NCBI GenBank assembly: GCA_016935095.1
Contig: JAFGRO010000076.1
Span: 15,030-79,029, forward strand
Source of the DNA: Candidatus Woesearchaeota archaeon
GTDB taxonomy: Archaea > Nanobdellota > Nanobdellia > Woesearchaeales > GW2011-AR15
Length of the DNA stretch: 64,000 nucleotides
Direction of reading: 5' to 3'
Shown: piece after piece, positions 1-64,000 of the stretch
Numbering within the stretch: position 1 is the first letter of the stretch
Layout of the letters: every line of letters begins with the position of its first letter
Notes under the pieces: generated by a model
What the model saw: the letters and a program-made list of their open reading frames with translations, nothing else
What the model was told of the DNA's origin: nothing
Database searches by the model: none
Translations under genes and position numbers: made by a program

Positions 1-1
1 A

Positions 2-223
2 ATTTATGATGTGATAAATCTTTATTCAGGCATGTCCAATAGCCAGATATATAAGGATTTAGAAGAAAAAACCCTTGTTTTAAAATGGCTTGTTAAGAAC
101 AATATAACAGATGTCAATGAACTGGGGCTGATTATGAGTGATTATTATACAGACAAAATTGAACTTTTAAATAAGATTACAGGGGATGTTTCTCAGAAGG
201 AAATAATTACTGAGGCCAGGTGA
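2..223 (+). CDS. C-terminal fragment of a gene running off the window start; function not recognised. Possibly the C-terminus of the pilus-assembly ATPase that usually precedes TadB/TadC genes.
   Basis: Open frame without a stop from the window edge. Stop TGA at 221-223 overlaps the GTG start of the next gene. Confidence 0.3.
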   Translation: MYDVINLYSGMSNSQIYKDLEEKTLVLKWLVKNNITDVNELGLIMSDYYTDKIELLNKITGDVSQKEIITEAR

Positions 224-1062
224 TTATTATTTTTAATGTATTGATAAAACAACTGTTTCCTAATCTAGAATTAACATTAAGGAAAGCAGGCAAAAAAGAA
301 TCTCCCCAAGAATATACTAACAAATATTCAAAATATTCATTGCTTTTTGCTTTTCTTTTTTCTGCCTTTTTTTTAATAGTTATTCTGGAGGGTATTAACA
401 ACAGGGGCTGGCCTACCTTTTCATTAATATTTCTTGTTCCGTTGTTTTTTGCTTTATTTTTTGCTTTTTTATTAATGTTTTTTTCAGTTCTCAGGCTGAC
501 TATATTTAACAGGAGATATGAGCTTGAATCTGATTTATTATATTCCTCAAGGTATTTACTTTTGAAATTGGAGAGCGGGGCCCCTTTGCTGAATGTATTG
601 ATAGATGTGTCAAATCTACACACAAATTCAAGCAAATTTTTCAGGGAGATTGTTTCAGATATTTATCTCGGAACTTCTATTGAAGAAGCTGTCGGGCTTG
701 CAATCAAATATTCTCCCTCTCCAGCATATACGAAGATACTTGAAGAAATTAAAAATTCCCTGAAAACAGGGGCAGATATTGAGAAAAGTATGAAATCCAC
801 TCTTGAAAGCCTGACAAAAGAGCATTTAATTCAGATTAAAGCATATGGGAAAAAATTATCACCTGTGTCAATGATGTATATGATAATCGGCACAATCCTG
901 CCTGCATTGGGTTCTGCAATGATTGTGGTTGCCACGGGTTTTATTGAATTGCCATTGAAAACTTCATCAACAATGCTTGTATTTCTTGTACTGGTTCTGC
1001 TGATAACCCAGTTCTTTTTTATCTTGCTATTCAAGGCATTGAAACCCCAGGTGATGGCATAA
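220..1062 (+). CDS. TadB/TadC/FlaJ-like pilus assembly membrane protein (type II secretion system F domain), first of two
   Basis: N-terminal TM helices followed by a T2SS-F-like soluble domain. GTG start overlaps the upstream stop. The stop at 1060-1062 is immediately followed by the ATG of a paralogous gene. Exact start uncertain. Confidence 0.55.
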   Translation: MIIIFNVLIKQLFPNLELTLRKAGKKESPQEYTNKYSKYSLLFAFLFSAFFLIVILEGINNRGWPTFSLIFLVPLFFALFFAFLLMFFSVLRLTIFNRRYELESDLLYSSRYLLLKLESGAPLLNVLIDVSNLHTNSSKFFREIVSDIYLGTSIEEAVGLAIKYSPSPAYTKILEEIKNSLKTGADIEKSMKSTLESLTKEHLIQIKAYGKKLSPVSMMYMIIGTILPALGSAMIVVATGFIELPLKTSSTMLVFLVLVLLITQFFFILLFKALKPQVMA

Positions 1063-2058
1063 ATGGCAAACATCTTATATAGAATAGGGAAAATACTTGT
1101 GCCATTTAAATATGATCATAAATTAAAAGAATACGTCAAAAAAACAGGAAGCACAAAAGTGCATTATGAATTATATGCTTTAATGTTTATTTTTAGCTTT
1201 CTTTTTTCAATACTTATTATCTATTTTCTTTTGCCGAAACTTGGTTTTATTATGATTGTTTTTTTTCCTGTTTTGATTATAACTATTTTCCTTGTTTTTT
1301 CTCTTTTGGTATGGATGTATTATGAGATTAAGCTTTTTAAGAGAAAAGAAAAAATTGAAAAAGTTTTACCGGATTTTCTCGGAGAGGTTGCAGTAAACTT
1401 AAGGGCAGGAATGACCTTTGATAAGGCCTTGTGGAACTCTGTAGAGCCGGAATACGATGTTCTGGCAAAAGAGATTGAGATAGTTGCAAAAAAGGTGATG
1501 AGCGGAAAGGATACAGAAGATGCATTAAGGGAATTTTCGTCAAAATACAAGTCACCTATATTAAGGGAATCTATTGATCTGATTATTGTTGGTTTGAGGT
1601 CAGGCGGGGAGATATCTGATTTAATCGAAAGGGTAGTTGACACAGTAAAACAGGCCTCTTTCCTAAAAAAAGAACTGGTTGCAAATATTATGAGCTATGT
1701 TATTTTTATTTCAATGATTTCTCTTTTTATTGCTCCTACACTTTATGCATTATCTTATAATTTGATGCTGATAATCCAGGATCTGGGGACAAAATTGACT
1801 TCGTCAGGCGCTACAGGCATGGTCTCTGGTTTAAGCACTTTTGGACAGGTTGTCATCAGCAGGAAGGACTTTGTAGATTACTCAAGATGGTGCATTGTTA
1901 TTATCTCAGTAACAACTTCCCTTATTATAGCAGATCTTAGAGAGGGAAGCATAAAAGGCAGCATTAAATATGTGTTTATTTTTATAGGCATTTCTTTAAT
2001 AGTTTATGAGATTATGTTGATAATGTTTACTGCAATTTTTTCAGGGATGGTTGTTTAA
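1063..2058 (+). CDS. TadC/FlaJ-like pilus assembly membrane protein (T2SS F domain), second of two
   Basis: 331 aa. TM helices flank a cytoplasmic T2SS-F-like domain (VLPDFLGEVAVNLRAGMTFDKAL...). Translationally coupled to the preceding gene. Confidence 0.6.
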   Translation: MANILYRIGKILVPFKYDHKLKEYVKKTGSTKVHYELYALMFIFSFLFSILIIYFLLPKLGFIMIVFFPVLIITIFLVFSLLVWMYYEIKLFKRKEKIEKVLPDFLGEVAVNLRAGMTFDKALWNSVEPEYDVLAKEIEIVAKKVMSGKDTEDALREFSSKYKSPILRESIDLIIVGLRSGGEISDLIERVVDTVKQASFLKKELVANIMSYVIFISMISLFIAPTLYALSYNLMLIIQDLGTKLTSSGATGMVSGLSTFGQVVISRKDFVDYSRWCIVIISVTTSLIIADLREGSIKGSIKYVFIFIGISLIVYEIMLIMFTAIFSGMVV

Positions 2059-2100
2059 TTTGATTTAATTTCCTTTTACTTTTAATTTTTCATAATTAAT

Positions 2101-2236
2101 GGAGAGCACACATTGCCCTTGCTGTAATTGAAGACGTCCCTCAATGGTTCCCTGCTCTTATCTAATTAGAAGGGGCGCTTGTGGAACGTCCTGTTTAATG
2201 TCAAGGAACAATCATCCAATCTCACCAAGCCTGAAT
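2101..2236 (+). repeat. Conserved ~135-nt GC-rich intergenic element, copy A of 3 (candidate structured ncRNA or MITE-like family)
   Basis: Shares blocks with copies at 38915-39050 and 43006-43143: TTGCCCT, GTCCCTCAATGG.TCCCT, GAAGGGGCGCTTG.GGAAC, ATCCAATCTC.CC.AAGCCT.AA. Lies about 175 nt upstream of the pilin gene on the same strand. Confidence 0.6.
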
Positions 2237-2409
2237 ATAAATTTTAATTAAATTATATTTTATTTTCACTAAGCCTGATTATTAATTCTATAAAAAAATT
2301 CTTAAAATAAATAAAAGTTGATAGAGAAAATTTTATATAGGTGAAGATATAGAGAAAAATTAATAAATCCGTTTATTATTAGAAAATTTTAAAAAGAGGC
2401 TGATTTACA

Positions 2410-2898
2410 ATGGAACAAAATTCTAAAAAATCACAGGTTGCCATGGAGTCATTGATGGTATATGGCATTGCAATATTGATAGTTATGTTAGCGGTTGGTG
2501 CGCTGATATATTTTGGTGTGCTTGATTTGGGCGCTTATCTCCCTGACAGCTGTAAGATAAAAGGAGGGAGTTTTGAGTGTGTTGACTTTGCAATAGATGC
2601 AACAGGTGGTGGAATAAATATTGATATTAAAAACAGGGTGGGCAAGACTATAACAGATTTAGAAAGCTGTTCTTGGATTTCAGAAGGAGACAGAAGCGGA
2701 ACACTGCAACCTGATAGAAGTGAAGTGGCAAACGGGAACACTGTCCTGCTGACAGATGGAGAGAGTGGCGAGGATTTTGAAGAACTGGTTGGCAAAAAAA
2801 CAAAGTTGACTTTTACATGTCAATATAAGATTTCAGGCTCTTCAATCCAAAGGACATTTAACGGAGAACTAACAACTACAGTAAGCGGCAGTTATTAA
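2410..2898 (+). CDS. Archaeal type IV pilin-like protein with class III (prepilin) signal peptide
   Basis: N-terminus MEQNSKKSQVAMESLMVYGIAILIVMLAVGALIYFG matches the KK(G/A/S)Q-x-x-x-E prepilin motif followed by a hydrophobic helix. Sits next to TadC-like genes. Confidence 0.6.
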   Translation: MEQNSKKSQVAMESLMVYGIAILIVMLAVGALIYFGVLDLGAYLPDSCKIKGGSFECVDFAIDATGGGINIDIKNRVGKTITDLESCSWISEGDRSGTLQPDRSEVANGNTVLLTDGESGEDFEELVGKKTKLTFTCQYKISGSSIQRTFNGELTTTVSGSY

Positions 2899-2938
2899 AC
2901 ATAGGAAGAATAATTTTAATGAATTTTTTATTAAAAAT

Positions 2939-3682
2939 ATGAAATCAAATAAGTTGAATATTTTTTTTTACTTTCTTATCTTTCTAGTTATTATTCTGTC
3001 ATCCTGCTCACGCTGCCCTAAATCATGCAATGACGGCAATTCCTGCACCATGGATTTCTGTGACAAGACAACAGATTTTGAATGTGCCCATGAGCAGATT
3101 CCTAACTGCCACTGCGGCAATAAAGAATGTGAAGAGGATCTTGGAGAGAATAAATGTACATGTGAAAAAGACTGCGGGAAATGCAAGGAAAGTGTGAATG
3201 AATATGTTGAGTACAGGTGTGTTGATGATGAATGCGTTTCAAAAGTTAAGGAATCTGTTGAGATTGTCGAACAGACAGTTATCAGAGAGGTAAAGACCTC
3301 TTATTTCCGGGTTGACCTGAAAATAACATATGAAGACCCTTTGAATGTTGAATTATCCAATGTTATTTCTGAATTTAGATTAGATGATATAAATAAAGAT
3401 ATAAGAAATTTCAAAATAACAGGAATCACTATCTTTGATGATAAGCAGATTTTAATGAATGAGCAATTATTTACAGAAAAGATGACAGGTATTGGAAATT
3501 CCTTTGAAAAGCTGATTCCTTTGAAAGGATACAGTAATATTGACCTGAAAAAGAAAAAAACACTTTATATGGAAATTTCCTATGAATATGAACAGAAATA
3601 TGGTACAGAATACAGGACAGTCAGAGCATCCCAAAAACAGAAATTTGGTCCTGTGCTTTTAATTAATGCTGATTCTAATTAA
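2939..3682 (+). CDS. Cys-rich secreted lipoprotein (lipobox LSSC), function unknown
   Basis: Signal peptide plus LSSC lipobox. About 24 Cys in the first 100 mature residues (CPKSCNDGNSCTMDFC...). Confidence 0.45.
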   Translation: MKSNKLNIFFYFLIFLVIILSSCSRCPKSCNDGNSCTMDFCDKTTDFECAHEQIPNCHCGNKECEEDLGENKCTCEKDCGKCKESVNEYVEYRCVDDECVSKVKESVEIVEQTVIREVKTSYFRVDLKITYEDPLNVELSNVISEFRLDDINKDIRNFKITGITIFDDKQILMNEQLFTEKMTGIGNSFEKLIPLKGYSNIDLKKKKTLYMEISYEYEQKYGTEYRTVRASQKQKFGPVLLINADSN

Positions 3683-4389
3683 CATCCAAAGCGCCGTTGC
3701 CTTTTTGAATATTCATTTAAACATTTGACAAGATCTTTTTTTTCAAATTCAGGCCACATCTTCTCTATAAATATGAATTCAGAATAAACACTTTGCCACG
3801 CCAGAAAATTGGATGTTCGTTTTTCCCCGCCGGTCCTGATAATTAAATCAGGGCAACTATCAAGATATAGATTCCTGGAAAAGGTTTCTTCATTTATCTG
3901 TTCAATGTCTATTTTTCCGGTTTTAATCTCTTCAGCAATTTTTTTAACAGCGTCAATGACTTCTTCCCTGCCGCCGTAAGCCATTGCTAAGTTTATTGTA
4001 TAATTATTATTCTTTTCTGTTTTTTCCATAATCTTGCTCATCATTTCTTGAATGTCTCTTGGAAACATCCAGGTTCTGCCTATAACATTTATCTTTATTT
4101 TAAATTTATCAATTCTCGGATCTTCAAACGATTTTTTGAACCCTTCCCTGAAAGTATCCATTAAATAATTAAATTCATGTTTTGGCCTGTTAAAGTTCTG
4201 TACAGAAAGGCAATATAAAGTCAATTCACGAATATAAAATTCCTGGCACCATTCCACAAGTTTTTCTACTTTTTTAAAGCCCCATTCATGGCCTTTCCAG
4301 GGTTTCATCATTAAGCGCTTGGCAAACCGTCTATTCCCGTCCAGAATAATGCCTATGTGTTCAGGAACTTTATTAAGAGTTGGTTCCAT
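3679..4389 (-). CDS. uppS: Undecaprenyl/di-trans,poly-cis-decaprenyl diphosphate synthase (cis-prenyltransferase)
   Basis: HIGIILDGNRRFAKR ... YAFS.ENW.R ... RTGGEKRTSNFLAWQS motifs. Start placed at the internal MEPTLNK (4387-4389) because the longer ORF overlaps the divergent gene at 4445. Confidence 0.8.
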   Translation of the reverse strand: MEPTLNKVPEHIGIILDGNRRFAKRLMMKPWKGHEWGFKKVEKLVEWCQEFYIRELTLYCLSVQNFNRPKHEFNYLMDTFREGFKKSFEDPRIDKFKIKINVIGRTWMFPRDIQEMMSKIMEKTEKNNNYTINLAMAYGGREEVIDAVKKIAEEIKTGKIDIEQINEETFSRNLYLDSCPDLIIRTGGEKRTSNFLAWQSVYSEFIFIEKMWPEFEKKDLVKCLNEYSKRQRRFGC

Positions 4390-4444
4390 TTTATATAAAA
4401 GATTTATTACACATATATAAAAATTTTTATTAAAAGACAAATTT

Positions 4445-5122
4445 ATGAAAAATATGAGACCCGAAATTAATGAAGAAAACCCTGCAGCTGACATTAAGAG
4501 ACCTTGGATAGGGCCATTAAAATTAATACTTGCACTATCTCTGATTTTACTTATTTTAATTGCAATTATTCCATACACCTCGCTCAGATTAGACCCTGAA
4601 CCAAAAAACATTCCCAGTCTGGAAATAATACCTAAAGACATTGGTCTTAGAAACAGTACATTACAGATAAATGAATTAAATGATTTTAAAAAATTAATTG
4701 ATCCTACTGACCCGGTAATTAAGCAAATTGCTGTAAAAATTGCCTCACAGAGTTGTGATGATTCAAATCAAATCTGCCATGCAAAAGCGATTTATTATTT
4801 TGTTCAGGCTAACTTTGGGTATGTAAGTGACCCAATAAAAAAAGAATATATAGAACATCCAAGAGAGAGTCTTTTTTCAGGTGCAATGGACTGTGACGGG
4901 CATGCTATATTGTTATCAAGCTTAATGGAAAGTATAGGAATAAATTCAGAACTGGTTTTTATCACAGGTCATGTTTTTGTCAGGATAGAGCTTGAGCAGG
5001 CAAGAAAGAAATATAGAAGAGGAAACTGGGTATACCTGGATTCAACCTGTAAAACATGCAATTTTGGTGAAATTCCGGTGTCAGACTTAAACAAAGAAGA
5101 ATATTACCTGGAAGTTCCATGA
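4445..5122 (+). CDS. Membrane-anchored transglutaminase-like cysteine protease family protein
   Basis: N-terminal TM. Cys-His-Asp core pattern GAMDCDGHAILLSSLMESIGI ... ITGHVFVRIE ... WVYLDST. Confidence 0.55.
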   Translation: MKNMRPEINEENPAADIKRPWIGPLKLILALSLILLILIAIIPYTSLRLDPEPKNIPSLEIIPKDIGLRNSTLQINELNDFKKLIDPTDPVIKQIAVKIASQSCDDSNQICHAKAIYYFVQANFGYVSDPIKKEYIEHPRESLFSGAMDCDGHAILLSSLMESIGINSELVFITGHVFVRIELEQARKKYRRGNWVYLDSTCKTCNFGEIPVSDLNKEEYYLEVP

Positions 5123-5572
5123 TTAAGAGGGCAATCCAAAAAACTTAAATATAAACTTCAATTTCCTATTAATATATTATATAAATGGGTCTTTATATGA
5201 GCTGAACTTTGTTTTGCAGTGAATATAAAACACTCTTATATAATACAGCCCGTCACGAGAGTACCCATAGGAGCTCACGTTAAAAACAAGCTATGAGCCT
5301 GGGAGTTAGTGTTTCGGGCAACATTATTATTCATAATTAAAATCAGGGCAAGTATTACACTCCATTTATCATTTATTCAATTTTTTTGAAAATAAGAGAG
5401 AATAAATTAATAGATACTTGTTCTGAATTCATCCAGCATAAGAGGTGTAGCAATTATGTTCACTAATCATGAATTTACCTTTTTATTTAGGTATAAGCTC
5501 TTTCTTATGTTGGATTGTGTAAAATAGTTGTATAGAAACATTTGTTTTGAAAATTGACAGGAGGAGACAAAA

Positions 5573-6838
5573 ATGGGAAAAATAAGTCCAGTATCAGCAA
5601 AATATATTATTCATGCGTCAATTGATATAGAAGGAGTAGTAGACAGACCAGATGTTATCGGCGCGGTATTTGGTCAGACAGAAGGTCTTTTAGGCAGTGA
5701 ACTGGAGCTTAGAGAGCTTCAGCGTTCTGGCAGAATAGGCAGAATAGAAGTAGAAACTGAAACAAGGAGCGGAAAAACAAAAGGATCTATTGTTATTCCA
5801 TCTTCACTGGATAAAGCAGAAACAGCAATTGTAGGAGCAGCACTTGAGATTATCCAGAGAATTGGGCCTTGTAATGCTAAAATTCATGTTCAGAATATAG
5901 AGGATGTCAGGGTTTCAAAAAGACGTTATGTAATTGACAGGGCAAAGGAACTTCTGAAGCAACTAATGGATACAGTTATGCCGGACTCACAGGAACTAAG
6001 TGATGAAGTGGCTTATTCTGTTAGGGTAATGGAAATTAAGGAATATGGTAAAGCAAGACTTCCGGCAGGGCCTAACATAGAGGATTCAGATGAGATTATT
6101 GTCGTGGAAGGAAGGGCAGATGTTTTAAACCTCTTAAAACACGGGATAAAAAATGCTGTTGCAATTAACGGTACATCTATTCCTCCAGAAATTATTGAAT
6201 TAGCTAATAAAAAGATTGTTACTGTTTTTGTTGATGGTGATCGTGGCGGCAAATTGATTCTACAGGAATTAATGGGTCTGACAGAAATAGATTTTGTATG
6301 CATGGCACAGCAGGGAAAGGAAGTAGAGGAGTTAACAAAAAAAGAGATTCACAAATCACTGAGGGGAAAAGTTTCAGCGGAACAGGCGAAACTGGAATTT
6401 AACTTGCAAACACCTGAGCCGGAATCTGAAAGAAAGAAAATATTAATCAAATCAACAAAAGAAATCAAACCCACTATTAAAAAACCTATTTCAAAAACAA
6501 TTCCTGTAAATGTTCCTGAAATCAAGCAGGTTAAGAAAAAAAGCCTGGATGATAATGAAAAAAAGAAATTCAACAGTATGCTGGAAAGCCTGATAGGAAC
6601 AAGGGGAGCTTATATTCTTGATGAAAAACTCAATATTCTGGGTAAAGTCCCTGTAAGTGAATTACTGTCTACAATTAAAAGCCTGAGTTCAGGGGTTTAT
6701 GCAATTGTATTTGACGGAATAATAGAAAAAGACCTGCTTTCAGTATGTGAAAAATCAAATATTAATTTTTTAGTGGGTATGAGTTCAAAGGTAGGAGATT
6801 CTCCGCAATTAACAATCTTAACAGCAGATGATTTTTAA
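5573..6838 (+). CDS. dnaG: Archaeal DnaG primase (Toprim domain)
   Basis: N-terminus MGKISPVSAKYIIHASIDIEGVVDRPDVIGAVFGQTEGLLG is typical of archaeal DnaG. Toprim motifs IIVVEGRADVLNLLKHG and VFVDGDRGG. GGAGGAG SD lies 6 nt upstream. Confidence 0.85.
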   Translation: MGKISPVSAKYIIHASIDIEGVVDRPDVIGAVFGQTEGLLGSELELRELQRSGRIGRIEVETETRSGKTKGSIVIPSSLDKAETAIVGAALEIIQRIGPCNAKIHVQNIEDVRVSKRRYVIDRAKELLKQLMDTVMPDSQELSDEVAYSVRVMEIKEYGKARLPAGPNIEDSDEIIVVEGRADVLNLLKHGIKNAVAINGTSIPPEIIELANKKIVTVFVDGDRGGKLILQELMGLTEIDFVCMAQQGKEVEELTKKEIHKSLRGKVSAEQAKLEFNLQTPEPESERKKILIKSTKEIKPTIKKPISKTIPVNVPEIKQVKKKSLDDNEKKKFNSMLESLIGTRGAYILDEKLNILGKVPVSELLSTIKSLSSGVYAIVFDGIIEKDLLSVCEKSNINFLVGMSSKVGDSPQLTILTADDF

Positions 6839-6848
6839 TTAATTTTTT

Positions 6849-7988
6849 TTATTTTTTATAAAATACAATAATTTTGGATTCGTTTCTTAGTTTTGAGATA
6901 TAATCTAAATACAATTCCTGTTGTTTTTCCAGCTGCAAAGACTCTTCTATCTGAGGTTTAACTAATTCCAAATCAATAATCTCTTCTGCTTTTCTTTCAT
7001 GCATTTTTATTATATGAAAACCAAATACTGTTTCAACAATCTCTGAAACCTGGTTTTCTCCTAATTCAAAAGCAGCGTCTTCAAATTCAGGAGCCATCTG
7101 TCCCCTGATGAAAAACCCAAGATTTCCTCCAATCTGAGAAGAGGGGCAGTCAGAGAATTCACGAGCAAGTGTTTCAAAATCTTTACCTTCTTTGATTTCC
7201 TCCAGAATATTGTTTATTTTTAGAGTAGCCTCTTCTTTTGAGAGGTTACTTGTACATCCTAAACTTTCATTATGGCAGATTAAGATATGGCTTGCATTAA
7301 TGCTTTCCGGAATTGTAAACTGCTCTTTATTATTATTATAAAAATTCTTTACTTCCTCTTTACTTACCTCAACAGTTATTGTCTTGTTTAGTAATTTGTT
7401 AATTATAAATTCATTTTTATATAATTTAAGAAACTCATCATATTCAATACCCTGTGTTTCAAGCTCTGTTTTGAGCTGTTCTTCATCCATCATATATGAA
7501 GCTAATGTCAGATTAATGCTTTCTTTGACCTCTTCTTCAGAAACATCAATCCTGAGTTTTTTGGCTTCTCTTAGCAATAGTTTTTCATCAATCATCTGTT
7601 CAAGCAATTTTTCTTTTGGGATAATTGATTTATATTCAGAAGGTAGTTTTTCAAATTGGTTATCTAACTCTTTTAAAGTTATTTTTTCATCATTGACAAC
7701 AGCGGCAATAGCATCATTTCCAGTTCCTGATATTTTTTGTTTTATTTGTACTAGAAAATTCATTATAAAATTATCACTGCTTTCAATTTCTAAACTTCCT
7801 AGATAAATCATTGCACATCCTAAGCCGAGAATTAAGATTATACCTATAATAAGTATTGCATTTGAAATTTCCCTTTTTAGATAATCTGATTTTAGTTTAC
7901 TTATATTTTTATCATTGTTTTTAGGCTTGTTTTTTTTGGTAAGCTTTTTTTTCCTGATGCTCTTGACTTCAGATTTTTTATTTGCCAC
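6849..7988 (-). CDS. Membrane-anchored parvulin-type peptidyl-prolyl cis-trans isomerase (SurA/PrsA-like)
   Basis: Lys-rich N-terminus and one TM helix. C-terminal PpiC/parvulin domain (ASHILI...GGNLGFF.RGQMAPEFEDAAFEL). Confidence 0.65.
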   Translation of the reverse strand: MANKKSEVKSIRKKKLTKKNKPKNNDKNISKLKSDYLKREISNAILIIGIILILGLGCAMIYLGSLEIESSDNFIMNFLVQIKQKISGTGNDAIAAVVNDEKITLKELDNQFEKLPSEYKSIIPKEKLLEQMIDEKLLLREAKKLRIDVSEEEVKESINLTLASYMMDEEQLKTELETQGIEYDEFLKLYKNEFIINKLLNKTITVEVSKEEVKNFYNNNKEQFTIPESINASHILICHNESLGCTSNLSKEEATLKINNILEEIKEGKDFETLAREFSDCPSSQIGGNLGFFIRGQMAPEFEDAAFELGENQVSEIVETVFGFHIIKMHERKAEEIIDLELVKPQIEESLQLEKQQELYLDYISKLRNESKIIVFYKK

Positions 7989-8123
7989 TTTAAATCAACC
8001 CCCAACCTACTATTAACAAAAAAGTATTATATAAAAAGATTTTGTTTTTAATCCGAAATAATGATTTTATAATAAATTTTAAATACTTTGAAATATAAAT
8101 ATATAAATAAAGGGGTGTATTGA

Positions 8124-8393
8124 GTGGTTGATGATTTTGAAAAATTAAAGAAATATCAGAGCTTTCTTCAGAAAAGTATAATAAAAGAGCGCCAGATAGA
8201 TAAAAAAATAGAGTTAATAACTATTATTAACCATTTGACTGCCGGCCCAAAAAACCTGGTCCAGAAAGAGCAGATAATAATTGAAGCTAATTCCCGAGGA
8301 TTTAGTGATGATGAGATTGAAAAATTAATCCAGGAACTTAAGAGAGATAATATTATATATGAGACTTCACCGGGCTACATCAAAAAAAGGTGA
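8124..8393 (+). CDS. Hypothetical small protein (possible winged-helix)
   Basis: 89-aa ORF with charged helical composition. No confident family assignment. Confidence 0.3.
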   Translation: MVDDFEKLKKYQSFLQKSIIKERQIDKKIELITIINHLTAGPKNLVQKEQIIIEANSRGFSDDEIEKLIQELKRDNIIYETSPGYIKKR

Positions 8394-8458
8394 AACCTTT
8401 TTCGGGCTTTAAAAATCAATTTGATTTTTAAAATATTTAAAAAGAGTAGAAGAACAAA

Positions 8459-8620
8459 TTAAATGTCACTGCCTTCTTCTTCAGAGCTTAGTTCCCCCTG
8501 ATTACATCTTTGACAAACAAAATCAGATGTGTCATATCCCTTGTAAACAACAACCTTCACCTGTTTACCACATACGCCGCATATAAGGCTGATTTCTTCC
8601 AGGTCAAATTCATCTGCCAT
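8459..8620 (-). CDS. Small zinc-ribbon protein (53 aa; CxxC-x18-CxxC; acidic C-terminus)
   Basis: Hand translation: MADEFDLEEISLICGVCGKQVKVVVYKGYDTSDFVCQRCNQGELSSEEEGSDI. Below the ORF-track length cutoff. Confidence 0.4.
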   Translation of the reverse strand: MADEFDLEEISLICGVCGKQVKVVVYKGYDTSDFVCQRCNQGELSSEEEGSDI

Positions 8621-8735
8621 TCTTAGTTCACTTATAAGTTTAGAGTGAATTGTATCTATAAATTTAAAGCTTTTGTTTTTTTTGGAAAATTTTAAATATA
8701 TTCAATTTTCCTAATTTACCCAGAGGTGATTTCAG

Positions 8736-9095
8736 ATGAAAAAAAAAGATTATATGGTAAGAATAAAGGACAGCCAGATTTCATGGACTAACAAAGGAAC
8801 TTATAAAAATCTTCAAAAAACAATTAATGACCTTTTATCCAATGAAGAGCTCATTCAAATAGAAAATTCAATATCTCACTTACATCTGATAATAAAAGAA
8901 TATAATCATAAAGTCCCTCAATATTCTTACTTTGTTTATGAAGAGCCGATCTTTTTTTCATTGAAAGGAACGTATAAGAATCTGCTTAAGGTGGTAAACA
9001 ATATTCCTGAGGGGGAAGAATTCTTCCAGATAACAACTACGCCGACGCATCTTCATTTAATAACAAGAAAACCAAAAGGAAAAACTAAGCTTTAG
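8736..9095 (+). CDS. Hypothetical protein made of two tandem ~45-aa repeats
   Basis: KGTYKNLQKTIN...ISHLHLII repeated as KGTYKNLLKVVN...PTHLHLIT. Confidence 0.35.
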   Translation: MKKKDYMVRIKDSQISWTNKGTYKNLQKTINDLLSNEELIQIENSISHLHLIIKEYNHKVPQYSYFVYEEPIFFSLKGTYKNLLKVVNNIPEGEEFFQITTTPTHLHLITRKPKGKTKL

Positions 9096-9298
9096 TTTTT
9101 TTTCTGTTTTTTATTGTAACTATATTTGATAATATTCATTGAAATAAAACCAAGTATAATAATTATCCAGAAAACCAGATCATTGATTAATCTTAATCCC
9201 AGCAGAACCATGTTTGTGATCAGAACAATAATAATTATAATTGAGCAGCTCTTTAAAATTATTTTTTTATTCATTCTTAATTTAAAAAATATAAGCAT
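9092..9298 (-). CDS. Possible small two-TM membrane protein
   Basis: 68-aa ORF, strongly hydrophobic. Weak support. Confidence 0.25.
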   Translation of the reverse strand: MLIFFKLRMNKKIILKSCSIIIIIVLITNMVLLGLRLINDLVFWIIIILGFISMNIIKYSYNKKQKKN

Positions 9299-9341
9299 TT
9301 AATAAATATTTTTTTAAAAACATATCTAGTTCTTTAATTTA

Positions 9342-10286
9342 ATGGAAATCGGAAAAGTAAAAATTAAAGATAAATTGGTTCTTGCGCCAATGTCTAAAGT
9401 GACTTCTCTCCCTTTTAGATTACTTTGTAAAAAGTATTCCTGCGGCCTGGTTTTTAGTGAGATGATAAATGCAAATGCCATGGTTAGAAATAACAAGGTG
9501 ACTCTGGGTAAATTAATTACAATAAATCAGGAAAAACCTGTTGCAATGCAGCTTTTTGCACAGAACACAGAAATCTTGGTAAAAGCAGCTGATAAATTAG
9601 ATTGCGACATAGTTGACATTAATCTTGGCTGCCCTGATTATTCTGTTATGCAGCAGGGTGCAGGCTCTGCATTGCTGAAAAGGCCTAAAAAAATATATGA
9701 AATAATATCAGCATTAGTTAAAAAAGTCAAAAAGCCGATTACTGCAAAAATACGCACAGGTCTTGACAGGAATCATATAAATGCATTAGAAGTTGCGAAA
9801 CTAATTGAAAAAGCAGGCGCATCTGCAATTACTGTTCATGGAAGAAACGTTGCACAAAAATATTCAGGAAAAGCAGACTGGGAAATTATCAGAAGAGTGA
9901 AAGAGACAGTCTCTATTCCAGTCATAGCTAATGGCGATGTTTTTGATGAATTATCTGCTGAAAAATGTTTAGAGCAAACAAAAGCAGATTTTTTGATGAT
10001 AGGAAGGGCAGCAATTGGCGAGCCGTATATCTTCAGGAGGATAAATCATTATCTTAAAACAGGCAAATTGCTTCCTAAACAGACATTAAAACAAAAAATT
10101 AATGAATTTTTTGAATATCTTGAACTGGCAGAGAAATATGACTGCCTAAAATATGCTGAAATAAAAACACATGCCCAATGGTTCACTAAATCAATTAAAG
10201 GGGGCTCTGAAATAAGAAAGAAGCTTACTTATGCAGATACAGTTGAGAGAATCACTCAGATTATGAAATCCATAAATTATAAATAA
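9342..10286 (+). CDS. dus: tRNA-dihydrouridine synthase (Dus family, FMN TIM barrel)
   Basis: LAPMSKVTSLPFR ... DINLGCP ... ITAKIRTG ... ITVHGR motifs. Confidence 0.8.
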   Translation: MEIGKVKIKDKLVLAPMSKVTSLPFRLLCKKYSCGLVFSEMINANAMVRNNKVTLGKLITINQEKPVAMQLFAQNTEILVKAADKLDCDIVDINLGCPDYSVMQQGAGSALLKRPKKIYEIISALVKKVKKPITAKIRTGLDRNHINALEVAKLIEKAGASAITVHGRNVAQKYSGKADWEIIRRVKETVSIPVIANGDVFDELSAEKCLEQTKADFLMIGRAAIGEPYIFRRINHYLKTGKLLPKQTLKQKINEFFEYLELAEKYDCLKYAEIKTHAQWFTKSIKGGSEIRKKLTYADTVERITQIMKSINYK

Positions 10287-10323
10287 TTATTTAGTTTATT
10301 TATCAAAAACAAATAAAGGTGGT

Positions 10324-11043
10324 ATGAGAAAAATGAAAATCCCTCTATATCTAAAAGACTGTTATTTAAAAGAGACAGGTGCAATTGTAGAAGATGTGTC
10401 TAAAGACAAATTTATTATCTTGGATAAGAATATTTTTTATCCTAATATGGGGGGTCAGCCATATGATACAGGCACTTTAACAACTGAAGACGGCACAGAA
10501 TATAAGGTTGTTTATGTCGGAATGTTTGGAGGAAAAATCTCTCATGAAGTTGATAAGCCTGGGCTTAGAAAAGGGGATAATGTGCAATGTAAAATTGACT
10601 GGGAAAGGAGATATACTCTGATGAAAATGCATACAGCTGCCCATGTATTATCCAGAGTTATTCATGAAGACACCGGTGCAAATACTTCCGGGAATCAATT
10701 AGGGATAGAAAAATCAAGGATTGATTTTACATTGGAGAATTTTGACAGGGAAAAAATTCCTGGCTGGTTTCAAAAATCAAATGAAATAATTAAAAAAAAC
10801 CTTGGTGTTGAAAAAAGTTTTTTAAATAGAGATGAAGCCTATAAATTACAGGGATTTGCAAGTGTAAGCCCGCATCTTGTTAAAGATTATGATGAATTAA
10901 GAGTTGTTGATATCAAAGGATTTGATGCGCAGCCGTGCGGCGGGACACATCTTGACAATATTTTTGAAATAGGGGGAATTGAGTTTGTAAAAGCAGAAAA
11001 CAAAGGTGCAAAAAACAGGAGAATATATTTTAAATTAAAATGA
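10324..11043 (+). CDS. alaX: AlaX-M-type Ala-tRNA(Ala) trans-editing hydrolase (alanyl-tRNA synthetase editing domain homolog)
   Basis: HTAAHVL ... CGGTHL zinc-binding editing-site motifs. 239 aa. Confidence 0.75.
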   Translation: MRKMKIPLYLKDCYLKETGAIVEDVSKDKFIILDKNIFYPNMGGQPYDTGTLTTEDGTEYKVVYVGMFGGKISHEVDKPGLRKGDNVQCKIDWERRYTLMKMHTAAHVLSRVIHEDTGANTSGNQLGIEKSRIDFTLENFDREKIPGWFQKSNEIIKKNLGVEKSFLNRDEAYKLQGFASVSPHLVKDYDELRVVDIKGFDAQPCGGTHLDNIFEIGGIEFVKAENKGAKNRRIYFKLK

Positions 11044-11165
11044 AATCAGTATTTTGTCCCAGATGCGGCTCACGTAATCTAGTGAGATTAGCAGAAGGGA
11101 ATCTCAAATGCAATGATTGCGGGTATGTTGGAAATTCTACTGGAAAAGAGATTTTTAAAAAGTAA
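11040..11165 (+). CDS. Possible 41-aa zinc-ribbon micro-protein, translationally overlapping the alaX stop
   Basis: Hand translation: MKSVFCPRCGSRNLVRLAEGNLKCNDCGYVGNSTGKEIFKK (CxxC-x14-CxxC). ATG overlaps the TGA of the preceding gene. Confidence 0.35.
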   Translation: MKSVFCPRCGSRNLVRLAEGNLKCNDCGYVGNSTGKEIFKK

Positions 11166-11172
11166 AAAAAAA

Positions 11173-11529
11173 TTAATCCTTAGAAATCATGTATAGTGCT
11201 TTTAATGCGACTATTCCTGCTCCTGGTGCAATAAATACCACTACATTTGTCATGAAAGGTTTTGCTGCAGAGCCAAGTATAGGAATCGGTTCTAAAATTG
11301 CAGTTAAGCTTGATGCAGACACTAAAAATGCTATTGTTGCAATCAGATAGGTCCTTACCTCTTCATCGCTTATGTTCATTAAGCCGACTATTAAGCCAAG
11401 GATTCCAAGAACCCATAACAGGCCTGTATTCGGCGGAATTAATAAGGCTGTTGCTATTGCAATAATCAAACCTAATATAAATGTCCACGGCCCGACTTTA
11501 GTCATTAGCCCTTTCTTTTTTCTAGCCAT
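11173..11529 (-). CDS. Small integral membrane protein (3-4 TM)
   Basis: Hydrophobic 118-aa ORF. Confidence 0.4.
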   Translation of the reverse strand: MARKKKGLMTKVGPWTFILGLIIAIATALLIPPNTGLLWVLGILGLIVGLMNISDEEVRTYLIATIAFLVSASSLTAILEPIPILGSAAKPFMTNVVVFIAPGAGIVALKALYMISKD

Positions 11530-11623
11530 ACCCTCACCCCCAATAAAGTTATAATCTAATTTATTAAATCAAACTTTAAATATTTTGCTATTTTTGAGTA
11601 GATAGGTTAAGAATAAAAAAGAC

Positions 11624-11792
11624 TGGGGACAGAGGGATTTGAACCCTCATCCGGTGGTCACTTCATCAAGCGACTGACCACATTCTAAGTCATTGTCTTT
11701 CGACTCATCGCTCCAACACTGGAGCCACCTATTCTAGCCAAGATGTACCCTTCTTGAATTTGATTTTTTCAAAAGGCTTATACTATGTCCCC
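11624..11792 (-). tRNA. Intron-containing tRNA gene (169 nt; isotype/anticodon not resolved by eye; probably more than one intron, one in the D-loop)
   Basis: Minus-strand ends form a perfect acceptor stem GGGGACA ... TGTCCCC-A. Canonical T-arm GAGGG-TTCAAAT-CCCTC. D-stem GTA/TAC flanks a ~23-nt hairpin insert (TTTTGAA...TTCAAGA). About 95 nt of extra sequence sits between the arms. Confidence 0.5.
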
Positions 11793-11955
11793 GTCTTTAT
11801 TCTATGGATTAGAGGATTATATATAAAAGTTTTGGGAAATTTATTATCTTAGAAAATATATATTTTACATAATAAACATTTATATACCCTTTTACACAAT
11901 ATTAATATTAAGAGGTGTTGTTTTAATCAAAAACATAACCAAGCACGATCAATAT

Positions 11956-12216
11956 ATGGTTGAATTGTGTAAAAGCATAGAAGACTATTATGATACTATT
12001 TCTACGAATGTAAAGCTCTACAGGAAAAAAAGAACAGTCGGAGAGATAGATGTTCTTGCAAAAAAAGGCAAGTTCTTTGACATATTTGAGGTTAAGTGTT
12101 CTCATAGAATAACAAAAGCAAGAAAACAAAAGAAAAAGTTTCTCAGGCACGCGCATATTAATATCAGAAATATTTGGTTTTATTGCGGGGCAACTGCTGA
12201 GATGGTGCTGTTGTAG
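11956..12216 (+). CDS. YraN/UPF0102-like PD-(D/E)xK nuclease-fold protein
   Basis: ...YRKKRTVGEIDVLAKKGKFFDIFEVKCSHR matches the GEIDlIa...vFVEVKtR core of the UPF0102 family. Codon usage is atypical. Confidence 0.4.
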   Translation: MVELCKSIEDYYDTISTNVKLYRKKRTVGEIDVLAKKGKFFDIFEVKCSHRITKARKQKKKFLRHAHINIRNIWFYCGATAEMVLL

Positions 12217-12236
12217 AAATGTTTTTATAGTTAGAT

Positions 12237-12758
12237 TTGTATGCTCATAATATGTTTGATATCGACTTATTTATTATTTTAATTGAATTTTTTGCCGCAA
12301 TTGTCCCTTTAATAGCTGAATTAGTAATTCTTCCAACAAATATAAAACAGTATCAAGGAATGGACAAACAAGCATATGAATCTAGATTTAGAATTTGTTA
12401 TCAAATGGTTTTCTTCAATTTACTCATTCTTTCATTTTTACTAAAATTTATCAATAAAATTAGTCCAATCTTATTTGAACATGCATTAGGTAATTTATTG
12501 GTTTTATCCTATTTTATTTTTACTTTATCTTATATTTTGACTAAATATAAATTTGATAAAAATCTAAAAATTGGCATGTTTTATTTTGATAGTAAATTTG
12601 GAGGAAAAAGTTATTTTTTATTATTAACTTCTCCAATGTTACTTTTTTTTATTGGGCTGGTAGATTTGGCTATTGATAGAGAAATTGCCTTTGTGTTTTC
12701 GTTCTCCACACTTGCAATGATGTTTTTATTTAATTATCTTCAGAAAAGAAAACTGTAA
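12237..12758 (+). CDS. Hypothetical multi-pass membrane protein (atypical A/T-ending codon usage)
   Basis: 173 aa, 4-5 predicted TM helices. Confidence 0.4.
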   Translation: MYAHNMFDIDLFIILIEFFAAIVPLIAELVILPTNIKQYQGMDKQAYESRFRICYQMVFFNLLILSFLLKFINKISPILFEHALGNLLVLSYFIFTLSYILTKYKFDKNLKIGMFYFDSKFGGKSYFLLLTSPMLLFFIGLVDLAIDREIAFVFSFSTLAMMFLFNYLQKRKL

Positions 12759-12765
12759 TTATAGT

Positions 12766-14595
12766 CTATCCAACCAATTTCCTCACAATCTCAACAATCT
12801 TCTTCCCAGGAGCTTTTCCTCTTAATTCTTTCATTACAATTCCAATCATTGCATTTAATGGAGCTCCTTTATTAGAATCAATGATTTTATTAATCTCTTT
12901 TTCAAGCTCTTTTTCATCCATAACTTTGTATTTAGAATAATCTACTTTGTTTCCTTTTGCCAATTCAACAAGAATCTCAAGAACAGCGTCTTTGCTTATC
13001 TCTTTATTATTCAGTTTTTCAAAGACTTCATCCACATAATCCAGGATATCAATTTCAAGGTTATATCTTTTCTTTATTTCTTTTGGTATTTCAATAATTG
13101 AGCTTGCTATTATCTTTGAGTCAATGTTTTTGTATTTTTTAACAAATACATTGATATCAATTCCTTTTTTCATTAATTCCTTTACAATATGTTCATCAAC
13201 TTTAAACTCGTTCTTTAACCTGCCAATCTTATCAGTAAGCAATTCAGGAATATCAACTCTTTTTAATAATTCTTTTGTAATAGGAACCATAGGAACATCA
13301 GTCTCAGGATACATCCTGTGTGATCCTGGCAAAGGCCTTGCATAGCTTGATGTTGCATTCTCATGGTTTGGGATGCGTGTTTCTTCAGGTATGCCTTTTA
13401 AGCAATATAGAGCTCTTTCATAAACAGCATCAATTGCTTTTTCTGCTATTTTTTCATTTTCAGCAATAATAAGAATCAAATCATTTTTTTTAGCTTTTAA
13501 TTCTTTTTTTAAGTTATCAAATTCTTTTTCTAATTGGTATTTTTTAATATCTTCATCAGTATGTATCATGCCTTTTGTGCCGTATGCTTTTGCATATTCA
13601 GAAAGCTCTCTGCCAAATGTCTTTCCATGACAGACTTCTTTTTTCAACAATCCTGAAAAATTTGGCAATAGAAGAGCATACACTTTACCTTTATTTTTTA
13701 TTATTTTTGAAATAATTTGATTTTTTGTTTTCTTAAATATTCCAGTAATCTCTCTTGAAGTTTTAGAGAATTTTTTTAACCCTCTTTTTTCCAATTCTTT
13801 TTTAATTTCAATTAAATTAAATTGCCTTAAGACTTCATTTTCAATTAGTTTGGTTAAAGTCTTTAAATCCTGCCAGCCTTTTACCTCGATCCTTGCTCCT
13901 CCTTTTATAGAGACATTTACATCCTGCCTTATTGTACCGATGCCTCTTTTCACATTAAAGCTTCTGAGAATTGTTCCGATTTCAAGAGCAGTCTCTTTAG
14001 CATGCTGGGGATTTTTAATAGTAGCGTCTGTCCCTATTTCCAATAAAGGAATCCCTTGCCTTGAAAGAGAATAAGATACATAATTTCCTTGCTTTTTTTC
14101 AATCTTACATGCATCTTCTTCAAGATTTAGCTGAGTAACTTTGACTTTGCTTTTAGGCAGATAGCTCTTATCAGATTCCATTCCAATTAAAATTGTTCTC
14201 TGGAATCCAGAACATGCAGAGCCGTCTGTTACTGTTTTTCTCATAACACATAAAGTATCAGGGACTTTTAGTTTTATCAATTTAGCAAATCCAAGAGCAA
14301 TGTTCATTGCATCTTTATTTACCGGATGAGGTGGCTCAGAATCAGTATCAACAAGACATACTTCATTTTCATATCCATGATAAATAAATTCCCTGTCGCG
14401 AAAATGCTCATATTGAGCTGCTTCATCAACTTCTCCTGTTTCTCCTGCAACAGCCCTTAGTTTTCTTTTTATTTCACAGGTCTGGTTTTTCTCATTTAAA
14501 GAAGAAGAGCACTCGCAGAAGAGTTTTTTAGTTGAAAGTTCCTGATGAATCTCAATTCCACACTTAAATCCTAATTCTTTGTAATTTAATTCCAT
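12766..14595 (-). CDS. gatE: Glutamyl-tRNA(Gln) amidotransferase subunit E (archaeal GatE)
   Basis: N-terminus MELNYKELGFKCGIEIHQELSTKKLFCEC is the archaeal GatE signature. 609 aa. Confidence 0.85.
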   Translation of the reverse strand: MELNYKELGFKCGIEIHQELSTKKLFCECSSSLNEKNQTCEIKRKLRAVAGETGEVDEAAQYEHFRDREFIYHGYENEVCLVDTDSEPPHPVNKDAMNIALGFAKLIKLKVPDTLCVMRKTVTDGSACSGFQRTILIGMESDKSYLPKSKVKVTQLNLEEDACKIEKKQGNYVSYSLSRQGIPLLEIGTDATIKNPQHAKETALEIGTILRSFNVKRGIGTIRQDVNVSIKGGARIEVKGWQDLKTLTKLIENEVLRQFNLIEIKKELEKRGLKKFSKTSREITGIFKKTKNQIISKIIKNKGKVYALLLPNFSGLLKKEVCHGKTFGRELSEYAKAYGTKGMIHTDEDIKKYQLEKEFDNLKKELKAKKNDLILIIAENEKIAEKAIDAVYERALYCLKGIPEETRIPNHENATSSYARPLPGSHRMYPETDVPMVPITKELLKRVDIPELLTDKIGRLKNEFKVDEHIVKELMKKGIDINVFVKKYKNIDSKIIASSIIEIPKEIKKRYNLEIDILDYVDEVFEKLNNKEISKDAVLEILVELAKGNKVDYSKYKVMDEKELEKEINKIIDSNKGAPLNAMIGIVMKELRGKAPGKKIVEIVRKLVG

Positions 14596-14728
14596 TTTTT
14601 ATTTAATTGGAAAGATATATTAATTTAAAAGTTTTCTATTTAAGAATGCAATCCTTGATAATCTGGGTTGAAAATTTTTCAAAAATCCAAATAAATAAAT
14701 ACAAGAAACAAATTCTTTAATAATATGG

Positions 14729-15376
14729 GTGATTCAAATGAAAATTTTTTTAGATACAGCTGAACTAGACGAAATAAAAAAATACATTGAGTTAATTGAC
14801 GGTGTTACAACAAATCCTACTTTAGTGATGAAGTCAGAGAGAAACTTTGAGCAGGTCTGTAAAGATATTATTAAAAAAGTTAAAGGACCGGTGAGCGTTG
14901 AAACTGTAAGCGAATCAGAAGAGATGATGATAAAAGAAGCAATAGAATTTGCAAAATGGGGAAAAAATGTTGTGGTAAAAATCCCGATGACACATGAGGG
15001 GCTCAAAGCAGTAAAGGAGCTTTCAAAAAAAGGAGTAAAGACAAACGTGACTCTTGTTTTTTCAGCAAATCAGGCCTTATTAGCTGCAAAAGCAGGTGCA
15101 ACCTACGTAAGCCCTTTTGTCGGAAGATTGGATGATCAGGGCATGGATGGAATGCAATTGGTTGCAGAAATCCTTGATATTTTTGAAAATTATGAATTCC
15201 CTACAGAAGTTATTGTTGCCTCTGTCAGAAGCCCGGAGCATGTGAAAGCAGCAGCATTGCTTGGAGCACATATAGCTACTGTACCTCCTCAAATAATGGA
15301 AAAACTCTTTAAACATTCCAGGACAGACGAGGGAATGAGGAAATTTATGGAAGACTGGGAGAAAGTAAGTAAGTAA
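14729..15376 (+). CDS. tal: Transaldolase / fructose-6-phosphate aldolase (Tal/Fsa/MipB family)
   Basis: [15 protein letters not shown]...GVTTNPTL...VKIPMT motifs. The true start is probably the internal MKIF at 14738. Confidence 0.8.
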
Positions 15377-15506
15377 TTTATATTAATTTAAAAACAAACC
15401 CGCATTTTTTACATTCTGAATAAAAATAATTTTTACTGTAATTAATCTTAATACTGTTACATCTAGGACAGTGTTCCTCTTTTTTTTCATAGACTTGTGT
15501 TGTCAT

Positions 15507-16838
15507 TTAATGCTTTATAAGGTATTTATCCAGCTCCCATTGATGTACTCTTAGTCTGTATTCGTCCCATTCTGCTTTTTTAGCATGATAATATTTGCCA
15601 AAGGTTGTCTCTCCAAATGTCTGTTTTGCAATCTTGCTCTTTTTCATCTCATATAATGCCTCATTCAATGACCCGGGAAGAGTATCAATATAATATTTTT
15701 TTAATTTATCATCATCAAATTCATATACATCTTCTTCAACGGGTTTTCTTAATTCGAATTTTTGTTTTATACCGTCAACTCCTGCTTTAAGCATTGCTGC
15801 AAATGCTAAATAAGGGTTGCAGCTTGGGTCAGGACATCTTAATTCAGCACGAGCAGACTGGCTGCGGCCTTCAGGGATTCCGGGAATTCTGATTAAAGCG
15901 CTTCTGTTCACGCGCGCCCAGCAAATGTATACAGGTGCTTCATATCCTGGCACAAGTCTTTTGTAGGAATTTACCAAGGGTGATAATATTGCACTTATCC
16001 CTTTTATATTCCTTAATTGGCCTTCAATAAAACTTTTGGCTAATTTGGATAGTTTATATTCATCTTCTGAATCATAAAATAAGTTTTTTCCACTATTTTT
16101 ATCAGCAAGACTTTGATGGCAGTGCATTCCTGAACCATTAATTCCAAAAATAGGCTTTGGCATGAATGTTGCATGCAGGTCGTATTTATTTGCAATGGCC
16201 TTTAATGTGAATTTAAATGTAATTACATTGTCTGCTGCAGTCAATGCATCAGCATACTGGAAATCAATTTCATGCTGGCCGGGAGCAACTTCATGATGAC
16301 CCATTTCAACTTTTATTCCGAATTTTTCCAGGGCATTTGCCATCTCAGCCCGAATTTCAAATGCCTTGTCCATTGAAAGGTCAAAATAGCCTCCGACATC
16401 ATGTGTCAGTGTTTTGATCCCGTTGTCTTTTTTAAATAAAAAGAATTCGGGTTCTGCCCCCACATTAAAAATAAATCCTAAGTCAGAAGCCTCTTTAATT
16501 ACCTTTTTTAATATATATCTTGGGTCGCCTTCAAAAGGCTCATTATTAGACCTGTAAACATCACATATAAATCTTGCTGTCTTGATTTCTTCTGAAGAAA
16601 ACCAGGGAATTACAGCATAGGTGTTTATATCCGGTTTTAAATACATATCTGATTCATGTATTCTCATGTAACCTTCGACAGAGGAGCCGTCAAACCAACT
16701 TCCCCTTTTCAATACCTTTTCAAGCTCTTTTACAGGTATAGTGACAGACTTTACCATCCCCATAAAATCTGAAAACTGCAGATTTATGAATCTCACACCC
16801 TCTTTTTTAACTTGCTCTAATAACTGTTCTTCTTTCAT
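15507..16838 (-). CDS. glnA: Glutamine synthetase type I
   Basis: 443 aa. GS beta-grasp and catalytic motifs (KPDINTYAV.PWF ... GMHCHQS ... NRSALIRIP). Confidence 0.9.
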   Translation of the reverse strand: MKEEQLLEQVKKEGVRFINLQFSDFMGMVKSVTIPVKELEKVLKRGSWFDGSSVEGYMRIHESDMYLKPDINTYAVIPWFSSEEIKTARFICDVYRSNNEPFEGDPRYILKKVIKEASDLGFIFNVGAEPEFFLFKKDNGIKTLTHDVGGYFDLSMDKAFEIRAEMANALEKFGIKVEMGHHEVAPGQHEIDFQYADALTAADNVITFKFTLKAIANKYDLHATFMPKPIFGINGSGMHCHQSLADKNSGKNLFYDSEDEYKLSKLAKSFIEGQLRNIKGISAILSPLVNSYKRLVPGYEAPVYICWARVNRSALIRIPGIPEGRSQSARAELRCPDPSCNPYLAFAAMLKAGVDGIKQKFELRKPVEEDVYEFDDDKLKKYYIDTLPGSLNEALYEMKKSKIAKQTFGETTFGKYYHAKKAEWDEYRLRVHQWELDKYLIKH

Positions 16839-16990
16839 TTTAATCCACTCCCCTTAATTATATTTACTAAGTTTTTTTATTAATATTTAAGATTTAAGTT
16901 TTTTTATTTAAAATTCGTTTAATTAATTAATAAAAAAATTAACAAATGTTTAATAAAAGCAGAAAAAGATTCAGTTTATTAAATGAATGT

Positions 16991-17437
16991 TCACTCTACA
17001 GAATCGTGCTTTTCTTTTATAATATTGAGGATCAGACTTGTGTGTGTCCTTTCAATAAAGTCAAAGGTTTGTATCTTTTTAAGGAACCGGTCTAATAAAG
17101 TACGTGTTTTAAATGCAGCAATTATAATGGCATCAAAATCTCCTGTAACATCATAAATAGCATACACATTAGGGTGTTTTGCAATCTTTTTTTCAACTTC
17201 AAATAATTTGCCTTTGGAAATTCTCAATTGGATCATTGCTTTAAATTCATATCCAAGCTTGTAAAAGCTGATGTCTGCAGTATAGCCTCTAATTACTTTA
17301 TTTTTTTCCAGTTCCTTAATATGCTGCATCACTGTTGCAGGTGAAACCTTCAGAATCTTTGCTATTTGCCTGTAAGATAATCTGGAATTTTTCAAAAGGA
17401 TGTTTAGTATTTTTTTGTCGAGTCTGGATATCTTCAT
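16991..17437 (-). CDS. lrp: Lrp/AsnC family transcriptional regulator
   Basis: N-terminal HTH (LDKKILNILLKNSRLSYRQIAKILKVSPATVMQHIKELE) and C-terminal RAM domain. Directly upstream of glnA on the same strand. Confidence 0.8.
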   Translation of the reverse strand: MKISRLDKKILNILLKNSRLSYRQIAKILKVSPATVMQHIKELEKNKVIRGYTADISFYKLGYEFKAMIQLRISKGKLFEVEKKIAKHPNVYAIYDVTGDFDAIIIAAFKTRTLLDRFLKKIQTFDFIERTHTSLILNIIKEKHDSVE

Positions 17438-17475
17438 ACTATTTTTTATGAAAAGCAGTCATTTATTTATTCTTT

Positions 17476-18864
17476 TTGGAAAAAACAGTAATGATAACCT
17501 TTAAATTAAAATTATTATTTCTCAATTCTGAAATGAAAAAAAATAAATTTATATCAATCTCAGAAGCTATGAATCAGGGTTCAGGAGAAGTCTCTATAAG
17601 GGGCTGGGTCTATCGTGAGAGAAAATCAAACAAATTTGCATTTATTGTTGTGAGGGACTCATCTGATATTATCCAGTGTGTTTTTTCCAAAGCAGACCTT
17701 CCTGAAAAAGTGTGGGAAGATGCAAAAATGCTTTCAATTGAATCTTCTTTAAAACTAACTGGAGATATAAAAAAAGAGCCGAGAGCTCCTTCTGGATATG
17801 AACTTCTTGTTAAAGACTTAGAAGTTGTGCAGTTTGCAGAGCCCTTTCCGATAACAAAAGACTTTTCACCGGAATTTTTATTGGACAAGAGGCATCTGTG
17901 GATAAGATCAAGAAAATTGACTTCTGTATTTAAAATCAAACATACAGTTATTGGAGCTATTCATAAATTCTTTCGAGATAAGGGTTATTATGAATTTCCT
18001 CCTCCGATATTTCAGCCAATGATGTGTGAGGGTGGTTCAACATTATTTCAAGTGAAATATTTTAATGATATTACTTATTTAAGCCAAAGCTGGCAACTTT
18101 ATGCAGAAGCAATGATATTTGCACTTGAGAAAGTATATGATGTATCTCCAACATTTAGAGCTGAAAAATCAAAGACGTCTAGGCATCTCTCGGAATTTTG
18201 GATGGCAGAGATGGAGGCAGCTTGGATGGATCTTGATGAGGTAGTGCAGGCAGGGAAAGATGAGGTTAAATTCATTGTACAGGAAGTCATTAAAAATAAT
18301 AAAAATGAACTTGAGATATTAAAGAGAGACATATCACAATTAAGACCTGCGGCAGAAAAAGAATATCCCACAATTACTTATACAAAAGCACTGAAAATAC
18401 TTGAGGAAAAAGAGAATATGAAAGTACATTGGGGAAAAGATTTAAGAACAATTGAAGAGGAAAGGTTAATGGAGCATTTTGATACACCTGTTGCAATTAT
18501 CGAATATCCAAAAGAGGTTATGGCATTTTATAAAATGGAAAAAAAGCTAAGGCCGGGTATAAAAAAAACAGATGCTCCTGGCCCTGTGGCACTTTGTTTT
18601 GATATGCTTGCACCCTCTGGTTATGGAGAAATAATTGGCGGTTCACAAAGAGATACTGATATTAATGAACTCATAAAATATTTAAAAAAAGAAAATGAAG
18701 ATCCTAAAAAATATGATTGGTATCTTGATTTAAGAAGATACGGCTCAGTGCCTCATTCTGGTTATGGTCTTGGTGTTGAAAGAATTGTTGCATGGATCTG
18801 CGGCTTAGACAACATAAAAGATGCTATTGCCTTCCCTAGGACTATGTTAAGAAAGAGCCCATAA
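17476..18864 (+). CDS. asnS: Class IIb aminoacyl-tRNA synthetase, most likely asparaginyl-tRNA synthetase (Asn/Asp-RS family)
   Basis: N-terminal OB fold plus class II motifs (QLYAEAMI ... FRAE.S.TSRHLSEFWM.E.E ... GLGVERIV). The true start is probably the internal MKKNKF. Confidence 0.7.
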   Translation: MEKTVMITFKLKLLFLNSEMKKNKFISISEAMNQGSGEVSIRGWVYRERKSNKFAFIVVRDSSDIIQCVFSKADLPEKVWEDAKMLSIESSLKLTGDIKKEPRAPSGYELLVKDLEVVQFAEPFPITKDFSPEFLLDKRHLWIRSRKLTSVFKIKHTVIGAIHKFFRDKGYYEFPPPIFQPMMCEGGSTLFQVKYFNDITYLSQSWQLYAEAMIFALEKVYDVSPTFRAEKSKTSRHLSEFWMAEMEAAWMDLDEVVQAGKDEVKFIVQEVIKNNKNELEILKRDISQLRPAAEKEYPTITYTKALKILEEKENMKVHWGKDLRTIEEERLMEHFDTPVAIIEYPKEVMAFYKMEKKLRPGIKKTDAPGPVALCFDMLAPSGYGEIIGGSQRDTDINELIKYLKKENEDPKKYDWYLDLRRYGSVPHSGYGLGVERIVAWICGLDNIKDAIAFPRTMLRKSP

Positions 18865-18945
18865 CTATTCTGGAATGATAATCTTTAAAAATAAATCCCT
18901 TTTTCCTTTCCTAGGTTTATAATAATTAAGTAGGGAATAATAAAG

Positions 18946-19425
18946 ATGATACCCAGAAGAGTTGGTTTTAGACAATGGTTATTAGTAGGGGTACTGGGTG
19001 TGGGACTAATTGTAGGTACTACTAAGCTTTATTATCCTATTAGAAATCAAAAATTAGCTGAATTAGAAGCTCAATGCGCCGCATCTGCTGGTCACTATGA
19101 AGGACGAGTTTATTCAGAAATTAGAGGAGATTCTGGACAAATAAGATTAGGTTTGGAAGGAGTAAGGTATCCTTTAGAGCTTTCTGCAAAAGATCTTGAC
19201 ATCATAGTAGAAGAGGCTAATACTGCTGTTCCAGGTTTTGTACCTTATCTAGAAGGCCATTATGTTTCTATTGACGGAGCCTGTTCAGTTCCAGATACAT
19301 CCGGAGTTTATGTGACTGTTGATAGAATGGTTTTTAATCCAGGTGATACTTTTACAGTGGAATGTAATAGAGTTTTAGGAAACCCGTTAAAAGCATATGA
19401 ATGTACTCAAATTATACAAGAATAA
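18946..19425 (+). CDS. Hypothetical membrane-anchored protein, compositionally atypical (Gly/Val-rich; A/T-ending codon dialect)
   Basis: N-terminal TM helix, no recognised domain. Synonymous codon choice (tta, caa, gga, aga) differs from flanking genes. Confidence 0.35.
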   Translation: MIPRRVGFRQWLLVGVLGVGLIVGTTKLYYPIRNQKLAELEAQCAASAGHYEGRVYSEIRGDSGQIRLGLEGVRYPLELSAKDLDIIVEEANTAVPGFVPYLEGHYVSIDGACSVPDTSGVYVTVDRMVFNPGDTFTVECNRVLGNPLKAYECTQIIQE

Positions 19426-19437
19426 ATCAACATACCT

Positions 19438-20751
19438 CTACATCTCTTTGATGAAATCACTGGGCTCGATTCTTTCACTAAGCTCTCCTCTTAAATTAGT
19501 GAGCAATAATTCCTTTACTTTCTCTTTTGGATAATTTGAAAGGAGCCAAGCCAATTTGATAAATGTTGTTTCAGGGGTCATGTCATTTAAATTGCCTAAA
19601 ACACCTATTTTCTGGGCATTTCTTTGATCTTCATATACATTCATGTTAATTCTGCCGAATATTGTCTGGGGGGCATTTACAACAATAACTCCTTTTTTAA
19701 TTACGCTTTCAATTGCTTTTTTTATATTCTCTGATTCTTGTGTTGAATCATCAATCTTACTTATGGGTAAACATGCAAGGCCTGTTGCTTCAATAACTAG
19801 TCCGTCATAATTTTTATAAAATAAAAACTGCTCAGCATACATATTTGTATGCTGCTTGAGAATTGCAACTTTAATCTTTTCATCAATCAGCTTTAATTTA
19901 AGCTTATTATCCGATTTTTTTGCATATTTCTTTCTAATATACTGGATATCTTTTTTCTGGTAATTGATTCTTGCAAAAGCTTTTGAATTAACTGGTTGGA
20001 ACGCATCTCTACGAGAAGTGTGCAGTTTCCTGCATTTAGTTCCTTGGAGAATATGGCAGTAATTGTCATCCATGTTTTCATGCATGCACACTCCTACTTC
20101 TGCAAAATCTGAAGTAGCAATAAAATACGCTGCATTTATTAAATTAAGGTAAGCATCACTGCTCCCTCGGTCAGAGCTTCTTTGAGAGCCGACAATCAAT
20201 ACCGGCTTTGATAGATCTTCCAGAATAAAAGAGAGGGCAGCGCTTGTGTAATGGAGAGTGTCTGTTCCCTGGCTGACAATGACTCCTTCGGAGCCGTTTT
20301 CAATCTCTTTTTTTATTTCTTTGGCAATAAGGTTATAATGGGAAAACCGCATATCCTGGGACCACATGTTTTTCATTAACCTGCTTCTGATATTTACGAT
20401 ATCTTTTAATTCAGGAAACATTCCTAATAATTCTTCAGGTGTAAATCTTGATACAACTCCCCCTGTATGATAATCTACTTTGCTTGCAATAGTTCCTCCG
20501 GTATGCAGGATTGAAATTGTAGGGAGGTTTTTGTTAACAGGAATATTTTTCTTTTTTTGATTCTGGGGCTTGTGTTTGTTTATGATTTCAATTTTTGTGA
20601 TTTTTTTTTTAGAAACACCAATATTGTATCCGTTATTCAGTTTAATTATTATAGAATCATTTTCATTTAAATCCGGAGCAGGAATAAGAATTCCTTCAGT
20701 GGTTTCTTTTTTTGTAATAACCCTTACGGAATCCCCTGGTTTTGCATTCAT
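19438..20751 (-). CDS. gatD: Glutamyl-tRNA(Gln) amidotransferase subunit D (archaeal GatD, asparaginase-like)
   Basis: Asparaginase fold motif LHTGGTIAS. 437 aa with the N-terminal extra domain typical of GatD. Confidence 0.8.
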   Translation of the reverse strand: MNAKPGDSVRVITKKETTEGILIPAPDLNENDSIIIKLNNGYNIGVSKKKITKIEIINKHKPQNQKKKNIPVNKNLPTISILHTGGTIASKVDYHTGGVVSRFTPEELLGMFPELKDIVNIRSRLMKNMWSQDMRFSHYNLIAKEIKKEIENGSEGVIVSQGTDTLHYTSAALSFILEDLSKPVLIVGSQRSSDRGSSDAYLNLINAAYFIATSDFAEVGVCMHENMDDNYCHILQGTKCRKLHTSRRDAFQPVNSKAFARINYQKKDIQYIRKKYAKKSDNKLKLKLIDEKIKVAILKQHTNMYAEQFLFYKNYDGLVIEATGLACLPISKIDDSTQESENIKKAIESVIKKGVIVVNAPQTIFGRINMNVYEDQRNAQKIGVLGNLNDMTPETTFIKLAWLLSNYPKEKVKELLLTNLRGELSERIEPSDFIKEM

Positions 20752-20804
20752 AGTAAATGAAAAAAAGAATTAATTTAATAAATTTAACTCAACCTCTGCT
20801 TAAT

Positions 20805-23081
20805 TCAACCGAAGTATCTTGGCTTGGAATCCTGCATCTCTTTGCCGCGGGCAGCTGTAAAATGGTCTAAAAGCTCAACATATGCTTTTTCAACTTCTTT
20901 ATTTACAGAAGGGCTCACCTTTTTTAATGAATCTTCAAAGTGGGATTTGGTTATTTTATCTGCTTTTAAATCCTCTCTCAATGCAAGTATTGCAGCTTCC
21001 CTGCAGACAGCTTCAATATCTGCTCCGACATAACCTTCTGTTTTTTCTGCCAGTTCCTCAATATTAATATTTTTTGCAAGCGGCATTTCTTTAGTATGAA
21101 TATCAAATATTTCTTTTCTCCCTTTTTTTTCAGGGACAGGGACAAGGATTATCCTGTCAAACCTTCCTGGTCTTAATAATGCAGTATCAAGCATATCCGG
21201 CCTGTTGGTTGCACCGATTATTACAATATCATGCAGATCCTGCAGCCCGTCCATTTCAGTCAATATCTGGTTAACTACCTTATCAGAAACATGGTTGTCT
21301 CCGGAAATTCCTCTTCTTGGCACTAATGAATCAATTTCATCAAAAAATATTATTGAAGGGGAGGCCTGCCTTGCTTTTTCAAATATTTTGCGTACGGCTT
21401 TTTCAGATTCGCCGACCCATTTGCTTAATAATTCAGGTCCTTTTACTAAAATAAAATTAGCCTGGGATTCATTTGCAACAGCTTTTGCCAGCAATGTTTT
21501 TCCTGTTCCGGGCGCGCCGTATAAAAGGATTCCTTTAGGAGGGTTCACTCCCATTCTTTTAAAACAATCCGGATATTTTATAGGCCATTCAACAGCCTCA
21601 ATCAATTCCTGTTTAATCTTCTCCAGGCCGCCGATATTTTCCCATTTTACATTGGGCATTTCTATAAGAACCTCTCTCATTGCACTAGGCCTTACAACTT
21701 TAAGTGCCTCAATAAAGTCTTTTTGGGTAATCCTTAATTTTTCCAGGCTTTCACTGGGTATTGGCTCATCTTCTTTTAGCTTTATATCAGGCAGGACCCT
21801 TCTTAGGACAATCATGGCGGCTTCTTTTGATAAAGAAGATAAATCTGCTCCGACAAAACCATGTGTAATTTCTGCTAGTTTTTTTAAATTAACATTTTTT
21901 GAAAGAGGCATGTTTCTTGTATGAATTTTTAAAATCTTTAATCTGCCTTCTTTAGCCGGAACGCCAATTTCTATTTCACGGTCAAATCTTCCTGGTCGCC
22001 TTAATGCCGGATCAAGTGCATTAGGGATATTTGTGGCGCCAATGACTACAACTTTGCCCCTGCTTTTAAGCCCGTCCAGTATTGCAAGTAGTTGTGCAAC
22101 AACCCTGCGTTCAACTTCACCATGAACTTCTTCTCTTTTTGAGGCAATTGCATCAATCTCATCTATAAAAATAATTGAAGGAGAGTTTTTTTCTGCTTCT
22201 TCAAATTTTTTCCTGAGATTCTCTTCAGATTGCCCGTAATACTTGCTCATTATTTCAGGGCCGTTTATTAAGACAAAGTTTGAGTCAGATTCATTTGCAA
22301 CAGCTTTTGCCAATAATGTTTTACCGCATCCCGGAGGGCCGTGTAATAAAACACCTTTTGGCGGCTCTATACCCAGTGTTTCAAATAATTCAGGATGCTT
22401 TAACGGCAATTCAACCATTTCTCTTATTTTCTTTACTTCTTCATCAAGACCCCCAATATCCTCATATGTAACTTCCAGGACGCGCTCTTCAGTTACTTCA
22501 GTAGCTTCAGGATTAAATTGAACTTTGGTCTGTTCAGTGATAATAACCGCCTGTTTAGGCTCTACACTTAAAACAATGAACTTCAGATCACCCAGACCAA
22601 AACCCATCAGGCTTTCATCTATCATGCTGAAAACTTCCTCAAATAACGGGTTATGCGACATAGTAGAGCGTCTGCTCCTTGTGCCTCCGAGAGAGACAAT
22701 ATCCCCTTTGATAACAGCTCTTCCAAGCAATCCCTGTTTGAAAATTATAGGGTTTGCTCTAATAACAATACCTTTTTTCTGTGGAGCAATTACAACTTTT
22801 TTAGCTTCTTTAATATCCGCTTTCCTTATAGTAACAAGCTCGCCAATACCTGATTTAGCATTCCTTCTGATAAGGCCATCCATTCTTATTATATTTAGTC
22901 CAATATCACCGGGATAAGCCCTGTCTGCGATACCGACAGTTGTTCTCTCCCCCTGGATTTCAATAATATCTCCGGGTCTTATGCCCAGCTGGTGCATAAA
23001 ACTGGAGTCAATTCTGATAATTCCTTTATTAACATCATCCTGAATTGCTTCTGCAACCTTTAATTTTAAATCCTTAACCAT
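20805..23081 (-). CDS. cdc48: Cdc48/VCP-like AAA+ ATPase (two AAA domains)
   Basis: Two Walker A motifs (GPPGCGKT / GAPGTGKT) with second-region-of-homology motifs, after the N-domain. 758 aa. Confidence 0.9.
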
Positions 23082-23166
23082 GATAATTCCCTCCTTAGAC
23101 TAATACATTTTATATAGATAAATAAAGGTTTTGGTTAGAAACAAAAATAAATTAAAAATAAATATT

Positions 23167-23586
23167 TTAGTTTTCAGCTTTTAGTTTAGGCAAAGGAATT
23201 GGCGGAGGCAGCTGAATTTCTCTGCTTAATATAATTGCCTCAATGTTGCATTTGCTTAAAATAGAGTTATATATTGGACCTAATATGTCTTTTGGAACTT
23301 TTTTGTCTTTTTTCCATGAAGCCATTATATCTTTGATTTTTTCATCCTTATCCATATATACTACTTTGCCCTGAAGTTCAATCTGACCCATATCAGGATT
23401 GTATCTTGATGTGAAAATAAAATTAAATTCTAATCCTGTCTTTTTTGTACTTCCCAGATTAAGTTTTGCTTCCTTGACCTCTTTTATGGAAACATTGTTT
23501 GTAATATCTATCTTGCCAACGCTTGCTTTGTTTTTTTCAACAACTATTTTTGTGAAATTGAACCCTACAATTGCCATGATAATCAC
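23167..23586 (-). CDS. Hypothetical protein
   Basis: 139-aa ORF with good coding composition. No family recognised. Confidence 0.3.
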   Translation of the reverse strand: MIIMAIVGFNFTKIVVEKNKASVGKIDITNNVSIKEVKEAKLNLGSTKKTGLEFNFIFTSRYNPDMGQIELQGKVVYMDKDEKIKDIMASWKKDKKVPKDILGPIYNSILSKCNIEAIILSREIQLPPPIPLPKLKAEN

Positions 23587-23679
23587 CTAACAGGTTGATT
23601 TTTTTTTTTATATATAAAGCTTTCTGAAAAATCCTTTTTTCTATTAAATTTATAAACTCACAGTGATATCTTAAATCAT

Positions 23680-24378
23680 ATGCCTAAAATTTCAAAAGAA
23701 GGATGGAAAATTTATAAAAATGTGTTTGATGAGTTTACAATAAAAACAATCTTCAAGCTAATTACCCAGGGTTATTTCGAGGGATTAACCTCGCCTTGTA
23801 AAATAGGAAAAGAATCCAATGTCTTTCTTGCAAAAAAGAATAATGAGCAGTTAATAGTTAAAATTTATAGATTAGAATCCTGTAATTTTAACAAGATGTA
23901 TGATTATATTAAATCTGATCCAAGATATTCAAAACTAAAGAAACAACGCAGAAAAGTGATATTCTCCTGGGTACAAAGAGAATACAGGAACCTATTAAAA
24001 GCAAGGGAAGCCATTAATGTTCCGACACCATATACATTTATTAACAATGTTTTAGTGATGGAAATGATTGGTGATGATGAGCCTGCGCTGCAGTTAAAAG
24101 ATTTAATTCCTGAAAATTTAGAATCTTTTTTTAACAAAACACTTGATGCAGTGAAAAAATTATATAAAACAGGTATAGTTCACGCAGATTTATCTGAGTT
24201 TAATATACTAAATTATAATGAAAAGCCTTATTTTATTGATTTCTCGCAGGGGACTTCTGTCAAGGACCAGAGAGCAGAAGAATTAATGGAAAGGGATATA
24301 TGGAATTTATGCAGGTTTTTCAGGAGATACGGGTTGGAACTTAATACAGAAGAGATTTTGAAAAAAATAAAATCTTGA
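23680..24378 (+). CDS. rio1: RIO-type atypical serine protein kinase
   Basis: RIO domain features (…IGKESNVF…, VHADLSEFNIL, FIDFSQ). Confidence 0.75.
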   Translation: MPKISKEGWKIYKNVFDEFTIKTIFKLITQGYFEGLTSPCKIGKESNVFLAKKNNEQLIVKIYRLESCNFNKMYDYIKSDPRYSKLKKQRRKVIFSWVQREYRNLLKAREAINVPTPYTFINNVLVMEMIGDDEPALQLKDLIPENLESFFNKTLDAVKKLYKTGIVHADLSEFNILNYNEKPYFIDFSQGTSVKDQRAEELMERDIWNLCRFFRRYGLELNTEEILKKIKS

Positions 24379-24415
24379 AGAAACTTTAAAAATAAATCCT
24401 TTTTCCTTAGAAATT

Positions 24416-24976
24416 ATGACTGAATTTGCATATGAAATTAAGATCCCCAAAGACAGGATAGCTGTTTTAATAGGAAAAAAAGGAGAAATTAAGAGATCTA
24501 TTGAGGAACAAACCAACACAAAGATTAAAATAGACTCCAAGGAAGGCGATGTTATGGTAAAGGGAGAGGATGCCTTGTCTTTGTATTCCACTAGGGATAT
24601 AATAATGGCTATTGGCCGCGGGTTTAATCCAGATATTGCACAGCTTCTGTTTAAACAAGATTATTGCTTTGAGATGATAACTATCCAGGATTTTGTTAAA
24701 GAAAACCATGTTCAGAGGATCAAGGGCAGGATAATTGGCACTCATGGCAAAACCAGGGAATTGATTGAGCAGCTGACAGATACTTTTATTTCAGTTTACG
24801 GCAAAACAGTATGTATTCTTGGAAGAGTAGAGGATGTCTCTATTGCAAAAAGAGCAGTTGAATCTTTAATCCAGGGAAGCCCCCATTCTAATGTTTATAA
24901 CTGGCTGGAAAAGATGCGCCGGGAGATGAAAAGGCGCGAATTTGAAAAACAGGATAAGGAATTTCTTAAACAATGA
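24416..24976 (+). CDS. KH-domain RNA-binding protein (Dim2/Pno1-like)
   Basis: Two KH motifs (IGKKGEIKRSIEE…; IIGTHGKTRELIEQ). Conserved archaeal linkage downstream of the RIO kinase. Confidence 0.7.
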   Translation: MTEFAYEIKIPKDRIAVLIGKKGEIKRSIEEQTNTKIKIDSKEGDVMVKGEDALSLYSTRDIIMAIGRGFNPDIAQLLFKQDYCFEMITIQDFVKENHVQRIKGRIIGTHGKTRELIEQLTDTFISVYGKTVCILGRVEDVSIAKRAVESLIQGSPHSNVYNWLEKMRREMKRREFEKQDKEFLKQ

Positions 24977-25085
24977 AATTCTACTGACCAAGACGATTGT
25001 AATGAGTCTGACGCTTTTTTACTATGATGTGTGGAATGAATTGTGCTCAAAAACCAATTCATGATAAAATAAACAGAAAAACATG

Positions 25086-25110
25086 CCACCCCTTTGAGAG
25101 GGTGGTTTTT
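25086..25110 (+). terminator. GC-rich hairpin followed by T5 (candidate terminator or structured element downstream of the KH gene)
   Basis: CCACCC-CTTTGAGA-GGGTGG then TTTTT. Stands out against the AT-rich background. Confidence 0.35.
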
Positions 25111-25208
25111 GACAAAAGAGTAATAACTTTATAAATAGGTTGTTTTTCCCAGATAATATGCTTAGCACTGTCCGAATAAAAGGTGCATAAATTTCTTTAT
25201 TAGCTAGA

Positions 25209-26180
25209 TTGACCTCTTTTTGTCATATATACGGTGGTTCTATGAAAAAAGTCTCTGATTTAAGATGGAAAAAAGGAATTTCTGTTAATGAATTAGTTGA
25301 AAAAATGGGTAAAATAGGCTTTCAGAGTGCAGAGATGCAGAGAGCGGTTGAAGTTATTCTGAAGATGAGAAAAGAGAATGCGAAAATCTTTTTTACATAT
25401 ACTTCCAATATGGTGACTTCCGGGTTAAGGGGCTTTTTTGCCCAGTTAATCGAGCTTGGTCTGGTAGATATAATTGTAACAACAATTGGTGGCATTGAAG
25501 AAGATATTATGAAATCAAAAGGGGAGGAATTCATTATCGGGAAATTTAAGCCGGATGATATTGAGCTTCATGAAAAGGGCATTAACAGGGTAGGGAATTT
25601 GTTTATAAGAAATGAATCTTACCTTAAATTTGAGGATGAAATAGGCAAGATTCTTCTGAACTTATATAATAAAAAGCCAAGATGGACACCTTCTGAGTTG
25701 ATTCATGAAATAGGATGTAAGATTGAAGATAAGAATTCAATTCTATACCAGGCATCAAAAAAAAATGTGCCGATATTTTGCCCTGGCATAACAGACGGTG
25801 CTTTTGGCTTTCATCTCTTTATGCTGCAGCAGAAATATCCTGATTTTGTTATAGATGTAGTAAAAGATTTTTCTAACATTCTTTTTAGCACAAGCCATGA
25901 TGATAAAAAAGGATTACTCTCTTTAGGAGGAAGCATTTCAAAGCATCATGCAATTTTGGCTTGCCTGCTTAACGGCGGCCTGGATTATGCAGTTTACCTG
26001 ACAACAGCACATTCTTCATCAGGAAGCATGTCCGGTGCTACAACAGAAGAGGCAAAAAGCTGGGGAAAAGTAAAAGATGATTCTGATGTAGCAACTGTTA
26101 TAGGTGATGTTACTTTCACATTTCCCTTGATAATGATAAAAGTATTGGAAACTCTTTCAGATGAAGGATTATTAGAATGA
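25209..26180 (+). CDS. dys: Deoxyhypusine synthase
   Basis: DHS-family Rossmann motifs (GIEEDI...IFCPGITDGAFG...). 4-nt ATGA overlap with the downstream decarboxylase gene. The true start may be the internal MKKVSD. Confidence 0.75.
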   Translation: MTSFCHIYGGSMKKVSDLRWKKGISVNELVEKMGKIGFQSAEMQRAVEVILKMRKENAKIFFTYTSNMVTSGLRGFFAQLIELGLVDIIVTTIGGIEEDIMKSKGEEFIIGKFKPDDIELHEKGINRVGNLFIRNESYLKFEDEIGKILLNLYNKKPRWTPSELIHEIGCKIEDKNSILYQASKKNVPIFCPGITDGAFGFHLFMLQQKYPDFVIDVVKDFSNILFSTSHDDKKGLLSLGGSISKHHAILACLLNGGLDYAVYLTTAHSSSGSMSGATTEEAKSWGKVKDDSDVATVIGDVTFTFPLIMIKVLETLSDEGLLE

Positions 26181-27202
26181 AAACAACAGCCAAATTTATT
26201 TTATCAAGATCAAGGGCAATACAACAATATAATAAAATAAAAAACTATTCGGATATTATATCATACAGCTATAAAACAAACCAAGAAATAGGAAAAATCC
26301 TCTGCAATAAAACAGATTGCTTTTTCAGTGTTCACAGCATTGAGAGCATTGCTCAATTAAACTCATCTAAAAGAGTTATTTTTTTTGTCCAGTCCAGTAA
26401 TAATAAGGATTACAATGATTTATTTAGCAGAGGCATTGATAAATTTGTTGTAGATAATATAAATGATCTTAATTCTTTGCTAGCGTATATTAATGAAAAA
26501 AACAAGAAAATTACATTATTCCTCAGACTGCGGTTAAAAGAGCACACAGTCCATACAGGGAAGCATTTTGTTTATGGCATGTATTCTTCTCAGATTAATG
26601 AAGTGATTCCTGCTCTTAAAAAAAATCCCAATATACTGAAACTAGGAATACATTTTCACAGGAAAACACAGAATGTAAGCGAATGGTCACTGAAAGATGA
26701 GCTTAAAGACTCAATTGATCATTGGGGTAAATTAGATTATTTGAACATTGGAGGAGGACTTCCTGTTGAATATAAGAATTTCAGGTCTTCTGTGCTTGAT
26801 AATATATTAAAAAAAATTTCAGAACTGAAAACATGGCTCAATAAGCAGAATATTAAGATGATAATTGAACCAGGCAGGTTTGTTGCAGCTTATCCTATCG
26901 GACTTGAGACAACAATAATTAATATTTACAATAATAATATTGTTGTTAATTGCTCTATATTCAATGCTGCAATTGACACCTGGATTGCAAATATACGGCT
27001 TTTAGTTGAAGGTGAGCTTGAATCAGGCAAAGCATATACAATTAAAGGCTGCTCACCTGATTCAGCTGATATTTTCAGATATAAGGTTTATCTGGAAGAG
27101 CCGAAGATTGGAGACAAGATTGTTTTTTTAAATGCAGGAGCATATAATTTTTGCTGTGATTTCTGCAATCTGCCCAAATTAAAAACAGAGATTGTTGATT
27201 AA
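26177..27202 (+). CDS. PLP-dependent group IV decarboxylase (ornithine/arginine/DAP/carboxy(nor)spermidine decarboxylase family, short form)
   Basis: YSYKTN (the family's YAVKAN PLP-lysine motif), NIGGGLPVEY, EPGRF, GCSPDSAD motifs. Confidence 0.6.
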   Translation: MKTTAKFILSRSRAIQQYNKIKNYSDIISYSYKTNQEIGKILCNKTDCFFSVHSIESIAQLNSSKRVIFFVQSSNNKDYNDLFSRGIDKFVVDNINDLNSLLAYINEKNKKITLFLRLRLKEHTVHTGKHFVYGMYSSQINEVIPALKKNPNILKLGIHFHRKTQNVSEWSLKDELKDSIDHWGKLDYLNIGGGLPVEYKNFRSSVLDNILKKISELKTWLNKQNIKMIIEPGRFVAAYPIGLETTIINIYNNNIVVNCSIFNAAIDTWIANIRLLVEGELESGKAYTIKGCSPDSADIFRYKVYLEEPKIGDKIVFLNAGAYNFCCDFCNLPKLKTEIVD

Positions 27203-27204
27203 GA

Positions 27205-28062
27205 TTATATCCCAATCAGAACCAGACTCAGGATTATCAAACCAATCCCTATCTTCTGGTTTACTAATAATTTCTCTTTTAGAATAACTAACCCAAGCGA
27301 GATTGTAATTACAGGCGAAAGCGATGAAATTAAAGAGACAATTGAGACATATGAAACTGAAAAACCAAGATTCATTGCAAACCATGCAACGAGATTGATT
27401 AACGCAATCATAAATAATCTTGTAATGTATTTTTTTGAAATATATTTTTTATTACCTTTTTTTAACAGATATATTAATGTTACAAATATCCCTATAAATA
27501 AATTTGTTAATACAAATGTAAGTAACCATCCGAGCCTGTTTTTTATAAAACCTGTAAAAAATAAGAATCCTCCCCAGCCAATCATGCTTGCAAATGCATT
27601 TAATACACCCTTGGTTGAGTGAATCTTATGTAAATTTTTAATATCAGCTGAAGTCAGTATTATGCCCAGTAAAGCTAAAAAAACAGCAACTAATTGGTAG
27701 GAATTTAAAATTTCATTAAGAAAAAAAACACTTAATACTACCGTGACTATTGAGTAAACAGACATGATGGGTGTTACAATTGCAATTTCCCCTTTTGTTA
27801 ATGATTTTGAAAAATTAAACCATGCAAAAACATCAAAGATTGCAGCTATAGTTAAAATAACGAGATCAGAGACGGTGATATTGAAAGTGTATTTTGAAAA
27901 ATAGTATATGATAAAGGGGATATTTAATATCAGAGTTATAACCTGAATTTGAAATAAGGTTGAATATGTGCCGATTTTTTCAGAAGGCTTTTTTAATAGA
28001 TAATCAGAGATTCCATAGCCAAGCATTGCTGCAAGTCCGCATAATATTCCTGTTAGGATCAT
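27205..28062 (-). CDS. EamA/DMT superfamily transporter (10 TM)
   Basis: Two EamA-like 5-TM halves. 285 aa. Confidence 0.6.
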   Translation of the reverse strand: MILTGILCGLAAMLGYGISDYLLKKPSEKIGTYSTLFQIQVITLILNIPFIIYYFSKYTFNITVSDLVILTIAAIFDVFAWFNFSKSLTKGEIAIVTPIMSVYSIVTVVLSVFFLNEILNSYQLVAVFLALLGIILTSADIKNLHKIHSTKGVLNAFASMIGWGGFLFFTGFIKNRLGWLLTFVLTNLFIGIFVTLIYLLKKGNKKYISKKYITRLFMIALINLVAWFAMNLGFSVSYVSIVSLISSLSPVITISLGLVILKEKLLVNQKIGIGLIILSLVLIGI

Positions 28063-29358
28063 TTATTCACTGCTCCAGCTTTCTTTTTTTATCTCATTGA
28101 AATTTACTCTTATTAATCCTTCTCCTTCTTTTGCTTCTAAATCCCAATAGCCCTGCCATGAAACAAAATCAACAGGAATCAAATTATGATTTAGAATTAA
28201 TATTCCATTTTTATTTTTTAGTGTTAATTTCGGCTTAATTATAGTTTTTTCGTCTGGATTGAGAGAACCATCCAGCCTTGAATTTGTCTTATTATCTGAA
28301 ACAGAGTAATAATTTAAATTAATAACTGAATCTCCAAGATTATACAACTCAAAATACTCATTATCCTTGTCAGAGCCTTCTGGGTTGTAATTAATCTTAG
28401 AAATCACTAACTCTTCTGTGTTTTTTGGAATAGATTCATAATCAATATCCCACAGATAATTGAATTCTTCAATATATTTTTCTGCAATATCTTTTTCATG
28501 GATTATAAGAATATTTTCATCATTTCTTTCATTGGCGTTTTTTGTAGGGTTATAACTGCCGGTAATGACTGTTTTATTGTCAATTATGAAAACCTTGTGG
28601 TGCATCGTGTAAGTGTTTTTATCTATTATTGAAACCTCTTTTAGGTCTTCATACCTTGAATAGTCACTGATTTGCTTTTTCTCAAAAACACCTTTAATAT
28701 CCAATCCAAGATAATTCTTATTATAAAGTAAGTTTCCAATATTTTCATCTGTAAAGCTGTAAGTCATAAAATAAATTGATTTTTCAGCAAGCTTTAATGC
28801 ATTGATTACCTGCAGTTTGCAGTTGTCTTCAGGGCAGAAATAATTTTCAACTTTAGTATTTCCTAAAAAAATTTCAGAATGTTTTACTTTATCACCTTTG
28901 CCGTAAATATTTTTTTTCAATTCATCAAACTCGTCTAAATAGTTTTCTGCAAGATACTCTGACTTAATTATCACAATATTATTATTGTTGTAATAATTGC
29001 CTCTCTCAGTTGGATTCATGCTTCCTGTAAAAACAATCTCATTGTCAAATATACAGAACTTGTTGTGCATCAATGCAGCTGAATATCCTGTATGGAAATC
29101 ATCAAGAGCATTTGAATCCTCAATAACAACATCAGCATTCTTTTCTTTTAACAGAGCAATCAGTTCAGGAATATCAAGATCATAAAATGCACATTTAACT
29201 TCAGCGGAGAAATTAATTAATTGCATGAGTTTTTCAAGGCATTGTTCTCTTGGGCAGAAATATACTTGGATTTCTGAAGACTCTTCATTAATTGTTTCAG
29301 AAGTAATACTACATGAAGAAAGAATAATTAATAAAACAAAAAATATTCTTAGTTTCAT
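28063..29358 (-). CDS. Secreted phospholipase-D-family nuclease (two HKD motifs) with C-terminal lamin-tail domain
   Basis: Signal peptide/lipobox (LSSCS). HKD motifs HNKFCIFDNEIVFTGSMN and HHKVFIIDNKTVITGSYN. C-terminal NPEGSDKDNEYFELYN lamin-tail-domain signature. Confidence 0.7.
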   Translation of the reverse strand: MKLRIFFVLLIILSSCSITSETINEESSEIQVYFCPREQCLEKLMQLINFSAEVKCAFYDLDIPELIALLKEKNADVVIEDSNALDDFHTGYSAALMHNKFCIFDNEIVFTGSMNPTERGNYYNNNNIVIIKSEYLAENYLDEFDELKKNIYGKGDKVKHSEIFLGNTKVENYFCPEDNCKLQVINALKLAEKSIYFMTYSFTDENIGNLLYNKNYLGLDIKGVFEKKQISDYSRYEDLKEVSIIDKNTYTMHHKVFIIDNKTVITGSYNPTKNANERNDENILIIHEKDIAEKYIEEFNYLWDIDYESIPKNTEELVISKINYNPEGSDKDNEYFELYNLGDSVINLNYYSVSDNKTNSRLDGSLNPDEKTIIKPKLTLKNKNGILILNHNLIPVDFVSWQGYWDLEAKEGEGLIRVNFNEIKKESWSSE

Positions 29359-29400
29359 TCATATGATTAATTAAGCTAATTTATAAATAATTTATGGAAA

Positions 29401-29796
29401 ATGTCAACCGGAATCTACGCATTAATAATCAAGCTTAACTCTGATAAAAATATTAAAATAGGTAAAAAAGGAATTAATTTTTTTCCTAAAGGATATTATG
29501 TTTATGTCGGTTCTGCTTTGAACAATCTGGAAAAACGCATTGCCCGGCATAAATCAAAACATAAAAAACTAAGATGGCATATAGATTATTTCCAGCAATA
29601 TGCAGAGATAATTGATGTAAAAACCATTCAGACAAATAAAAAACTGGAATGTTGGCTTAGCAAAAAAATCGAAAAAATCTCAGATAAACTTATAATGAAA
29701 GGATTCGGCTCTTCTGATTGCAGATGCAGGACACATTTGTATTATTTTGAAAAAAATCCAAGTATCGAACTAGAATTACTACTAAATAATGGTTAA
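29401..29796 (+). CDS. DUF123/GIY-YIG superfamily nuclease-fold protein
   Basis: GIYALII ... GYYVYVGSA ... RIARH ... WHIDYF motifs. Confidence 0.55.
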   Translation: MSTGIYALIIKLNSDKNIKIGKKGINFFPKGYYVYVGSALNNLEKRIARHKSKHKKLRWHIDYFQQYAEIIDVKTIQTNKKLECWLSKKIEKISDKLIMKGFGSSDCRCRTHLYYFEKNPSIELELLLNNG

Positions 29797-29854
29797 AAAA
29801 GAAAGATTTAAATACTAGATATACTTTTATTGATTCATTATGAGGTAATTTGCT

Positions 29855-30331
29855 ATGAACAACACCAAATTAGCAATGGTAGTAAGTGTTGCTGCTTATT
29901 TTCTTTTAAACAGTAGACAATCTGGAAGCCAGACATTAGAAGAACTAACTGGAATTGATCCTGAAAATTTAGAAAGATTTGATACCTGGACTGGAGAAGA
30001 TAGAAGTGAAATTACTCAAGTTATGTATAAAGATGGTTCAGAAAGACTCTATATGTCTGATGCCCTAGGGCAAAGAGTTGTTTTAGAAAGAAAGCCATTT
30101 TCTCATTCATATGAGGTTACGCCTGCTACTTTGCTTAATGAATCTTTTGAAGGACAAGGAGTGGATAGTCAAGGTTTACAATTATTTGCACAATTAGTCG
30201 GTGTAGGAAAAGCTTATGAAAAAATGAGAAAGCCACAACAGATTTATGATCAACCAAATTTCACTATATTAGATGGAGATTCCGGTCCGAGTTATAAAGG
30301 TCCTTATCCCTATGCTGCTGCAGATTGCTAA
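29855..30331 (+). CDS. Hypothetical membrane-anchored protein, compositionally atypical (Gln/Gly-rich)
   Basis: N-terminal TM. A/T-ending codon dialect that differs from neighbours. Confidence 0.35.
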   Translation: MNNTKLAMVVSVAAYFLLNSRQSGSQTLEELTGIDPENLERFDTWTGEDRSEITQVMYKDGSERLYMSDALGQRVVLERKPFSHSYEVTPATLLNESFEGQGVDSQGLQLFAQLVGVGKAYEKMRKPQQIYDQPNFTILDGDSGPSYKGPYPYAAADC

Positions 30332-30948
30332 ATTTCGTTATATACTTTTTTTATCTCTTCAATGCTTCTCAGTAAACTATACTTAGTCTCGGGATGCTCT
30401 TTTTCCAGAACATCTAAGCATTCATTTATCAGAGATTTTTCTTTTTTCTGTTTTTTATACTTAAATTTCTTAATATCAGCAAACTTCCTGCTTTCAGAAT
30501 CAGTTACATTCAATAATAGTTTAATATATAATTTTTTATCAAGTTTATAATGACCAAGATATTTTGGTTTTTTATTATTGAAAAAACAATATAAAAAATA
30601 TTCACATTCATCATCAAGATTCCATGGAATAATAATTTTATTTGCATTTGTTTTAATCTTTTTTCCAATTTTATAATGTGATTTTTTAATGCTTATTTCA
30701 CAAGGCAGATTTTTTAGTGTGCCCTTTAATAGATAAACTGAATTTTTGCTGTTGTAAGAACCATCATCAATTATCAAAATCTTATCATTTTTTTTAATTA
30801 CTCTTGTTATCCTTAATTCTTTTCTTATACGCTTCTGGATCACTTCTGTAAAACAATTTTTACAAAAATAATTTGTGCTTATTTTTATACAGGATTTTTT
30901 ATTGCATTTTAAGCATTTCATTTTGTTACTACTTTCAAATACTATCAA
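30328..30948 (-). CDS. Hypothetical protein with N-terminal Cys4 zinc ribbon
   Basis: CLKCNKKSCIKISTNYFCKNCF. The remainder resembles a degenerate PP-loop-like fold (ILIIDDGSYNS) but this is uncertain. Confidence 0.3.
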   Translation of the reverse strand: MIVFESSNKMKCLKCNKKSCIKISTNYFCKNCFTEVIQKRIRKELRITRVIKKNDKILIIDDGSYNSKNSVYLLKGTLKNLPCEISIKKSHYKIGKKIKTNANKIIIPWNLDDECEYFLYCFFNNKKPKYLGHYKLDKKLYIKLLLNVTDSESRKFADIKKFKYKKQKKEKSLINECLDVLEKEHPETKYSLLRSIEEIKKVYNEI

Positions 30949-31181
30949 AGCGAAAGATTTAAATATTAGTTATACCATTCTAAAGTAAAGACAAAAACAA
31001 AGAGGAGATTTTCTTTGTTTTACAATCACTCTTCCCAATCACCTCTTTTACACCTTAAGCCTTTAAGAAAGCCTTAAGGGAAACAAGTGCGGCATGCGCT
31101 AAAAACACGCTTAGCCCCACAATCATAATCACCTCTTTTTCCCTGGAAGCGTCTCTTCGGAGATGCTTCGAGGGTTTTAAA

Positions 31182-32882
31182 TCATCTTTTCTTTGAAATT
31201 AAAAACTTTCTTTTTATCAGGATATAACAGATTAAAAATCCCCATACAAACCCAAGGCCGAATATTATTAATTGATATTTCTCAATTATAGGAAATTCAA
31301 ATCTCTTTTGTTTAAAATAAATGTCAAGTTTGCTTAATTCAATAGCATACTCCAAGTACAATAGAGTTGAAAATTCATCTTTTTCTTTTAATGATTTTGC
31401 ATATTCATAATAGCTATAGCCAACAATCGGGAATACATTATTCTGGATTTGCCTTCCTATTATCTGTTCAGCTTCATTTAACCTGTCCTGGATTATTAAA
31501 TCCAGCTGATTTTCGCTTAACCCAAGACTGTTGAGAATAATATTGATTTCAGCTTTTGCTTTGCTTGCCTTAAACAGGCACAGGCTATATTCCTCACTGA
31601 TATAATCTGCATAAGCATATTTTACTTCCTGTTTTATATTTTCAAGTGAAAGAGGCAAATAAAGCTTGGCATATTCAATCCTTTCTTCAACCTCTGATAA
31701 CTTTTTAAGGCATGATTCTTTTATGGAGTCTTTATCAAGGTTAAATTTTTTTCCCGGCTGGTTGAAAAATAATGACCAGGAAATAGCGCTGTTTAATCTT
31801 TCTATGCCAAAAGCCAGGTTATATATGCTTGAATTAGTAAGATTTTCATTAAGGTCTTCACCCGCTTTCCTGAAATATTCTCTGGCGTCAATTATCCTTT
31901 CAGTAACAACCATGTAAGTTTCAAGATCAGTAAGCGTATTAATCTTTTTTCTTGAGATATATTCTTTGAAATCCTTTGTTGTATTATCAAAAACATAGAT
32001 TGAATCCAGGATTTCTTTTTTTGGTAAATCCTGGTTTAATAAGCTCAAATACCTGAGTTTTACATTAGCGCCAAAACAATAGCTGGCAGAGCTATAGAAT
32101 TCGCTTAATAGAAAAGATTCATTGCCTTTTATATACAATTCAAATGCTTCATTGCTTAAAGTATTATTTTCTTTTTTATCAAGCAGGCTTTCAGTTCTTT
32201 TGCAGATTTCTTCAGATATATTTTTCATCGTGTTACTATAATCTGAGCTTATTAATAATGAATAATTTTTTCCGATTTCTTTTCCAGTCAATTCAAAGAT
32301 AGCGTCTCTTAAATTTGAGATTTTTATTATTTCAACATTTGTTTCTTCAGATAGATTCTCCAGAGCAGAATCATTTATGTTTGTCCATCTGGGAATTAAT
32401 ACCCTGCTTAGATTAATATTGCCGGCAAATTCTATCTTTTCATTAATACCCCCTACAGGCCCTATTAAGCCACCTGAATTAATTGTGCCGGTTATAGATG
32501 CTTTTTCATCTAGGGGGATATTTTCCAGGACACTAATTGTTAAAACAGAGATTGCAGCACCTGCACTCGGTCCGCCGACAATTGCCGCATTTGCTCTGAT
32601 AGTGTAAAAAAAATCGTATTTAGAGCAGTCTTTTTCCAGGAAATCACAAGCTATCTCATTTGCAAATCTTGTGGACATTACTGTGTCCAGTTTGGTTAGA
32701 GGAAAAGAATCTATAAAAATCCTTCCTGAGCCCGCTTTAACCTCAAGAAAAAGATCAGCACTGCTCCCGTATTGTTTTTCATTAATTTCGGAAGTAGCCA
32801 ATATCTTCATACTCCCGGTTCTGGCCATTGCAAAAGGGGATATTAAAATAAAAGCCAGTAAAATAAAGATTATTTTTTTCAT
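31182..32882 (-). CDS. Membrane-anchored ATPase-less Lon-like (S16) serine peptidase
   Basis: S16 proteolytic-domain motif GGPSAGAA ... with a downstream Lys. N-terminal signal/TM and C-terminal TM. Start set at the internal MKKIIF (32880-32882) to avoid the extended-ORF overlap. Confidence 0.55.
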   Translation of the reverse strand: MKKIIFILLAFILISPFAMARTGSMKILATSEINEKQYGSSADLFLEVKAGSGRIFIDSFPLTKLDTVMSTRFANEIACDFLEKDCSKYDFFYTIRANAAIVGGPSAGAAISVLTISVLENIPLDEKASITGTINSGGLIGPVGGINEKIEFAGNINLSRVLIPRWTNINDSALENLSEETNVEIIKISNLRDAIFELTGKEIGKNYSLLISSDYSNTMKNISEEICKRTESLLDKKENNTLSNEAFELYIKGNESFLLSEFYSSASYCFGANVKLRYLSLLNQDLPKKEILDSIYVFDNTTKDFKEYISRKKINTLTDLETYMVVTERIIDAREYFRKAGEDLNENLTNSSIYNLAFGIERLNSAISWSLFFNQPGKKFNLDKDSIKESCLKKLSEVEERIEYAKLYLPLSLENIKQEVKYAYADYISEEYSLCLFKASKAKAEINIILNSLGLSENQLDLIIQDRLNEAEQIIGRQIQNNVFPIVGYSYYEYAKSLKEKDEFSTLLYLEYAIELSKLDIYFKQKRFEFPIIEKYQLIIFGLGFVWGFLICYILIKRKFLISKKR

Positions 32883-32910
32883 TAGTTTAAAAGTTAAAAG
32901 ATAAACACTA

Positions 32911-33501
32911 TTAAATTTTTCTCTTAAATCCATTAACCTTGTTTTCAAGAATCTTATTAAGGGATTCTTCCCTGAATTCATTAATCTCTTTCTCAAATTC
33001 CTTAATTTGATTTAAATCATCTATATAAATCCTGAATTTGTTTTTATTTAATTTCAGGCCGTTTCTTGATTCACATATGATCTCCATTTCATATTCAAGT
33101 GGCATTGACTTAATCATGCTGTCAATAAATTCAGGCTCTACATCTCTCTTTTTATACAAGCCTAATAACTTAGACTGGTTTAATATTCTCTTATATTTAC
33201 TATGTTCAGATTCTTTTGATAAGGCACTAAATTTATCAATTAAATAAAGAAGTTTTTCATTGTCAGAATAGATAGTCACTGAATCATCTTTTATAATTTC
33301 ATTATTTTTTTTATTTTCTATTTTCGGATAAATCTTCCTAATGCCAAAAGAGGAATTATACACCACATACTTTAATTCCATTGAAGGTATATTCTCAAGA
33401 AACCCGGGCTCGAATCTTATTAAGCCCTTGATATCCAATTCTTCTTCATTATCTTGTTTTTTTTGGAATTTACTGAGCATACTTTTAAAGTCGTCAAACA
33501 T
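32911..33501 (-). CDS. Hypothetical protein
   Basis: 196-aa ORF, charged/helical composition. Confidence 0.3.
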   Translation of the reverse strand: MFDDFKSMLSKFQKKQDNEEELDIKGLIRFEPGFLENIPSMELKYVVYNSSFGIRKIYPKIENKKNNEIIKDDSVTIYSDNEKLLYLIDKFSALSKESEHSKYKRILNQSKLLGLYKKRDVEPEFIDSMIKSMPLEYEMEIICESRNGLKLNKNKFRIYIDDLNQIKEFEKEINEFREESLNKILENKVNGFKRKI

Positions 33502-33529
33502 TAAATCATCACCTTGATTTAAAGAAACC

Positions 33530-35761
33530 TTATTTTTTATTATTAAAATCTTCTTTCAAAGGGCCATCTCTTAGTCTTTCAGTATATCTGCATCTTGGAA
33601 ATTCGGAGCATCCAAGAAATTGCCCGTAAACACTTTTTCTGACAACAAGAATTCCTTTTTTGCATTTAGGGCATTCTTTTTCAACTTTGCCGTTTTTTAT
33701 TTCCTCTGCTTCTTTTTTTACTTCTTTGTCGATAATTTTTTTTGTTTTGCACTTGGGATTAAAGCAGACAACCTGCTTTTTCTTGTTAATGATCTGGATT
33801 AAAGGAAAGCCGCATTTTTCACATTTTTTGTCTGTTGGTTTAATTTTGCCGTGTTCAGGAATAGAGAATATTGTTTTGCATTTCGGATATGCATCACATG
33901 CAATAAACCTCTGCTTTGTTTTTCTTGAATGTTTAACAACAAGTTTGCCTTTTTTACAATTCACGCATATGCCGATTTCAGTTGTCATTGCTTCCTTGTA
34001 CGCTTCTTTTAATTCATTACCAATTTTGGTTTCTTTTATCTTGAAATCATCTAAGATTGCTCTCAGCTCGGATTTGGCCTTGTTAATCACTGTTTCCGGC
34101 TTGATTTTCTCTTTTCTGATTTTTTCCATTTCTTCTTCAAAATAACGGGTAAGCTCTTCTTCAACAATTCTTGGAGAATGTTTTTTCAGGACTCTTATTG
34201 TATGTATTCCCAGTTCAGTTGCCTCTATTGATTTTTCCTGGACGTACTCCCTTTGATATAATGAATCAATGATCTGTGCACGTGTAGATTTAGTTCCGAG
34301 GTTGCGTTTTTCAAGTTCTTTAATTAAGGAAGCCTGTGAATATCTTTTAGGAGGTTCAGTCTCTTTGTCATGTTTGATGATATCCTTAACTTTTACTGTT
34401 TCTCCTGTATTTAATTCAGGAAATTCTTCCTCTTTTAATCTTACATATGGCTCATATAAAACATACCATCCTTTTTCTGTTGTATGAGTGCCTTTTGCAA
34501 TGAATTTCTCTGAATTTACATCTATTACAATGCTTATTGTCTCTCTTTTGGCCCAGTCTCCAAAAGTAGCAAAAAATCTTTTTACAATTAGATCATAAAT
34601 CTTTTTATTTTGAGGGTTAAACTTGAATGAATCAAAACCTGTTGGGTAAATTGCAGGGTGAGCAGGATCAGTCTTATTGCCCTCATTGGGCTTTAAATAA
34701 TTTTTTTTTGATAATATTTCCACTAATTTAAGATAATCTTTATTTTGTTTTCCCAGACTATTTAATATCTTTTTAAACCCTATCTTTGCAGGAAGTTTCT
34801 GGGAGCTTGTTCTCGGATAAGAGATTAACCCGTTTAAATAGAGCTCCTGTGCAATATCAAGTGTTCTTTTTGGAGTAAATCCAAAAAGCCTATGGGCTTC
34901 AATCTGCAATGTTGTCAAATCAAATGGAAATGGCGGAGGATGTTTAGTTTCTCTTTTTTCAATATCTTTTATAGTTCCGTCATGGCCTTTGACTTTTTTC
35001 AATACGTCTTTGCATTCTTTTTCATCCCAGAACTTATCTTTCTCATGCCATGCGTTTATATTGGATTTTTTTACTTTTCCAATTAATTCCAGCTGCCAGT
35101 ATTTTTTAGGGACAAATTTTCTGATTTCAAGTTCTTTTTCTACAATAATCTTTAATGCGGGTCCCTGCACTCTTCCTGATGACAGGGTCTTGTATATTTT
35201 TGATTTTCTTAATGCTAATGTAAGTGCCCTGCTTAAATTAATTCCGTATAACCAGTCTAATATATGCCTGGCTTCACCGGCATAAGCCTGTCCCCAGTCC
35301 AGTGATTTCTGTTTTTTGCTGTAAGATTCAATCAGATCAGGTTTTGTAAGGGTTGAGAATTTCATTCTAGAAGCGTCTTTTTGATTACATGCATATCTAA
35401 TTATATTCAATCCTATGGTTTCACCCTCAATGTCGAAATCTGTGGCAACTGTAAATGAACTAACCTCTTTACTGAGTTTTTTTATTACATTAAGATATTT
35501 CTTTGAGAAACTTGAGTTTTTATCTACTTCTGCAGTAGGTTTCCATTCAACATTGAAAGAAGGATATTTAAAAGATTTTTTTTTTTCGGCTATTGTGTAT
35601 AAATGACCAACTGCACAAGCTACAATAATATTTTTTTTATGATGTTTTAATTTATAGAATGGTACGCCACTTATATTTAATTTTCTTGGTTTATCATCTG
35701 CTAACGCATCAGCAACACGGTTACATGCACTTGGCTTTTCAGTGATTATTAATTCAGTCAT
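33530..35761 (-). CDS. topA: DNA topoisomerase I (type IA) with C-terminal zinc-ribbon repeats
   Basis: Toprim N-terminus (MTELIITEKPSA...), GYISYPRTSS-like active-site region (LISYPRTSSQKL), several C4 zinc ribbons at the C-terminus. Confidence 0.9.
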   Translation of the reverse strand: MTELIITEKPSACNRVADALADDKPRKLNISGVPFYKLKHHKKNIIVACAVGHLYTIAEKKKSFKYPSFNVEWKPTAEVDKNSSFSKKYLNVIKKLSKEVSSFTVATDFDIEGETIGLNIIRYACNQKDASRMKFSTLTKPDLIESYSKKQKSLDWGQAYAGEARHILDWLYGINLSRALTLALRKSKIYKTLSSGRVQGPALKIIVEKELEIRKFVPKKYWQLELIGKVKKSNINAWHEKDKFWDEKECKDVLKKVKGHDGTIKDIEKRETKHPPPFPFDLTTLQIEAHRLFGFTPKRTLDIAQELYLNGLISYPRTSSQKLPAKIGFKKILNSLGKQNKDYLKLVEILSKKNYLKPNEGNKTDPAHPAIYPTGFDSFKFNPQNKKIYDLIVKRFFATFGDWAKRETISIVIDVNSEKFIAKGTHTTEKGWYVLYEPYVRLKEEEFPELNTGETVKVKDIIKHDKETEPPKRYSQASLIKELEKRNLGTKSTRAQIIDSLYQREYVQEKSIEATELGIHTIRVLKKHSPRIVEEELTRYFEEEMEKIRKEKIKPETVINKAKSELRAILDDFKIKETKIGNELKEAYKEAMTTEIGICVNCKKGKLVVKHSRKTKQRFIACDAYPKCKTIFSIPEHGKIKPTDKKCEKCGFPLIQIINKKKQVVCFNPKCKTKKIIDKEVKKEAEEIKNGKVEKECPKCKKGILVVRKSVYGQFLGCSEFPRCRYTERLRDGPLKEDFNNKK

Positions 35762-36081
35762 ATTTCTTTAGGTTTTTATACAATTATAAAAAGTTTTAGG
35801 ATTTGGAAAAGGTAGTATTTTATATTTTTTTGGGTAAATCGAATTTTTTACCATATTTAGCCATGAATTTTATAATCAATTTTATTTGAAGCACTGGACA
35901 TTCTCACACAACCTATTTAAAGGTGTTTTCTAAATAAATATAAAAAAGAGAATACGCAAAACTTCCAAATTAAGTCTTTCTTTACAAAAAGAAACCCTTT
36001 TACGAAGTATTGCTTAAATTTCTCTTTTTAAAATATCCAAAGTTTGTAGAAAATAAATAAAAACTTTGGAGGTGATGAATA

Positions 36082-37194
36082 ATGTATCCTATTAATTATA
36101 TTAAATTTGAAAACCTTTTACCAAAAAAATCAAGGTTAGGATACACTCTTTATATTAATTATTTACCTGATAAGTTATTTGTTAAATATAAGGCATTAGC
36201 AAGACAAGTAGAACATATCTTTCCTAAAGAATTGATACTTGATAATAACTTTTTTACAGCGCTTGGTCTGTCTACTGGAGATGGATTAAATAATCCTTCA
36301 ATTAGAAATACACACTACAACTTTGCTAATAGTAATTTTTATTTAGTTTATATTGTATATAATTGGCTTTTAAAATACTTTAATATTAATAAAAGGTCTT
36401 TTCAGTTTCAACTATTCCAAAAAAATAAAAATTTAGATTCTATAGTAAAGATTAGGAGTTTTTTTAATATTAATACTTCAAGAATAAAAGTCTATTATTC
36501 TAATAGGTATAAGGAAGATGTTTTAGTAATACAAATATCTAATCCTATTTTTCAATTATTATACTTAAAACTTTTTGATACATTAAAGCAAGAAATTCTT
36601 AAAAATGAAAATTATAGAAGATCTTTTCTTAAAGGACTTTTTGCAGCTGAAGGTCATGTTAAACACAGTATTTATGGTACTATAGAAAATCTTTCATTTG
36701 CTTTTAATCCTCATAATGAAATCGAATTGGCTCAATTTATTTTTGAGTGCTTTAATAGAGAGGGAATTGAATTTAAAATTAATGACAGTTTGATTTATAC
36801 TTGTGGTTATAATAATATGTTAAAAACATATTTACTAGGAATAATTCAATTACATATTAAAAAGAAAAATAAATTTTTGAGATTAATTAAAAATGCTAAC
36901 TATTTTTTGCATTTTAAAAAAAATAGTTTAGATCTTTTAAGAGACAAAAGTCAGTATGAACTAGCGAAAATATTGGGTTGTTCTCAATCAGGTATAAGTA
37001 AAATGTTGAAGAAGAATTATTTAAGTTATAAAAATATAAGAAAATTAGAAAACAAAGCATTAGTTAATCCAGAAAAACTTTTTAATAAAATTGATTTCAT
37101 TACTGTGTCAACTACCCATATTAGAGATAGCAAATGTATTGATTTTTTGAAGAAGGAGATTTTTTTAAATAGATTATCTCATAATAGTGAATAA
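36082..37194 (+). mobile_element. Free-standing double-motif LAGLIDADG homing endonuclease with C-terminal HTH
   Basis: Two LAGLIDADG-type motifs (LGLSTGDGLNN and LKGLFAAEGHV). C-terminal HTH (YELAKILGCSQSGISKMLKK). Very AT-rich with an A/T-ending codon dialect. GGAGGTGA SD upstream. Confidence 0.6.
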
Positions 37195-37728
37195 AAAAGG
37201 CCCTATATTCATGAACAGGATTATGTTTAACAGAACATTAGTAACTCCGAAACTCAGATTTTTTCCGATATCATAATTAAACACAAAATGATAAAATAAG
37301 AATACAAATGTGTTTTTTATTAATGTCAGGATTGTTCCGGAAACAAATAAACTGCTCACAGGAAAAAAAGGTGTAGCTATACATACAATAATGTTACCAA
37401 TTACCATGGGTATTAAGAAAGGAGAATAATAACCGTAAAATGCAGAGCTTAAGATTGTTCCGAATACAGCAATTACCATTCCGGCTTTGATTCCATATAA
37501 AAAAGTGCATAGGACAATTCCCAGGCTGAGAATCTCTATCTCAATCGGCAGCTGGAAGTTTTTTTTATAAGCAGATAACAAGACATTACCTACAATAAAA
37601 GCCGTAACAAAAATAGCAGCCTTAATCTGGTAATAGTATAGGATAAGCAGGGGCAACGTCAATAATCCAAGCAAAATATATAAGATATATCTCTTCTTGA
37701 ATCTGAATCTGGTTTTTTTATTTTTCAT
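37174..37728 (-). CDS. Hypothetical integral membrane protein (5-6 TM)
   Basis: Hydrophobic 184-aa ORF. Confidence 0.4.
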   Translation of the reverse strand: MKNKKTRFRFKKRYILYILLGLLTLPLLILYYYQIKAAIFVTAFIVGNVLLSAYKKNFQLPIEIEILSLGIVLCTFLYGIKAGMVIAVFGTILSSAFYGYYSPFLIPMVIGNIIVCIATPFFPVSSLFVSGTILTLIKNTFVFLFYHFVFNYDIGKNLSFGVTNVLLNIILFMNIGPFLFTIMR

Positions 37729-37805
37729 ATTCTTTACATAATAAAGATAGCAGATATTTAATTTTTATGACAAGACTTATATTTTAATTTTAAATCTATT
37801 GAATT

Positions 37806-38798
37806 ATGGACCACATAATAAATAGAATAATTGAAAAGATTCATTCTGATGGAAAGGATTTTCCCTTATTAGATGGGAATTACAAAGCAGCTGAAATATC
37901 CCTCGGGAATTTTCATAAGATTCCCGCTATTAAATCAGCTAAGAAACTGATTTTTGTAGACGGTGGCAGCAGTGAACTATTTAAATCACCGAGCATTAGC
38001 TTGTTTTTCAACAGAATCTATTACACAATCTATCAGAACAATAAGAGAATAAAAAACAAAAAATACGAGTTTTATACTTTAATTTATACTTTAAATAAAA
38101 ATAATAAATTGTTTTTTAAAACAGAGCTTTTCGGGAATGAATTCGATTTTGCAGAGTTAGAATTTGATTCACAGGACAAGACCCTTTGTTTTGGAAAAAA
38201 CAGGGCAAATATCTCTGTATTGGGGGATGTAATAAGGAGATTTGCAGAATTAAAGATTGGCTCTTCAATAAAAGAAGAGGATTCAGTTTTAGTTATGGAC
38301 GGCACACTTGAATTAAAATACTCTTTTGAAGATGAATTTTTAAAAGAATTATTCAGCTCAGCTAAAATAATATGCGGATTATCAAAGACCTGCTCTTTAT
38401 TGACACAGGAAGGAGATTCACTGATTCCAAAACTTGTAAGAATTTCACCTTATGCTTCCTGGTATTATAATCCGGTTCTTACGAATAATTCGGAATTACT
38501 GCCAAATATCTACTTTGTTAAATTCAATAAAAATTCCAGTTATGTTTTCAGGTTTGATGTTCATAAAAATAAATTCATTGATGAAATACTCTCATCATTA
38601 AAAGAGAACAGCAAGGATCCTGTTTTTTTAGGATATCCCTATGGTTTGATTGAAGCAGATAAAATGGCGAGAATCTCTAATAAAGAAACTGAAAGATTAA
38701 AGATGCAGTTAAGAATAAAGCTTGGGAATAATCTGAAAAACACAGAGGATTATGCCAATACATTGAATGCACACGATGTTTTAGATAATATTGGGTAA
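37806..38798 (+). CDS. nurA: NurA-like 5'-3' nuclease (putative)
   Basis: NurA-domain-like motif order: LIFVDGGSS ... VLVMDGTLE ... GYPYGLIEADKMARI. Confidence 0.45.
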   Translation: MDHIINRIIEKIHSDGKDFPLLDGNYKAAEISLGNFHKIPAIKSAKKLIFVDGGSSELFKSPSISLFFNRIYYTIYQNNKRIKNKKYEFYTLIYTLNKNNKLFFKTELFGNEFDFAELEFDSQDKTLCFGKNRANISVLGDVIRRFAELKIGSSIKEEDSVLVMDGTLELKYSFEDEFLKELFSSAKIICGLSKTCSLLTQEGDSLIPKLVRISPYASWYYNPVLTNNSELLPNIYFVKFNKNSSYVFRFDVHKNKFIDEILSSLKENSKDPVFLGYPYGLIEADKMARISNKETERLKMQLRIKLGNNLKNTEDYANTLNAHDVLDNIG

Positions 38799-38914
38799 AA
38801 TATAAGAGTTAATTGAATTAAGGGTATTTATTTTTTATTAATTTTCTTTTAATTTTCTTTTACTTTTAATTTATCATAAATGATTTTTTTTATTTTTAAT
38901 AGTTTAGTAATTAA

Positions 38915-39050
38915 GGGAGGGTGCATGTTGCCCTGGCTGTTTAACATGATGTCCCTCAATAGCTCCCTGCGCATATTTAATCAGAAGGGGCGCTTGGGGA
39001 ACATCTGCTTTGAGATTCAGGAGAAGTTATCCAATCTCCCTAAGCCTAAA
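38915..39050 (+). repeat. Conserved ~135-nt GC-rich intergenic element, copy B of 3
   Basis: Same conserved blocks as copy A. Lies about 200 nt upstream of the PfkB kinase gene on the same strand. Confidence 0.6.
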
Positions 39051-39255
39051 TAAAAAAGTATAAATTAGAATTATTTTTGTTTGATGATTTTTTATTCTGT
39101 CCTTTTTCCAAGCCTGAAAATAAAAAATAAATACTTAATCCCTCTTTTTTTTCAAATCTAAAACTAAATTTGGAATTGAATAATATTAATATCTTTTTTC
39201 AGCAAAATTTATAAAACCAGCATATATATTTCATTCTGTAAAAAGAGGTCTTTCA

Positions 39256-40236
39256 ATGTATGATGTAATTACTGTTGGCTCAGCTACTGTGGATGTATTT
39301 GCAGATTCAGCTTCTGAATTGATTAAAATCAAAACCCTGAAAGAAACAGAGGAACTGATAGCATACCCTTCCGGCTCGAAGATTCTTATAAAGAATATCC
39401 AGTTTCTTACAGGGGGCGGAGGCACAAACACGGCAGTTGCTCTTGCAAGACTTGGACACAAAGTTGCTTTTCTGGGCAATCTTGGGAAAGATGCAAATGC
39501 AAAAATAGTCCTTGAAGAGCTGGAAAAAAATAAAGTGGATTTTATAGGAGTAAAAGACAAAGGTATGACCGGATTTTCAGTTGTATTAAAAAGCCTTGAG
39601 CATGACAGGTCTATTCTTGCGTATAAAGGCGTTAATAATGATTTGACTGTTGATGAAGTAAATTTTAACAAGCTGAAAACAAAATGGTTCTATTTTTCTT
39701 CGATGATGGATGAGTCCTTTAAAACAATGGAAAAATTAGCAGAATTTGCGGAAAAAAACCATATAATGATTGCATTTAACCCAAGCAATTACCTGGCTGA
39801 GAAAGGCACTATCTTTCTGAGGAATGTTTTGACTAAAACAACATACCTGATTTTGAATACACAGGAAGCAGAACTTTTAGTAGGAAAAGGTGAATTCATT
39901 GATCTAATTAAAAAACTAATGGACTTTGGTCCAAAGCTTGTGGTTATAACTGACGGCAAAAGAGGCGCACATACTTTTAATAAAAATTATTATTACCACA
40001 TAATTCCCTCTGATGCAAAAGTCTTTGAGACAACTGGAGCAGGAGATTCTTTTGCCGCATCTTTTTTATCAGGGATGATTAAGAAAAATGATGTTGAGTT
40101 TGCATTGAGGCTTGCCCAGATTAATGCGGAGTCAGTAATCCAGCACACAGGGGCTAAAAATAAGTTGTTGACATATAAAGAAGCTCTTGGAATGTTAAAA
40201 AAAACCAAACTCAAAATTAAAAAAAGAAAAATTTAA
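39256..40236 (+). CDS. PfkB-family carbohydrate/nucleoside kinase (ribokinase-like)
   Basis: N-terminal GG motif (TGGGGTNTAVALARLG) and C-terminal DTTGAGDSF motif. Confidence 0.75.
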   Translation: MYDVITVGSATVDVFADSASELIKIKTLKETEELIAYPSGSKILIKNIQFLTGGGGTNTAVALARLGHKVAFLGNLGKDANAKIVLEELEKNKVDFIGVKDKGMTGFSVVLKSLEHDRSILAYKGVNNDLTVDEVNFNKLKTKWFYFSSMMDESFKTMEKLAEFAEKNHIMIAFNPSNYLAEKGTIFLRNVLTKTTYLILNTQEAELLVGKGEFIDLIKKLMDFGPKLVVITDGKRGAHTFNKNYYYHIIPSDAKVFETTGAGDSFAASFLSGMIKKNDVEFALRLAQINAESVIQHTGAKNKLLTYKEALGMLKKTKLKIKKRKI

Positions 40237-40322
40237 ACTTTCCGGTTTAATTTTTTTCAACCAAAGCTTTATAAAGAAAAACCCTGCGTTGTTAATTTAC
40301 TAATTGGTAAATGTGATAAATA

Positions 40323-40472
40323 ATGCAGGGATATAGCAGACTTGGAGTTTATAACAAAAACCTAATAGCCAAAAAAACAGCAGGAAAAGAAAAAAAAGCT
40401 TCTAAAGATTGGGTTAATATTGCTCTTTTTGTATTGCTGATTGTAGTGTTGGTCTTATTTATTATTACTTAA
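40323..40472 (+). CDS. Possible 49-aa tail-anchored membrane micro-protein
   Basis: Hand translation: MQGYSRLGVYNKNLIAKKTAGKEKKASKDWVNIALFVLLIVVLVLFIIT. Weak support. Confidence 0.25.
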   Translation: MQGYSRLGVYNKNLIAKKTAGKEKKASKDWVNIALFVLLIVVLVLFIIT

Positions 40473-40492
40473 ATGTTTTTAATAAACAATAT

Positions 40493-42475
40493 CTAATAAA
40501 CAATATCATATCTTAAGATATAGCATTCTCTCATATCTTTGATTGTGCAGAATTTAGATATGTTTTCTTTTATCCTGTCAATTGAGATTTTCCTGTTTAA
40601 TCTATTATTGTAATTAATTTCCACAAACTGTATCTTTTCAAAACAGGCATTATTTGATAAATGTGAAAAAATATATTCATCTGAGAGGGATATTTTATTG
40701 CCTGTTTTAACAAGGAGTTTTTTTTTTATTAGTCCTTCAATGATATTGCCTGCATTAAAGCTTAATTTTTTAATCAAGTCTTCCTCTTCAAAATTTTTGA
40801 ATTTAAACGCGGTATGCAGTACCCTGATCTCGTCTGAAGATAAGTTTTCCAGAGAAGGTAATTTTTTTGTTTTGAAATTATCTAAGTCTATAATAACATC
40901 ACCATTAATCATCTCTATCAATAAATTAAATTCATTTCTTTTTTCTGAGCATAAAATTAAATATCCCGGTATGAGTGTTGTCTCAATCCCTTTGATTTCT
41001 CTGTCAGACATAATCTTAAGGTCTTTTTTAGTTATTTTAGGCATAATCACAGGAAGAAGCTCTTTTTCATTGAACTCCTGGACCTTTTCAAAGAATTTTT
41101 CTTCATCTCGCTGCTCAAGAATATTTACAGCATGACCTCCATGCTTGGTTTTTCTTGGCCTGATGTTCACAAACAGGGGCATATCAACCACACCTGTAAT
41201 CAATGCAGTTCCTATTGGCAGGTTTTTAATTTCATTCTCAGATTCATTAGTTATGCCTTCAACAGAGTTTGCAATGCTTTTTAAGTCACTAGGGTTTGTG
41301 ACTTTGAGGATTATCTGTGTTGTGCACTGGGATAAGACAGATTTATCGACACGAGCAGGCCTCTGGGATATTATGCATAAGCCAAGGCCGAATTTTCTCC
41401 CTTCAGAAGCAACAGTCCTTAGGATCTTTGAGCATCTTGTCTCTCCGAAACTTCTTTCAGGGCAGTAGTTATGTGCCTCTTCAACAACACAGAAAAAAGG
41501 AGGGATTTTTTCTTTTTTCCTTAACTCAAATAAGTCTTTCATTAACTTGTAGACAATAATCTCCTGAACATCAGGTGAGATTCCTTTGAGATTTATAATC
41601 GTGCATTTTCCTAATTGGATAATCTCATTATATGGCAGGTAACTCTCTGTGAAAATATCAAGGTTGTTTAAATATTCTAAATTATTTATTATTGTCCATT
41701 TTGTGTTATTCTCTTCTTTTTCAAGCTCAAATAATACATTAGTGAAATTAATTACATCAAGGTGCTTTACTGCACTATATAACAATCCAAGCTGCGTATT
41801 AGTCAGTTTTCCTGGGATAAGATGTGTAATTTCAACAGGCGACAGATTATTGTTTAGTTTCAATGGTCTTAATTCAGGATTTGATTTTGAATCTCCGTAT
41901 TCATGAATATTTGTAAAGCCAAGCGGCTTTAAATCATATTTTGAAAGGATCTCTTTTTCCTCGATATTAGGGCTTTTCAAAGAAGAGTATTCTCCATGAG
42001 GATCTATTATAAGAAGAGGCACTTTCTTATCAATAATCTCCTCAATCAAAACACCCGAGGTATATGATTTTCCTGCTCCTGATTTTGCAAGGATTGCAAT
42101 ATGCTTTGTGAGAAGTTTTTTTAAATCCAGGATTACATCAATGTTCTTGCCGTCTAATCTGCCTATAAACGCCCCTTTTTCACAATCCTCCAGTTTTATG
42201 ACTGATTTTATAAATTCATCCTCTGCTTTTATGACTTCAGCATTCTGCTCAAACGGGATCCTTATCGGCTTTATTCTTCCCTTATCGTCTTTATAGCCGA
42301 TAACAATGCAGTTGGCAATATCTTTATCTGTGCGCTCAATTTCAATTACCTGGCATAAAACCCATTCATATACTTTATGCATTACCTGCACAAACTCAAA
42401 TTTCTTTGTTTCTTTTTCTACAAGGAATTTAAATTCCGTTGTTGTAATCCTGCCGAAGATTTTACCTAAAATCAT
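40493..42475 (-). CDS. herA: HerA-family (FtsK/HerA superfamily) hexameric ATPase with N-terminal HAS barrel and a ~170-aa C-terminal extension
   Basis: Walker A AILAKSGAGKSYTSG and Walker B FFCVVEEAHNY. The N-terminal beta-rich region precedes the ATPase core. Confidence 0.7.
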   Translation of the reverse strand: MILGKIFGRITTTEFKFLVEKETKKFEFVQVMHKVYEWVLCQVIEIERTDKDIANCIVIGYKDDKGRIKPIRIPFEQNAEVIKAEDEFIKSVIKLEDCEKGAFIGRLDGKNIDVILDLKKLLTKHIAILAKSGAGKSYTSGVLIEEIIDKKVPLLIIDPHGEYSSLKSPNIEEKEILSKYDLKPLGFTNIHEYGDSKSNPELRPLKLNNNLSPVEITHLIPGKLTNTQLGLLYSAVKHLDVINFTNVLFELEKEENNTKWTIINNLEYLNNLDIFTESYLPYNEIIQLGKCTIINLKGISPDVQEIIVYKLMKDLFELRKKEKIPPFFCVVEEAHNYCPERSFGETRCSKILRTVASEGRKFGLGLCIISQRPARVDKSVLSQCTTQIILKVTNPSDLKSIANSVEGITNESENEIKNLPIGTALITGVVDMPLFVNIRPRKTKHGGHAVNILEQRDEEKFFEKVQEFNEKELLPVIMPKITKKDLKIMSDREIKGIETTLIPGYLILCSEKRNEFNLLIEMINGDVIIDLDNFKTKKLPSLENLSSDEIRVLHTAFKFKNFEEEDLIKKLSFNAGNIIEGLIKKKLLVKTGNKISLSDEYIFSHLSNNACFEKIQFVEINYNNRLNRKISIDRIKENISKFCTIKDMRECYILRYDIVY

Positions 42476-42591
42476 GCATTTCCAGAAAGAAAAGGGATTT
42501 ATAAGGTTTTGGAGTCAAATCGAGAAGTTAAGTTATATGGGGTAATTGAATTTATTTTTTTATTTTTATAAATTATTTGATAATGAAAATA

Positions 42592-42954
42592 TTAAGTATT
42601 AGATGACTTAGTTAGTTTTTCAACAACTGCTTTAAGAGTTTGATATGCTCTGAAAAATAATGTTCTACCACTAATAAAGTAGTCAGCAGCACCTTGTGCA
42701 TAAGGATTTCCAATTCTAAGAAACTGTTCAAAGGCAGTTCTTGACTTACTGAAATATTCAAGAATTTGAGAATATTGTTCATTGAAGGGCTCTTTTGATA
42801 AAGTCTCAATTGCAATTTGAAGATATCTATAAACTTGGTGTTTTATTTGTCCAAGATCAATATTAATCTGTGAACCTTTTATTGCATTTTCTAGAATTCT
42901 ATTAGCATTAAAACCTATTCTAAATAATTCTATAAGATCTTCTTCATCTCCCAT
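42592..42954 (-). CDS. Hypothetical helical protein (atypical A/T-ending codon dialect)
   Basis: 120-aa ORF upstream of herA on the same strand, 117-nt gap. No family recognised. Confidence 0.35.
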   Translation of the reverse strand: MGDEEDLIELFRIGFNANRILENAIKGSQINIDLGQIKHQVYRYLQIAIETLSKEPFNEQYSQILEYFSKSRTAFEQFLRIGNPYAQGAADYFISGRTLFFRAYQTLKAVVEKLTKSSNT

Positions 42955-43005
42955 TCTATTAGATTAATAATTATACATTATATTAATATTTTACTTTTAG
43001 TAATT

Positions 43006-43143
43006 GAGGAACAGCACTTCTTGCCCTTCATGTGTCAGATGATGTTCCTCAATGGCTCCTTTCACTCATTATAATGCAAGGGGCGCTTGGGGAACTTCTG
43101 GTTAAATATTTAAAGCAAATATTACATCTCCCCAAGCCTAAAA
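43006..43143 (+). repeat. Conserved ~135-nt GC-rich intergenic element, copy C of 3
   Basis: Same conserved blocks. Lies about 100 nt upstream of the presenilin-like gene on the same strand. Confidence 0.6.
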
Positions 43144-43245
43144 CTAAATTTTAAAAAAATTTGAATTAAGAAATGCCTGTCATATTGATTTTGATTAGAG
43201 ACTGAAAACAAAAATAATTTAAATCTTTGCAATATAGGGATTCTT

Positions 43246-44169
43246 ATGAAGCATGATTTTAAAGTGACTCTCTTTCTTTTAATTTTATTTATTTCAGCCC
43301 AGGTTATTGGTTTGTTTATACTGAACCAAAGTATTATTGTAGAGGAGGCAATTGACGAAATAACAGGAGAAACAAGTGTTGTTTTGGATTATAAGGAAGT
43401 TATTACAGGAAGACCTGAAACCCAGGGAGCATCATCTTTTTTATATGTTTTTTTTGCAATTCTGATCGGGACAATCCTGCTTCTGATACTTATAAAATAC
43501 AAAATGCATAAAGTCTGGAAAACATGGTTCTTTGTTGCAGTCGGAATAACATTATCAATCGTGTTTGATGTTTTTTTTGAAGAAATTATTTCCTTGATCT
43601 TGGGATTTGCATTGGCTTATTTGAAAATATACAGGCCGAATATATTTACGCATAATCTGACAGAGGTTTTTATGTATGCAGGCATAGCCCTGATGATTGT
43701 TCCTATCTTCAATATATTCTGGATGATTATACTGCTGATAACAATCTCAATATATGATATTATTGCTGTTTTTAAAAGCAAGCACATGATTAAGCTTGCA
43801 AAATTCCAGTCCTCATCCAAGATGTTTGCAGGGCTTGTAATCCCCTATAAAAAATTACCACAATCCTCTTCGGAAATAAAAATCCATATACCTAAAGGAA
43901 TAAAGAAACAGGGCGTTAAATCCGCTATTTTAGGAGGAGGGGATATGGCATTTCCTTTGCTGTTTGCCGGTGTAGTGATGGAAAATCTGATTGTAGTTAA
44001 TCATATGACAAAACAATTAGCTTTTTTTAAGACATTAATCATACCTGTATTTGCCTGTATGGCTTTGGCAGTCTTATTATATTTAAGCAAAAAAAACAAG
44101 TTTTATCCTGCAATGCCGTTTTTAACTGCCGGCTGCCTGCTTGGATACGGGATTATTTTTTTTATTTAA
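43246..44169 (+). CDS. Presenilin/signal-peptide-peptidase-like intramembrane aspartyl protease (A22 family homolog)
   Basis: 9 TM. YD motif (SIYDIIAVF) and GxGD motif (LGGGDMAFP) in consecutive TM helices. C-terminal PAL-like motif (PAMPFL). Confidence 0.6.
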   Translation: MKHDFKVTLFLLILFISAQVIGLFILNQSIIVEEAIDEITGETSVVLDYKEVITGRPETQGASSFLYVFFAILIGTILLLILIKYKMHKVWKTWFFVAVGITLSIVFDVFFEEIISLILGFALAYLKIYRPNIFTHNLTEVFMYAGIALMIVPIFNIFWMIILLITISIYDIIAVFKSKHMIKLAKFQSSSKMFAGLVIPYKKLPQSSSEIKIHIPKGIKKQGVKSAILGGGDMAFPLLFAGVVMENLIVVNHMTKQLAFFKTLIIPVFACMALAVLLYLSKKNKFYPAMPFLTAGCLLGYGIIFFI

Positions 44170-45132
44170 TATATTTTCAATGACCATGATATTATCCCTG
44201 ATTCTTTTAATGTTAGGGTTGCCTTTTTTAAGGGCAAGTTTGAGGAATTTTAATGCAGCTGAATAATGCCTGTACATGAATAATATATTTGCAAGATTGT
44301 TATATCCCGCGGCAGAGATTCTACAGGCTTTTGCAAGTTTCTTATATATATCATAAGCTTTGTTGAATTCTCTGGCTTTTATATGAGCTTCTGCCATGCC
44401 TTCAAGGTTCTTATCCGGCTCAAAATTGAGCTGAACAGCTTTCTGGAAATATTCAACTGCTTTTTTATAATCTTTTTTATATTTCAAATTTACAGTGGCA
44501 GCTATTGCATAAATTCTTCCGGAAGGGTTTTTTTTAAGCTCTTTTTCTGCAATCTCAAGATATTTAAGTTGCCTGTTAATGAGTGATTTTTTTTCATAGT
44601 AATGGTGTATCGGAATATCTGAAACATCATATTTTTTAACAGAACTGTCAACAACTTCATGGACAACGCCTGAAAATTTTATCCCTTTATTATTCCTGAA
44701 TAATCTTATAATGGGATTTTTTACATATCCTTTGTAATTCCTGCAATAAGGATTATTATCAGCAGGTGTCCAGTTTGCCTGGGAGCTGTCATTAGTATAA
44801 TTCCTCTGTATAAGAAAAAACGCATCCTGTTTTGCATTATTAATTAATCCTATAACCTTTTCCATATCTGCAAGGACTTCATCAGCATCTAATACAAGAA
44901 TCCAGTCTTTAGTAGCTTTTGACAATGAAAAATTCCTTGCTTTGGAAAAATCATATTCCCATATAAAATCAAAAACATTATCTGTAAATTTTCCTGCAAT
45001 TTCCTTTGTCCTGTCTTTTGAGCCGGTGTCAACAATAATAATCTCATCTGCATGGTCTTTAACATGATTTAAACAATCTTCCAGAAACTCCTCTTCATCT
45101 TTTACAATCATGCACAGGGATAATGATGGCAT
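44122..45132 (-). CDS. Family 2 glycosyltransferase with C-terminal TPR repeats
   Basis: N-terminus SLCMIVKDEEEFLEDCLNHV...IIVDTGSKDRT (GT2, SpsA-like). TPR-like helical repeats at the C-terminus. Confidence 0.65.
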   Translation of the reverse strand: MPSLSLCMIVKDEEEFLEDCLNHVKDHADEIIIVDTGSKDRTKEIAGKFTDNVFDFIWEYDFSKARNFSLSKATKDWILVLDADEVLADMEKVIGLINNAKQDAFFLIQRNYTNDSSQANWTPADNNPYCRNYKGYVKNPIIRLFRNNKGIKFSGVVHEVVDSSVKKYDVSDIPIHHYYEKKSLINRQLKYLEIAEKELKKNPSGRIYAIAATVNLKYKKDYKKAVEYFQKAVQLNFEPDKNLEGMAEAHIKAREFNKAYDIYKKLAKACRISAAGYNNLANILFMYRHYSAALKFLKLALKKGNPNIKRIRDNIMVIENILNKKNNPVSKQAAGS

Positions 45133-45170
45133 GATTTTAATAAAAATATTTTAGAATTATAAATTTTAGC

Positions 45171-46184
45171 TTAAGCAACCGCTACCAGATACAATGCCTG
45201 GGACCAGCCAAGCGGTGTATTCTTGTTCGAAATTTTAGAACCGCCGTAATATAATTCAGGAATCTCGCATTTCCAGTTCATGCACTCATGTGTCTTGTTA
45301 ATATAGTAACGATATTTTTCTTCATTTCTCAAATCCCTGTAAATTTTAGCTAACCAGATAAAACCAAAGCACCATTCTGCCTCTTTATCCTGGTTTTTAT
45401 AATAATAATCATTAAAATACCTTATAATGCCTTTTTTCCTGACTAATTTCTCTTCAACATTTTTTAGGATTAAAGCCCTCTGCTGTACAGTAACTATATC
45501 GAAAGGATAAATCAGCGAGAGCAGTGCAAGATCAACATCTTTTGTTTTGCTTTCCTTAGGGAGCAAAGTATTTAGTGCTGTTTCACCTTTTTTTATAAGG
45601 CTGTCGGGAACATTCACAAGTCCTGTTACAGCTTTTAAACCAGCTAAACAGGCCCCTATTGAAGACGCATGGACCTCTTCTTCATTTTCCCAGATTCCAT
45701 TGTCAGGGTCATGCCAATATTCTATACTCTCTAGATATTTTACAAGCTTTTGCAGGATTCTTAAATCATCTAAGTCCCTGAACACAATAATCTTTTCCCT
45801 AAATAAAGTCCCGACCATAAACAGAAATGCGCCGACTGCATCATTTTGCTTATTGCCCCACACTTCATAGAACTCATTAAACGTATGAGGGCAATACCTG
45901 GCATGTATATACTTGTAAGCGGCATCCGGCTTTTCTTTTATAGCCCAGTCAATCTTATACTCGTGCTTTAAAAGGACATCAAATAGTGCATAATATGTTT
46001 TTTTTAATGATTTAATATCTTTTGCAGCCATTAAGCCGAGACTTTCATAAATATTGTCACGTATCCAGGCCTTGTTATAGCCTGTTTTTACTCTTTTTTT
46101 AGAAGCCCCGAACAGCCCGCTTGGATACTGCAGGCTCTTTAAAATCCTCTTAGAGAGTGTTTTTGATAATAGTTTTTTGATCAT
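45171..46184 (-). CDS. Glycoside hydrolase family 15-like (glucoamylase-related) protein
   Basis: (alpha/alpha)6-barrel-like. Conserved YNKAWIRDN motif typical of GH15. Confidence 0.5.
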   Translation of the reverse strand: MIKKLLSKTLSKRILKSLQYPSGLFGASKKRVKTGYNKAWIRDNIYESLGLMAAKDIKSLKKTYYALFDVLLKHEYKIDWAIKEKPDAAYKYIHARYCPHTFNEFYEVWGNKQNDAVGAFLFMVGTLFREKIIVFRDLDDLRILQKLVKYLESIEYWHDPDNGIWENEEEVHASSIGACLAGLKAVTGLVNVPDSLIKKGETALNTLLPKESKTKDVDLALLSLIYPFDIVTVQQRALILKNVEEKLVRKKGIIRYFNDYYYKNQDKEAEWCFGFIWLAKIYRDLRNEEKYRYYINKTHECMNWKCEIPELYYGGSKISNKNTPLGWSQALYLVAVA

Positions 46185-46300
46185 TATATTTCCTTGTCTA
46201 ATTAAATACTCCTTAAAAGTAGTAAGAGTATATAAATCTTTCGTTTTGTAGTTATTAAACAGTAGTAAAAATAGAAAGATTTATATAGTAAATTTATATC

Positions 46301-47914
46301 ATGTCTCCAATGACAGCACTTTCCGCTACATATAATGTAGATCTAACTAAATATAATGCTTTTCTATTAGAAAGATTAAAAAGTGAATTCCGGGCACGTT
46401 TATTACCAGAATCAACTGGAAGAAGACGAGTTTACCGAGATGGAGACCAACCTTGTGATTTATCAGAAGCACTTTATAATGATAGGCAAATTTGTTTACA
46501 GGGTGATCCTGGTTCTGGAAAAACTATGGCATTATTAAATGAAGGAATTAGAATTGTACAAGGAGAAGAAAGAAGTGAATATGGATTAACAACCCTTCTT
46601 TTAATGGAATTACATAGTTTAAGTACTGGATTGGATTTTTCAGCTCCTTATGAATTCTTTACAGCTTATTTACAAGGAATTGCACAAAAACTAGGTTTAT
46701 CAGATGACTTCCCTCAACAAGTGTATCAAGATCCTGGTACTGTTATTACACTTGATGGTCTAGATGAAATTGCTGATCCACAAATAAGAGAAAAAGTAAT
46801 ACAAAGCATCAATGAAGCCAAAGCAGCAGCAATTGCATCAAATGGAAAGTTGCCACAAATAATTGAAGTAGCAACTCGACCTTGGGTAACTGTTGAAGGT
46901 TTTATACCTTATGCCTTAGAACCATTAACAGAAGTACAAATGGCACAAATTTTTGTAGGTGAGTTAAATGCATATTTTGATAGTATTTATGGTGAGGATG
47001 GATTGAAAGGAAAAGCTAGAGAAACTCAAATCAGGCAAAGAACTGATGATTTTCTCATGTATCTTTCACAAAGATCCTGGAGTCATATATTAAGAAATCC
47101 ATCATATTTGAGATATGCAGTACATCATCAAAATCCATTACCAGGAACATTTGGAGAATTTCTTGAAGCAGCAACTGATGGTTTTTTAATAGGTATTCAA
47201 GCAAGAAGAGATTTAGTGGAAGAATTAAATGTAGTTGTAGATAGACATCATCAACGACTTGGACAACATATATCTGATATGATTCCAGTATTAAGAGAAA
47301 TGGCATGGGTAGCACATACAGAAAAAAGTCGAGCTTTACCTTTAGATAAAATATTATCTATAGAAAGGTGGGATCCAAATGGTAGCTATTCAAATTCACT
47401 TTTATCTCAATTACCTACTGAAAGAAAAGAACAAATGCTTGATAAAATTGCGGAGAAATCACCTTTTTTAGCTCGCTATGAAGCAGAAGGAATTACTACT
47501 AAACATTATTTTTTTACACATCTAGGATTACAAGAATTTTTAGCTGGACAAGCACTTGCAGATAGAATAAATGAAGGGAAAATATCTCTTGATGAAGTAG
47601 ACAATATGCTTGATAATTCTTGGTGGAGACAACCTGTCCTTTATTCTTTTTCTAGTTTAAACTGGAATCAGGCAAATGCATTAGCTGAAAAAGTAATACA
47701 GAGACAGGATAGATCTTTAATGGCTGATGCTTATCATATGGTACAGGGAAAAGTACTTCTACATTACTTAGAAGCTTTTGAAGCAGCAAATAGTGAATTA
47801 CAGACAGAGACTACAATTGATGAGCAAGAGCTAAGGGCAGAATTAAAAAAGGCTGAGGGATCATCTTCTCAGAAACAAAAGAGAGGAAGATTAGGTTTTT
47901 TGGAAAAAAAATGA
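46301..47914 (+). CDS. NACHT-type STAND NTPase (short, 537 aa; no obvious effector or repeat sensor domain)
   Basis: Walker A GDPGSGKTMALL and NACHT-style Walker B VITLDGLDEIAD. Distinct A/T-ending codon dialect (tta, caa, gga, aga, gaa). Confidence 0.6.
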   Translation: MSPMTALSATYNVDLTKYNAFLLERLKSEFRARLLPESTGRRRVYRDGDQPCDLSEALYNDRQICLQGDPGSGKTMALLNEGIRIVQGEERSEYGLTTLLLMELHSLSTGLDFSAPYEFFTAYLQGIAQKLGLSDDFPQQVYQDPGTVITLDGLDEIADPQIREKVIQSINEAKAAAIASNGKLPQIIEVATRPWVTVEGFIPYALEPLTEVQMAQIFVGELNAYFDSIYGEDGLKGKARETQIRQRTDDFLMYLSQRSWSHILRNPSYLRYAVHHQNPLPGTFGEFLEAATDGFLIGIQARRDLVEELNVVVDRHHQRLGQHISDMIPVLREMAWVAHTEKSRALPLDKILSIERWDPNGSYSNSLLSQLPTERKEQMLDKIAEKSPFLARYEAEGITTKHYFFTHLGLQEFLAGQALADRINEGKISLDEVDNMLDNSWWRQPVLYSFSSLNWNQANALAEKVIQRQDRSLMADAYHMVQGKVLLHYLEAFEAANSELQTETTIDEQELRAELKKAEGSSSQKQKRGRLGFLEKK

Positions 47915-47931
47915 TTAAACAAACTCTTCCT

Positions 47932-48876
47932 TTAACAAACACTTGCTGCTCCAATCAACCCAACATCTGTATTCAGAACAATAGAAATATTGATTTTTTT
48001 TAACAGCTCAGAATAAACCCGGTGCTTAACAAACTCTTTTAAAAAATATTTTTTAAGGTATTCTTTAATCTTAGGAGAGATGCCTCCGCATAAATAGATA
48101 TGAGAGGGGATAAGGTGCAGGGCGGAATCCCTTGTGAATCTTGCAAAGTATCTTGTGAATTCTTTTAGTGTGAGTTTGCAGAGCTCGTCTTTGTTACTGT
48201 ATTTGGTTATCATCTCAGCGCTTTTCATTACTGTTTTTTTGATTTTTTCTCCAGCCTGGTAACTTCTCTGGGAAGAGGTTTTTATAGCAAGGTGTTTATA
48301 TAAGTTAATTATGCCTTTACCAGAAAGAATATCCTCATAATAGACCTGCTTTCCGTATTCTTTTCTCAGAAAATCAAGCAGGGAATAATCATGGATATCC
48401 TCAATTCCCATTAAGGTGAGCCCGCCTTCTCCTGGAAAGACAAGCTCATGCACAACATATGCTTTTCCAAGTCCTGTGCCGGGACCTACAACCATTTTGA
48501 CTTTATTGTTAAACTTGGATCTGTTCAGTACAATGAAATCCTTGTTTTTCAGGACTTTAATGCCCTGTGCAATAGCATGGAAATCATTTATCAAAAAAAT
48601 CTTTATATTAAGTTTTTTTTCAAGTAATTTCCTGTTTATTGTAAGGTCTGCATTAGTCAGCTTTGCTTTACCTTCAATCACAGGTCCTGCAAACCCGATA
48701 CATGCTTTTTTAATATCGTCTTTTTTGTTTTTTTTAAGAAATTCATTAATTAATCTGAATAAATCTTTTATTTCTTTTGTTGCATATATCTCTTTTTTTA
48801 TTATCTTATTATTTTCAACCAGGGCAATTCTGCAATTAGTGCCGCCGATATCCATAGAAAGAACTCTCTTTTTCAT
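47932..48876 (-). CDS. glk: ROK-family glucokinase/sugar kinase
   Basis: N-terminus MDIGGTNCRIALV and the ROK fold. Confidence 0.7.
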   Translation of the reverse strand: MKKRVLSMDIGGTNCRIALVENNKIIKKEIYATKEIKDLFRLINEFLKKNKKDDIKKACIGFAGPVIEGKAKLTNADLTINRKLLEKKLNIKIFLINDFHAIAQGIKVLKNKDFIVLNRSKFNNKVKMVVGPGTGLGKAYVVHELVFPGEGGLTLMGIEDIHDYSLLDFLRKEYGKQVYYEDILSGKGIINLYKHLAIKTSSQRSYQAGEKIKKTVMKSAEMITKYSNKDELCKLTLKEFTRYFARFTRDSALHLIPSHIYLCGGISPKIKEYLKKYFLKEFVKHRVYSELLKKINISIVLNTDVGLIGAASVC

Positions 48877-48912
48877 TCTTCAAACTTAAAATAAGAGGAT
48901 TTAAATAATTTT

Positions 48913-49725
48913 CTAGTAATTTTTCAAAGTCTTTTGCCTGACAGATGAGGAAAAAGAAACAGGGTTAATGACTAGACCGTCTTTTGCGGCAATTACCTGG
49001 GCCTGAGATTGTTTTTGTATCTCCCTGGCTTCATAAATCGGATCTGCCTGTAGCATCTTAATACCAAAATGGGTTATTATGGCAAGCTTTGGTTTAGCTC
49101 TTTCAATGAATTTTATAGCATCGTCTGTATTCAGGCTGCCTTTTTGTTTTGTATTCCTTGGGGAGATTACACACAATATTAATATATCTGTGTTTTTATA
49201 TTGGTCAGCAATCTCATTTGTAAATTCTGTGTCAGAAGTATATCCCATTGTGAATTTTGGTGCAAAGAATTTAAAACCAACCCCATTTTCATCTAAATGC
49301 TTTGTTTCTGTAAGCTTAATATCAATATGATTAATGCCGACTTTAGAATCAGGATCCAGCGCAATATATCTTTCTACGCATCTTTTATAGAAATTATGTA
49401 TAAAAGGCTCATTTTCAGATGTGCCGTTGATAGATGAATTATTGCCGACAAGAACACCTTTTTTGTCTAATCCGTTATGAGTCATCGCACTTATAACTTC
49501 ATTTGCGCCTCCTGCATGATTGATATGGTTATGAGAAACAAAAACAGCAGTATTCTCCCTTAAATTTATCCCGTACATGCGGGCCATGACCAATGAGCCT
49601 GGTCCTGGATCAATATGAAACTGGTTATCCTCAACCTGAAGAATTATCCCTCCTGAGCCCCTGTATTGTTTCCCTATGACAATAGAGTCCCCACCACTAC
49701 CTAAAAAAACAATCCTGTCCCCCAT
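48913..49725 (-). CDS. Metallo-beta-lactamase-fold hydrolase
   Basis: Histidine cluster VFVSHNHINHAGG and a downstream His/Asp pattern. Confidence 0.55.
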   Translation of the reverse strand: MGDRIVFLGSGGDSIVIGKQYRGSGGIILQVEDNQFHIDPGPGSLVMARMYGINLRENTAVFVSHNHINHAGGANEVISAMTHNGLDKKGVLVGNNSSINGTSENEPFIHNFYKRCVERYIALDPDSKVGINHIDIKLTETKHLDENGVGFKFFAPKFTMGYTSDTEFTNEIADQYKNTDILILCVISPRNTKQKGSLNTDDAIKFIERAKPKLAIITHFGIKMLQADPIYEAREIQKQSQAQVIAAKDGLVINPVSFSSSVRQKTLKNY

Positions 49726-49881
49726 ACTATTATAGAATGATTACAACTATAAAAAAATTGTGTATTTTCTTAAAAAAATCTTAAGAAAATACTCAATTTT
49801 TGATACCAAAAATTACAAACGTAATTTTTTCGTATAAAAACTTTTGGCTAAAATCATTAATGTCTTCTTTGAAAAAAGTAC

Positions 49882-52722
49882 TCACTCAACCAATATAGCA
49901 GGCTTGCTTGGCATTGCACTATTTGCCTTGTTTTCTTTTGAGTTTTCCGCTTTTTCTACAATAAATTCTGCATTAAATTCCTTTGCAAAGAAATCACGGG
50001 CTTCATTCATTGCTTTGAATTCCTGATTGGCTGAAGTAAAATCTTCAATTGTTTTGCCTGTTTTAATTATCCTCTGAATAATTCCCATAACTGATTTACC
50101 TTGTTTTTTTAGCTTTTCATCTTTCATTACTTCTTTTATGATATCTGAGAAGTTCCTTGTTTTCTCCAATAATGGCTTTAGTTTATTATATAAATCATAT
50201 TTCCATTCTTGCGAGATAAACAAAGTTATTTTTTTAGGCTTTTTTATTCCTGTAATCTTTAGAACAGAATGAATGTCATTCAATGTTGTTTCAATGATTT
50301 TTTCTAAAATAATAATCTCATTGTTGATTTTTTCATTGTATTTCGGCCATTCTGCCAGGCTGATGAATCCTTTTTTTCCAATTGCTTCCCAAGTTTCTTC
50401 GCAGATAAAGGGGAGTATCGGCGATAAAAGCAGAAGCTGAGTTTCAATCAATTTATTCATTACTTCTTTATTAGGAGAGCCGGCAGTTCTCCTTAAATAC
50501 CATTTTACCAGCCTTTGAATGTCAAAATAAGCTTTCTGGATAGCACTTCTGAAAAGCATTTCTTCGTAGCATTCAGTTGTTTCCTTTACAATTAAATTAA
50601 TCTGAGCAAGCATCCATTCATCTATTGTGCGTGTTTCATAAATTCCCTTGTTGTAATTCTGTTTAGCAAAATCTAAAATGCCTTTAAGCTTATCTTTCAT
50701 TGCTACTGCAAGTTCAGTATCCCAGTTTGCGTCATCCAGGCTTTCACCTCCCGAAAGCACTGTAAAGCGGGAAGCATCGCTTCCGAAGTCGTGGCTCATT
50801 TTCCTTACAGGAATAACATTGCCGAGGCTTTTTGACATTTTCTGGGAGTCAACAGTAACCCAGCCATTAAGTCCAAATGCTTTAGGCCAATGCTTTTTAG
50901 TAAAGATTGCAATATGGTTAAATATGCAAAAAGTCATGTGGTTCTGTATAAGGTCTTTGCCGGAAGTCCTGTAATCCATGGGATACCAGTAATTAAACTC
51001 TTCATGGAGCTCATCAAGTAATTTAGAGTTTACTGGAATATCTTTTTTATCTCCTTTTCCTAAAAACACATAATCAAAAAACTTATCATCAATTTTCTCA
51101 ATTGGAATTTCTTTTATTTTATGCGCAATAGTATAATATGCCATGTATATTGTGCTGTCTGATAAAGATTCAATCACCCATTTCTTGTCCCATGGCAACG
51201 GTGTTCCTAATTCTGTTTCAGATTCATGTGTACATGCCCAGTCATTCAGCCAGTCAATAACATAATTAAACTGTGCTCTGACTTTTTCAGGAAATAATTT
51301 CATTGAATCAAGACATTCGTGAGCTTGCTTTTTCCAATCTTTGTTTCCATAAGCCAGGAACCATTGGTCTGAAACTATCTTTATTTTAGCTTCCGAGAGA
51401 CATCTACAAATAACTTTTCCGGTAGGCTCATACATTAAGTCTGCTTTGCCTTGTTTTAATAAAGATTTCTTCATTTTTTCCTTGCCGAATTCAACAGGCA
51501 TCCCTGCATAAGGACCGCAGTTTTCATTTAGTTTTCCGGTGTGGTAACCTGCTTTATAGATTATTTTACGTGCATCTTCCAGTTTTTCACGCTCTCTTTG
51601 ATTTTTAATTTTCCAGTCTTCAACAATCTTAACTGCAGCTGTATCTCCCCATTCCTTTGTTTTTATAATCGGGATGACTTCTATTTTTTTAATATCTTCC
51701 CAGTTCAGGCCGAATTTTTCACATTCTTCCTGGCTTTCCTGAAGATCCCTTAACCCGATATAATCATCGGGAGCATCGCTTGGAACACTTGTTACAATGC
51801 CTGTGCCGATGTTCGGGTCGCAAAAATAACTTGGAAGGACAATAATCTCTTTGTCAATACCTGGAGCAAGAGCATATTTTCCAATCATTTCTTTAGCAGG
51901 AATCTCACCTAAATATTCAACTTTTTTATCCTGCAATTTCAATTTTTCAGTGCATTCCCTGCTGCAGATCCAGTTTTCTTTGTCATTTACTTTGATTTTG
52001 ATATATATAGCTTCAGGATCAACCCATATATTGGTCTGACCATAGATGGTTTCAGGCCTTAAAGAGGCACAGATTATATAGGAATCTCCAAATCTGAATT
52101 TAAGCAAAGTATATTCTTGCGGGGTTTCACCCTCTCCAGCAACTCTGGCATGATCTCCTATTGCAGAATTGCATTTCTCACACCAGACAACAGGCTTTTT
52201 TCCTTTAATTACATAGCCTTTTTTTTTCAGGTTGCGGAACTGCCACTCAATGAATTTATTGTAATGCGGATTTAAAGAAGTTGTATGAAAATTACGCCTC
52301 CAGTCAATTGAGCAGCCAAGTTCTTTTAAATCCTCTTCCCATCCTTTTGAAAAAACCTTGATCCATTGTTTAGGATCTTCAAATTTTTTAATTTCTTCAT
52401 CTGAAAAGCCCATACTCCTTAATGTTTTCAGCTGTTTTTCTTCTTTTTCTTTAACGCGGAGAGCGGCATTTACAATAGGTGAGCCGGTAGCGTGCCATGC
52501 CTGAGGATAAAGAACATTATAACCTTTCATTCTTTTATATCTTACAAGAGCCTCTAATCTCATTAGGGAATAGAAATGACCTATATGGGGGTAAAGGTTA
52601 ATATAAGGATAAGGGAACGTTCCGAAAAATTTATCTTTGCCTTTTTTAGGATTAGCTTCAAATATTTTTTCTTTTTCCCAGCGGTTGTTCCATTTATTTT
52701 GTAATTTTTTCCAGCTGACCAT
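49882..52722 (-). CDS. leuS: Leucyl-tRNA synthetase (archaeal/eukaryal type)
   Basis: HIGH motif (PYPYINLYPHIGHFYS) and KMSKS motif (KMSKSLGN). 946 aa. Confidence 0.9.
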   Translation of the reverse strand: MVSWKKLQNKWNNRWEKEKIFEANPKKGKDKFFGTFPYPYINLYPHIGHFYSLMRLEALVRYKRMKGYNVLYPQAWHATGSPIVNAALRVKEKEEKQLKTLRSMGFSDEEIKKFEDPKQWIKVFSKGWEEDLKELGCSIDWRRNFHTTSLNPHYNKFIEWQFRNLKKKGYVIKGKKPVVWCEKCNSAIGDHARVAGEGETPQEYTLLKFRFGDSYIICASLRPETIYGQTNIWVDPEAIYIKIKVNDKENWICSRECTEKLKLQDKKVEYLGEIPAKEMIGKYALAPGIDKEIIVLPSYFCDPNIGTGIVTSVPSDAPDDYIGLRDLQESQEECEKFGLNWEDIKKIEVIPIIKTKEWGDTAAVKIVEDWKIKNQREREKLEDARKIIYKAGYHTGKLNENCGPYAGMPVEFGKEKMKKSLLKQGKADLMYEPTGKVICRCLSEAKIKIVSDQWFLAYGNKDWKKQAHECLDSMKLFPEKVRAQFNYVIDWLNDWACTHESETELGTPLPWDKKWVIESLSDSTIYMAYYTIAHKIKEIPIEKIDDKFFDYVFLGKGDKKDIPVNSKLLDELHEEFNYWYPMDYRTSGKDLIQNHMTFCIFNHIAIFTKKHWPKAFGLNGWVTVDSQKMSKSLGNVIPVRKMSHDFGSDASRFTVLSGGESLDDANWDTELAVAMKDKLKGILDFAKQNYNKGIYETRTIDEWMLAQINLIVKETTECYEEMLFRSAIQKAYFDIQRLVKWYLRRTAGSPNKEVMNKLIETQLLLLSPILPFICEETWEAIGKKGFISLAEWPKYNEKINNEIIILEKIIETTLNDIHSVLKITGIKKPKKITLFISQEWKYDLYNKLKPLLEKTRNFSDIIKEVMKDEKLKKQGKSVMGIIQRIIKTGKTIEDFTSANQEFKAMNEARDFFAKEFNAEFIVEKAENSKENKANSAMPSKPAILVE

Positions 52723-52883
52723 GTTTTATTCACCTTTTGAATTAGTATTTTATTAAGTTTTATAAAATTTGTTAAGAAAAGAACAATGAACCAGCTCATA
52801 TGAGCAGAATCAGCAATAAATTTGGCTGTAAGTTCATGATTTGAGAAAGTAGGGTGAATTTATATTTAAATCTATTCCTTTGA

Positions 52884-53084
52884 TTAGAACTTCTTAAACA
52901 TGGCAGCCTCATCCAGTAAATCCACATGGCCGAGGAAGGCTGTCCTGCAGCAGTATCTTTCTAAACCAAGTTCATCCAGAGCTTTTTGTATATTCTTTTT
53001 TTTATTCTCGGTTTTAATTAAGAAATCTTCCCATAAATGGGCAATTGGCTTTCCGCAGCTCCAGCACCTCACAGGAATAATCAT
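52884..53084 (-). CDS. rpoN: DNA-directed RNA polymerase subunit N (RpoN/Rpb10)
   Basis: MIIPVRCWSCGK ... LGLERYCCR zinc-bundle signature. The ORF-track N-terminal extension was rejected; start at the internal Met (53082-53084). Confidence 0.8.
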   Translation of the reverse strand: MIIPVRCWSCGKPIAHLWEDFLIKTENKKKNIQKALDELGLERYCCRTAFLGHVDLLDEAAMFKKF

Positions 53085-53103
53085 CGTGTTCTGCTGAAAA
53101 TAA

Positions 53104-54974
<1,871 letters not shown>

Positions 54975-55127
54975 TTAAATAAGGAAAATTGTGATTATTT
55001 AAAAAAATTTTTAAATTATGAACCCTTAATAAATTTAAAGAGGTGATTATTTATTGCTAAGTTAAAGAGAATAACTCTGGTAATCCTTTATTTATTAATC
55101 TTTTTAATTAGTATATTTCTTATTTTT

Positions 55128-55391
55128 TTGGTGAGATCCACCATTAAAAATAATGGAATATCCTCTGTTATAGTAAATATAGATGAGTTCTTTAAAGAAA
55201 AGGATTCAGTAGCTAAACCATTTATAATTATTTTATTGACAGTTCTTTTTATTGTGGCAGTTATGAGTACAATTTTGATGTATATGAACTATTTTGTCCT
55301 AGATAACCCTAACCTGGAAAAAAGAATAATCAGAGACCTGAATAAAGAAGTCAGGGAACTGAATAAACAAAGTAAAAAAAGAAACAAATAA
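55128..55391 (+). CDS. Small single-TM protein with Lys/Arg-rich C-terminus, 25 nt upstream of the RelA/SpoT-like gene (possible partner or antitoxin)
   Basis: 87 aa. The TM helix is FIIILLTVLFIVAVMSTILMY. Confidence 0.35.
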   Translation: MVRSTIKNNGISSVIVNIDEFFKEKDSVAKPFIIILLTVLFIVAVMSTILMYMNYFVLDNPNLEKRIIRDLNKEVRELNKQSKKRNK

Positions 55392-55416
55392 GAATTAATA
55401 TTCCCTTCTAGTATTC

Positions 55417-56433
55417 ATGACTGAAAAAACAAGCCTGGGAGAGGTAATTGTTGATAGTGTTGAACTCAGGAAACTATATGAATTGAGAAAACCCAAATAT
55501 GAGAGACTTACGGATTTAGTCTATCTAATATTGAATTCCTCTCTGGAAAGAAACAACATAAGAATACATTCAATGAAAAAAAGAGTGAAAGATTATTCAA
55601 GTTTTCTTGAAAAGGTTGAAAGAAAGAGATATAAAGATCCGTTTTTACAATGTACGGACCTGGCAGGATGCAGGATAATGTGTTTGTTTCTTTCGCAAAT
55701 AGAACAGATAAAAAAAATAATTAATGAAGAATTCGAAGTTATTGAGATAAGCGACAAAAAAACCACAAAAAAATTTGACCAGTTCGGTTATTTGTCTTTG
55801 CATATGCTGGTAAAAAGCCCTAGAAAACGACTAAATTTAATAGAATATTCAGAGCTTAAAGATTTGGTTTGCGAGATTCAGATAAGGACGATACTACAGG
55901 AAGCTTGGGCTGAAATTGAGCATTACCTGAATTATAAGACTACAAAAGAAGAGAGAAATGAAGATCTGCTTAGAAAGATTTTCTCTTTGGCAGGGATGTT
56001 TGAAGTGGCGGACTCAACATTTGAAGATATCCACAAAGGCTTTTCAAAGCTCATCACAAAAAGACTAGCGGGAGATAAAGAGACAATTACAGGTCTGAAT
56101 CTGTTCAAATTTTCCCAAACCTATTTTTCATGGTATAAGCAGGAATGGAATAAAGTAACAGAAAGAGCATTTTATAAACTGAGCAATGAAATAAAAAAGA
56201 TTAATATTAAATCAATAAATAAAATAAAAGCACTGCTGGAAAAATATAATTCAGAGCTTAAAAAATATGAGCTTTATCACAAGGAAAAAGAAAAAAAAGT
56301 CGAATTAAGATTTTTTTCTCCGGTTGGGTTAATAAGGGCAGCGCTTGCCTTGGAATATGGGAAGAAATTTGATTTGATATTCGGGTTGAAGGGATATAGT
56401 GAGAGAGTTAGGAGAGAAACTGAAAGTGGTTAA
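55417..56433 (+). CDS. RelA/SpoT-type nucleotidyltransferase (small alarmone synthetase / toxSAS-like) with ~150-aa C-terminal extension
   Basis: Synthetase-domain motifs RVKDYSSFLEKVERKRY ... CTDLAGCRIM ... FGYLSLHMLV ... EIQIRTILQEAWAEIEHYLNYK. Confidence 0.65.
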   Translation: MTEKTSLGEVIVDSVELRKLYELRKPKYERLTDLVYLILNSSLERNNIRIHSMKKRVKDYSSFLEKVERKRYKDPFLQCTDLAGCRIMCLFLSQIEQIKKIINEEFEVIEISDKKTTKKFDQFGYLSLHMLVKSPRKRLNLIEYSELKDLVCEIQIRTILQEAWAEIEHYLNYKTTKEERNEDLLRKIFSLAGMFEVADSTFEDIHKGFSKLITKRLAGDKETITGLNLFKFSQTYFSWYKQEWNKVTERAFYKLSNEIKKINIKSINKIKALLEKYNSELKKYELYHKEKEKKVELRFFSPVGLIRAALALEYGKKFDLIFGLKGYSERVRRETESG

Positions 56434-56504
56434 GTTATTTATTTTTTTAGTCAATTATTTCAAAAAATTGAACAAATTATAGAAAATTCATCAATATTGA
56501 CCAA

Positions 56505-56918
56505 TCATCGGTAGCTCTTCTGTTTCTTAGAACGTGCATGACCATGTGTGTTCGGCTTATGTGTTTCTTTATAGCGCACATCTGCAACAAGAAGCTGCCT
56601 GTCATACTCTAATAGAACAGATTTTAATTTTGGGGAATACTCTGCTAAGCACCTTCCAATAGCTAATCTGGCAGATTCTGCCTGTGACATTGCTCCTCCG
56701 CCTTTGACAATTACATTAATGTCAACTTCATCTGCAATCTTATCTGCAAGGATTAACGGCTCCTGTATTTTTAATCTGTACATCTCGGGCTGGTGCAATT
56801 CCAATAATTTGTGGTTTATCCTAATCTTTCCTGAACCTTTTTTTAAGGTTGCTTTTGCAATAGCTGTTTTTCTTTTTCCAGCTTTGTGAATTATTTTTTG
56901 TTTACTCAAGTTTAGCAC
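56505..56918 (-). CDS. rps9: 30S ribosomal protein S9 (uS9)
   Basis: C-terminus ...KPNTHGHARSKKQKSYR. Confidence 0.9.
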   Translation of the reverse strand: MLNLSKQKIIHKAGKRKTAIAKATLKKGSGKIRINHKLLELHQPEMYRLKIQEPLILADKIADEVDINVIVKGGGAMSQAESARLAIGRCLAEYSPKLKSVLLEYDRQLLVADVRYKETHKPNTHGHARSKKQKSYR

Positions 56919-57324
56919 CCATGCTTTTTGACAGTGTTTTTAAATCAAGATATTTAAGAGTTGGTAATTTTGAAATAGTACCTTCTTTAATTGTTATGGC
57001 TTTTTGGTTTTTTAATTCTTCAGGAATGCCTATATAACACCTGATTTTTTTAAAAGCCTCTCTGCCTCTTGGCTTTTTATAAGGCAACATTCCTCTGATT
57101 GTCCTTTTTATAATTTTGTCAGGGTATTTTGGGAAAAAAGGACCGGTGGTGTGTGTACCTCGCTCTTGTTTTTTCCTGTATTTAGCAAGAATATCCCTTC
57201 TTTTTCCGGAGACATAAGCTTTTTCACTATTGACAATCCTTACTGTTTCTCCCAGCATTGCTTTTTTAGCGGCATAACTGGCAAGCCTTCCTAATAATGA
57301 ATCCGAAGCATCTATAATTATCAT
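56902..57324 (-). CDS. rpl13: 50S ribosomal protein L13 (uL13)
   Basis: MIIIDASDSLLGRLAS... is typical of uL13. Confidence 0.9.
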   Translation of the reverse strand: MIIIDASDSLLGRLASYAAKKAMLGETVRIVNSEKAYVSGKRRDILAKYRKKQERGTHTTGPFFPKYPDKIIKRTIRGMLPYKKPRGREAFKKIRCYIGIPEELKNQKAITIKEGTISKLPTLKYLDLKTLSKSMGAKLE

Positions 57325-57326
57325 TT

Positions 57327-57677
57327 TTAACCTATAATCTTAACTTTTGAACCTTTTGGATTATTTTTTATTAGATCTAGTATTGTTATTGCTTTTGATC
57401 CTTTAGAGAGGATTTTTTCTTTAGCTGAACCTGAAAAACTGTATGCTGCAATAGTAATTTTTTTATTTAAATCACCCATGCCGAGAACCTTTCCCGGAAC
57501 AACAATGGTTTCATTATCTTTGCTAAATCTGTCTATTTTTGATAAATTTACTATTCTTCTTTTTTTGGTAGGTTTTTCTAAATCAAGAGCAATCCTCTTC
57601 CATATTTTAACATCCTGTTTAATTGAAACAGTCTTGAGATCTGTTATCAATGAATTTAAATGCATATTTGATTTCAT
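57327..57677 (-). CDS. rpl18e: 50S ribosomal protein L18e (eL18)
   Basis: eL18-like sequence. Start moved to the internal MKSN (57675-57677) because the longer ORF would overlap the tRNA-Leu gene. Confidence 0.7.
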   Translation of the reverse strand: MKSNMHLNSLITDLKTVSIKQDVKIWKRIALDLEKPTKKRRIVNLSKIDRFSKDNETIVVPGKVLGMGDLNKKITIAAYSFSGSAKEKILSKGSKAITILDLIKNNPKGSKVKIIG

Positions 57678-57702
57678 TTTTTTATATAATCTTTTATTAT
57701 AA

Positions 57703-57812
57703 TGCGGGGGACGTGATTTGAACACGCGCAGGCACTAAGCCACATGGACCTCAACCATGCCCGTTTGACCATTCCGTATTCATTTTATTAATGAATTCTC
57801 CGGCACCCCCGC
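57703..57812 (-). tRNA. tRNA-Leu(GAG) with a ~22-nt hairpin intron in the D-loop (non-canonical position)
   Basis: Minus strand GCGGGGG-TG-CCG-GAG[AATTCATTAATAAAATGAATAC]GGAATGGTCAAA-CGG-G-CATGG-TTGAGGT-CCATG-variable arm TGGCTTAGTGCCTG-CGTG-TTCAAAT-CACG-T-CCCCCGC-A. Anticodon loop TT-GAG-GT. Long variable arm (type II). No encoded CCA. Confidence 0.75.
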
Positions 57813-57834
57813 TTAATTAAGCAAAAGGTCCGAG

Positions 57835-58623
57835 TTAAATTGATTTTTCAAATTCACTGAGTCTAGTATTGAAAATATCAATGGCGGTTAATATTATTTT
57901 TTTAGGGGATAATTGGCCCCATGATTCCAAATAAAATATATAATTCTGTTCATTATTTGCAAGAGTTATTGCATCTGAAACATCTGTACAGGCTTCACAC
58001 AAGTGGCATTTAGTTAAATTTTTTTCATTGACAGACAGTTTCTTGTTTTTCATCTCAAAGACATCTACAGGGCAGGAAACCAGGACAGCTTCAGGATTAT
58101 TTAATTTTTTATTGTCAATATTGATTTCTGGTTTTAATTTATAAAAAATATGACCTGGTGCCCATTTTGAATGTTCTTTTCCTGTACCTAAAATGGCTGT
58201 GGCTTCTAATTCAAGCTCCTGGTCTTTTAATAATTTAACAATAATTGTTTTAGGATAAACAGGCTTAACCTTTGGATCAGTTGATTTTATATCAGAGGCA
58301 TAGACTGTTTTAGGTCCATTTGCCTTTAGAGTAAGCTTTAGACTGCATCTTGCACAACCTTCTCCTTTGCATTTGCATTCAGAGATAAGGTTATATGACT
58401 TTAAATCAGTGGTCAAGGTTACTAAACCAAGCCTGTGTGCTATAATCTCATCATAAAGTGCAGAGCTGTTTTTTCTGAATTCTACATCCTCAATTGCCAT
58501 TGTAGGAACATTGATTAACATAACCCTTCTTAGAGTATTGCTATATGCTGAAGATGTGTCTTCTAACAAAAATGAGATTTTGTCTTTGGATTTTTCTAAA
58601 ATTTTGAATTTCATAAACAACAC
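57835..58623 (-). CDS. rpoD: DNA-directed RNA polymerase subunit D (RpoD/Rpb3) with 4Fe-4S-type Cys cluster insertion
   Basis: Rpb3-like dimerisation-domain signature plus a CxxC...CxxC cluster (CKCKGEGCARC ... CHLCEAC). The true start may be the internal MKFKIL. Confidence 0.85.
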   Translation of the reverse strand: MLFMKFKILEKSKDKISFLLEDTSSAYSNTLRRVMLINVPTMAIEDVEFRKNSSALYDEIIAHRLGLVTLTTDLKSYNLISECKCKGEGCARCSLKLTLKANGPKTVYASDIKSTDPKVKPVYPKTIIVKLLKDQELELEATAILGTGKEHSKWAPGHIFYKLKPEINIDNKKLNNPEAVLVSCPVDVFEMKNKKLSVNEKNLTKCHLCEACTDVSDAITLANNEQNYIFYLESWGQLSPKKIILTAIDIFNTRLSEFEKSI

Positions 58624-59028
58624 CTATACCCTTCTACCTCTTCTGCCGCCCTTTTTTCTACAGCCGTCATGTGGGAGAGGTGTAACATCTTCAATTATTC
58701 CTATTTTAAGGCCCATTCTTGAGAGTGCGCGCACAGCTGCCTGAGCCCCCGGACCGGGGTTATTCGGACCATTTTGTCCTCCTGGCGCTTTTATTTTTAC
58801 GTGAATTCCCCGGATACCTTTTTCAATAGCTATTTCAGCGACTTTTTTGGCAGCAGCCATTGCAGCTGTTGGAGAACTTTCCAGGCGGTCAGCTTTAACA
58901 ATTTGCCCTCCAGATGAAATAGCAATTGTCTGCGCGCCGGTAATATCAGTAATGTGAATTATTGTGTTATTATAGGATGAGTAAATATGACAGATTCCCC
59001 AAATGATTCTTTGAATAGTATGTTTCAT
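58624..59028 (-). CDS. rps11: 30S ribosomal protein S11 (uS11)
   Basis: [20 protein letters not shown] ... [11 protein letters not shown] motifs. Confidence 0.9.
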
Positions 59029-59552
59029 TATTTATCTGCCTCAGGTGTTTTTTTTTCAGGAGTTTCTGGAATGTTAAATAGATGCCCAGTAACTTTAATT
59101 GAGGATTCCTCTTCTAAAGACACAAGGTAACTTGGGGAGTTTATCATCTTATCTCCAACAAGAACATGCTCATGAGTTACATATTGCCGAGCCTGTTTAA
59201 TTGTTTTTGCGAACCCTTTTTTATAAACCCTTGTTTGTAATCTCCTCTCACTGATTTCTCTTACGCTTATTCCAAGGATATCTTCAATCTTTGCATCTGT
59301 TTTAACTAGATTCAATGACTGTACTTTTTTCATTAATTGCTCTTTTTCAATTTCAGCCTGTTTGTCTTTTCTTTGGATTAATTTTTTAACTCTTTGCTTG
59401 TATGCTTTTAATCTGGAAACCATCTTCCAGAGTTCTTTTTTATTTTTCAGGCCATATTCCCTAGTCAGGATTTTTTCTTCATCTATACGTAATTTTTGCC
59501 AGGGATGATTAGGCTTTGAATACTTTTTCCTCAGTTTTTTCGGGTCTCCCAT
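59028..59552 (-). CDS. rps4: 30S ribosomal protein S4 (uS4)
   Basis: S4 domain ([39 protein letters not shown]). Confidence 0.9.
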
Positions 59553-59614
59553 TTTTTACCTCGTAAAAAACAGGGGCTTAAAAATTTTATTTGAAAATTT
59601 TTTTTGTCCCATTT

Positions 59615-60109
59615 TTAAACTCTTCCGGCCTTGGCGCCTTTTCTTTTCTTGACACCAATAGCTTTACCTTTATTTTTTCTGAAATTTGACTTTGTTCTTT
59701 GACCGCGAACAGGAAGACCATAAGCATGTCTAAATCCCCTGTAGGATCTGATCTTTTTCAGTCTTTTAATATCATTTTCATTTGTGAACCTTAATTCAGC
59801 GTCAAGAATATGTTTATTATTAGCATCATAGAAATCTTTTCTTCTGTTCATCATCCATTCTGGAACTTTATACTTGTCAGGATTTTCAATAATGTCTTTT
59901 ATTTTTGCGATTTGTTCGTTATTTAATTTTCCTACTTTTAGGTTTTTCTCTATATCTGTTAAATTACAGATCATATTGGAATAAATAACACCTATTCCCT
60001 TTATTTTTGTCAGTGCACAACATACTTGTTTGTTTCCGTCCAAGTCTGTATTTGCAATTCTGATAATATGCCTGAACTCTCTCTGGGATTTCTGTTCTTG
60101 TTCTTCCAT
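59615..60109 (-). CDS. rps13: 30S ribosomal protein S13 (uS13)
   Basis: …IRIANTDLDGNKQVCCALTKIKGIG… is typical of uS13. Confidence 0.9.
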   Translation of the reverse strand: MEEQEQKSQREFRHIIRIANTDLDGNKQVCCALTKIKGIGVIYSNMICNLTDIEKNLKVGKLNNEQIAKIKDIIENPDKYKVPEWMMNRRKDFYDANNKHILDAELRFTNENDIKRLKKIRSYRGFRHAYGLPVRGQRTKSNFRKNKGKAIGVKKRKGAKAGRV

Positions 60110-60233
60110 TATTTAGACCTTTATTATAAAATAGCCTAGAATTCAATCTTGGCCCTCAATTCGCTCAATAATCTGAACTCGGGCTATTTAGTGCAGGGAA
60201 AAGACCAGTAATTTATAAAGATTTTGGAAAAAT

Positions 60234-62426
60234 TTATTTGTACAGGCTTTCAACAACTTCCTTTATCTTGTTGGCTTTTTTGTCTCCGATTAGCTTTATT
60301 TTTTTCAAATCTTCTTCGGATGCATTTATTATGTTTTTGACGGATTTAAATTCATCTAACAATGGCTTTGCAAGCACACCGCCTACACCGGGCAGTGCAG
60401 AAATTATATACTCCTGTTGTTCTTTTAATGTCAATGGCTTAACACTATGCAAAGTAAAAGAAGTATCTTTCTCTATTTGTTCTTTTTTTGCAATAATATG
60501 TAGTAATTGTGCTGTTTCTTCAGAATTTTTAGTGTATATTATAGAGATTTTATAATCAATGGCAATAGTTGCAATCATTCCCTGAATTACATTAGGATGA
60601 AGATTTCTTTGAGTGTAGATATCCTCCTTACCTTCGATTATTAATAAGGGGCACTCATATTTTATCAGGTCTCTTATCTGGGTCAATAATCTCTTATCAA
60701 TAATTGAATCAACAAAATCCTGGACTGTTTTATGCTCTGCAACTACTCTTGAACTTAGCAGGTAATCTCCAATGTCTAATTTCTGGAGGTTTATCTTAAC
60801 ACCTGATTCGATTAAATTCTTTATAATTCCAGAGCCTTTTTCCCTGTAATCTGCATACACTATGACTTCCTGCTCCGGCTTGACAAAGTCAGATATTTTT
60901 TTAGTCTTTTTAATCTCAAACCCTTTTTTTAATTCATCAAGAATTTTATACATCCTTTTTTCTTTATGGAATGCAGACCAGCGGTATGGTTCGTCTCTGG
61001 TTTTTTTTGCTATCAGAACAATTATTTTTCCTTTTTCATGCCTTCCTGTACGTCCTTTTCTCTGGATTGTGCGGATTGCGCTGGGTATAGGTTCATAAAA
61101 TATTACTGAATTTACAGAAGGAATATCTAATCCCTCCTCACCTACTGACGTCATGCAGATTACATTGAATTCACCGTTTTCAAATTCTTTTAAAAGTTCA
61201 ATCTGTTTTTTTTGTGTTAGTCCAGAATTTTTCTTTTTTGCCTGGCCGACAAACATCTTTGCTTTCACATTTTCCAGCTTATTTAATTCAGAAACTATTT
61301 TTACAATTGAATCTCTGTATTGAGAAAACACAATAATTTTAGCTTTTGGATTGGCAGTAATTTCTTTTTTTACAATATTCTTTAATTCATTTAACTTGGG
61401 ATGCTCAATTTTCAATTCCTTGAGTGTTCTGGCTTTTATTAAAGCAGACCTGAAGTTTAAATCTCTGGTAAGATTTTTTACTGCTTTTACTCTAGTAGAC
61501 CTTGCTTTTGCGACTAGCTCTTCCAGATATTCATTTAATGAGCTTATTGATTGTGTTTCAAGCAGTTCAAGCGCATGCTGGACTTTCATTGCCTCAGCTA
61601 ATAATGAAACACTCTTAAATAATTCAATATCTTTTTCTCCTTGCACAATTCTTGCATGTAATTCAGACTGCAAGGCCAATAAATCTCTTTTTGAATAATT
61701 TTCAATCCTTATGTCAACAATGCCTAGACCTCTGATTTCATGTAATTTTGATTTATAGCAATCTTCCAGGAATTTTTTAATTTCAAGAAAGATTTTTGGC
61801 AGCTCCAGGTAAATCCAGTTTATCTTTGTTTCGTGGATATATGGCTTAACATCAGGATCTTCTTCAGTTCTTACTTCAACTTCCTCTATAAACAGGTTAT
61901 TGCAAACTTCTTTTATCTTTTCTAAGTCGCTCCCAGGAGAAGCTGTCAATGCAATCACTCTTGGATATTTTGAATGTTGTTTATATTGTTTAGCGAGCCA
62001 TACATATGAATAATTCCCTGTAGCGCGGTGTGCCTCATCAAAACCAAGAAGAGAAAACTCCTCCAGGTTTATTCTCTTTGTTATAATATCATTTTCAAGA
62101 CCCTGGGGAGTGGAAAAAATTATTTTTGCTTTTGTTGACAGTTCAGCTCTTTTTTCAGGTTTTACAAATCCTGTGAAAACAGCTAATTTAGCCTCATCTA
62201 TTTCAAAATACTTTCTGAAAGTCTCATAATACTGGTTAATTAAGGGTCTTGTAGGACCCAAAAACAATATTTTTGATTCAGGATAAAGCTTTAATCTTTG
62301 TGCAGCGAGCATTAAGAAAACATTTGTTTTTCCAAGGCCTGTCGGCAATACAACCAATGTGTTTTTTTCAACGCACGTTGCAAGAATTGTCTGCTGATAT
62401 AGGCGCGGAGTAAAGTTCTTAATCAT
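60234..62426 (-). CDS. hef: Hef helicase-nuclease (SF2 helicase + ERCC4/XPF nuclease + HhH2)
   Basis: Walker A LPTGLGKT and DEAH box (GFDEAHRA). C-terminal DIGDYLLS...AEHKTVQDF nuclease motif region. GVGGVLAKPLL HhH2 motif. Confidence 0.85.
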   Translation of the reverse strand: MIKNFTPRLYQQTILATCVEKNTLVVLPTGLGKTNVFLMLAAQRLKLYPESKILFLGPTRPLINQYYETFRKYFEIDEAKLAVFTGFVKPEKRAELSTKAKIIFSTPQGLENDIITKRINLEEFSLLGFDEAHRATGNYSYVWLAKQYKQHSKYPRVIALTASPGSDLEKIKEVCNNLFIEEVEVRTEEDPDVKPYIHETKINWIYLELPKIFLEIKKFLEDCYKSKLHEIRGLGIVDIRIENYSKRDLLALQSELHARIVQGEKDIELFKSVSLLAEAMKVQHALELLETQSISSLNEYLEELVAKARSTRVKAVKNLTRDLNFRSALIKARTLKELKIEHPKLNELKNIVKKEITANPKAKIIVFSQYRDSIVKIVSELNKLENVKAKMFVGQAKKKNSGLTQKKQIELLKEFENGEFNVICMTSVGEEGLDIPSVNSVIFYEPIPSAIRTIQRKGRTGRHEKGKIIVLIAKKTRDEPYRWSAFHKEKRMYKILDELKKGFEIKKTKKISDFVKPEQEVIVYADYREKGSGIIKNLIESGVKINLQKLDIGDYLLSSRVVAEHKTVQDFVDSIIDKRLLTQIRDLIKYECPLLIIEGKEDIYTQRNLHPNVIQGMIATIAIDYKISIIYTKNSEETAQLLHIIAKKEQIEKDTSFTLHSVKPLTLKEQQEYIISALPGVGGVLAKPLLDEFKSVKNIINASEEDLKKIKLIGDKKANKIKEVVESLYK

Positions 62427-62529
62427 AGAAAAAAGAAATCAAGACTCAATTAAAAAACTATTTTTTTAGATAAATATATAAATTTAGAAAATCAAGTTTA
62501 GAGAACATAAATATAAAGAGGGAATTAAA

Positions 62530-62820
62530 ATGAAAAAGATAAAAAAAATAGGTGTTTTGTCAGCAGGAAAAGTATTAGGTATTTTGTATGCTATTTTAGG
62601 AATATTTATTGGGCTGGTATATTCTGGAATTGCAATTGTTTTTTCTGCATTTTCAAAATCTCTTTATCCAGGCATTTTTAGCTTTATATTTGGTATTGGA
62701 GCCATTATTACAATGCCGATTATCTACGGGATAATGGGTTTTATCGGAGGAATATTAACAGCATTATTGTATAATCTAATAGCTAAATGGATAGGTGGAA
62801 TCGAAGTAGAAACAGGTTAA
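62530..62820 (+). CDS. Small hydrophobic membrane protein (3 TM, Gly-zipper-like)
   Basis: 96-aa ORF. Confidence 0.35.
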   Translation: MKKIKKIGVLSAGKVLGILYAILGIFIGLVYSGIAIVFSAFSKSLYPGIFSFIFGIGAIITMPIIYGIMGFIGGILTALLYNLIAKWIGGIEVETG

Positions 62821-62821
62821 G

Positions 62822-63397
62822 TTAATAGTCATGCCCTGGACAGAGTATCTTATAATTATAATTGATTAATTTAATCATGGATTCCTGCATTTTTTCAGGT
62901 ATAGAAGTTGGTAAATCCACCCTGCCTATGTTTTTATTAAAAAAAAGGGTGTCTCCTGAAAAAAGAATCTTTTCCTTTTCATACCACAAGCAAATACTTC
63001 CCTTTGTGTGGCCAGGAGTATGGATTATTTCAAGATTATGAACCTGTTTAGGAATAGGGTTTAATTTAATTGCTTTAAATTTTTCAGCAATGTCTTCTTT
63101 TAAAACAGTGTTTACAGGGTCTCTTTTGAAATCTTCAATTGCCTGTTCTGAGGCAAAAAATTCAGCATTTTTAAACAAGTCAAAATTCCCTATATGGTCA
63201 TAATGGAGATGTGTAAAAATAACAATTTCTACTTTATTAAACTCAATTACCTTTGATAAAAATTGTTTTACTAGATGCCTGTTAGCTCTGTCACTTGTGT
63301 CAATAATTATCCTTTTTTCATTATTAATAAAATAGATATTGCCGTTTGATCTTAATTTCCAGACATCCTCAGAAATTCTCTTTACAATGGAATCCAT
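62822..63397 (-). CDS. Metallo-beta-lactamase-fold hydrolase (glyoxalase II-like)
   Basis: THLHYDHIGN motif and a downstream HTPGHT. Confidence 0.65.
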   Translation of the reverse strand: MDSIVKRISEDVWKLRSNGNIYFINNEKRIIIDTSDRANRHLVKQFLSKVIEFNKVEIVIFTHLHYDHIGNFDLFKNAEFFASEQAIEDFKRDPVNTVLKEDIAEKFKAIKLNPIPKQVHNLEIIHTPGHTKGSICLWYEKEKILFSGDTLFFNKNIGRVDLPTSIPEKMQESMIKLINYNYKILCPGHDY

Positions 63398-63399
63398 TC

Positions 63400-63981
63400 T
63401 TATCCAAGTTTTTTATCTAATACAACAAAATAAACATACAGGGCTATTGTGCCTGTTATCAGAGAGCCGATCAATGCAATTAAAGGTGATGTAATTAATA
63501 ACAGGGCAATTCCCCCTAAAATAAAACCTACTGCAAATCCCCAGAAATACTTGTGGTACCAGAACATATACATTCCCGGATTGTTCGGCAGAGGCACTAA
63601 AGAATAAATGGCAAAGTAAATGTTTATGGTCATTAATTTTGTGATAATGAAATTGTCTTTGGCAAAAAAACTTAAAATACACGCAACCAGGAAATTTGCT
63701 AATGGAGCTCCAAACAAAGATTTTGCCCATTCCCATAAATTTGTGTAATAACGAAATTCTCCTAAGCGGGAAGCAGCCAACATGTGAATCACAACATAAC
63801 CGGGCATTATTACAACAAATAATCCCCTGGATGCAAAGCAGATGACCAGCGATATCATCAGTCCCAGTATAGATGCCTCATACACAGGATCATATCCATA
63901 ATAAACAGCAATGATTCTCTGTCCTAACTGATTGAAAAACAGGGCTACAGCAACCAGCACAATTGCGATTGCATAATTCAT
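63400..63981 (-). CDS. Hypothetical integral membrane protein (6 TM)
   Basis: 193-aa hydrophobic ORF near the window end. Confidence 0.35.
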   Translation of the reverse strand: MNYAIAIVLVAVALFFNQLGQRIIAVYYGYDPVYEASILGLMISLVICFASRGLFVVIMPGYVVIHMLAASRLGEFRYYTNLWEWAKSLFGAPLANFLVACILSFFAKDNFIITKLMTINIYFAIYSLVPLPNNPGMYMFWYHKYFWGFAVGFILGGIALLLITSPLIALIGSLITGTIALYVYFVVLDKKLG

Positions 63982-64000
63982 TATGCCAGTTGAAAAATTA

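Follow-up and report, generated by a model that had tools for sequence, protein, structure and literature searches.

A previously undescribed family of GC-rich hairpin repeats in two related uncultured archaea

Between a 120-aa ORF read from the minus strand and a presenilin-type gene read from the plus strand, the DNA of an uncultured woesearchaeon contains a spacer of 291 nt (42955-43245) in which an island of 0.41-0.49 GC stands out from flanks of about 20-25% GC and from the mean of 0.33 of the window, by which we mean the whole stretch of 64,000 nucleotides analysed here. A GC-rich island in an AT-rich genome is a classic signature of a non-coding RNA gene. The initial annotation had described this island as the third copy (C) of a conserved element that occurs twice more in the window (A and B), and had raised the idea that its 3' end acts as a promoter or an attenuator. 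What is this unit, and what would it do between two genes that are transcribed away from each other? The DPANN archaea, to which the Woesearchaeota belong, are known almost only from metagenome bins and have small genomes with little spacer DNA, and to our knowledge almost nothing is known of their non-coding RNAs or repeat elements. Three units per 64 kb represent a visible share of this scarce intergenic space.

Copies of the element in two genomes

A covariance model (R1) was built on the alignment of the three window copies and of a copy from outside the window, D. With the filters off, it finds exactly three plus-strand copies in the 64-kb window (Table 1): copy C is matched at 43006-43148 with 148.4 bits, and the next-best plus-strand match in the window after A, B and C reaches 15.6 bits. 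Copy C is a real member of the family, the third and diverged copy that the initial annotation had taken it for. It is also the most diverged of the three, as had been noted, since the pairwise identities A-C and B-C are 68% and 69% against 73% for A-B. Its limits had been placed at 43006-43143; the element does lie there, but homology begins at 43000-43003 and stops at about 43148, and a model of the 5' module (R2) matches 43000-43060 with 76.7 bits. Both sequence blocks that had been singled out, GGGGCGCTTGGGGAAC and CCAAGCCTAAA, are retained. With up to three mismatches allowed, the former occurs at three sites in the window (2172, 38987 and 43080, all on the plus strand) where 0.09 would be expected, and the exact motif YYAAGCCTRA occurs at five, all inside or just past copies A, B and C. 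The divergent setting is as described: the 120-aa ORF on one side matches no Pfam family, and the presenilin-like identity of the 307-aa product on the other is borne out by a Pfam SPP match, its database twin being annotated from a Candidatus Woesearchaeota bin.

Table 1. Positions in the window of the three copies, of their parts and of the genes flanking copy C
Feature	Position	Strand	Remarks
Copy A, core	2092..2241	+	R1 match 2098-2241, 162 bits
Copy B, core	38907..39056	+	R1 match 38913-39056, 159.6 bits
Copy C, core	43000..43148	+	covariance-model matches; GC island
G1 tract ATTGAGGAAC	43003..43012	+	5' arm of hairpin 1, fold Y
C1 tract TTGCCCT	43021..43027	+	without fixed partner
C2 tract GTTCCTCAAT	43044..43053	+	partner G1 (fold Y) or G3 (fold X)
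Central hairpin: C3 GGCTCCTT, variable apical loop, G2 AAGGGGCGC	43054..43086	+	
G2-G3 block GGGGCGCTTGGGGAAC	43080..43095	+	most conserved stretch
Hairpin 3 of fold Y	43085..43137	+	GCTTGGGGA (43085-43093) with TCCCCAAGC (43129-43137); variable loop
3' block CCAAGCCTAAA	43132..43142	+	block of the initial annotation
T-rich box upstream of C, TTTTACTTTTAG	42989..43000	+	shortened CTTTTACTTTTAATTT; upstream-flank alignment
Box of copy A	2073-2088	+	exact 16-mer
Box of copy B	38857-38872	+	degenerate second box 38884-38900
Second copy of A's 3' end, TCACTAAGCCTGATTATTAATTCTA	2266..2290	+	84% identical to 2222-2246
Second 3' motif after B, TTCCAAGCCTGA	39106..39117	+	
Perfect 16-nt inverted repeat around B	38824..39134		arms 38824-38839 and 39119-39134
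120-aa ORF	42592..42954	-	start 46 nt from the element
Presenilin/SPP-type gene, 307 aa	43246..44169	+	PF06550

The element is conserved in a second Woesearchaeota MAG, recovered from the same spring, Zodletone, which carries one full copy (D, on contig JAFGLI010000009.1) and one partial copy (E). Copy D was the one real match in a scan of GTDB, taken as one representative genome per species, with the pattern CCTCAAT-N(20-35)-AAGGGGCGCTTGNGG; three further matches were chance occurrences in GC-rich bacteria. Copy E lies at the very end of copy D's 15-kb contig (L032:12-140, minus strand), scores 70.7 bits with R2 and retains the 5' module up to CCCTCAAT, after which the sequence is different. 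The four full copies share 68-76% pairwise identity, and the copy of the other genome, D, resembles A and B as closely as they resemble each other. A pattern scan of JGI metagenomes gave 22 loci, all in GC-rich DNA unrelated beyond the pattern; IMG/VR gave no match with the core pattern and 66 with a looser one, none of them accepted by the covariance model, and blastn of a phage collection gave no copy of the element. Nor was there a copy in about 88 kb from six related bins, drawn from contigs with homologues of the SPP and of a DRG-GTPase. A relative whose SPP is 69% identical retains the neighbourhood PfkB - small ORF - DUF87 - SPP and has no element before either PfkB or SPP; the positions of the element are not conserved between relatives.

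These units form a family of GC-rich hairpin repeats, previously undescribed, in two related uncultured archaea, and we know of no archaeal family with this sequence. Since the family is common to two distinct Woesearchaeota of one spring and is absent from the related loci examined, it would be either a selected functional RNA or a moving element, and either would be a first description for the lineage. Three independent Logan contigs from the source run have an end at a copy, namely inside A, 22 nt past B and inside D; assemblers break contigs at repeats or polymorphic sites, and these ends suggest, for the community, units that are either repeated or polymorphic. Because contigs of independent assemblies break where these units lie, the units probably also restrict how contiguous such bins can become. 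The covariance model provides a handle for finding further copies.

Conserved tracts and two predicted folds

The element, about 145 nt long, is built around three G-tracts (G1, G2, G3) and four C-tracts (C1-C4). In the four-copy alignment its conservation is block-wise: loops and intervening stretches have diverged almost freely, and the near-invariant blocks are TGCCCT, GT(C/T)CCTCAAT, GCTCC(C/T)T, AAGGGGCGCTTG(G/T)GGAAC and ATCTC(C/A)C(C/T)AAGCCT. The first of these, which lies within C1, is the same in each of the five copies; the 18-nt stretch AAGGGGCGCTTGGGGAAC is shared without change by B, C and D, and A departs from it at one position. A T-rich box precedes the core and reads TAATTT(C/T)CTTTTACTTTT(A/T)ATTT in A, B and D. 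Its 16-nt form CTTTTACTTTTAATTT is exact in A and B and one base off in D, and the only exact matches to this 16-mer in the window precede A (2073) and B (38857). Box and core are 8 nt apart in C, 14-15 nt apart in A and D, and 46 nt apart in B; in C, the box TTTTACTTTTAG overlaps, on the opposite strand, a TATA-like motif of the 120-aa gene. Beyond the core, an AAATTT(T)A motif follows at 10-15 nt in A, C and D, and the last 25 nt or so of the unit are repeated 44 nt further on in A and 68 nt further on in B. The units are thus modular and decayed, E being reduced to the 5' module and the 3' ends of A and B being duplicated.

With three G-tracts and four C-tracts, a single strand can be folded in two ways. 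In fold X, C2-C3 pair with G2-G3 in one long central hairpin (GANGU-CCUCAA-GC-UCCCU / AGGGG-CGC-UUGGGG-ACNUC), which is the RNAalifold prediction and the minimum-energy fold of A, B and D. In fold Y, three successive hairpins are formed (G1:C2, C3:G2 and G3:C4), and this is the minimum-energy fold of C, with -45 kcal/mol and a z-score of -4.4. The two predicted folds are mutually exclusive and fit the alignment equally well, standard pairs filling 95.6% (X) and 92.7% (Y) of the cells in the four sequences, a share that falls to 35-60% once the partners are shifted by 1-3 columns. As read from this alignment, the complementarity between the tracts is conserved, which is what DNA would equally show; among four sequences in which most pairs are invariant, 83-276 of 500 shuffles reach the covariation score. 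Each fold has one pair that changes on both sides: pair 45-98 of fold X appears as C-G, U-A and A-U, plus one U.U, and at pair 11-48 of fold Y two copies have G-C, copy C has A-U and copy D has no pair. The central hairpin (C3:G2) is paired in 100% of the cells over the four copies. The G1:C2 helix is a perfect one of 10 bp in copy C and is paired at 7-8 of 9 positions in the other copies, where the mismatches are mostly A.C, and hairpin 3 is kept in B through a G.U pair and in A only with a register slip of 1 nt.

From copy to copy the energy difference is not conserved: X leads by 11.5 kcal/mol in A, by 3.7 in B and by 3.6 in D, and in C it is Y that leads, by 11.9. Against shuffled sequences the z-scores are -0.14 for A, -0.79 for B, -4.4 for C and -3.2 for D, so that A and B fold no better than shuffled sequence and only C and D stand out. 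Furthermore, the opposite strand gives the better fold for D and A (D with -58 kcal/mol and z -7.1), and the choice of a strand by folding energy was dropped, the copies contradicting one another. The whole element is an imperfect palindrome, which R1 also scores on the reverse strand (29-43 bits, centred on the apical loop); in copy D the palindrome arms are 33 nt long and 79% complementary.

Such palindromy raises the question of whether the units would act as double-stranded DNA, as sites for a sequence-specific protein of segregation, of the nucleoid or of the replication origin, with GTCCCTCAATGGCTCCCT and AAGGGGCGCTTGGGGAAC as half-sites. The element is palindromic on both strands, its arms are GC islands in AT-rich spacers, and their sequences are conserved far beyond the needs of pairing. 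We nevertheless hold this to be very improbable. Half-sites of 18 nt with a variable spacer of 17-20 nt are unlike any archaeal operators or origin-recognition boxes known to us, the copies are dispersed at 2, 39 and 43 kb without clustering, and neither Orc1/Cdc6 nor a partition gene was found among the proteins scanned; on these last two grounds origin-recognition boxes were set aside. Moreover, asymmetries of the G.U type between the arms, such as the conserved U51.G92, suggest a single-stranded state.

Neighbouring genes, known classes and candidate functions

All five copies are intergenic, and all four full copies are co-oriented with the downstream gene, an arrangement of chance probability 1/16. 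Such a shared orientation is unexpected for a symmetric selfish repeat. The genes 3' of the four full copies have no function in common: A is followed by a pilin-like gene with a class III signal peptide and preceded by two T2SSF/FlaJ-like genes, B is followed by a PfkB kinase and preceded by NurA, C is followed by the SPP, and D by an acidic 52-aa peptide and then MetRS. Most genes of the window carry an AAA-nn-TTTAWAWA motif at about -25 to -50, and a BRE/TATA-like motif of this AAAnnTTTAWAWA type stands between the element and the ATG of the PfkB, SPP and pilin-like genes (for the SPP gene, AAAAATAATTTAAATC at about 21-36 nt before the ATG), accompanied in the PfkB and pilin-like genes by a GAGG Shine-Dalgarno sequence.

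These observations bear on the promoter or attenuator role that the initial annotation had proposed for the 3' CTCC.CAAGCCT block. As a cis-acting 5' leader, the element would govern read-through into the downstream gene by switching between the pairings 1:2 + 3:4 and 2:3 (C2:G3). The two mutually exclusive folds do share segments, their energies lie within 4 kcal/mol of each other in B and D, each has its double-sided change, and the four full copies point to the downstream gene. However, the block in question pairs with GCTTGGGGA as the 3' arm in a 9-bp helix, and hairpin 3 has no U-tract directly adjoining it. The role is unsupported because the downstream genes are functionally unrelated and those of the window possess promoter-like motifs of their own, and a riboswitch or other cis-regulatory leader is likewise at odds with the absence of a coherent downstream gene set. 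Between the element and the start codons lie 80-206 nt, the relative has no element at its syntenic PfkB and SPP loci, the energy balance of the folds is unconserved, and we know of no hairpin dependence in archaeal termination. Among the RNA readings, this one is the least supported, and we consider it improbable.

Could the two forms nonetheless belong to a new class of bistable regulatory RNA in DPANN archaea? The change from a three-hairpin form (G1:C2, G3:C4) to a long-hairpin form (C2:G3) would then expose or hide a C-rich tract resembling an anti-Shine-Dalgarno sequence, and would act on neighbouring or distant genes. If so, it would be an archaeal counterpart of attenuator or riboregulator logic; we give this proposal only a slight chance.

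The main rival to a dispersed repeat is a family of trans-acting small RNA genes, each of them independently transcribed, and we regard it as possible though doubtful. Transcription would start from a promoter in the upstream AT-rich box and stop at a U-tract (AAAUUUU) after the core, and an unpaired C-rich tract, UUGCCCUU or AUCUCCCCAAGCC, would pair with the G-rich ribosome-binding regions of target mRNAs. Since four C-tracts face three G-tracts, one C-tract is always left free, and TGCCCT does not vary among the five copies; Shine-Dalgarno motifs of the GAGG type are in use in this genome. The box CTTTTACTTTTAATTT is conserved without being generic to the window, A and D carry a TTTAATTT motif about 27 nt ahead of the ATTAAGG start, a U-tract is found 10-35 nt past the core, the four full copies share the orientation of the genes downstream, and the combination of conserved blocks with free loops is typical of functional RNA. 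However, a box-to-core spacing that varies from 8 to 46 nt is a poor fit to a fixed transcription start, the box is without the AAA(nn)TTTAWAWA form found before most genes, and, rich in T-tracts as it is, it could equally be the terminator of the upstream gene. In addition, the complementarity of the free C-tract within the window, the elements themselves excepted, is not beyond chance, and folding leaves the strand ambiguous.

A non-autonomous mobile element, either a MITE or an IS200/IS605-like PATE, would be moved in trans by a transposase encoded elsewhere, with two similar G-then-C end hairpins as its recognition sites. The presence or absence of the units between related genomes is insertion-like, assemblies break at the copies, and copy E has the appearance of a deletion derivative. 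The arms of hairpin 1 (UUAAGGGA/UCCCUCAA) and hairpin 3 (UUGGGGA/UCCCCAA) resemble each other and are oriented alike, as at the left and right ends of IS200/IS605, and copy B is enclosed in a perfect 16-nt inverted repeat that is statistically exceptional, being longer than the longest found in 300 shuffles (14) and in 125 other 511-nt windows (13). The sequence of this repeat is absent at A and C, however, so that it is not a terminal repeat of the family, and a MITE with shared terminal inverted repeats was rejected on this ground. The flank alignments reveal no evident target-site duplication, in flanks that are AT-rich and with boundaries that are uncertain, and hairpin 1 stands at a variable distance from the TTAC-containing box. 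The 30 window proteins scanned with Pfam are housekeeping enzymes (aminoacyl-tRNA synthetases, GatDE, Cdc48, topoisomerase I, a DnaG-type primase, a Hef-like helicase/nuclease and an RNA polymerase subunit), with no transposase, integrase, TnpB, Cas, reverse transcriptase or Orc1/Cdc6 among them, and the Pfam labels of the genes called on L027 and L032 include neither transposase nor TnpB. With neither shared terminal repeats, nor an evident target duplication, nor a partner enzyme in view, and given the age and even divergence (68-76%) of the copies, a true MITE or PATE becomes less likely, and we judge it unlikely overall. The conservation inside the element and not at its ends suggests, from the alignment, that selection bears on the hairpin-forming tracts rather than on the element ends.

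Other known classes were examined in turn. At gathering thresholds, Rfam 15 gives no match anywhere in the window; when E<=10 is allowed, copies A, B and C match different families below threshold, with 9-18 bits, and have none in common. ARAGORN finds no tRNA or tmRNA, and the T-arm motif GTTCRAATC is absent from the element, on which ground split or permuted tRNA halves were rejected as well. A small protein gene was rejected on six-frame comparison, no start-bearing frame being open in all copies; a 42-aa ORF over copy B is interrupted by stops in A and C and has no relatives in the protein databases. By eye, a UGAUGA-like stretch is present in B and C but absent from A and D, neither the 3' motif of C nor the first such motif of B contains CUGA, and no ACA box stands at a fixed distance, which disposes of C/D-box and H/ACA small RNAs. 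AAGCGCC on the minus strand recalls a twister-like ribozyme, yet there is no Rfam support for it. The template or variable repeat of a diversity-generating retroelement was likewise rejected, since all copies are intergenic, their differences involve all four bases and no reverse transcriptase occurs among the scanned proteins. The features of an ERIC/REP-like dispersed repeat were all found: a short imperfect palindrome, intergenic in 5 of 5 copies, dispersed, and absent at the syntenic loci of relatives.

Proposed model and comparison with known systems

The model we tentatively favour is that copy C is one of a lineage-restricted family of small repeats, dispersed between genes, that would act through their hairpins, likely in a transcript. 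The unit consists of a GC-rich imperfect palindrome of about 145 nt, with a T-rich box before it and an A/T-rich tail after it, whose conserved tracts would be maintained by selection on the capacity to form hairpins. The common orientation with the genes, together with the asymmetric flanks, suggests that the unit works in a transcript, and on these sequence features the family is probably transcribed. The hairpin would most likely be formed in a transcript that runs in the direction of the flanking genes and, by analogy, would act locally between transcription units, where it may block or end read-through or protect RNA ends. It would be neither a promoter nor a ligand-sensing leader of the downstream gene.

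Comparison with known systems helps to situate the family. Like trp-type attenuators and the expression platforms of riboswitches, the element has four segments that may pair as 1:2 + 3:4 or as 2:3; unlike them, it has no leader peptide and no U-tract abutting the 3:4 hairpin, its downstream genes are unrelated and have their own promoter-like motifs, and the energy balance of its folds is not conserved. With the C-rich small RNAs RsaE/RoxS of Firmicutes it shares several UCCC-type tracts, at least one of them unpaired and able, in principle, to bind G-rich ribosome-binding sites, whereas most of its C-tracts are predicted to be paired with internal G-tracts, there is no homology, and the search of the window identified no targets. 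The Hgc RNAs of AT-rich archaea came out of GC-content screens in Methanocaldococcus and Pyrococcus, and HgcC, HgcE, HgcF and HgcG are families in Rfam. The element resembles them as a GC-rich island (0.41-0.53) with a predicted stable structure and differs from them in being multi-copy and palindromic and in matching no Rfam family.

Among repeats of mobile origin, the archaeal MITEs (Sulfolobus SM1-4 and those of haloarchaea) and the IS200/IS605-derived PATEs are likewise short, non-coding and intergenic, form hairpins and have two similar hairpins in the same orientation near their ends; in contrast to them, our element shows neither a terminal inverted repeat common to its copies nor an evident target-site duplication, and it comes with no near-identical copies and with no partner transposase in view.

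In conclusion, the family may be compared with the bacterial ERIC/IRU, REP/BIME, BOX, RUP and Correia repeats, which are also strictly intergenic imperfect palindromes of 100-150 nt, present in several dispersed copies per genome with modular or truncated variants, differing in presence or absence between related genomes and capable of forming long RNA hairpins. It differs from them in being archaeal (DPANN, Woesearchaeota) and in sharing no sequence with them, and it is known so far from only five copies in two MAGs. Its copies are far more diverged (68-76%), with conservation confined to the G- and C-tracts and, unlike in those bacterial repeats, all its known full copies point with the downstream gene.

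Boundaries and breakpoints of the element copies

The GC-rich, hairpin-forming intergenic element is enclosed at copy B, together with the T-rich box upstream of its core and a duplicated 3' motif, by a perfect inverted repeat that bounds a unit of 311 nt. Allowing a 2-nt indel lengthens this repeat to about 23 nt; the perfect repeat is longer than those found in all shuffles and in all the other stretches compared. An outer inverted repeat of this kind was looked for at copies A and C and is absent from both. The 3' ends of copies A and B each occur a second time further downstream, and the repeated segment consists of the YYAAGCCTRA motif followed by an A/T-rich tail. The window has five YYAAGCCTRA sites, and every one of them belongs to the elements, lying in or directly behind the three copies.

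In the second Woesearchaeota MAG, the 5' module of partial copy E is complete through CCCTCAAT, beyond which the sequence diverges from the element and finishes in a small hairpin (UUUUUGG/CCAAAAA), as though a deletion or replacement had removed the bulk of the 3' part. Three independent Logan contigs of run SRR13394437 end inside or beside copies A, B and D (the last being the full copy of the second MAG), an indication that, in the community, the element is repeated or polymorphic and that it limits assembly.

Coordinates of the features discussed (window positions unless a contig is named)
Feature	Position	Strand	Remarks
L031 contig end	2142		Logan breakpoint
Copy A, last ~25 nt and second occurrence	2222-2246 / 2266-2290		44 nt further downstream
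tRNA-like gene (second), ~175 nt	about 11615-11795	-	T-arm and acceptor end
GC-rich non-coding stretch, ~160 nt	31020-31190		GC 0.51; flanked by two minus-strand genes
Free-standing 370-aa ORF	36082-37194	+	2 kb upstream of copy B
NurA	37806-38798	+	
Perfect inverted repeat, 16 nt	38824-38839 and 39119-39134		surrounds copy B, box and duplicated 3' motif
Copy B, last ~25 nt and second occurrence	39040-39066 / 39108-39134		68 nt further downstream
L027 contig start	39078		Logan breakpoint
DUF87 (HerA-type) ATPase	40493-42475	-	
120-aa ORF	42592-42954	-	beside copy C
tRNA-like GC-rich stretch, 106 nt	57703-57808	-	acceptor stem, T-arm, anticodon loop
L033 contig start	inside copy D		Logan breakpoint
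Partial copy E	L032:12-140	-	end of the contig also carrying copy D

Genes surrounding copies B and C

The free-standing ORF upstream of copy B gives weak, sub-threshold matches to LAGLIDADG_3 and HTH_3; a LAGLIDADG_3 gene is also carried by the related locus L103. The NurA and DUF87 ATPase genes are non-adjacent and on opposite strands, copy B, a PfkB kinase and a small ORF lying between them, and in the relative L028 the gene preceding PfkB is NFACT_N, not NurA. The 120-aa ORF falls into no Pfam family. The equivalent position in L028 is taken by a Phosphodiest-family gene on the opposite strand, so that the 120-aa gene and copy C may have arrived together. Downstream of copy C, the presenilin/SPP-type gene and a glycosyltransferase-2/TPR gene are convergent, their 3' ends overlapping by 48 nt (44122-44169).

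Other putative RNA genes

No tRNA was found across the whole window by ARAGORN or by Rfam at gathering thresholds. The stretch at 57703-57808 combines an acceptor stem (GCGGGGG/CCCCCGC), a T-arm (GTTCAAATC) and a Leu-GAG-like anticodon loop (TTGAGGT) with a D region broken by an AT-rich insert, and its Rfam tRNA match is sub-threshold (21.6 bits, E 0.022). The second tRNA-like gene, whose T-arm is GAGGGTTCAAATCCCTC, presumably contains introns that are large or multiple; Rfam gives a single signal for it, which matches the tRNA-like end of tmRNA (E 2.8e-5). The GC-rich stretch at 31020-31190, without an Rfam match at gathering thresholds, includes CTTAAGCCTTTAAGAAAGCCTTAAGGG and the hairpin GGAAGCGTCTCTTCGGAGATGCTTC with a UUCG cap, and may be another unannotated RNA.

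Follow-up and report, generated by a model that had tools for sequence, protein, structure and literature searches.

A predicted stand-alone NACHT-clade NTPase with foreign codon usage in a woesearchaeal archaeon

A short NTPase gene lodged between two genes of sugar metabolism in a Candidatus Woesearchaeota genome raises the question of what it encodes, a complete molecular switch of the immune type or the remains of one, and how it came to be there. The open reading frame (46301..47914, + strand) lies in the 64-kb stretch of DNA that we analyzed (the window), begins with ATG, and encodes 537 aa, with the stop codon included in the coding sequence. Its product is 100% identical to the NCBI entry "hypothetical protein JXB41_08505" from a Candidatus Woesearchaeota metagenome-assembled genome (MAG). 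A preliminary description of this DNA had proposed either a minimal, Avs-like defense NTPase or a truncated remnant, acquired horizontally.

Both nucleotide-binding motifs named in that description are present. The Walker A motif or P-loop, GDPGSGKT (aa 68-75, 46502..46525, + strand), conforms to the consensus GxxxxGK[ST], and its Gly71, Gly73, and Lys74 are invariant in the six members of the protein family described below (A1) and in 36 sequences that include remote NACHTs (A2). The Walker B motif, VITLDGLDE (aa 148-156, 46742..46768, + strand), is invariant across the family at Asp152, Gly153, Asp155, and Glu156, one member having DGRDE, and the segment from Asp152 to Glu156 fits the signature D[GAS]hDE that separates NACHT from other STANDs (Kibby et al., preprint 10.1101/2022.07.19.500537).

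Further conserved motifs follow. The sensor-1 region, ATRP with Arg193 (46871..46882, + strand), comes after the strand formed by residues 186-191 in the AF2 model, and the arginine is invariant in both A1 and A2. In helical domain 1, RNPSYL (aa 265-270, 47093..47110, + strand), with Pro267 invariant in A1 and A2, is the counterpart of NPLLL in other NACHTs and was aligned by hhalign to NPLLLTMIA. The winged-helix motif FFTHLGLQEFLAG (aa 404-416, 47510..47548, + strand) marks the 20-aa stretch with the highest conservation in the family (0.59) and aligned to FTHLHVQEFFAA of NLRP14 and, by hhalign, to FAHLTFQEYLAA of bacterial NACHTs. Phe405, Thr406, His407, Gly409, Gln411, and Glu412 are invariant in the family, which gives the FxHxxxQE pattern around the winged-helix histidine and matches FTHLHVQEF of NLRP14, and the winged-helix fold is present in the AF2 model. 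In NLR structures, the histidine of the winged helix binds ADP. The last element common with other NACHT proteins is WWRQP (aa 441-445, 47621..47635, + strand), aligned by hhalign to WWxE in relatives and invariant in the family at Trp441, Arg443, and Pro445.

Comparison with Pfam supported the proposed family in one respect and not in another: NACHT (PF05729) was the best Pfam family for all six members, with a best E value of 1e-7, but the window protein itself scored 18.1 bits (E = 0.0025), below the gathering cutoff of 26.7. Since NACHT matches run through the whole family, the low score reflects divergence, not missing homology; the family profile in turn matches PF05729 proteins at an E value of about 1e-18. 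The hhalign match to other NACHT proteins reached 99.94% over aa 48-450. Profile matches in the PDB were NLRP14, NLRP5, and NLRP3, including the FTHL..QEF motif, and the best Foldseek matches were ADP-bound autoinhibited NLRC4 and NOD2, with 384 to 404 residues of the model superposing on NLRP3 and NOD2. In structure, the protein resembled NACHT more closely than the sister STAND clades.

The protein is as short and as bare as the preliminary description had it. An N-terminal extension (aa 1-47) is followed by the NACHT module (NBD, helical domain 1, winged-helix domain, and the start of HD2; aa 48-450, 46442..47650, + strand) and by a family-specific helical tail of about 85 aa, and the AF2 model is wholly explained by an N-terminal helix, this module, and the short tail. 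The model was built from a 36-sequence alignment (pLDDT 85, pTM 0.86), that from the single sequence being unusable (pLDDT 41). Neither effector nor repeat domains were found in the 537 aa by Pfam, NCBIfam, and PADLOC. The N-terminal extension (46301..46441, + strand), delimited by model, conservation, and hhalign, starts with MSPMT, forms one long helix (aa 9-32, pLDDT >90), precedes the part that hhalign aligned with other NACHTs, and is weakly conserved in the family (0.16 per domain); Pfam, PADLOC, and NCBIfam detected no effector or adaptor domain in it. The C-terminal extension (aa 451-537, 47651..47911, + strand) likewise lies beyond hhalign coverage and consists of helices only. It carries the motif MADAY (aa 474-478, 47720-47734, + strand), with Asp476 and Tyr478 invariant in the family, and ends in a variable, charged tail (aa 506-537) of low conservation (0.04) and low model confidence. 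Pfam detected in it no LRR, TPR, WD40, FGE-sulfatase, or other sensor and no family match. The gene encodes a stand-alone STAND NTPase of the NACHT clade that is intact and looks functional.

A word-indexed protein search gave only remote NACHT-FGS proteins, and the true family surfaced only once 1.84 billion representatives were searched exhaustively, with just five full-length relatives returned (488-512 aa, 28-29% identity). These five align end to end with the window protein (E values of 1e-26 to 1e-39), with all catalytic motifs and the conserved C-terminal motif, and conservation is spread across all domains. Six to seven proteins of about 500 aa make up this family, which is very rare. 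Most of its placeable members are in MAGs of DPANN or other unclassified archaea: four of the seven carry archaeal names at NCBI, and the genes around a fifth are of archaeal type. One archaeal genome, GCA_043826135.1, has two paralogues.

Such a family is hard to reconcile with the idea that the gene is a decaying remnant of a longer defense STAND whose sensor and effector were lost. Decay would account for the greater size of the nearest relatives outside the family, which are 590 to 940 aa long and usually have a C-terminal FGE-sulfatase domain, and for the score under the Pfam cutoff, but the five homologues, at only 28-29% identity, are likewise about 500 aa long, begin and stop at equivalent points, and retain all catalytic motifs and MADAY. 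The preliminary description had advised a check for longer homologues, and the family has none; moreover, the ORF is uninterrupted and has a promoter element upstream, and the contigs of family members show complete ORFs with flanking genes. We regard a pseudogene as largely refuted and very improbable. Domain loss, if it occurred, was ancient and family-wide.

Outside the family, the closest detectable relatives, which the family profile matched at E values of about 1e-17 to 1e-18, are bacterial NACHT proteins with an FGE-sulfatase (FGS/CLec-type) domain from Planctomycetota, CPR, KSB1, and others, not enterobacterial proteins. Identity is about 24% across the NACHT module to the WWRxP motif, and some of these proteins, such as P0003, likewise open directly with the NACHT module; at 700 to 940 aa, however, they carry a PF03781 sensor, in place of which the archaeal family has its unrelated helical extension of about 85 aa. 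FGE-sulfatase-type domains have been treated as sensors of defense-associated STANDs (PMC13581612). Compared with animal NLRs (NLRP3, NOD2, and NLRC4) and the bacterial NACHTs of PF05729, the window protein lacks both the N-terminal effector or adaptor and the C-terminal LRR, TPR, WD40, or FGE-sulfatase sensor.

The bNACHT01/bNACHT11-like antiphage proteins of clade 14 (NACHT plus SNaCT), which we compared by description, are likewise short, have no recognizable effector, and end in a short C-terminal extension. bNACHT11 signals via an N-terminal extension of roughly 45 aa after ATP-dependent heptamerization, and the extension of the window protein is of roughly 47 aa. Its start, MSPMT, fits the MDPIT of clade 14 at Pro3 and Thr5, but position 2 is a serine where bNACHT11 requires an acidic residue (both Asp2 and Pro3 are essential). 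The other family members begin with MSYTK, MPSTN, MPRDL, MQLFQ, and MVVLT, in which the MDPIT/MEPIS-like motif of clade 14 is absent, and the weak conservation of the extension within the family weakens the idea of a conserved effector peptide. No sequence likeness to clade 14 was detected beyond the NACHT module, and the window protein is about 100 aa shorter. SNaCT is described as binding ligands by beta-augmentation, whereas the C-terminal extension studied here is shorter and all-helical, which argues against equivalence. With the Avs (AVAST) families the protein has in common the general STAND logic of an ATP-dependent oligomerizing switch, but it does not match the family models with their Avs-type ATPase, TPR sensor, and effector, and the label Avs-like has to be dropped.

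The unusual codon dialect noted at the outset proved to be pronounced. GC1, GC2, and GC3 of the NACHT gene are 0.51, 0.38, and 0.13, against a GC3 of 0.292 +/- 0.046 for the other ORFs of the window; K/(K+R) is 0.41 against about 0.75, CAA makes up 79% of glutamine codons against 34%, and GGC and CTG are at 0% against 29% and 16%. By Karlin's B with a sampling null, the gene is the top outlier among 57 ORFs (z = 8.1; median, 0.6). A log-likelihood under the pooled host table was discarded in favor of Karlin's B, since the gene over-uses the commonest A/T-ending codons and the former measure is a poor one for it. Bulk G+C (0.33) is that of the genome; the deviation sits in codon position and amino acid composition.

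Homologues on two other archaeal contigs are also below their neighbors in GC3, with 0.26 against about 0.40 at locus L002 and 0.18 against about 0.35 at locus L003, and three other dispersed ORFans in the window show the dialect of the NACHT gene. The four low-GC3 ORFans together with the shift in the homologues point to a very AT-rich donor pool, be it a virus, a plasmid, or a partner organism. The low GC3 could come partly from very low expression rather than from a foreign source. The gene is an accessory one, with codon and amino acid usage foreign to its genome; gene context changes from one family locus to the next, and one paralogue is two genes away from an rve transposase gene. The foreign codons and very patchy distribution are consistent with horizontal acquisition, as first proposed. 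We found no relatives in IMG/VR viral contigs, JGI metagenome contigs, INPHARED phages, PLSDB plasmids, BFVD structures, or PHROGs, and a recent origin from a known virus or plasmid is therefore unsupported by the databases searched.

The flanks of the gene are those of carbohydrate metabolism, as the preliminary description had stated. A divergent GH15 glycoside hydrolase gene (45171..46184, - strand) lies on its 5' side and a gene for a ROK-type glucokinase (47932..48876, - strand) on its 3' side, with spacers of 116 bp and 17 bp, respectively. The 13-nt BRE/TATA-like element AAAGATTTATATA, located by pattern search at 46275..46287 (+ strand), 14 nt upstream of the NACHT ATG, forms an arm of the inverted repeat I1, of 22 nt, in the divergent intergenic region, and the identical element on the opposite strand (46229..46241, - strand) faces the GH15 gene, which starts at 46184. 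Where 1.26 matches were expected in the window, the pattern occurred seven times with up to one mismatch allowed, in several cases upstream of other genes. The NACHT gene is a single-gene insertion between two sugar-metabolism genes, behind a promoter element of the host type. Neither direct repeats, att sites, nor tRNA genes that would mark an island flank it, and a search for relatives of the flanking glucokinase that might preserve an empty insertion site found no close ones.

A gene whose codon usage and amino acid composition differ so much from those of its neighbors might also have been joined into the woesearchaeal contig by chimeric assembly or binning of foreign DNA. We consider this extremely improbable, as the gene order around 46301..47914 is repeated in a separately assembled contig (Logan SRR13394437), the bulk GC is identical to that of the flanks, the gene is set precisely between two host genes, a perfect 13-nt promoter-like element is common to it and the divergent host gene, and three other ORFs dispersed in the window have the same dialect. 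Contigs from different samples that encode the identical protein were 100% identical in DNA when we looked for synonymous differences for a test of purifying selection.

The gene context gave little to tie the protein to defense. Its neighbors in the window are metabolic, and the sole PADLOC match nearby is a generic HerA about 4 kb off. Context differs at each family locus, the other loci being flanked by ribosomal, repair, or metabolic genes, and no recognizable defense island was seen at any of the seven loci, which are too few for statistics. A check for a separate effector in adjacent ORFs had been suggested; when the flanking ORFs of all family loci were compared with one another and with the odd-dialect ORFs of the window, no similarity and no conserved partner or effector gene emerged. 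The PADLOC, NCBIfam, and PHROGs models, of which the first had been put forward as a route to a defense assignment, did not match the 537-aa protein. Furthermore, only 198 of 589 STAND clades are defense-associated and the other 391 are not (Lee et al., PMC13581612), and membership in the NACHT clade alone is therefore no proof of defense. A defense role is plausible but unsupported by PADLOC, by viral or plasmid matches, or by gene context.

The same figures make a non-defense switch worth weighing, for instance an ATP-dependent scaffold that signals or regulates in the physiology of the archaeon or when it interacts with a host cell. The majority of STAND clades without defense association, the housekeeping or metabolic contexts in the window and at loci L002/L013 and L003, the host-type promoter, and the lack of defense neighbors, an effector domain, or a PADLOC match would all suit such a regulator. 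On the other hand, the distribution is extremely patchy (six to seven members), at least three hosts have the gene in a foreign codon usage, no gene neighborhood is conserved, and an output domain, DNA-binding or enzymatic, by which a regulatory role could be defined is missing from the protein, features that are hallmarks of accessory or conflict genes and not of genes for physiology. We consider a regulatory switch rather unlikely, though it deserves attention, and were the protein an ordinary regulatory ATPase, its description would have local annotation value only.

Another possibility starts from the fact that the protein holds the oligomerization module only: it might be a modulator that co-oligomerizes with a full-length NACHT/STAND receptor, perhaps the archaeon's own, as a decoy or regulator, or an anti-defense leftover of a mobile element. 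The foreign dialect common to the three other dispersed ORFans and a family paralogue two genes away from an rve transposase gene agree with this. However, tblastn found no second NACHT/STAND gene in the 64-kb window, viral, plasmid, and PHROG relatives are lacking, and the catalytic residues, which a passive decoy would not need, are fully conserved, so that we hold such a modulator to be improbable.

Overall, an intact minimal NACHT switch encoded by a foreign accessory gene is the best explanation and, in our judgment, a reasonably probable one, its role in conflict being speculative. By analogy with the established biochemistry of NLRs and STANDs, the protein would act as an ADP/ATP molecular switch in which Lys74 together with Asp152 and Glu156 would bind and hydrolyze ATP and the winged-helix residue His407 would keep ADP bound while the switch rests in its closed form, until a trigger leads to nucleotide exchange and ring-like oligomerization. 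Since no sensor or effector is fused to it, the short C-terminal extension may be the part that contacts the ligand, and the output, equally speculatively, might be a clustering of the short termini or the recruitment of an unlinked partner. The conflict in question might be with viruses or mobile elements, by analogy with the clade 14 bacterial NACHTs that have no recognizable effector.

In a stronger form of this reading, the family would be a minimal NLR, mobile and self-contained, that occurs mainly in MAGs of DPANN and other archaea. It would sense its trigger via the C-terminal extension of about 85 aa and act purely by oligomerization-driven clustering of short termini, possibly with an N-terminal peptide of the MDPIT/MEPIS type acting on membranes. 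We think this reading as a whole unlikely. If true, the family would represent the smallest complete immune unit of the NLR type, one that passes among ultra-small symbiotic archaea out of a very AT-rich gene pool (GC3 of about 0.13) along with other ORFans of the same dialect.

From bacteria to humans, immunity relies on NACHT/NLR proteins as central switches, and the minimum protein needed for a working switch is a question of design. The family described here is a natural NOD-only example of about 500 aa, with an architecture kept at only 28-29% identity, and it occurs in genome-reduced DPANN archaea, whose defense repertoire and interactions with viruses are poorly known. Being small and well predicted, it offers a convenient minimal model for nucleotide-driven oligomerization of NACHT proteins.

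A minor observation concerns the start of the protein. From the usual archaeal spacing between TATA element and transcription start site (TSS), AAAGATTTATATA would act as a promoter with a TSS near 46310; given this spacing, translation may begin at Met4 (46310, + strand), a possible alternative start of the coding sequence.

The NACHT gene (46301..47914, + strand) begins with an ATG codon and encodes a 537-aa protein that is 100% identical to an NCBI entry from an 88.9-kb contig, [quoted passage not shown] The preliminary description of a short NACHT-type protein is borne out by its motifs, as both Walker A (GDPGSGKT, aa 68-75, nt 46502-46525, + strand) and Walker B (VITLDGLDE, aa 148-156, nt 46742-46768, + strand) are found in the protein sequence and DGLDE matches the D[GAS]hDE signature that sets NACHT apart from other STAND clades (Kibby et al. 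preprint 10.1101/2022.07.19.500537). NACHT is also the best Pfam family for six of six family members, although the match of the window protein alone is weak (18.1 bits, under the cut-off of 26.7). Searching 1.84 billion representatives exhaustively with phmmer returned five clear relatives (P0006-P0010, 488-512 aa, 28-29% identity, E 1e-26 to 1e-39), which align with the window protein end to end, and a more distant paralogue, P0011, of 585 aa; beyond these, all matches were multidomain NACHT proteins with E >= 1e-9. Invariant in a six-sequence family alignment are G71, G73, and K74 of Walker A, D152, G153, D155, and E156 of Walker B, R193 of sensor 1, P267 of the RNPSYL motif, and also F405, T406, H407, G409, Q411, E412, W441, R443, P445, D476, and Y478. 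PF05729 proteins were picked up by the family profile (E about 1e-18), and an FGE-sulfatase domain sits at the C-terminus of many of them; profile-profile comparison of the family with 28 PF05729 proteins gave a probability of 99.94% (E 7e-37) over aa 48-450 only. The best matches among PDB sequences were NLRP14, NLRP5, and NLRP3, with the FTHL..QEF motif included. We could show that an intact NACHT switch module is encoded here, with all of its catalytic residues kept among sequences of only 28-29% identity.

We obtained an AlphaFold2 model from a 36-sequence alignment (pLDDT 85, pTM 0.86), for which the best Foldseek matches were ADP-bound, autoinhibited NLRC4 and NOD2 (E 6e-9, TM 0.55), with active-state NLRC4 scoring lower (TM 0.32). 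In the model, an N-terminal helix (aa 9-32) is followed by the NBD, HD1, and WHD as far as the WWRQP motif, an 85-aa extension composed of helices only with a conserved MADAY motif, and a charged variable tail. These four parts cover the entire chain, and conservation in the family is even between domains (0.23-0.27), falling only in the first 40 and last 32 aa, which makes the window protein a NACHT protein of the NOD-only type. This agrees with the proposed lack of an N-terminal effector and of sensor repeats, PADLOC and NCBIfam having no match for the protein, but not with two of the readings first offered for it. A recent truncation is rejected given the even conservation, the full coverage of the chain, and the end-to-end alignment of the five relatives, and the protein is not Avs-like either. 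The NOD-only architecture is unusual but not unique, since bacteria also have short proteins whose only annotation is NACHT domain-containing, for example, the 519-aa Archangium protein P0159.

The family is a new, very small, mostly archaeal subfamily of the known NACHT clade, and its architecture is minimal. The window protein comes from a Woesearchaeota MAG, P0009 from a "Nanoarchaeota archaeon" MAG, and P0008 and P0011 from one unclassified "archaeon" MAG, while P0006 is encoded between rpL10e and a NOG1-type GTPase on a contig that carries ribosomal and RNA-polymerase genes of archaeal type. P0007 lies on contigs without an assigned origin, and the neighbours of P0010 (ABC transporter, DinB, DUF2059, and MutS) give no clear taxonomic signal; its contig may be bacterial. 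P0008 (512 aa, L013/L002 10001..11539) and P0011 (L012, GCA_043826135.1, contig JBDRQT010000011.1, 2424..4181) are diverged paralogues on separate contigs, with an rve-family transposase gene two genes away from P0011. Neighbours differ at every family locus, and comparison of the flanking ORFs revealed neither mutual similarity nor a conserved partner gene. Searches of IMG/VR, phage genomes, plasmids, BFVD, and PHROGs found no relatives. The P0007 locus contains a 158-aa ORF of lower GC3 (L007 93..569, 0.26 vs 0.38) that stops 4 bp ahead of the NACHT homologue; co-transcription of the two is possible, and the ORF does not resemble those next to other family members.

The suspected foreign codon usage was confirmed. 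Overall G+C of the gene (0.33) equals the window value but is spread differently over codon positions, with a GC3 of 0.13 (GC1 0.51, GC2 0.38) against 0.292 ± 0.046 in the other window ORFs. K/(K+R) is 0.41 compared to about 0.75, CAA makes up 79% of Gln codons (34% elsewhere in the window) and AGG 12% of Arg codons (35%), and both GGC among Gly codons (29%) and CTG among Leu codons (16%) are at 0%. Karlin's codon bias against all other ORFs is 0.405, with a sampling expectation of 0.193, and its z of 8.1 is the largest of 57 ORFs (median 0.6). Three dispersed ORFans at 18946..19425 (+, 159 aa), 29855..30331 (+, 158 aa), and 42592..42954 (-, 120 aa) share this dialect, with GC3 of 0.12-0.18, high GC1 and GC2, K/(K+R) of 0.29-0.50, CAA as 85% of Gln codons, and AGA as 92% of Arg codons. 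All three are singleton clusters and mutually unrelated, two have signal- or TM-like N-termini, and no Pfam, PADLOC, or PHROG matches were found where tested, which points to a foreign source common to them or to a class of young, weakly expressed genes. Among the homologues, GC3 is below that of the neighbours at L002 (0.26 vs about 0.40) and L003 (0.18 vs about 0.35) but not at L006/L007 and L010. The second-strongest codon outlier in the window (36082..37194, +, z 4.4, GC3 0.15), in a very AT-rich region (GC 0.23), has weak HTH_3 and LAGLIDADG_3 matches and PHROG transcription-regulator and HNH matches; it may be a mobile gene of homing-endonuclease-like or regulator type.

On either side of the NACHT gene lie carbohydrate-metabolism genes, as initially described: one for a GH15 glycoside hydrolase (45171..46184, -) and one for a ROK-type glucokinase (47932..48876, -). 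The gene order recurs in an independent Logan assembly (run SRR13394437). The spacers, 116 bp and 17 bp, respectively, leave no room for an extra ORF. We found no repeats or tRNA genes flanking the NACHT gene, nor any tRNA gene in the entire 64-kb window (ARAGORN). Two genes downstream of the NACHT gene, a 270-aa MBL-fold protein (48913..49725, -) has precomputed Pfam matches to PF23023 (Anti-Pycsar_Apyc1) and Lactamase_B_2 and no PADLOC match; it could be no more than an MBL hydrolase of the host.

The 13-mer AAAGATTTATATA lies upstream of the NACHT gene (46275-46287, +), and a perfect copy (46229-46241, -) faces the divergent GH15 gene, the two, which span 46229..46287, making a 22-nt inverted repeat in the intergenic region. 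With at most one mismatch, 7 copies occur in the window against 1.26 expected, the others at 11874, 23611, 29802, 30953, and 53110, several just upstream of genes, and the motif is likely a BRE/TATA promoter element of the host archaeon. The archaeal TATA box is usually located at -30 to -23 from the transcription start. With this spacing, the predicted transcription start of the NACHT gene falls close to 46310, which is the A of the Met4 codon, and the protein may therefore be translated from Met4 on a leaderless transcript; if the TATA box is instead the one at 46229-46236, Met1 would be preceded by a 42-nt leader.

By analogy with NLR biochemistry, the resting protein would be closed and ADP-bound, held so by His407, and a trigger would lead to ATP exchange and ring oligomerisation. 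More speculatively, the C-terminal extension could provide the ligand surface, and output could depend either on the short termini being clustered or on an unlinked partner. Clade-14 bacterial NACHT proteins are a precedent without a recognisable effector; bNACHT11 undergoes ATP-dependent heptamerisation and then kills by plasmolysis via a roughly 45-aa N-terminal extension with the consensus MDPIT (10.1101/2024.12.17.629029), and a related "MEPIS" region is found in Bell/Hell domains and Avast2 (10.1101/2024.11.07.622273). The second residue of the window protein, which starts with MSPMT, is not acidic, the other members in the family alignment lack the motif, and Met1-Pro3 may not be translated; we regard the sequence likeness to MDPIT/MEPIS as only a lead.

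A defence role is favoured by the accessory, patchy, and foreign-looking nature of the gene and by its nearest relatives outside the family, the NACHT-FGS proteins, which are regarded as putative antigen sensors (PMC10907252; PMC13581612). Against this role, defence-associated clades account for only 198 of 589 STAND clades (PMC13581612), the protein has neither a PADLOC match nor a gene partner conserved in the family, and no defence island surrounds the gene in the window, where the sole PADLOC match is a generic HerA (40493..42475). We consider it unlikely that the family represents a minimal NLR complete in itself, drawn from an AT-rich gene pool and passed around among DPANN archaea. The preliminary observation is upheld and its interpretation supported in part. 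The HerA-family ATPase (-, 660 aa, Pfam DUF87, PADLOC HerA E 6e-46), with no NurA-like partner seen adjoining it, lies directly downstream of the same-dialect 120-aa ORFan on the same strand, and the two could be a defence pair built on HerA, or the ATPase an ordinary archaeal HerA.

Follow-up and report, generated by a model that had tools for sequence, protein, structure and literature searches.

The stretch of DNA analysed here, 64 kb in all and called the window below, carries a tRNA-Leu(GAG) gene that is interrupted in its D-loop, outside the anticodon loop. The best-supported reading is a working gene with a 26-nt protein-spliced intron between G15 and U16/17, whose splicing is predicted; this reading is assigned a probability of about 0.8. 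The existence of the tRNA gene with its D-loop insert is confirmed, far beyond chance. Read on the minus strand from 57812 to 57703, the locus is GCGGGGGTGCCGGAG AATTCATTAATAAAATGAATACGGAA TGGTCAAACGGGCATGGTTGAGGTCCATGTGGCTTAGTGCCTGCGCGTGTTCAAATCACGTCCCCCGCA. Its parts and immediate neighbours are the following:

57703..57812, minus strand: tRNA-Leu(GAG) gene, 110 nt with the intron and 84 nt spliced (covariance model R1; ARAGORN on the spliced sequence)
57798..57812, minus strand: exon 1, GCGGGGGTGCCGGAG, tRNA positions 1-15 (acceptor 5' strand, U8, G9, D-stem 5' strand CCGG, A14, G15)
57772..57797, minus strand: predicted intron, 26 nt, AATTCATTAATAAAATGAATACGGAA, between G15 and U16/17 (spliced alignment to the ortholog profile and the bulge-helix-bulge cut rule)
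57703..57771, minus strand: exon 2 (remaining D-loop UGGUCAA, D-stem 3' strand, anticodon arm, variable arm, T-arm, acceptor 3' strand, A73)
57835..58614, minus strand: rpoD (RNA polymerase subunit D), the upstream neighbour (Pfam PF01000, PF01193)
57327..57680, minus strand: rpl18e, the downstream neighbour, 117 aa from the ATG at 57680 (Pfam PF17135, PF00828; four-homolog alignment)

The gene and its setting

The original prediction had placed a tRNA-Leu(GAG) at 57703-57812, between rpoD and rpl18e, and every element that it described was found on the minus strand. The acceptor stem GCGGGGG/CCCCCGC has 7 bp and the discriminator (A73) is the A at 57703. The anticodon arm reads CATGG-TTGAGGT-CCATG, with GAG at 57750-57752, and is accompanied by a long variable arm of 15 nt and a T-arm of the form GCGTG-TTCAAAT-CACGT. 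A hairpin with a perfect 7-bp stem (ATTCATT/AATGAAT) is present in the D-loop, as had been noticed. The position of the insert was also correctly described as non-canonical: the anticodon loop TTGAGGT is uninterrupted, and the insert follows G15 rather than position 37. Removal of 26 nt leaves a sequence with the features of a class II tRNA-Leu(GAG), namely G18 and G19 in the D-arm, U33, the GAG anticodon, G37, the long variable arm and A73. The spliced 84-nt sequence was called by ARAGORN as tRNA-Leu(gag) with a full cloverleaf, and this cloverleaf is the minimum free energy structure of the spliced tRNA in RNAfold.

The open reading frames of the window give the gene order S13-S4-S11-RpoD-tRNA-L18e-L13-S9, all on the minus strand, with the rpoD stop codon 22 nt ahead of the tRNA. 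The order S13-S4-S11-RpoD-(tRNA)-L18e-L13-S9 is a classic archaeal cluster. The RpoD of the window is 100% identical to an NCBI protein from a Candidatus Woesearchaeota archaeon, and its close homologs all come from Woesearchaeota or Nanoarchaeota genome bins. By these RpoD matches, the host is a DPANN archaeon.

An extended L18e reading frame, opening at a GTG at 57725, overlaps the tRNA. The suspicion that this extension is wrong was borne out, as homologs begin MKSN..., which corresponds to the ATG at 57680. Judged from these starts, the extension to 57725 is an artefact in which the 3' part of the tRNA is translated as an N-terminus of L18e. The missed tRNA-Leu has led to this false extension twice, in the list of open reading frames of the window and in the public gene call of a related locus (L085).

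General tRNA finders do not report the gene. ARAGORN found no tRNA in the 64-kb window; with its intron search enabled on the raw sequence, where only anticodon-loop introns are permitted, it again called none. Rfam at curated thresholds likewise gave no tRNA in the window, and its E-value mode gave a partial tRNA match only (21.6 bits, RF00005 model positions 10-63, against a curated threshold of 29). The Rfam negatives carry little weight for this gene, since RF00005 at its curated threshold also misses the intronless ortholog in L072 and is thus a weak test here. Seventeen intronless orthologs from the corresponding position in other genomes were used to build a covariance model (R1). Its sole match in the window is 57703-57812 on the minus strand (87.3 bits, E 1.2e-18, model positions 1-86), and the surplus bases relative to the model are confined to the D-loop.

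Related loci were gathered by RpoD alignment (80 loci, one genome per species). In many of the fetched loci, ARAGORN found an intronless tRNA-Leu(GAG) directly after rpoD; 21 such genes from other species occupy the same rpoD-rpl18e slot, which establishes orthology. In about 75 of 85 related loci, model R1 has a match directly behind rpoD, and the tRNA-Leu genes there measure 84-191 nt. The statement in the original prediction that a tRNA-Leu occurs at this spot of the operon in other archaea thus holds for these relatives.

The splice motif and its conservation

The insert and the D-stem together form a recognisable splice motif, made up of a central helix (H), a bulge, and a second helix (h') within the intron. 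Its elements, with the predicted cuts, are:

57800..57803, minus strand: H, 5' strand, D-stem C10 C11 G12 G13, which pairs with intron ACGG before the predicted splicing
57797..57799, minus strand: 5' bulge, A14 G15 followed by intron A, with the predicted 5' cut after G15, between 57798 and 57797
57778..57796, minus strand: h' hairpin, ATTCATT, loop AATAA, AATGAAT, 7 bp, abutting ACGG
57774..57777, minus strand: H, 3' strand, formed by intron ACGG (n-5..n-2), which repeats the ACGG of the genuine D-stem 3' strand (positions 22-25)
57771..57773, minus strand: 3' cut region, A A followed by U, with the predicted 3' cut between 57772 and 57771 and no closing outer helix

In the window, H consists of C-G, C-G, G-C and G.A, which are standard pairs at three of four positions; all four positions are standard pairs in L082, L002, L038 and L048. 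The 5' bulge AGA is well formed between H and h'. An outer helix, as a strict bulge-helix-bulge (hBHBh') would have, was sought by eye in several registers and none was found, and reading of the sequence gave no pairing partner for U8/G9 in the following GGUC. The strict form was rejected, as the 3' site (AA^U, the caret marking the cut) has H on one side only. The motif is of the relaxed HBh' form, a class of Marck and Grosjean (described in PMC4090602, PMC5829648): it has H, one closed 3-nt bulge, a contiguous h' and the second cut site next to H. Cleavage of such an open 3' site by a tRNA splicing endonuclease (EndA) of strict specificity is not expected, because no outer helix closes it. 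Two other kinds of intron were considered and rejected. An intron at the canonical position (37/38) does not apply, as the insert is not one base 3' of the anticodon. For a group I intron in a tRNA gene the insert is only 26 nt, and Rfam gave no match in curated or E-value mode.

Folding of the single precursor sequence would, if used alone, mislead on the splice motif. By dot-bracket evaluation the HBh' fold has an energy of -38.6 kcal/mol and is 1.6 kcal/mol dearer than the minimum free energy fold (-40.2 kcal/mol), which favours a competing pairing of GCCG with UGGU. The whole precursor folds modestly better than shuffled sequences (z -1.94).

The motif is instead supported by comparison. 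The set of closer relatives comprises five loci with four distinct sequences (L082, identical to L083, with L084, L085 and L086), whose RpoD proteins are 63-67% identical to that of the window; the closest relative, P0002, is outside the set. In all of the closer-relative loci in the set, and in the more distant L002, an intron lies at the same site as in the window. It measures 30-33 nt in the closer relatives and 44 nt in L002, which has a second intron besides. The intron sequences diverge and the layout is constant: CCGG, AG^A, a hairpin, CNGN, and A[AGT]^TGG. In L002 (AACTCACTAAT; AAYTCAYTAAT) and L085 (AATCATTAT), the 5' end of the intron is still recognisably related to that of the window (AATTCATTAAT), and changes in the hairpin compensate one another.

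The comparison was extended to 25 distinct tRNA-Leu genes, of which 16 came from a pattern scan of metagenomes, several of them with an anticodon loop other than GAG. The scan pattern fixed only the exon bases (CCGG) and the first intron base A, leaving the H 3' strand, h' and the 3' bulge free; the nine genes that were not found by pattern have the same design. The intron block n-5..n-2 pairs with bases 10-13 at three or more of the four positions in all 25 genes, and does so in this register only. On average H has 3.48 pairs; the mean does not exceed 2.28 at any neighbouring offset, nor 1.96 in any of 2000 shuffles. The alignment has a covariation score of 0.489, compared with 0.174 for shuffled alignments; none of 500 shuffles reached 0.489, and structures slid by 1-3 columns scored at most 0.223. 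In the end-anchored alignment (A3), 75.8% of the cells are paired versus 56.8% after shuffling. The first h' pair is formed in 24 of 24 distinct sequences, by four pair types. The bases at the predicted cuts are conserved as well: the first intron base is A in 24 of the 25 genes, a count partly forced by the search pattern, and the first of the two bases in the 3' cut region is A in all 25, always with TGG following. The HBh' design at this D-loop site is thus conserved and covarying.

Of the 66 species loci with a recognisable tRNA-Leu(GAG) after rpoD, 21 lack introns in this gene; one intron is found in 29, two in 14 and three in two. Introns occur at about 17 positions, which are uncertain by a few bases; the commonest is 37/38, followed by 21/22, 59/60, 23/24, 60/61, 15-17 and 29/30. 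Comparison of these orthologs amounts to a small natural experiment, in a single gene, on how introns are gained and lost and how their structure is constrained.

The proposed mechanism, in which cleavage, ligation, the enzymes and the exact cut positions are all predicted, follows from the motif. In the precursor, the intronic decoy ACGG would occupy the D-stem 5' strand C10-G13 in place of its mature partner and so form the central helix H. The 5' cut would lie in the 3-nt bulge between H and the 7-bp h' (A14 G15^A), and the 3' cut two bases beyond H (AA^U), where there is no outer helix to close the site. EndA would presumably cut after G15 and before U16/17, and the RtcB ligase would join the exons. 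CCGG could then pair with the true ACGG (22-25) to give an 84-nt class II tRNA with the 9-nt D-loop AGUGGUCAA, in which G15 would be free for the Levitt pair with C48.

The ends of the intron and alternative readings

The intron most likely has 26 nt (57772-57797), rather than the 22 nt of the original prediction; this length is favoured because the orthologs, the cut-site rule and the conserved pairing register agree. Spliced alignment to the ortholog profile shows that excision of 26 nt joins GCGGGGGTGCCGGAG to TGGTCAAACGGG... and leaves 84 nt, as in the intronless relatives. The spliced sequence is the same as that of L041 and L072 through the D-arm, and exon 1 is identical to the first 15 nt of the intronless genes in L041, L072, L063 and L078. 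Intronless orthologs fall into two D-loop classes, one of 9 nt (AGTGGTCAA) and one of 11 nt (AGYCTGGTCAA), and those with a CCGG/ACGG D-stem mostly have the 9-nt loop. The canonical motif has its cuts in the bulges and the first two anticodon bases inside the 4-bp helix (Yoshihisa, 2014; PMC4090602), which places each cut 2 nt 3' of its H strand. For CCGG/ACGG, this rule gives cuts after G15 and before U, the same 26-nt ends as the orthologs give, and leaves the 9-nt D-loop found in L041, L072, L063 and L078.

ARAGORN is too permissive to fix the ends: when every deletion of 18-31 nt around the insert was submitted, most were accepted. The D-loop length of the orthologs is, taken alone, compatible with an excision of 24 nt, since some of them have an 11-nt loop; it is the splice motif that discriminates. 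The same gene and the same kind of intron with only 24 nt removed, leaving the 11-nt D-loop AGAAUGGUCAA, is accordingly the alternative that survives best, although it is judged rather unlikely. A GAAT repeat at the junctions allows five placements of the cuts that all yield this one product. ARAGORN accepts it, the covariance model alignment puts AAU in the D-loop, and the loop AGYCUGGUCAA occurs in many orthologs, among them L073, whose stem is likewise CCGG/ACGG. All five placements break the cut rule, however: they would put either the 3' cut flush after H without a bulge or the 5' cut within h'. A cut flush with H would also be needed in relatives without the GAAT repeat (L082, ...CCGGAT^TGG; L002, ...CCGGAG^TGG), and the nearest orthologs by exon sequence with a CCGG/ACGG stem mostly have the 9-nt loop.

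A different possibility is that the insert is retained, either in a decaying pseudogene or in a tRNA that functions with an enlarged D-loop. The rejection of the gene by general tRNA finders would fit this, but it is very unlikely in view of the constraint on the exons. Exon 2 of the window differs from the spliced L002 ortholog by one T-loop base, even though the RpoD proteins are only 60% identical, and every stem is intact. The insert sequence turns over, yet the splice-motif design is kept, with covariation across lineages, which is not expected from neutral decay. The position of the gene within an essential operon is conserved in about 75 of 85 loci, and a D-loop of 35 nt with a sequestered D-stem strand would break the tRNA core.

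The 22-nt intron first proposed (AATTCATTAATAAAATGAATAC) consists of the visually obvious hairpin and its flanks, and it leaves the D-loop AGGGAAUGGUCAA. This 13-nt D-loop is found in none of the 21 intronless orthologs, ARAGORN calls no tRNA for that exact deletion, and the conserved CNGN block, the pairing partner of bases 10-13, is left unexplained. The original prediction had proposed a search for a bulge-helix-bulge at the insert boundaries. No such geometry exists at the 22-nt ends; at the 26-nt ends it does, in the relaxed form only. The 22-nt reading is hardly credible on these grounds, and the 26-nt intron is retained. Although the contig comes from a metagenome assembly, there is next to no chance that the insert arose as an artefact of assembly or represents a mobile element present in repeats, as an independent Logan assembly of the same organism (L081, from run SRR13394437) has the insert start and the adjacent exon up to the end of its contig, the insert is single copy in the window even with three mismatches allowed, and relatives have inserts at the identical site.

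Hidden tRNA genes and known systems

A scan of the window for an acceptor stem with a T-arm gave two signatures only, the tRNA-Leu gene and a second one at 11624-11792 on the minus strand. The latter is described by the following features:

11624-11792, minus strand: candidate tRNA-Trp, with two introns predicted by the splice-motif rule
11743-11777, minus strand: predicted intron 1 of the candidate, 35 nt at 15/16, H GTAT/GTAC with 4/4 pairs and a 6-bp h' hairpin
11659-11718, minus strand: predicted intron 2 of the candidate, 60 nt at 37/38, H 3/4, with the anticodon stem as outer helix

The 74-nt spliced candidate was called by ARAGORN as tRNA-Trp(CCA), with a weak D-stem, and the locus is probably a tRNA-Trp with two introns. 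This assignment is based on the splice-motif rule, as brute-force removal of introns (about 35,000 candidates) gave thousands of ARAGORN solutions and did not discriminate. As a second case of the 15/16 HBh' design in the same window, the candidate was counted in favour of the HBh' reading of the tRNA-Leu intron. A C/D-box guide RNA in its 60-nt intron was considered and is not claimed, the resemblance being weak (UGAUGA; snoR128, 18 bits).

Two of the related loci, L010 and L067, have a LAGLIDADG-type homing-endonuclease reading frame (Pfam LAGLIDADG_3) between rpoD and an intact tRNA-Leu. Just upstream of this frame lies a dead remnant of 17-18 nt from the 5' part of a tRNA-Leu, ending in the D-loop region that holds the intron in the window. 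A tRNA with a giant endonuclease-bearing intron was rejected for both loci, as an intact tRNA-Leu follows the frame and no group I model matches. Reading of the sequences agrees: in L010 the upstream 18-nt fragment cannot pair with the 3' half of the gene, and the repeat in L067 shows no complementarity to D-stem bases 10-13.

Neither ARAGORN nor Rfam at curated thresholds detects the two tRNA genes found in the 64-kb window, as both have introns outside the anticodon loop. In DPANN archaea, such misses can pass for missing tRNAs, split tRNAs or incomplete genomes. In a 2026 preprint, tRNA-Trp was described as 'missing' in 30 of 123 complete Woesearchaeales genomes. The hidden two-intron candidate at 11624-11792 suggests an alternative explanation for such a 'missing' tRNA-Trp.

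The 15/16 HBh' design appears in several settings, namely tRNA-Leu(GAG) across a Woesearchaeota clade, metagenome tRNA-Leu genes with other anticodon loops (apparently TAG, CAG and others) and the candidate tRNA-Trp. It can be speculated, at long odds, that position 15/16 of the D-loop is a preferred and possibly selected intron site in this lineage, and that D-loop introns spread or persist by breaking the target site of endonuclease or integration cassettes of the kind seen in L010 and L067. If true, this would be a concrete case for the old idea that tRNA introns protect against mobile elements.

Introns in the D-loop of archaeal tRNAs are already known; the gene in the window adds a case that is worth annotating and that will not surprise a specialist. 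D-loop introns of the HBh' form are established in Methanopyrus kandleri tRNA-Glu (at 20b/21) and Aeropyrum pernix tRNA-Thr, where they are cut in vitro by EndAs of broad specificity (PMC5829648, PMC3241643). DPANN EndAs with an L3 insert have been linked to heavy disruption of tRNA genes, in analyses that included a Woesearchaeota genome (PMC5829648, PMC3241643). [quoted passage not shown] In all three, H and h' flank one well-formed bulge, no helix closes the second cut site, and pairing between exon and intron replaces a helix of the mature tRNA. The window intron differs from that of M. kandleri in its position, 15/16 instead of 20b/21. It differs from both in that its H pairs the 5' strand of the D-stem with an intron segment that mimics the D-stem 3' strand, and in its host, which belongs to a mesophilic, AT-rich DPANN (Woesearchaeota) lineage.

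With the canonical hBHBh' intron at 37/38, the window intron shares the predicted cut geometry (2 nt 3' of a 4-bp helix strand, in a 3-nt bulge) and the presumed use of EndA and RtcB. Unlike the canonical intron, it lies outside the anticodon loop, lacks the outer helix h, has an open 3' bulge, and has an H of three pairs plus G.A. A wider parallel is provided by the Thermoproteales and by ARMAN/DPANN archaea, in which intron-rich tRNA genes with multiple introns have been described (Sugahara, 2008; Fujishima, 2010/2011; as reviewed in PMC4090602, PMC4033280). The tRNA-Leu orthologs resemble these genes in their many insertion positions, in carrying up to three introns per gene, and in the fast gain and loss of introns among relatives. 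The difference is that, here, these events are seen in one gene, which keeps its genomic position throughout Woesearchaeota and related lineages.

Introns and insertions at the tRNA-Leu(GAG) locus

The tRNA-Leu(GAG) gene that lies between rpoD and rpl18e is a hot spot for introns in Woesearchaeota and related lineages. Among 66 species loci carrying the gene, 21 had no intron, 29 had one, 14 had two and two (L005 and L026) had three. These introns occupy about 17 positions, including the D-arm, the anticodon stem, the variable arm and the T-loop. Directly downstream of rpoD, the spacer was without a tRNA at about nine of the loci fetched for comparison (L001-L086).

At two of the related loci, L010 and L067, rpoD is separated from an intact tRNA-Leu(GAG) by an inserted endonuclease ORF:

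L010 3343-4354, LAGLIDADG-type endonuclease ORF region (Pfam LAGLIDADG_3, E 4.5e-13)
L067 3299-4184, LAGLIDADG-type endonuclease ORF region (Pfam LAGLIDADG_3, E 2e-07)

In both, the reading frame of the ORF continues into the tRNA. Upstream of the ORF lies a dead 5' fragment of tRNA-Leu, 17-18 nt long and ending in the D-loop. The fragment in L067 is identical to the start of the downstream tRNA-Leu gene, and that in L010 is of another allele type than the gene downstream of it. This arrangement looks like an endonuclease-linked allele homing into, or replacing, the resident gene. Group I intron models gave no match to either insertion.

Overlooked tRNAs and the surrounding genes

Even an intronless copy of this gene can escape Rfam's tRNA model. 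The 84-nt intronless tRNA-Leu(GAG) of the related locus L072 (1910-1993) was not reported by Rfam RF00005 at its curated threshold; it was found easily by ARAGORN and by a covariance model built from 17 intronless orthologs (107.5 bits). Thus, the absence of an Rfam tRNA match says little about tRNA-Leu(GAG). When the unrecognised tRNA is read through, L18e, whose homologs start with MKSN, gains a false N-terminal extension. The extension reads MFKSRPPHYNKRLYKK in the window ORF; at another related locus, L085 (2391-2816), it begins MWLSACACSNHVPRILQ in the public gene annotation. The extension and the two genes flanking the ribosomal protein cluster are as follows:

57681-57725, minus strand, false L18e N-terminal extension (translated tRNA-Leu read-through)
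55417-56433, plus strand, RelA/SpoT nucleotidyltransferase-domain protein, 338 aa
60234-62426, minus strand, Hef-like helicase and ERCC4 nuclease protein, 730 aa

Elsewhere in the window, 47024-47113 (minus strand) has motifs resembling boxes C and D and weakly matches the C/D-box snoRNA family snoR64 (26.9 bits, E 0.86, where the threshold is 45 bits). Either an archaeal C/D-box sRNA or chance could account for the match.

A candidate tRNA-Trp gene with two introns

A second hidden tRNA gene was missed by the ARAGORN and Rfam scans of the window:

11624-11792, minus strand, candidate tRNA gene, 169 nt
11743-11777, minus strand, candidate intron 1, 35 nt, position 15/16
11659-11718, minus strand, candidate intron 2, 60 nt, position 37/38

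The acceptor stem is GGGGACA/TGTCCCC, the T-arm is GAGGG-TTCAAAT-CCCTC and the discriminator base is A. The gene is best read as a tRNA-Trp(CCA) with two introns. The spliced 74-nt product was called tRNA-Trp(cca) by ARAGORN, with a weak D-stem. The gene may be relevant to the tRNA-Trp reported as "missing" in Woesearchaeales. At intron 1, the central helix is GTAT/GTAC (4/4 pairs) and the hairpin has 6 bp, a relaxed bulge-helix-bulge (HBh') design shared with the predicted intron of the window's tRNA-Leu. At intron 2, the central helix has 3/4 pairs and the outer helix is the anticodon stem.

No clear box D was seen in the 60-nt intron, and its Rfam C/D-box matches were weak (snoR128, 18 bits). 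The intron does contain the box C-like motifs UGAUGA and CGAUGAG, and UGGAGC at its 5' end is able to pair with GCUCCA in the anticodon-loop region of the candidate. These motifs and this pairing recall the C/D-box guide RNA of euryarchaeal tRNA-Trp introns.
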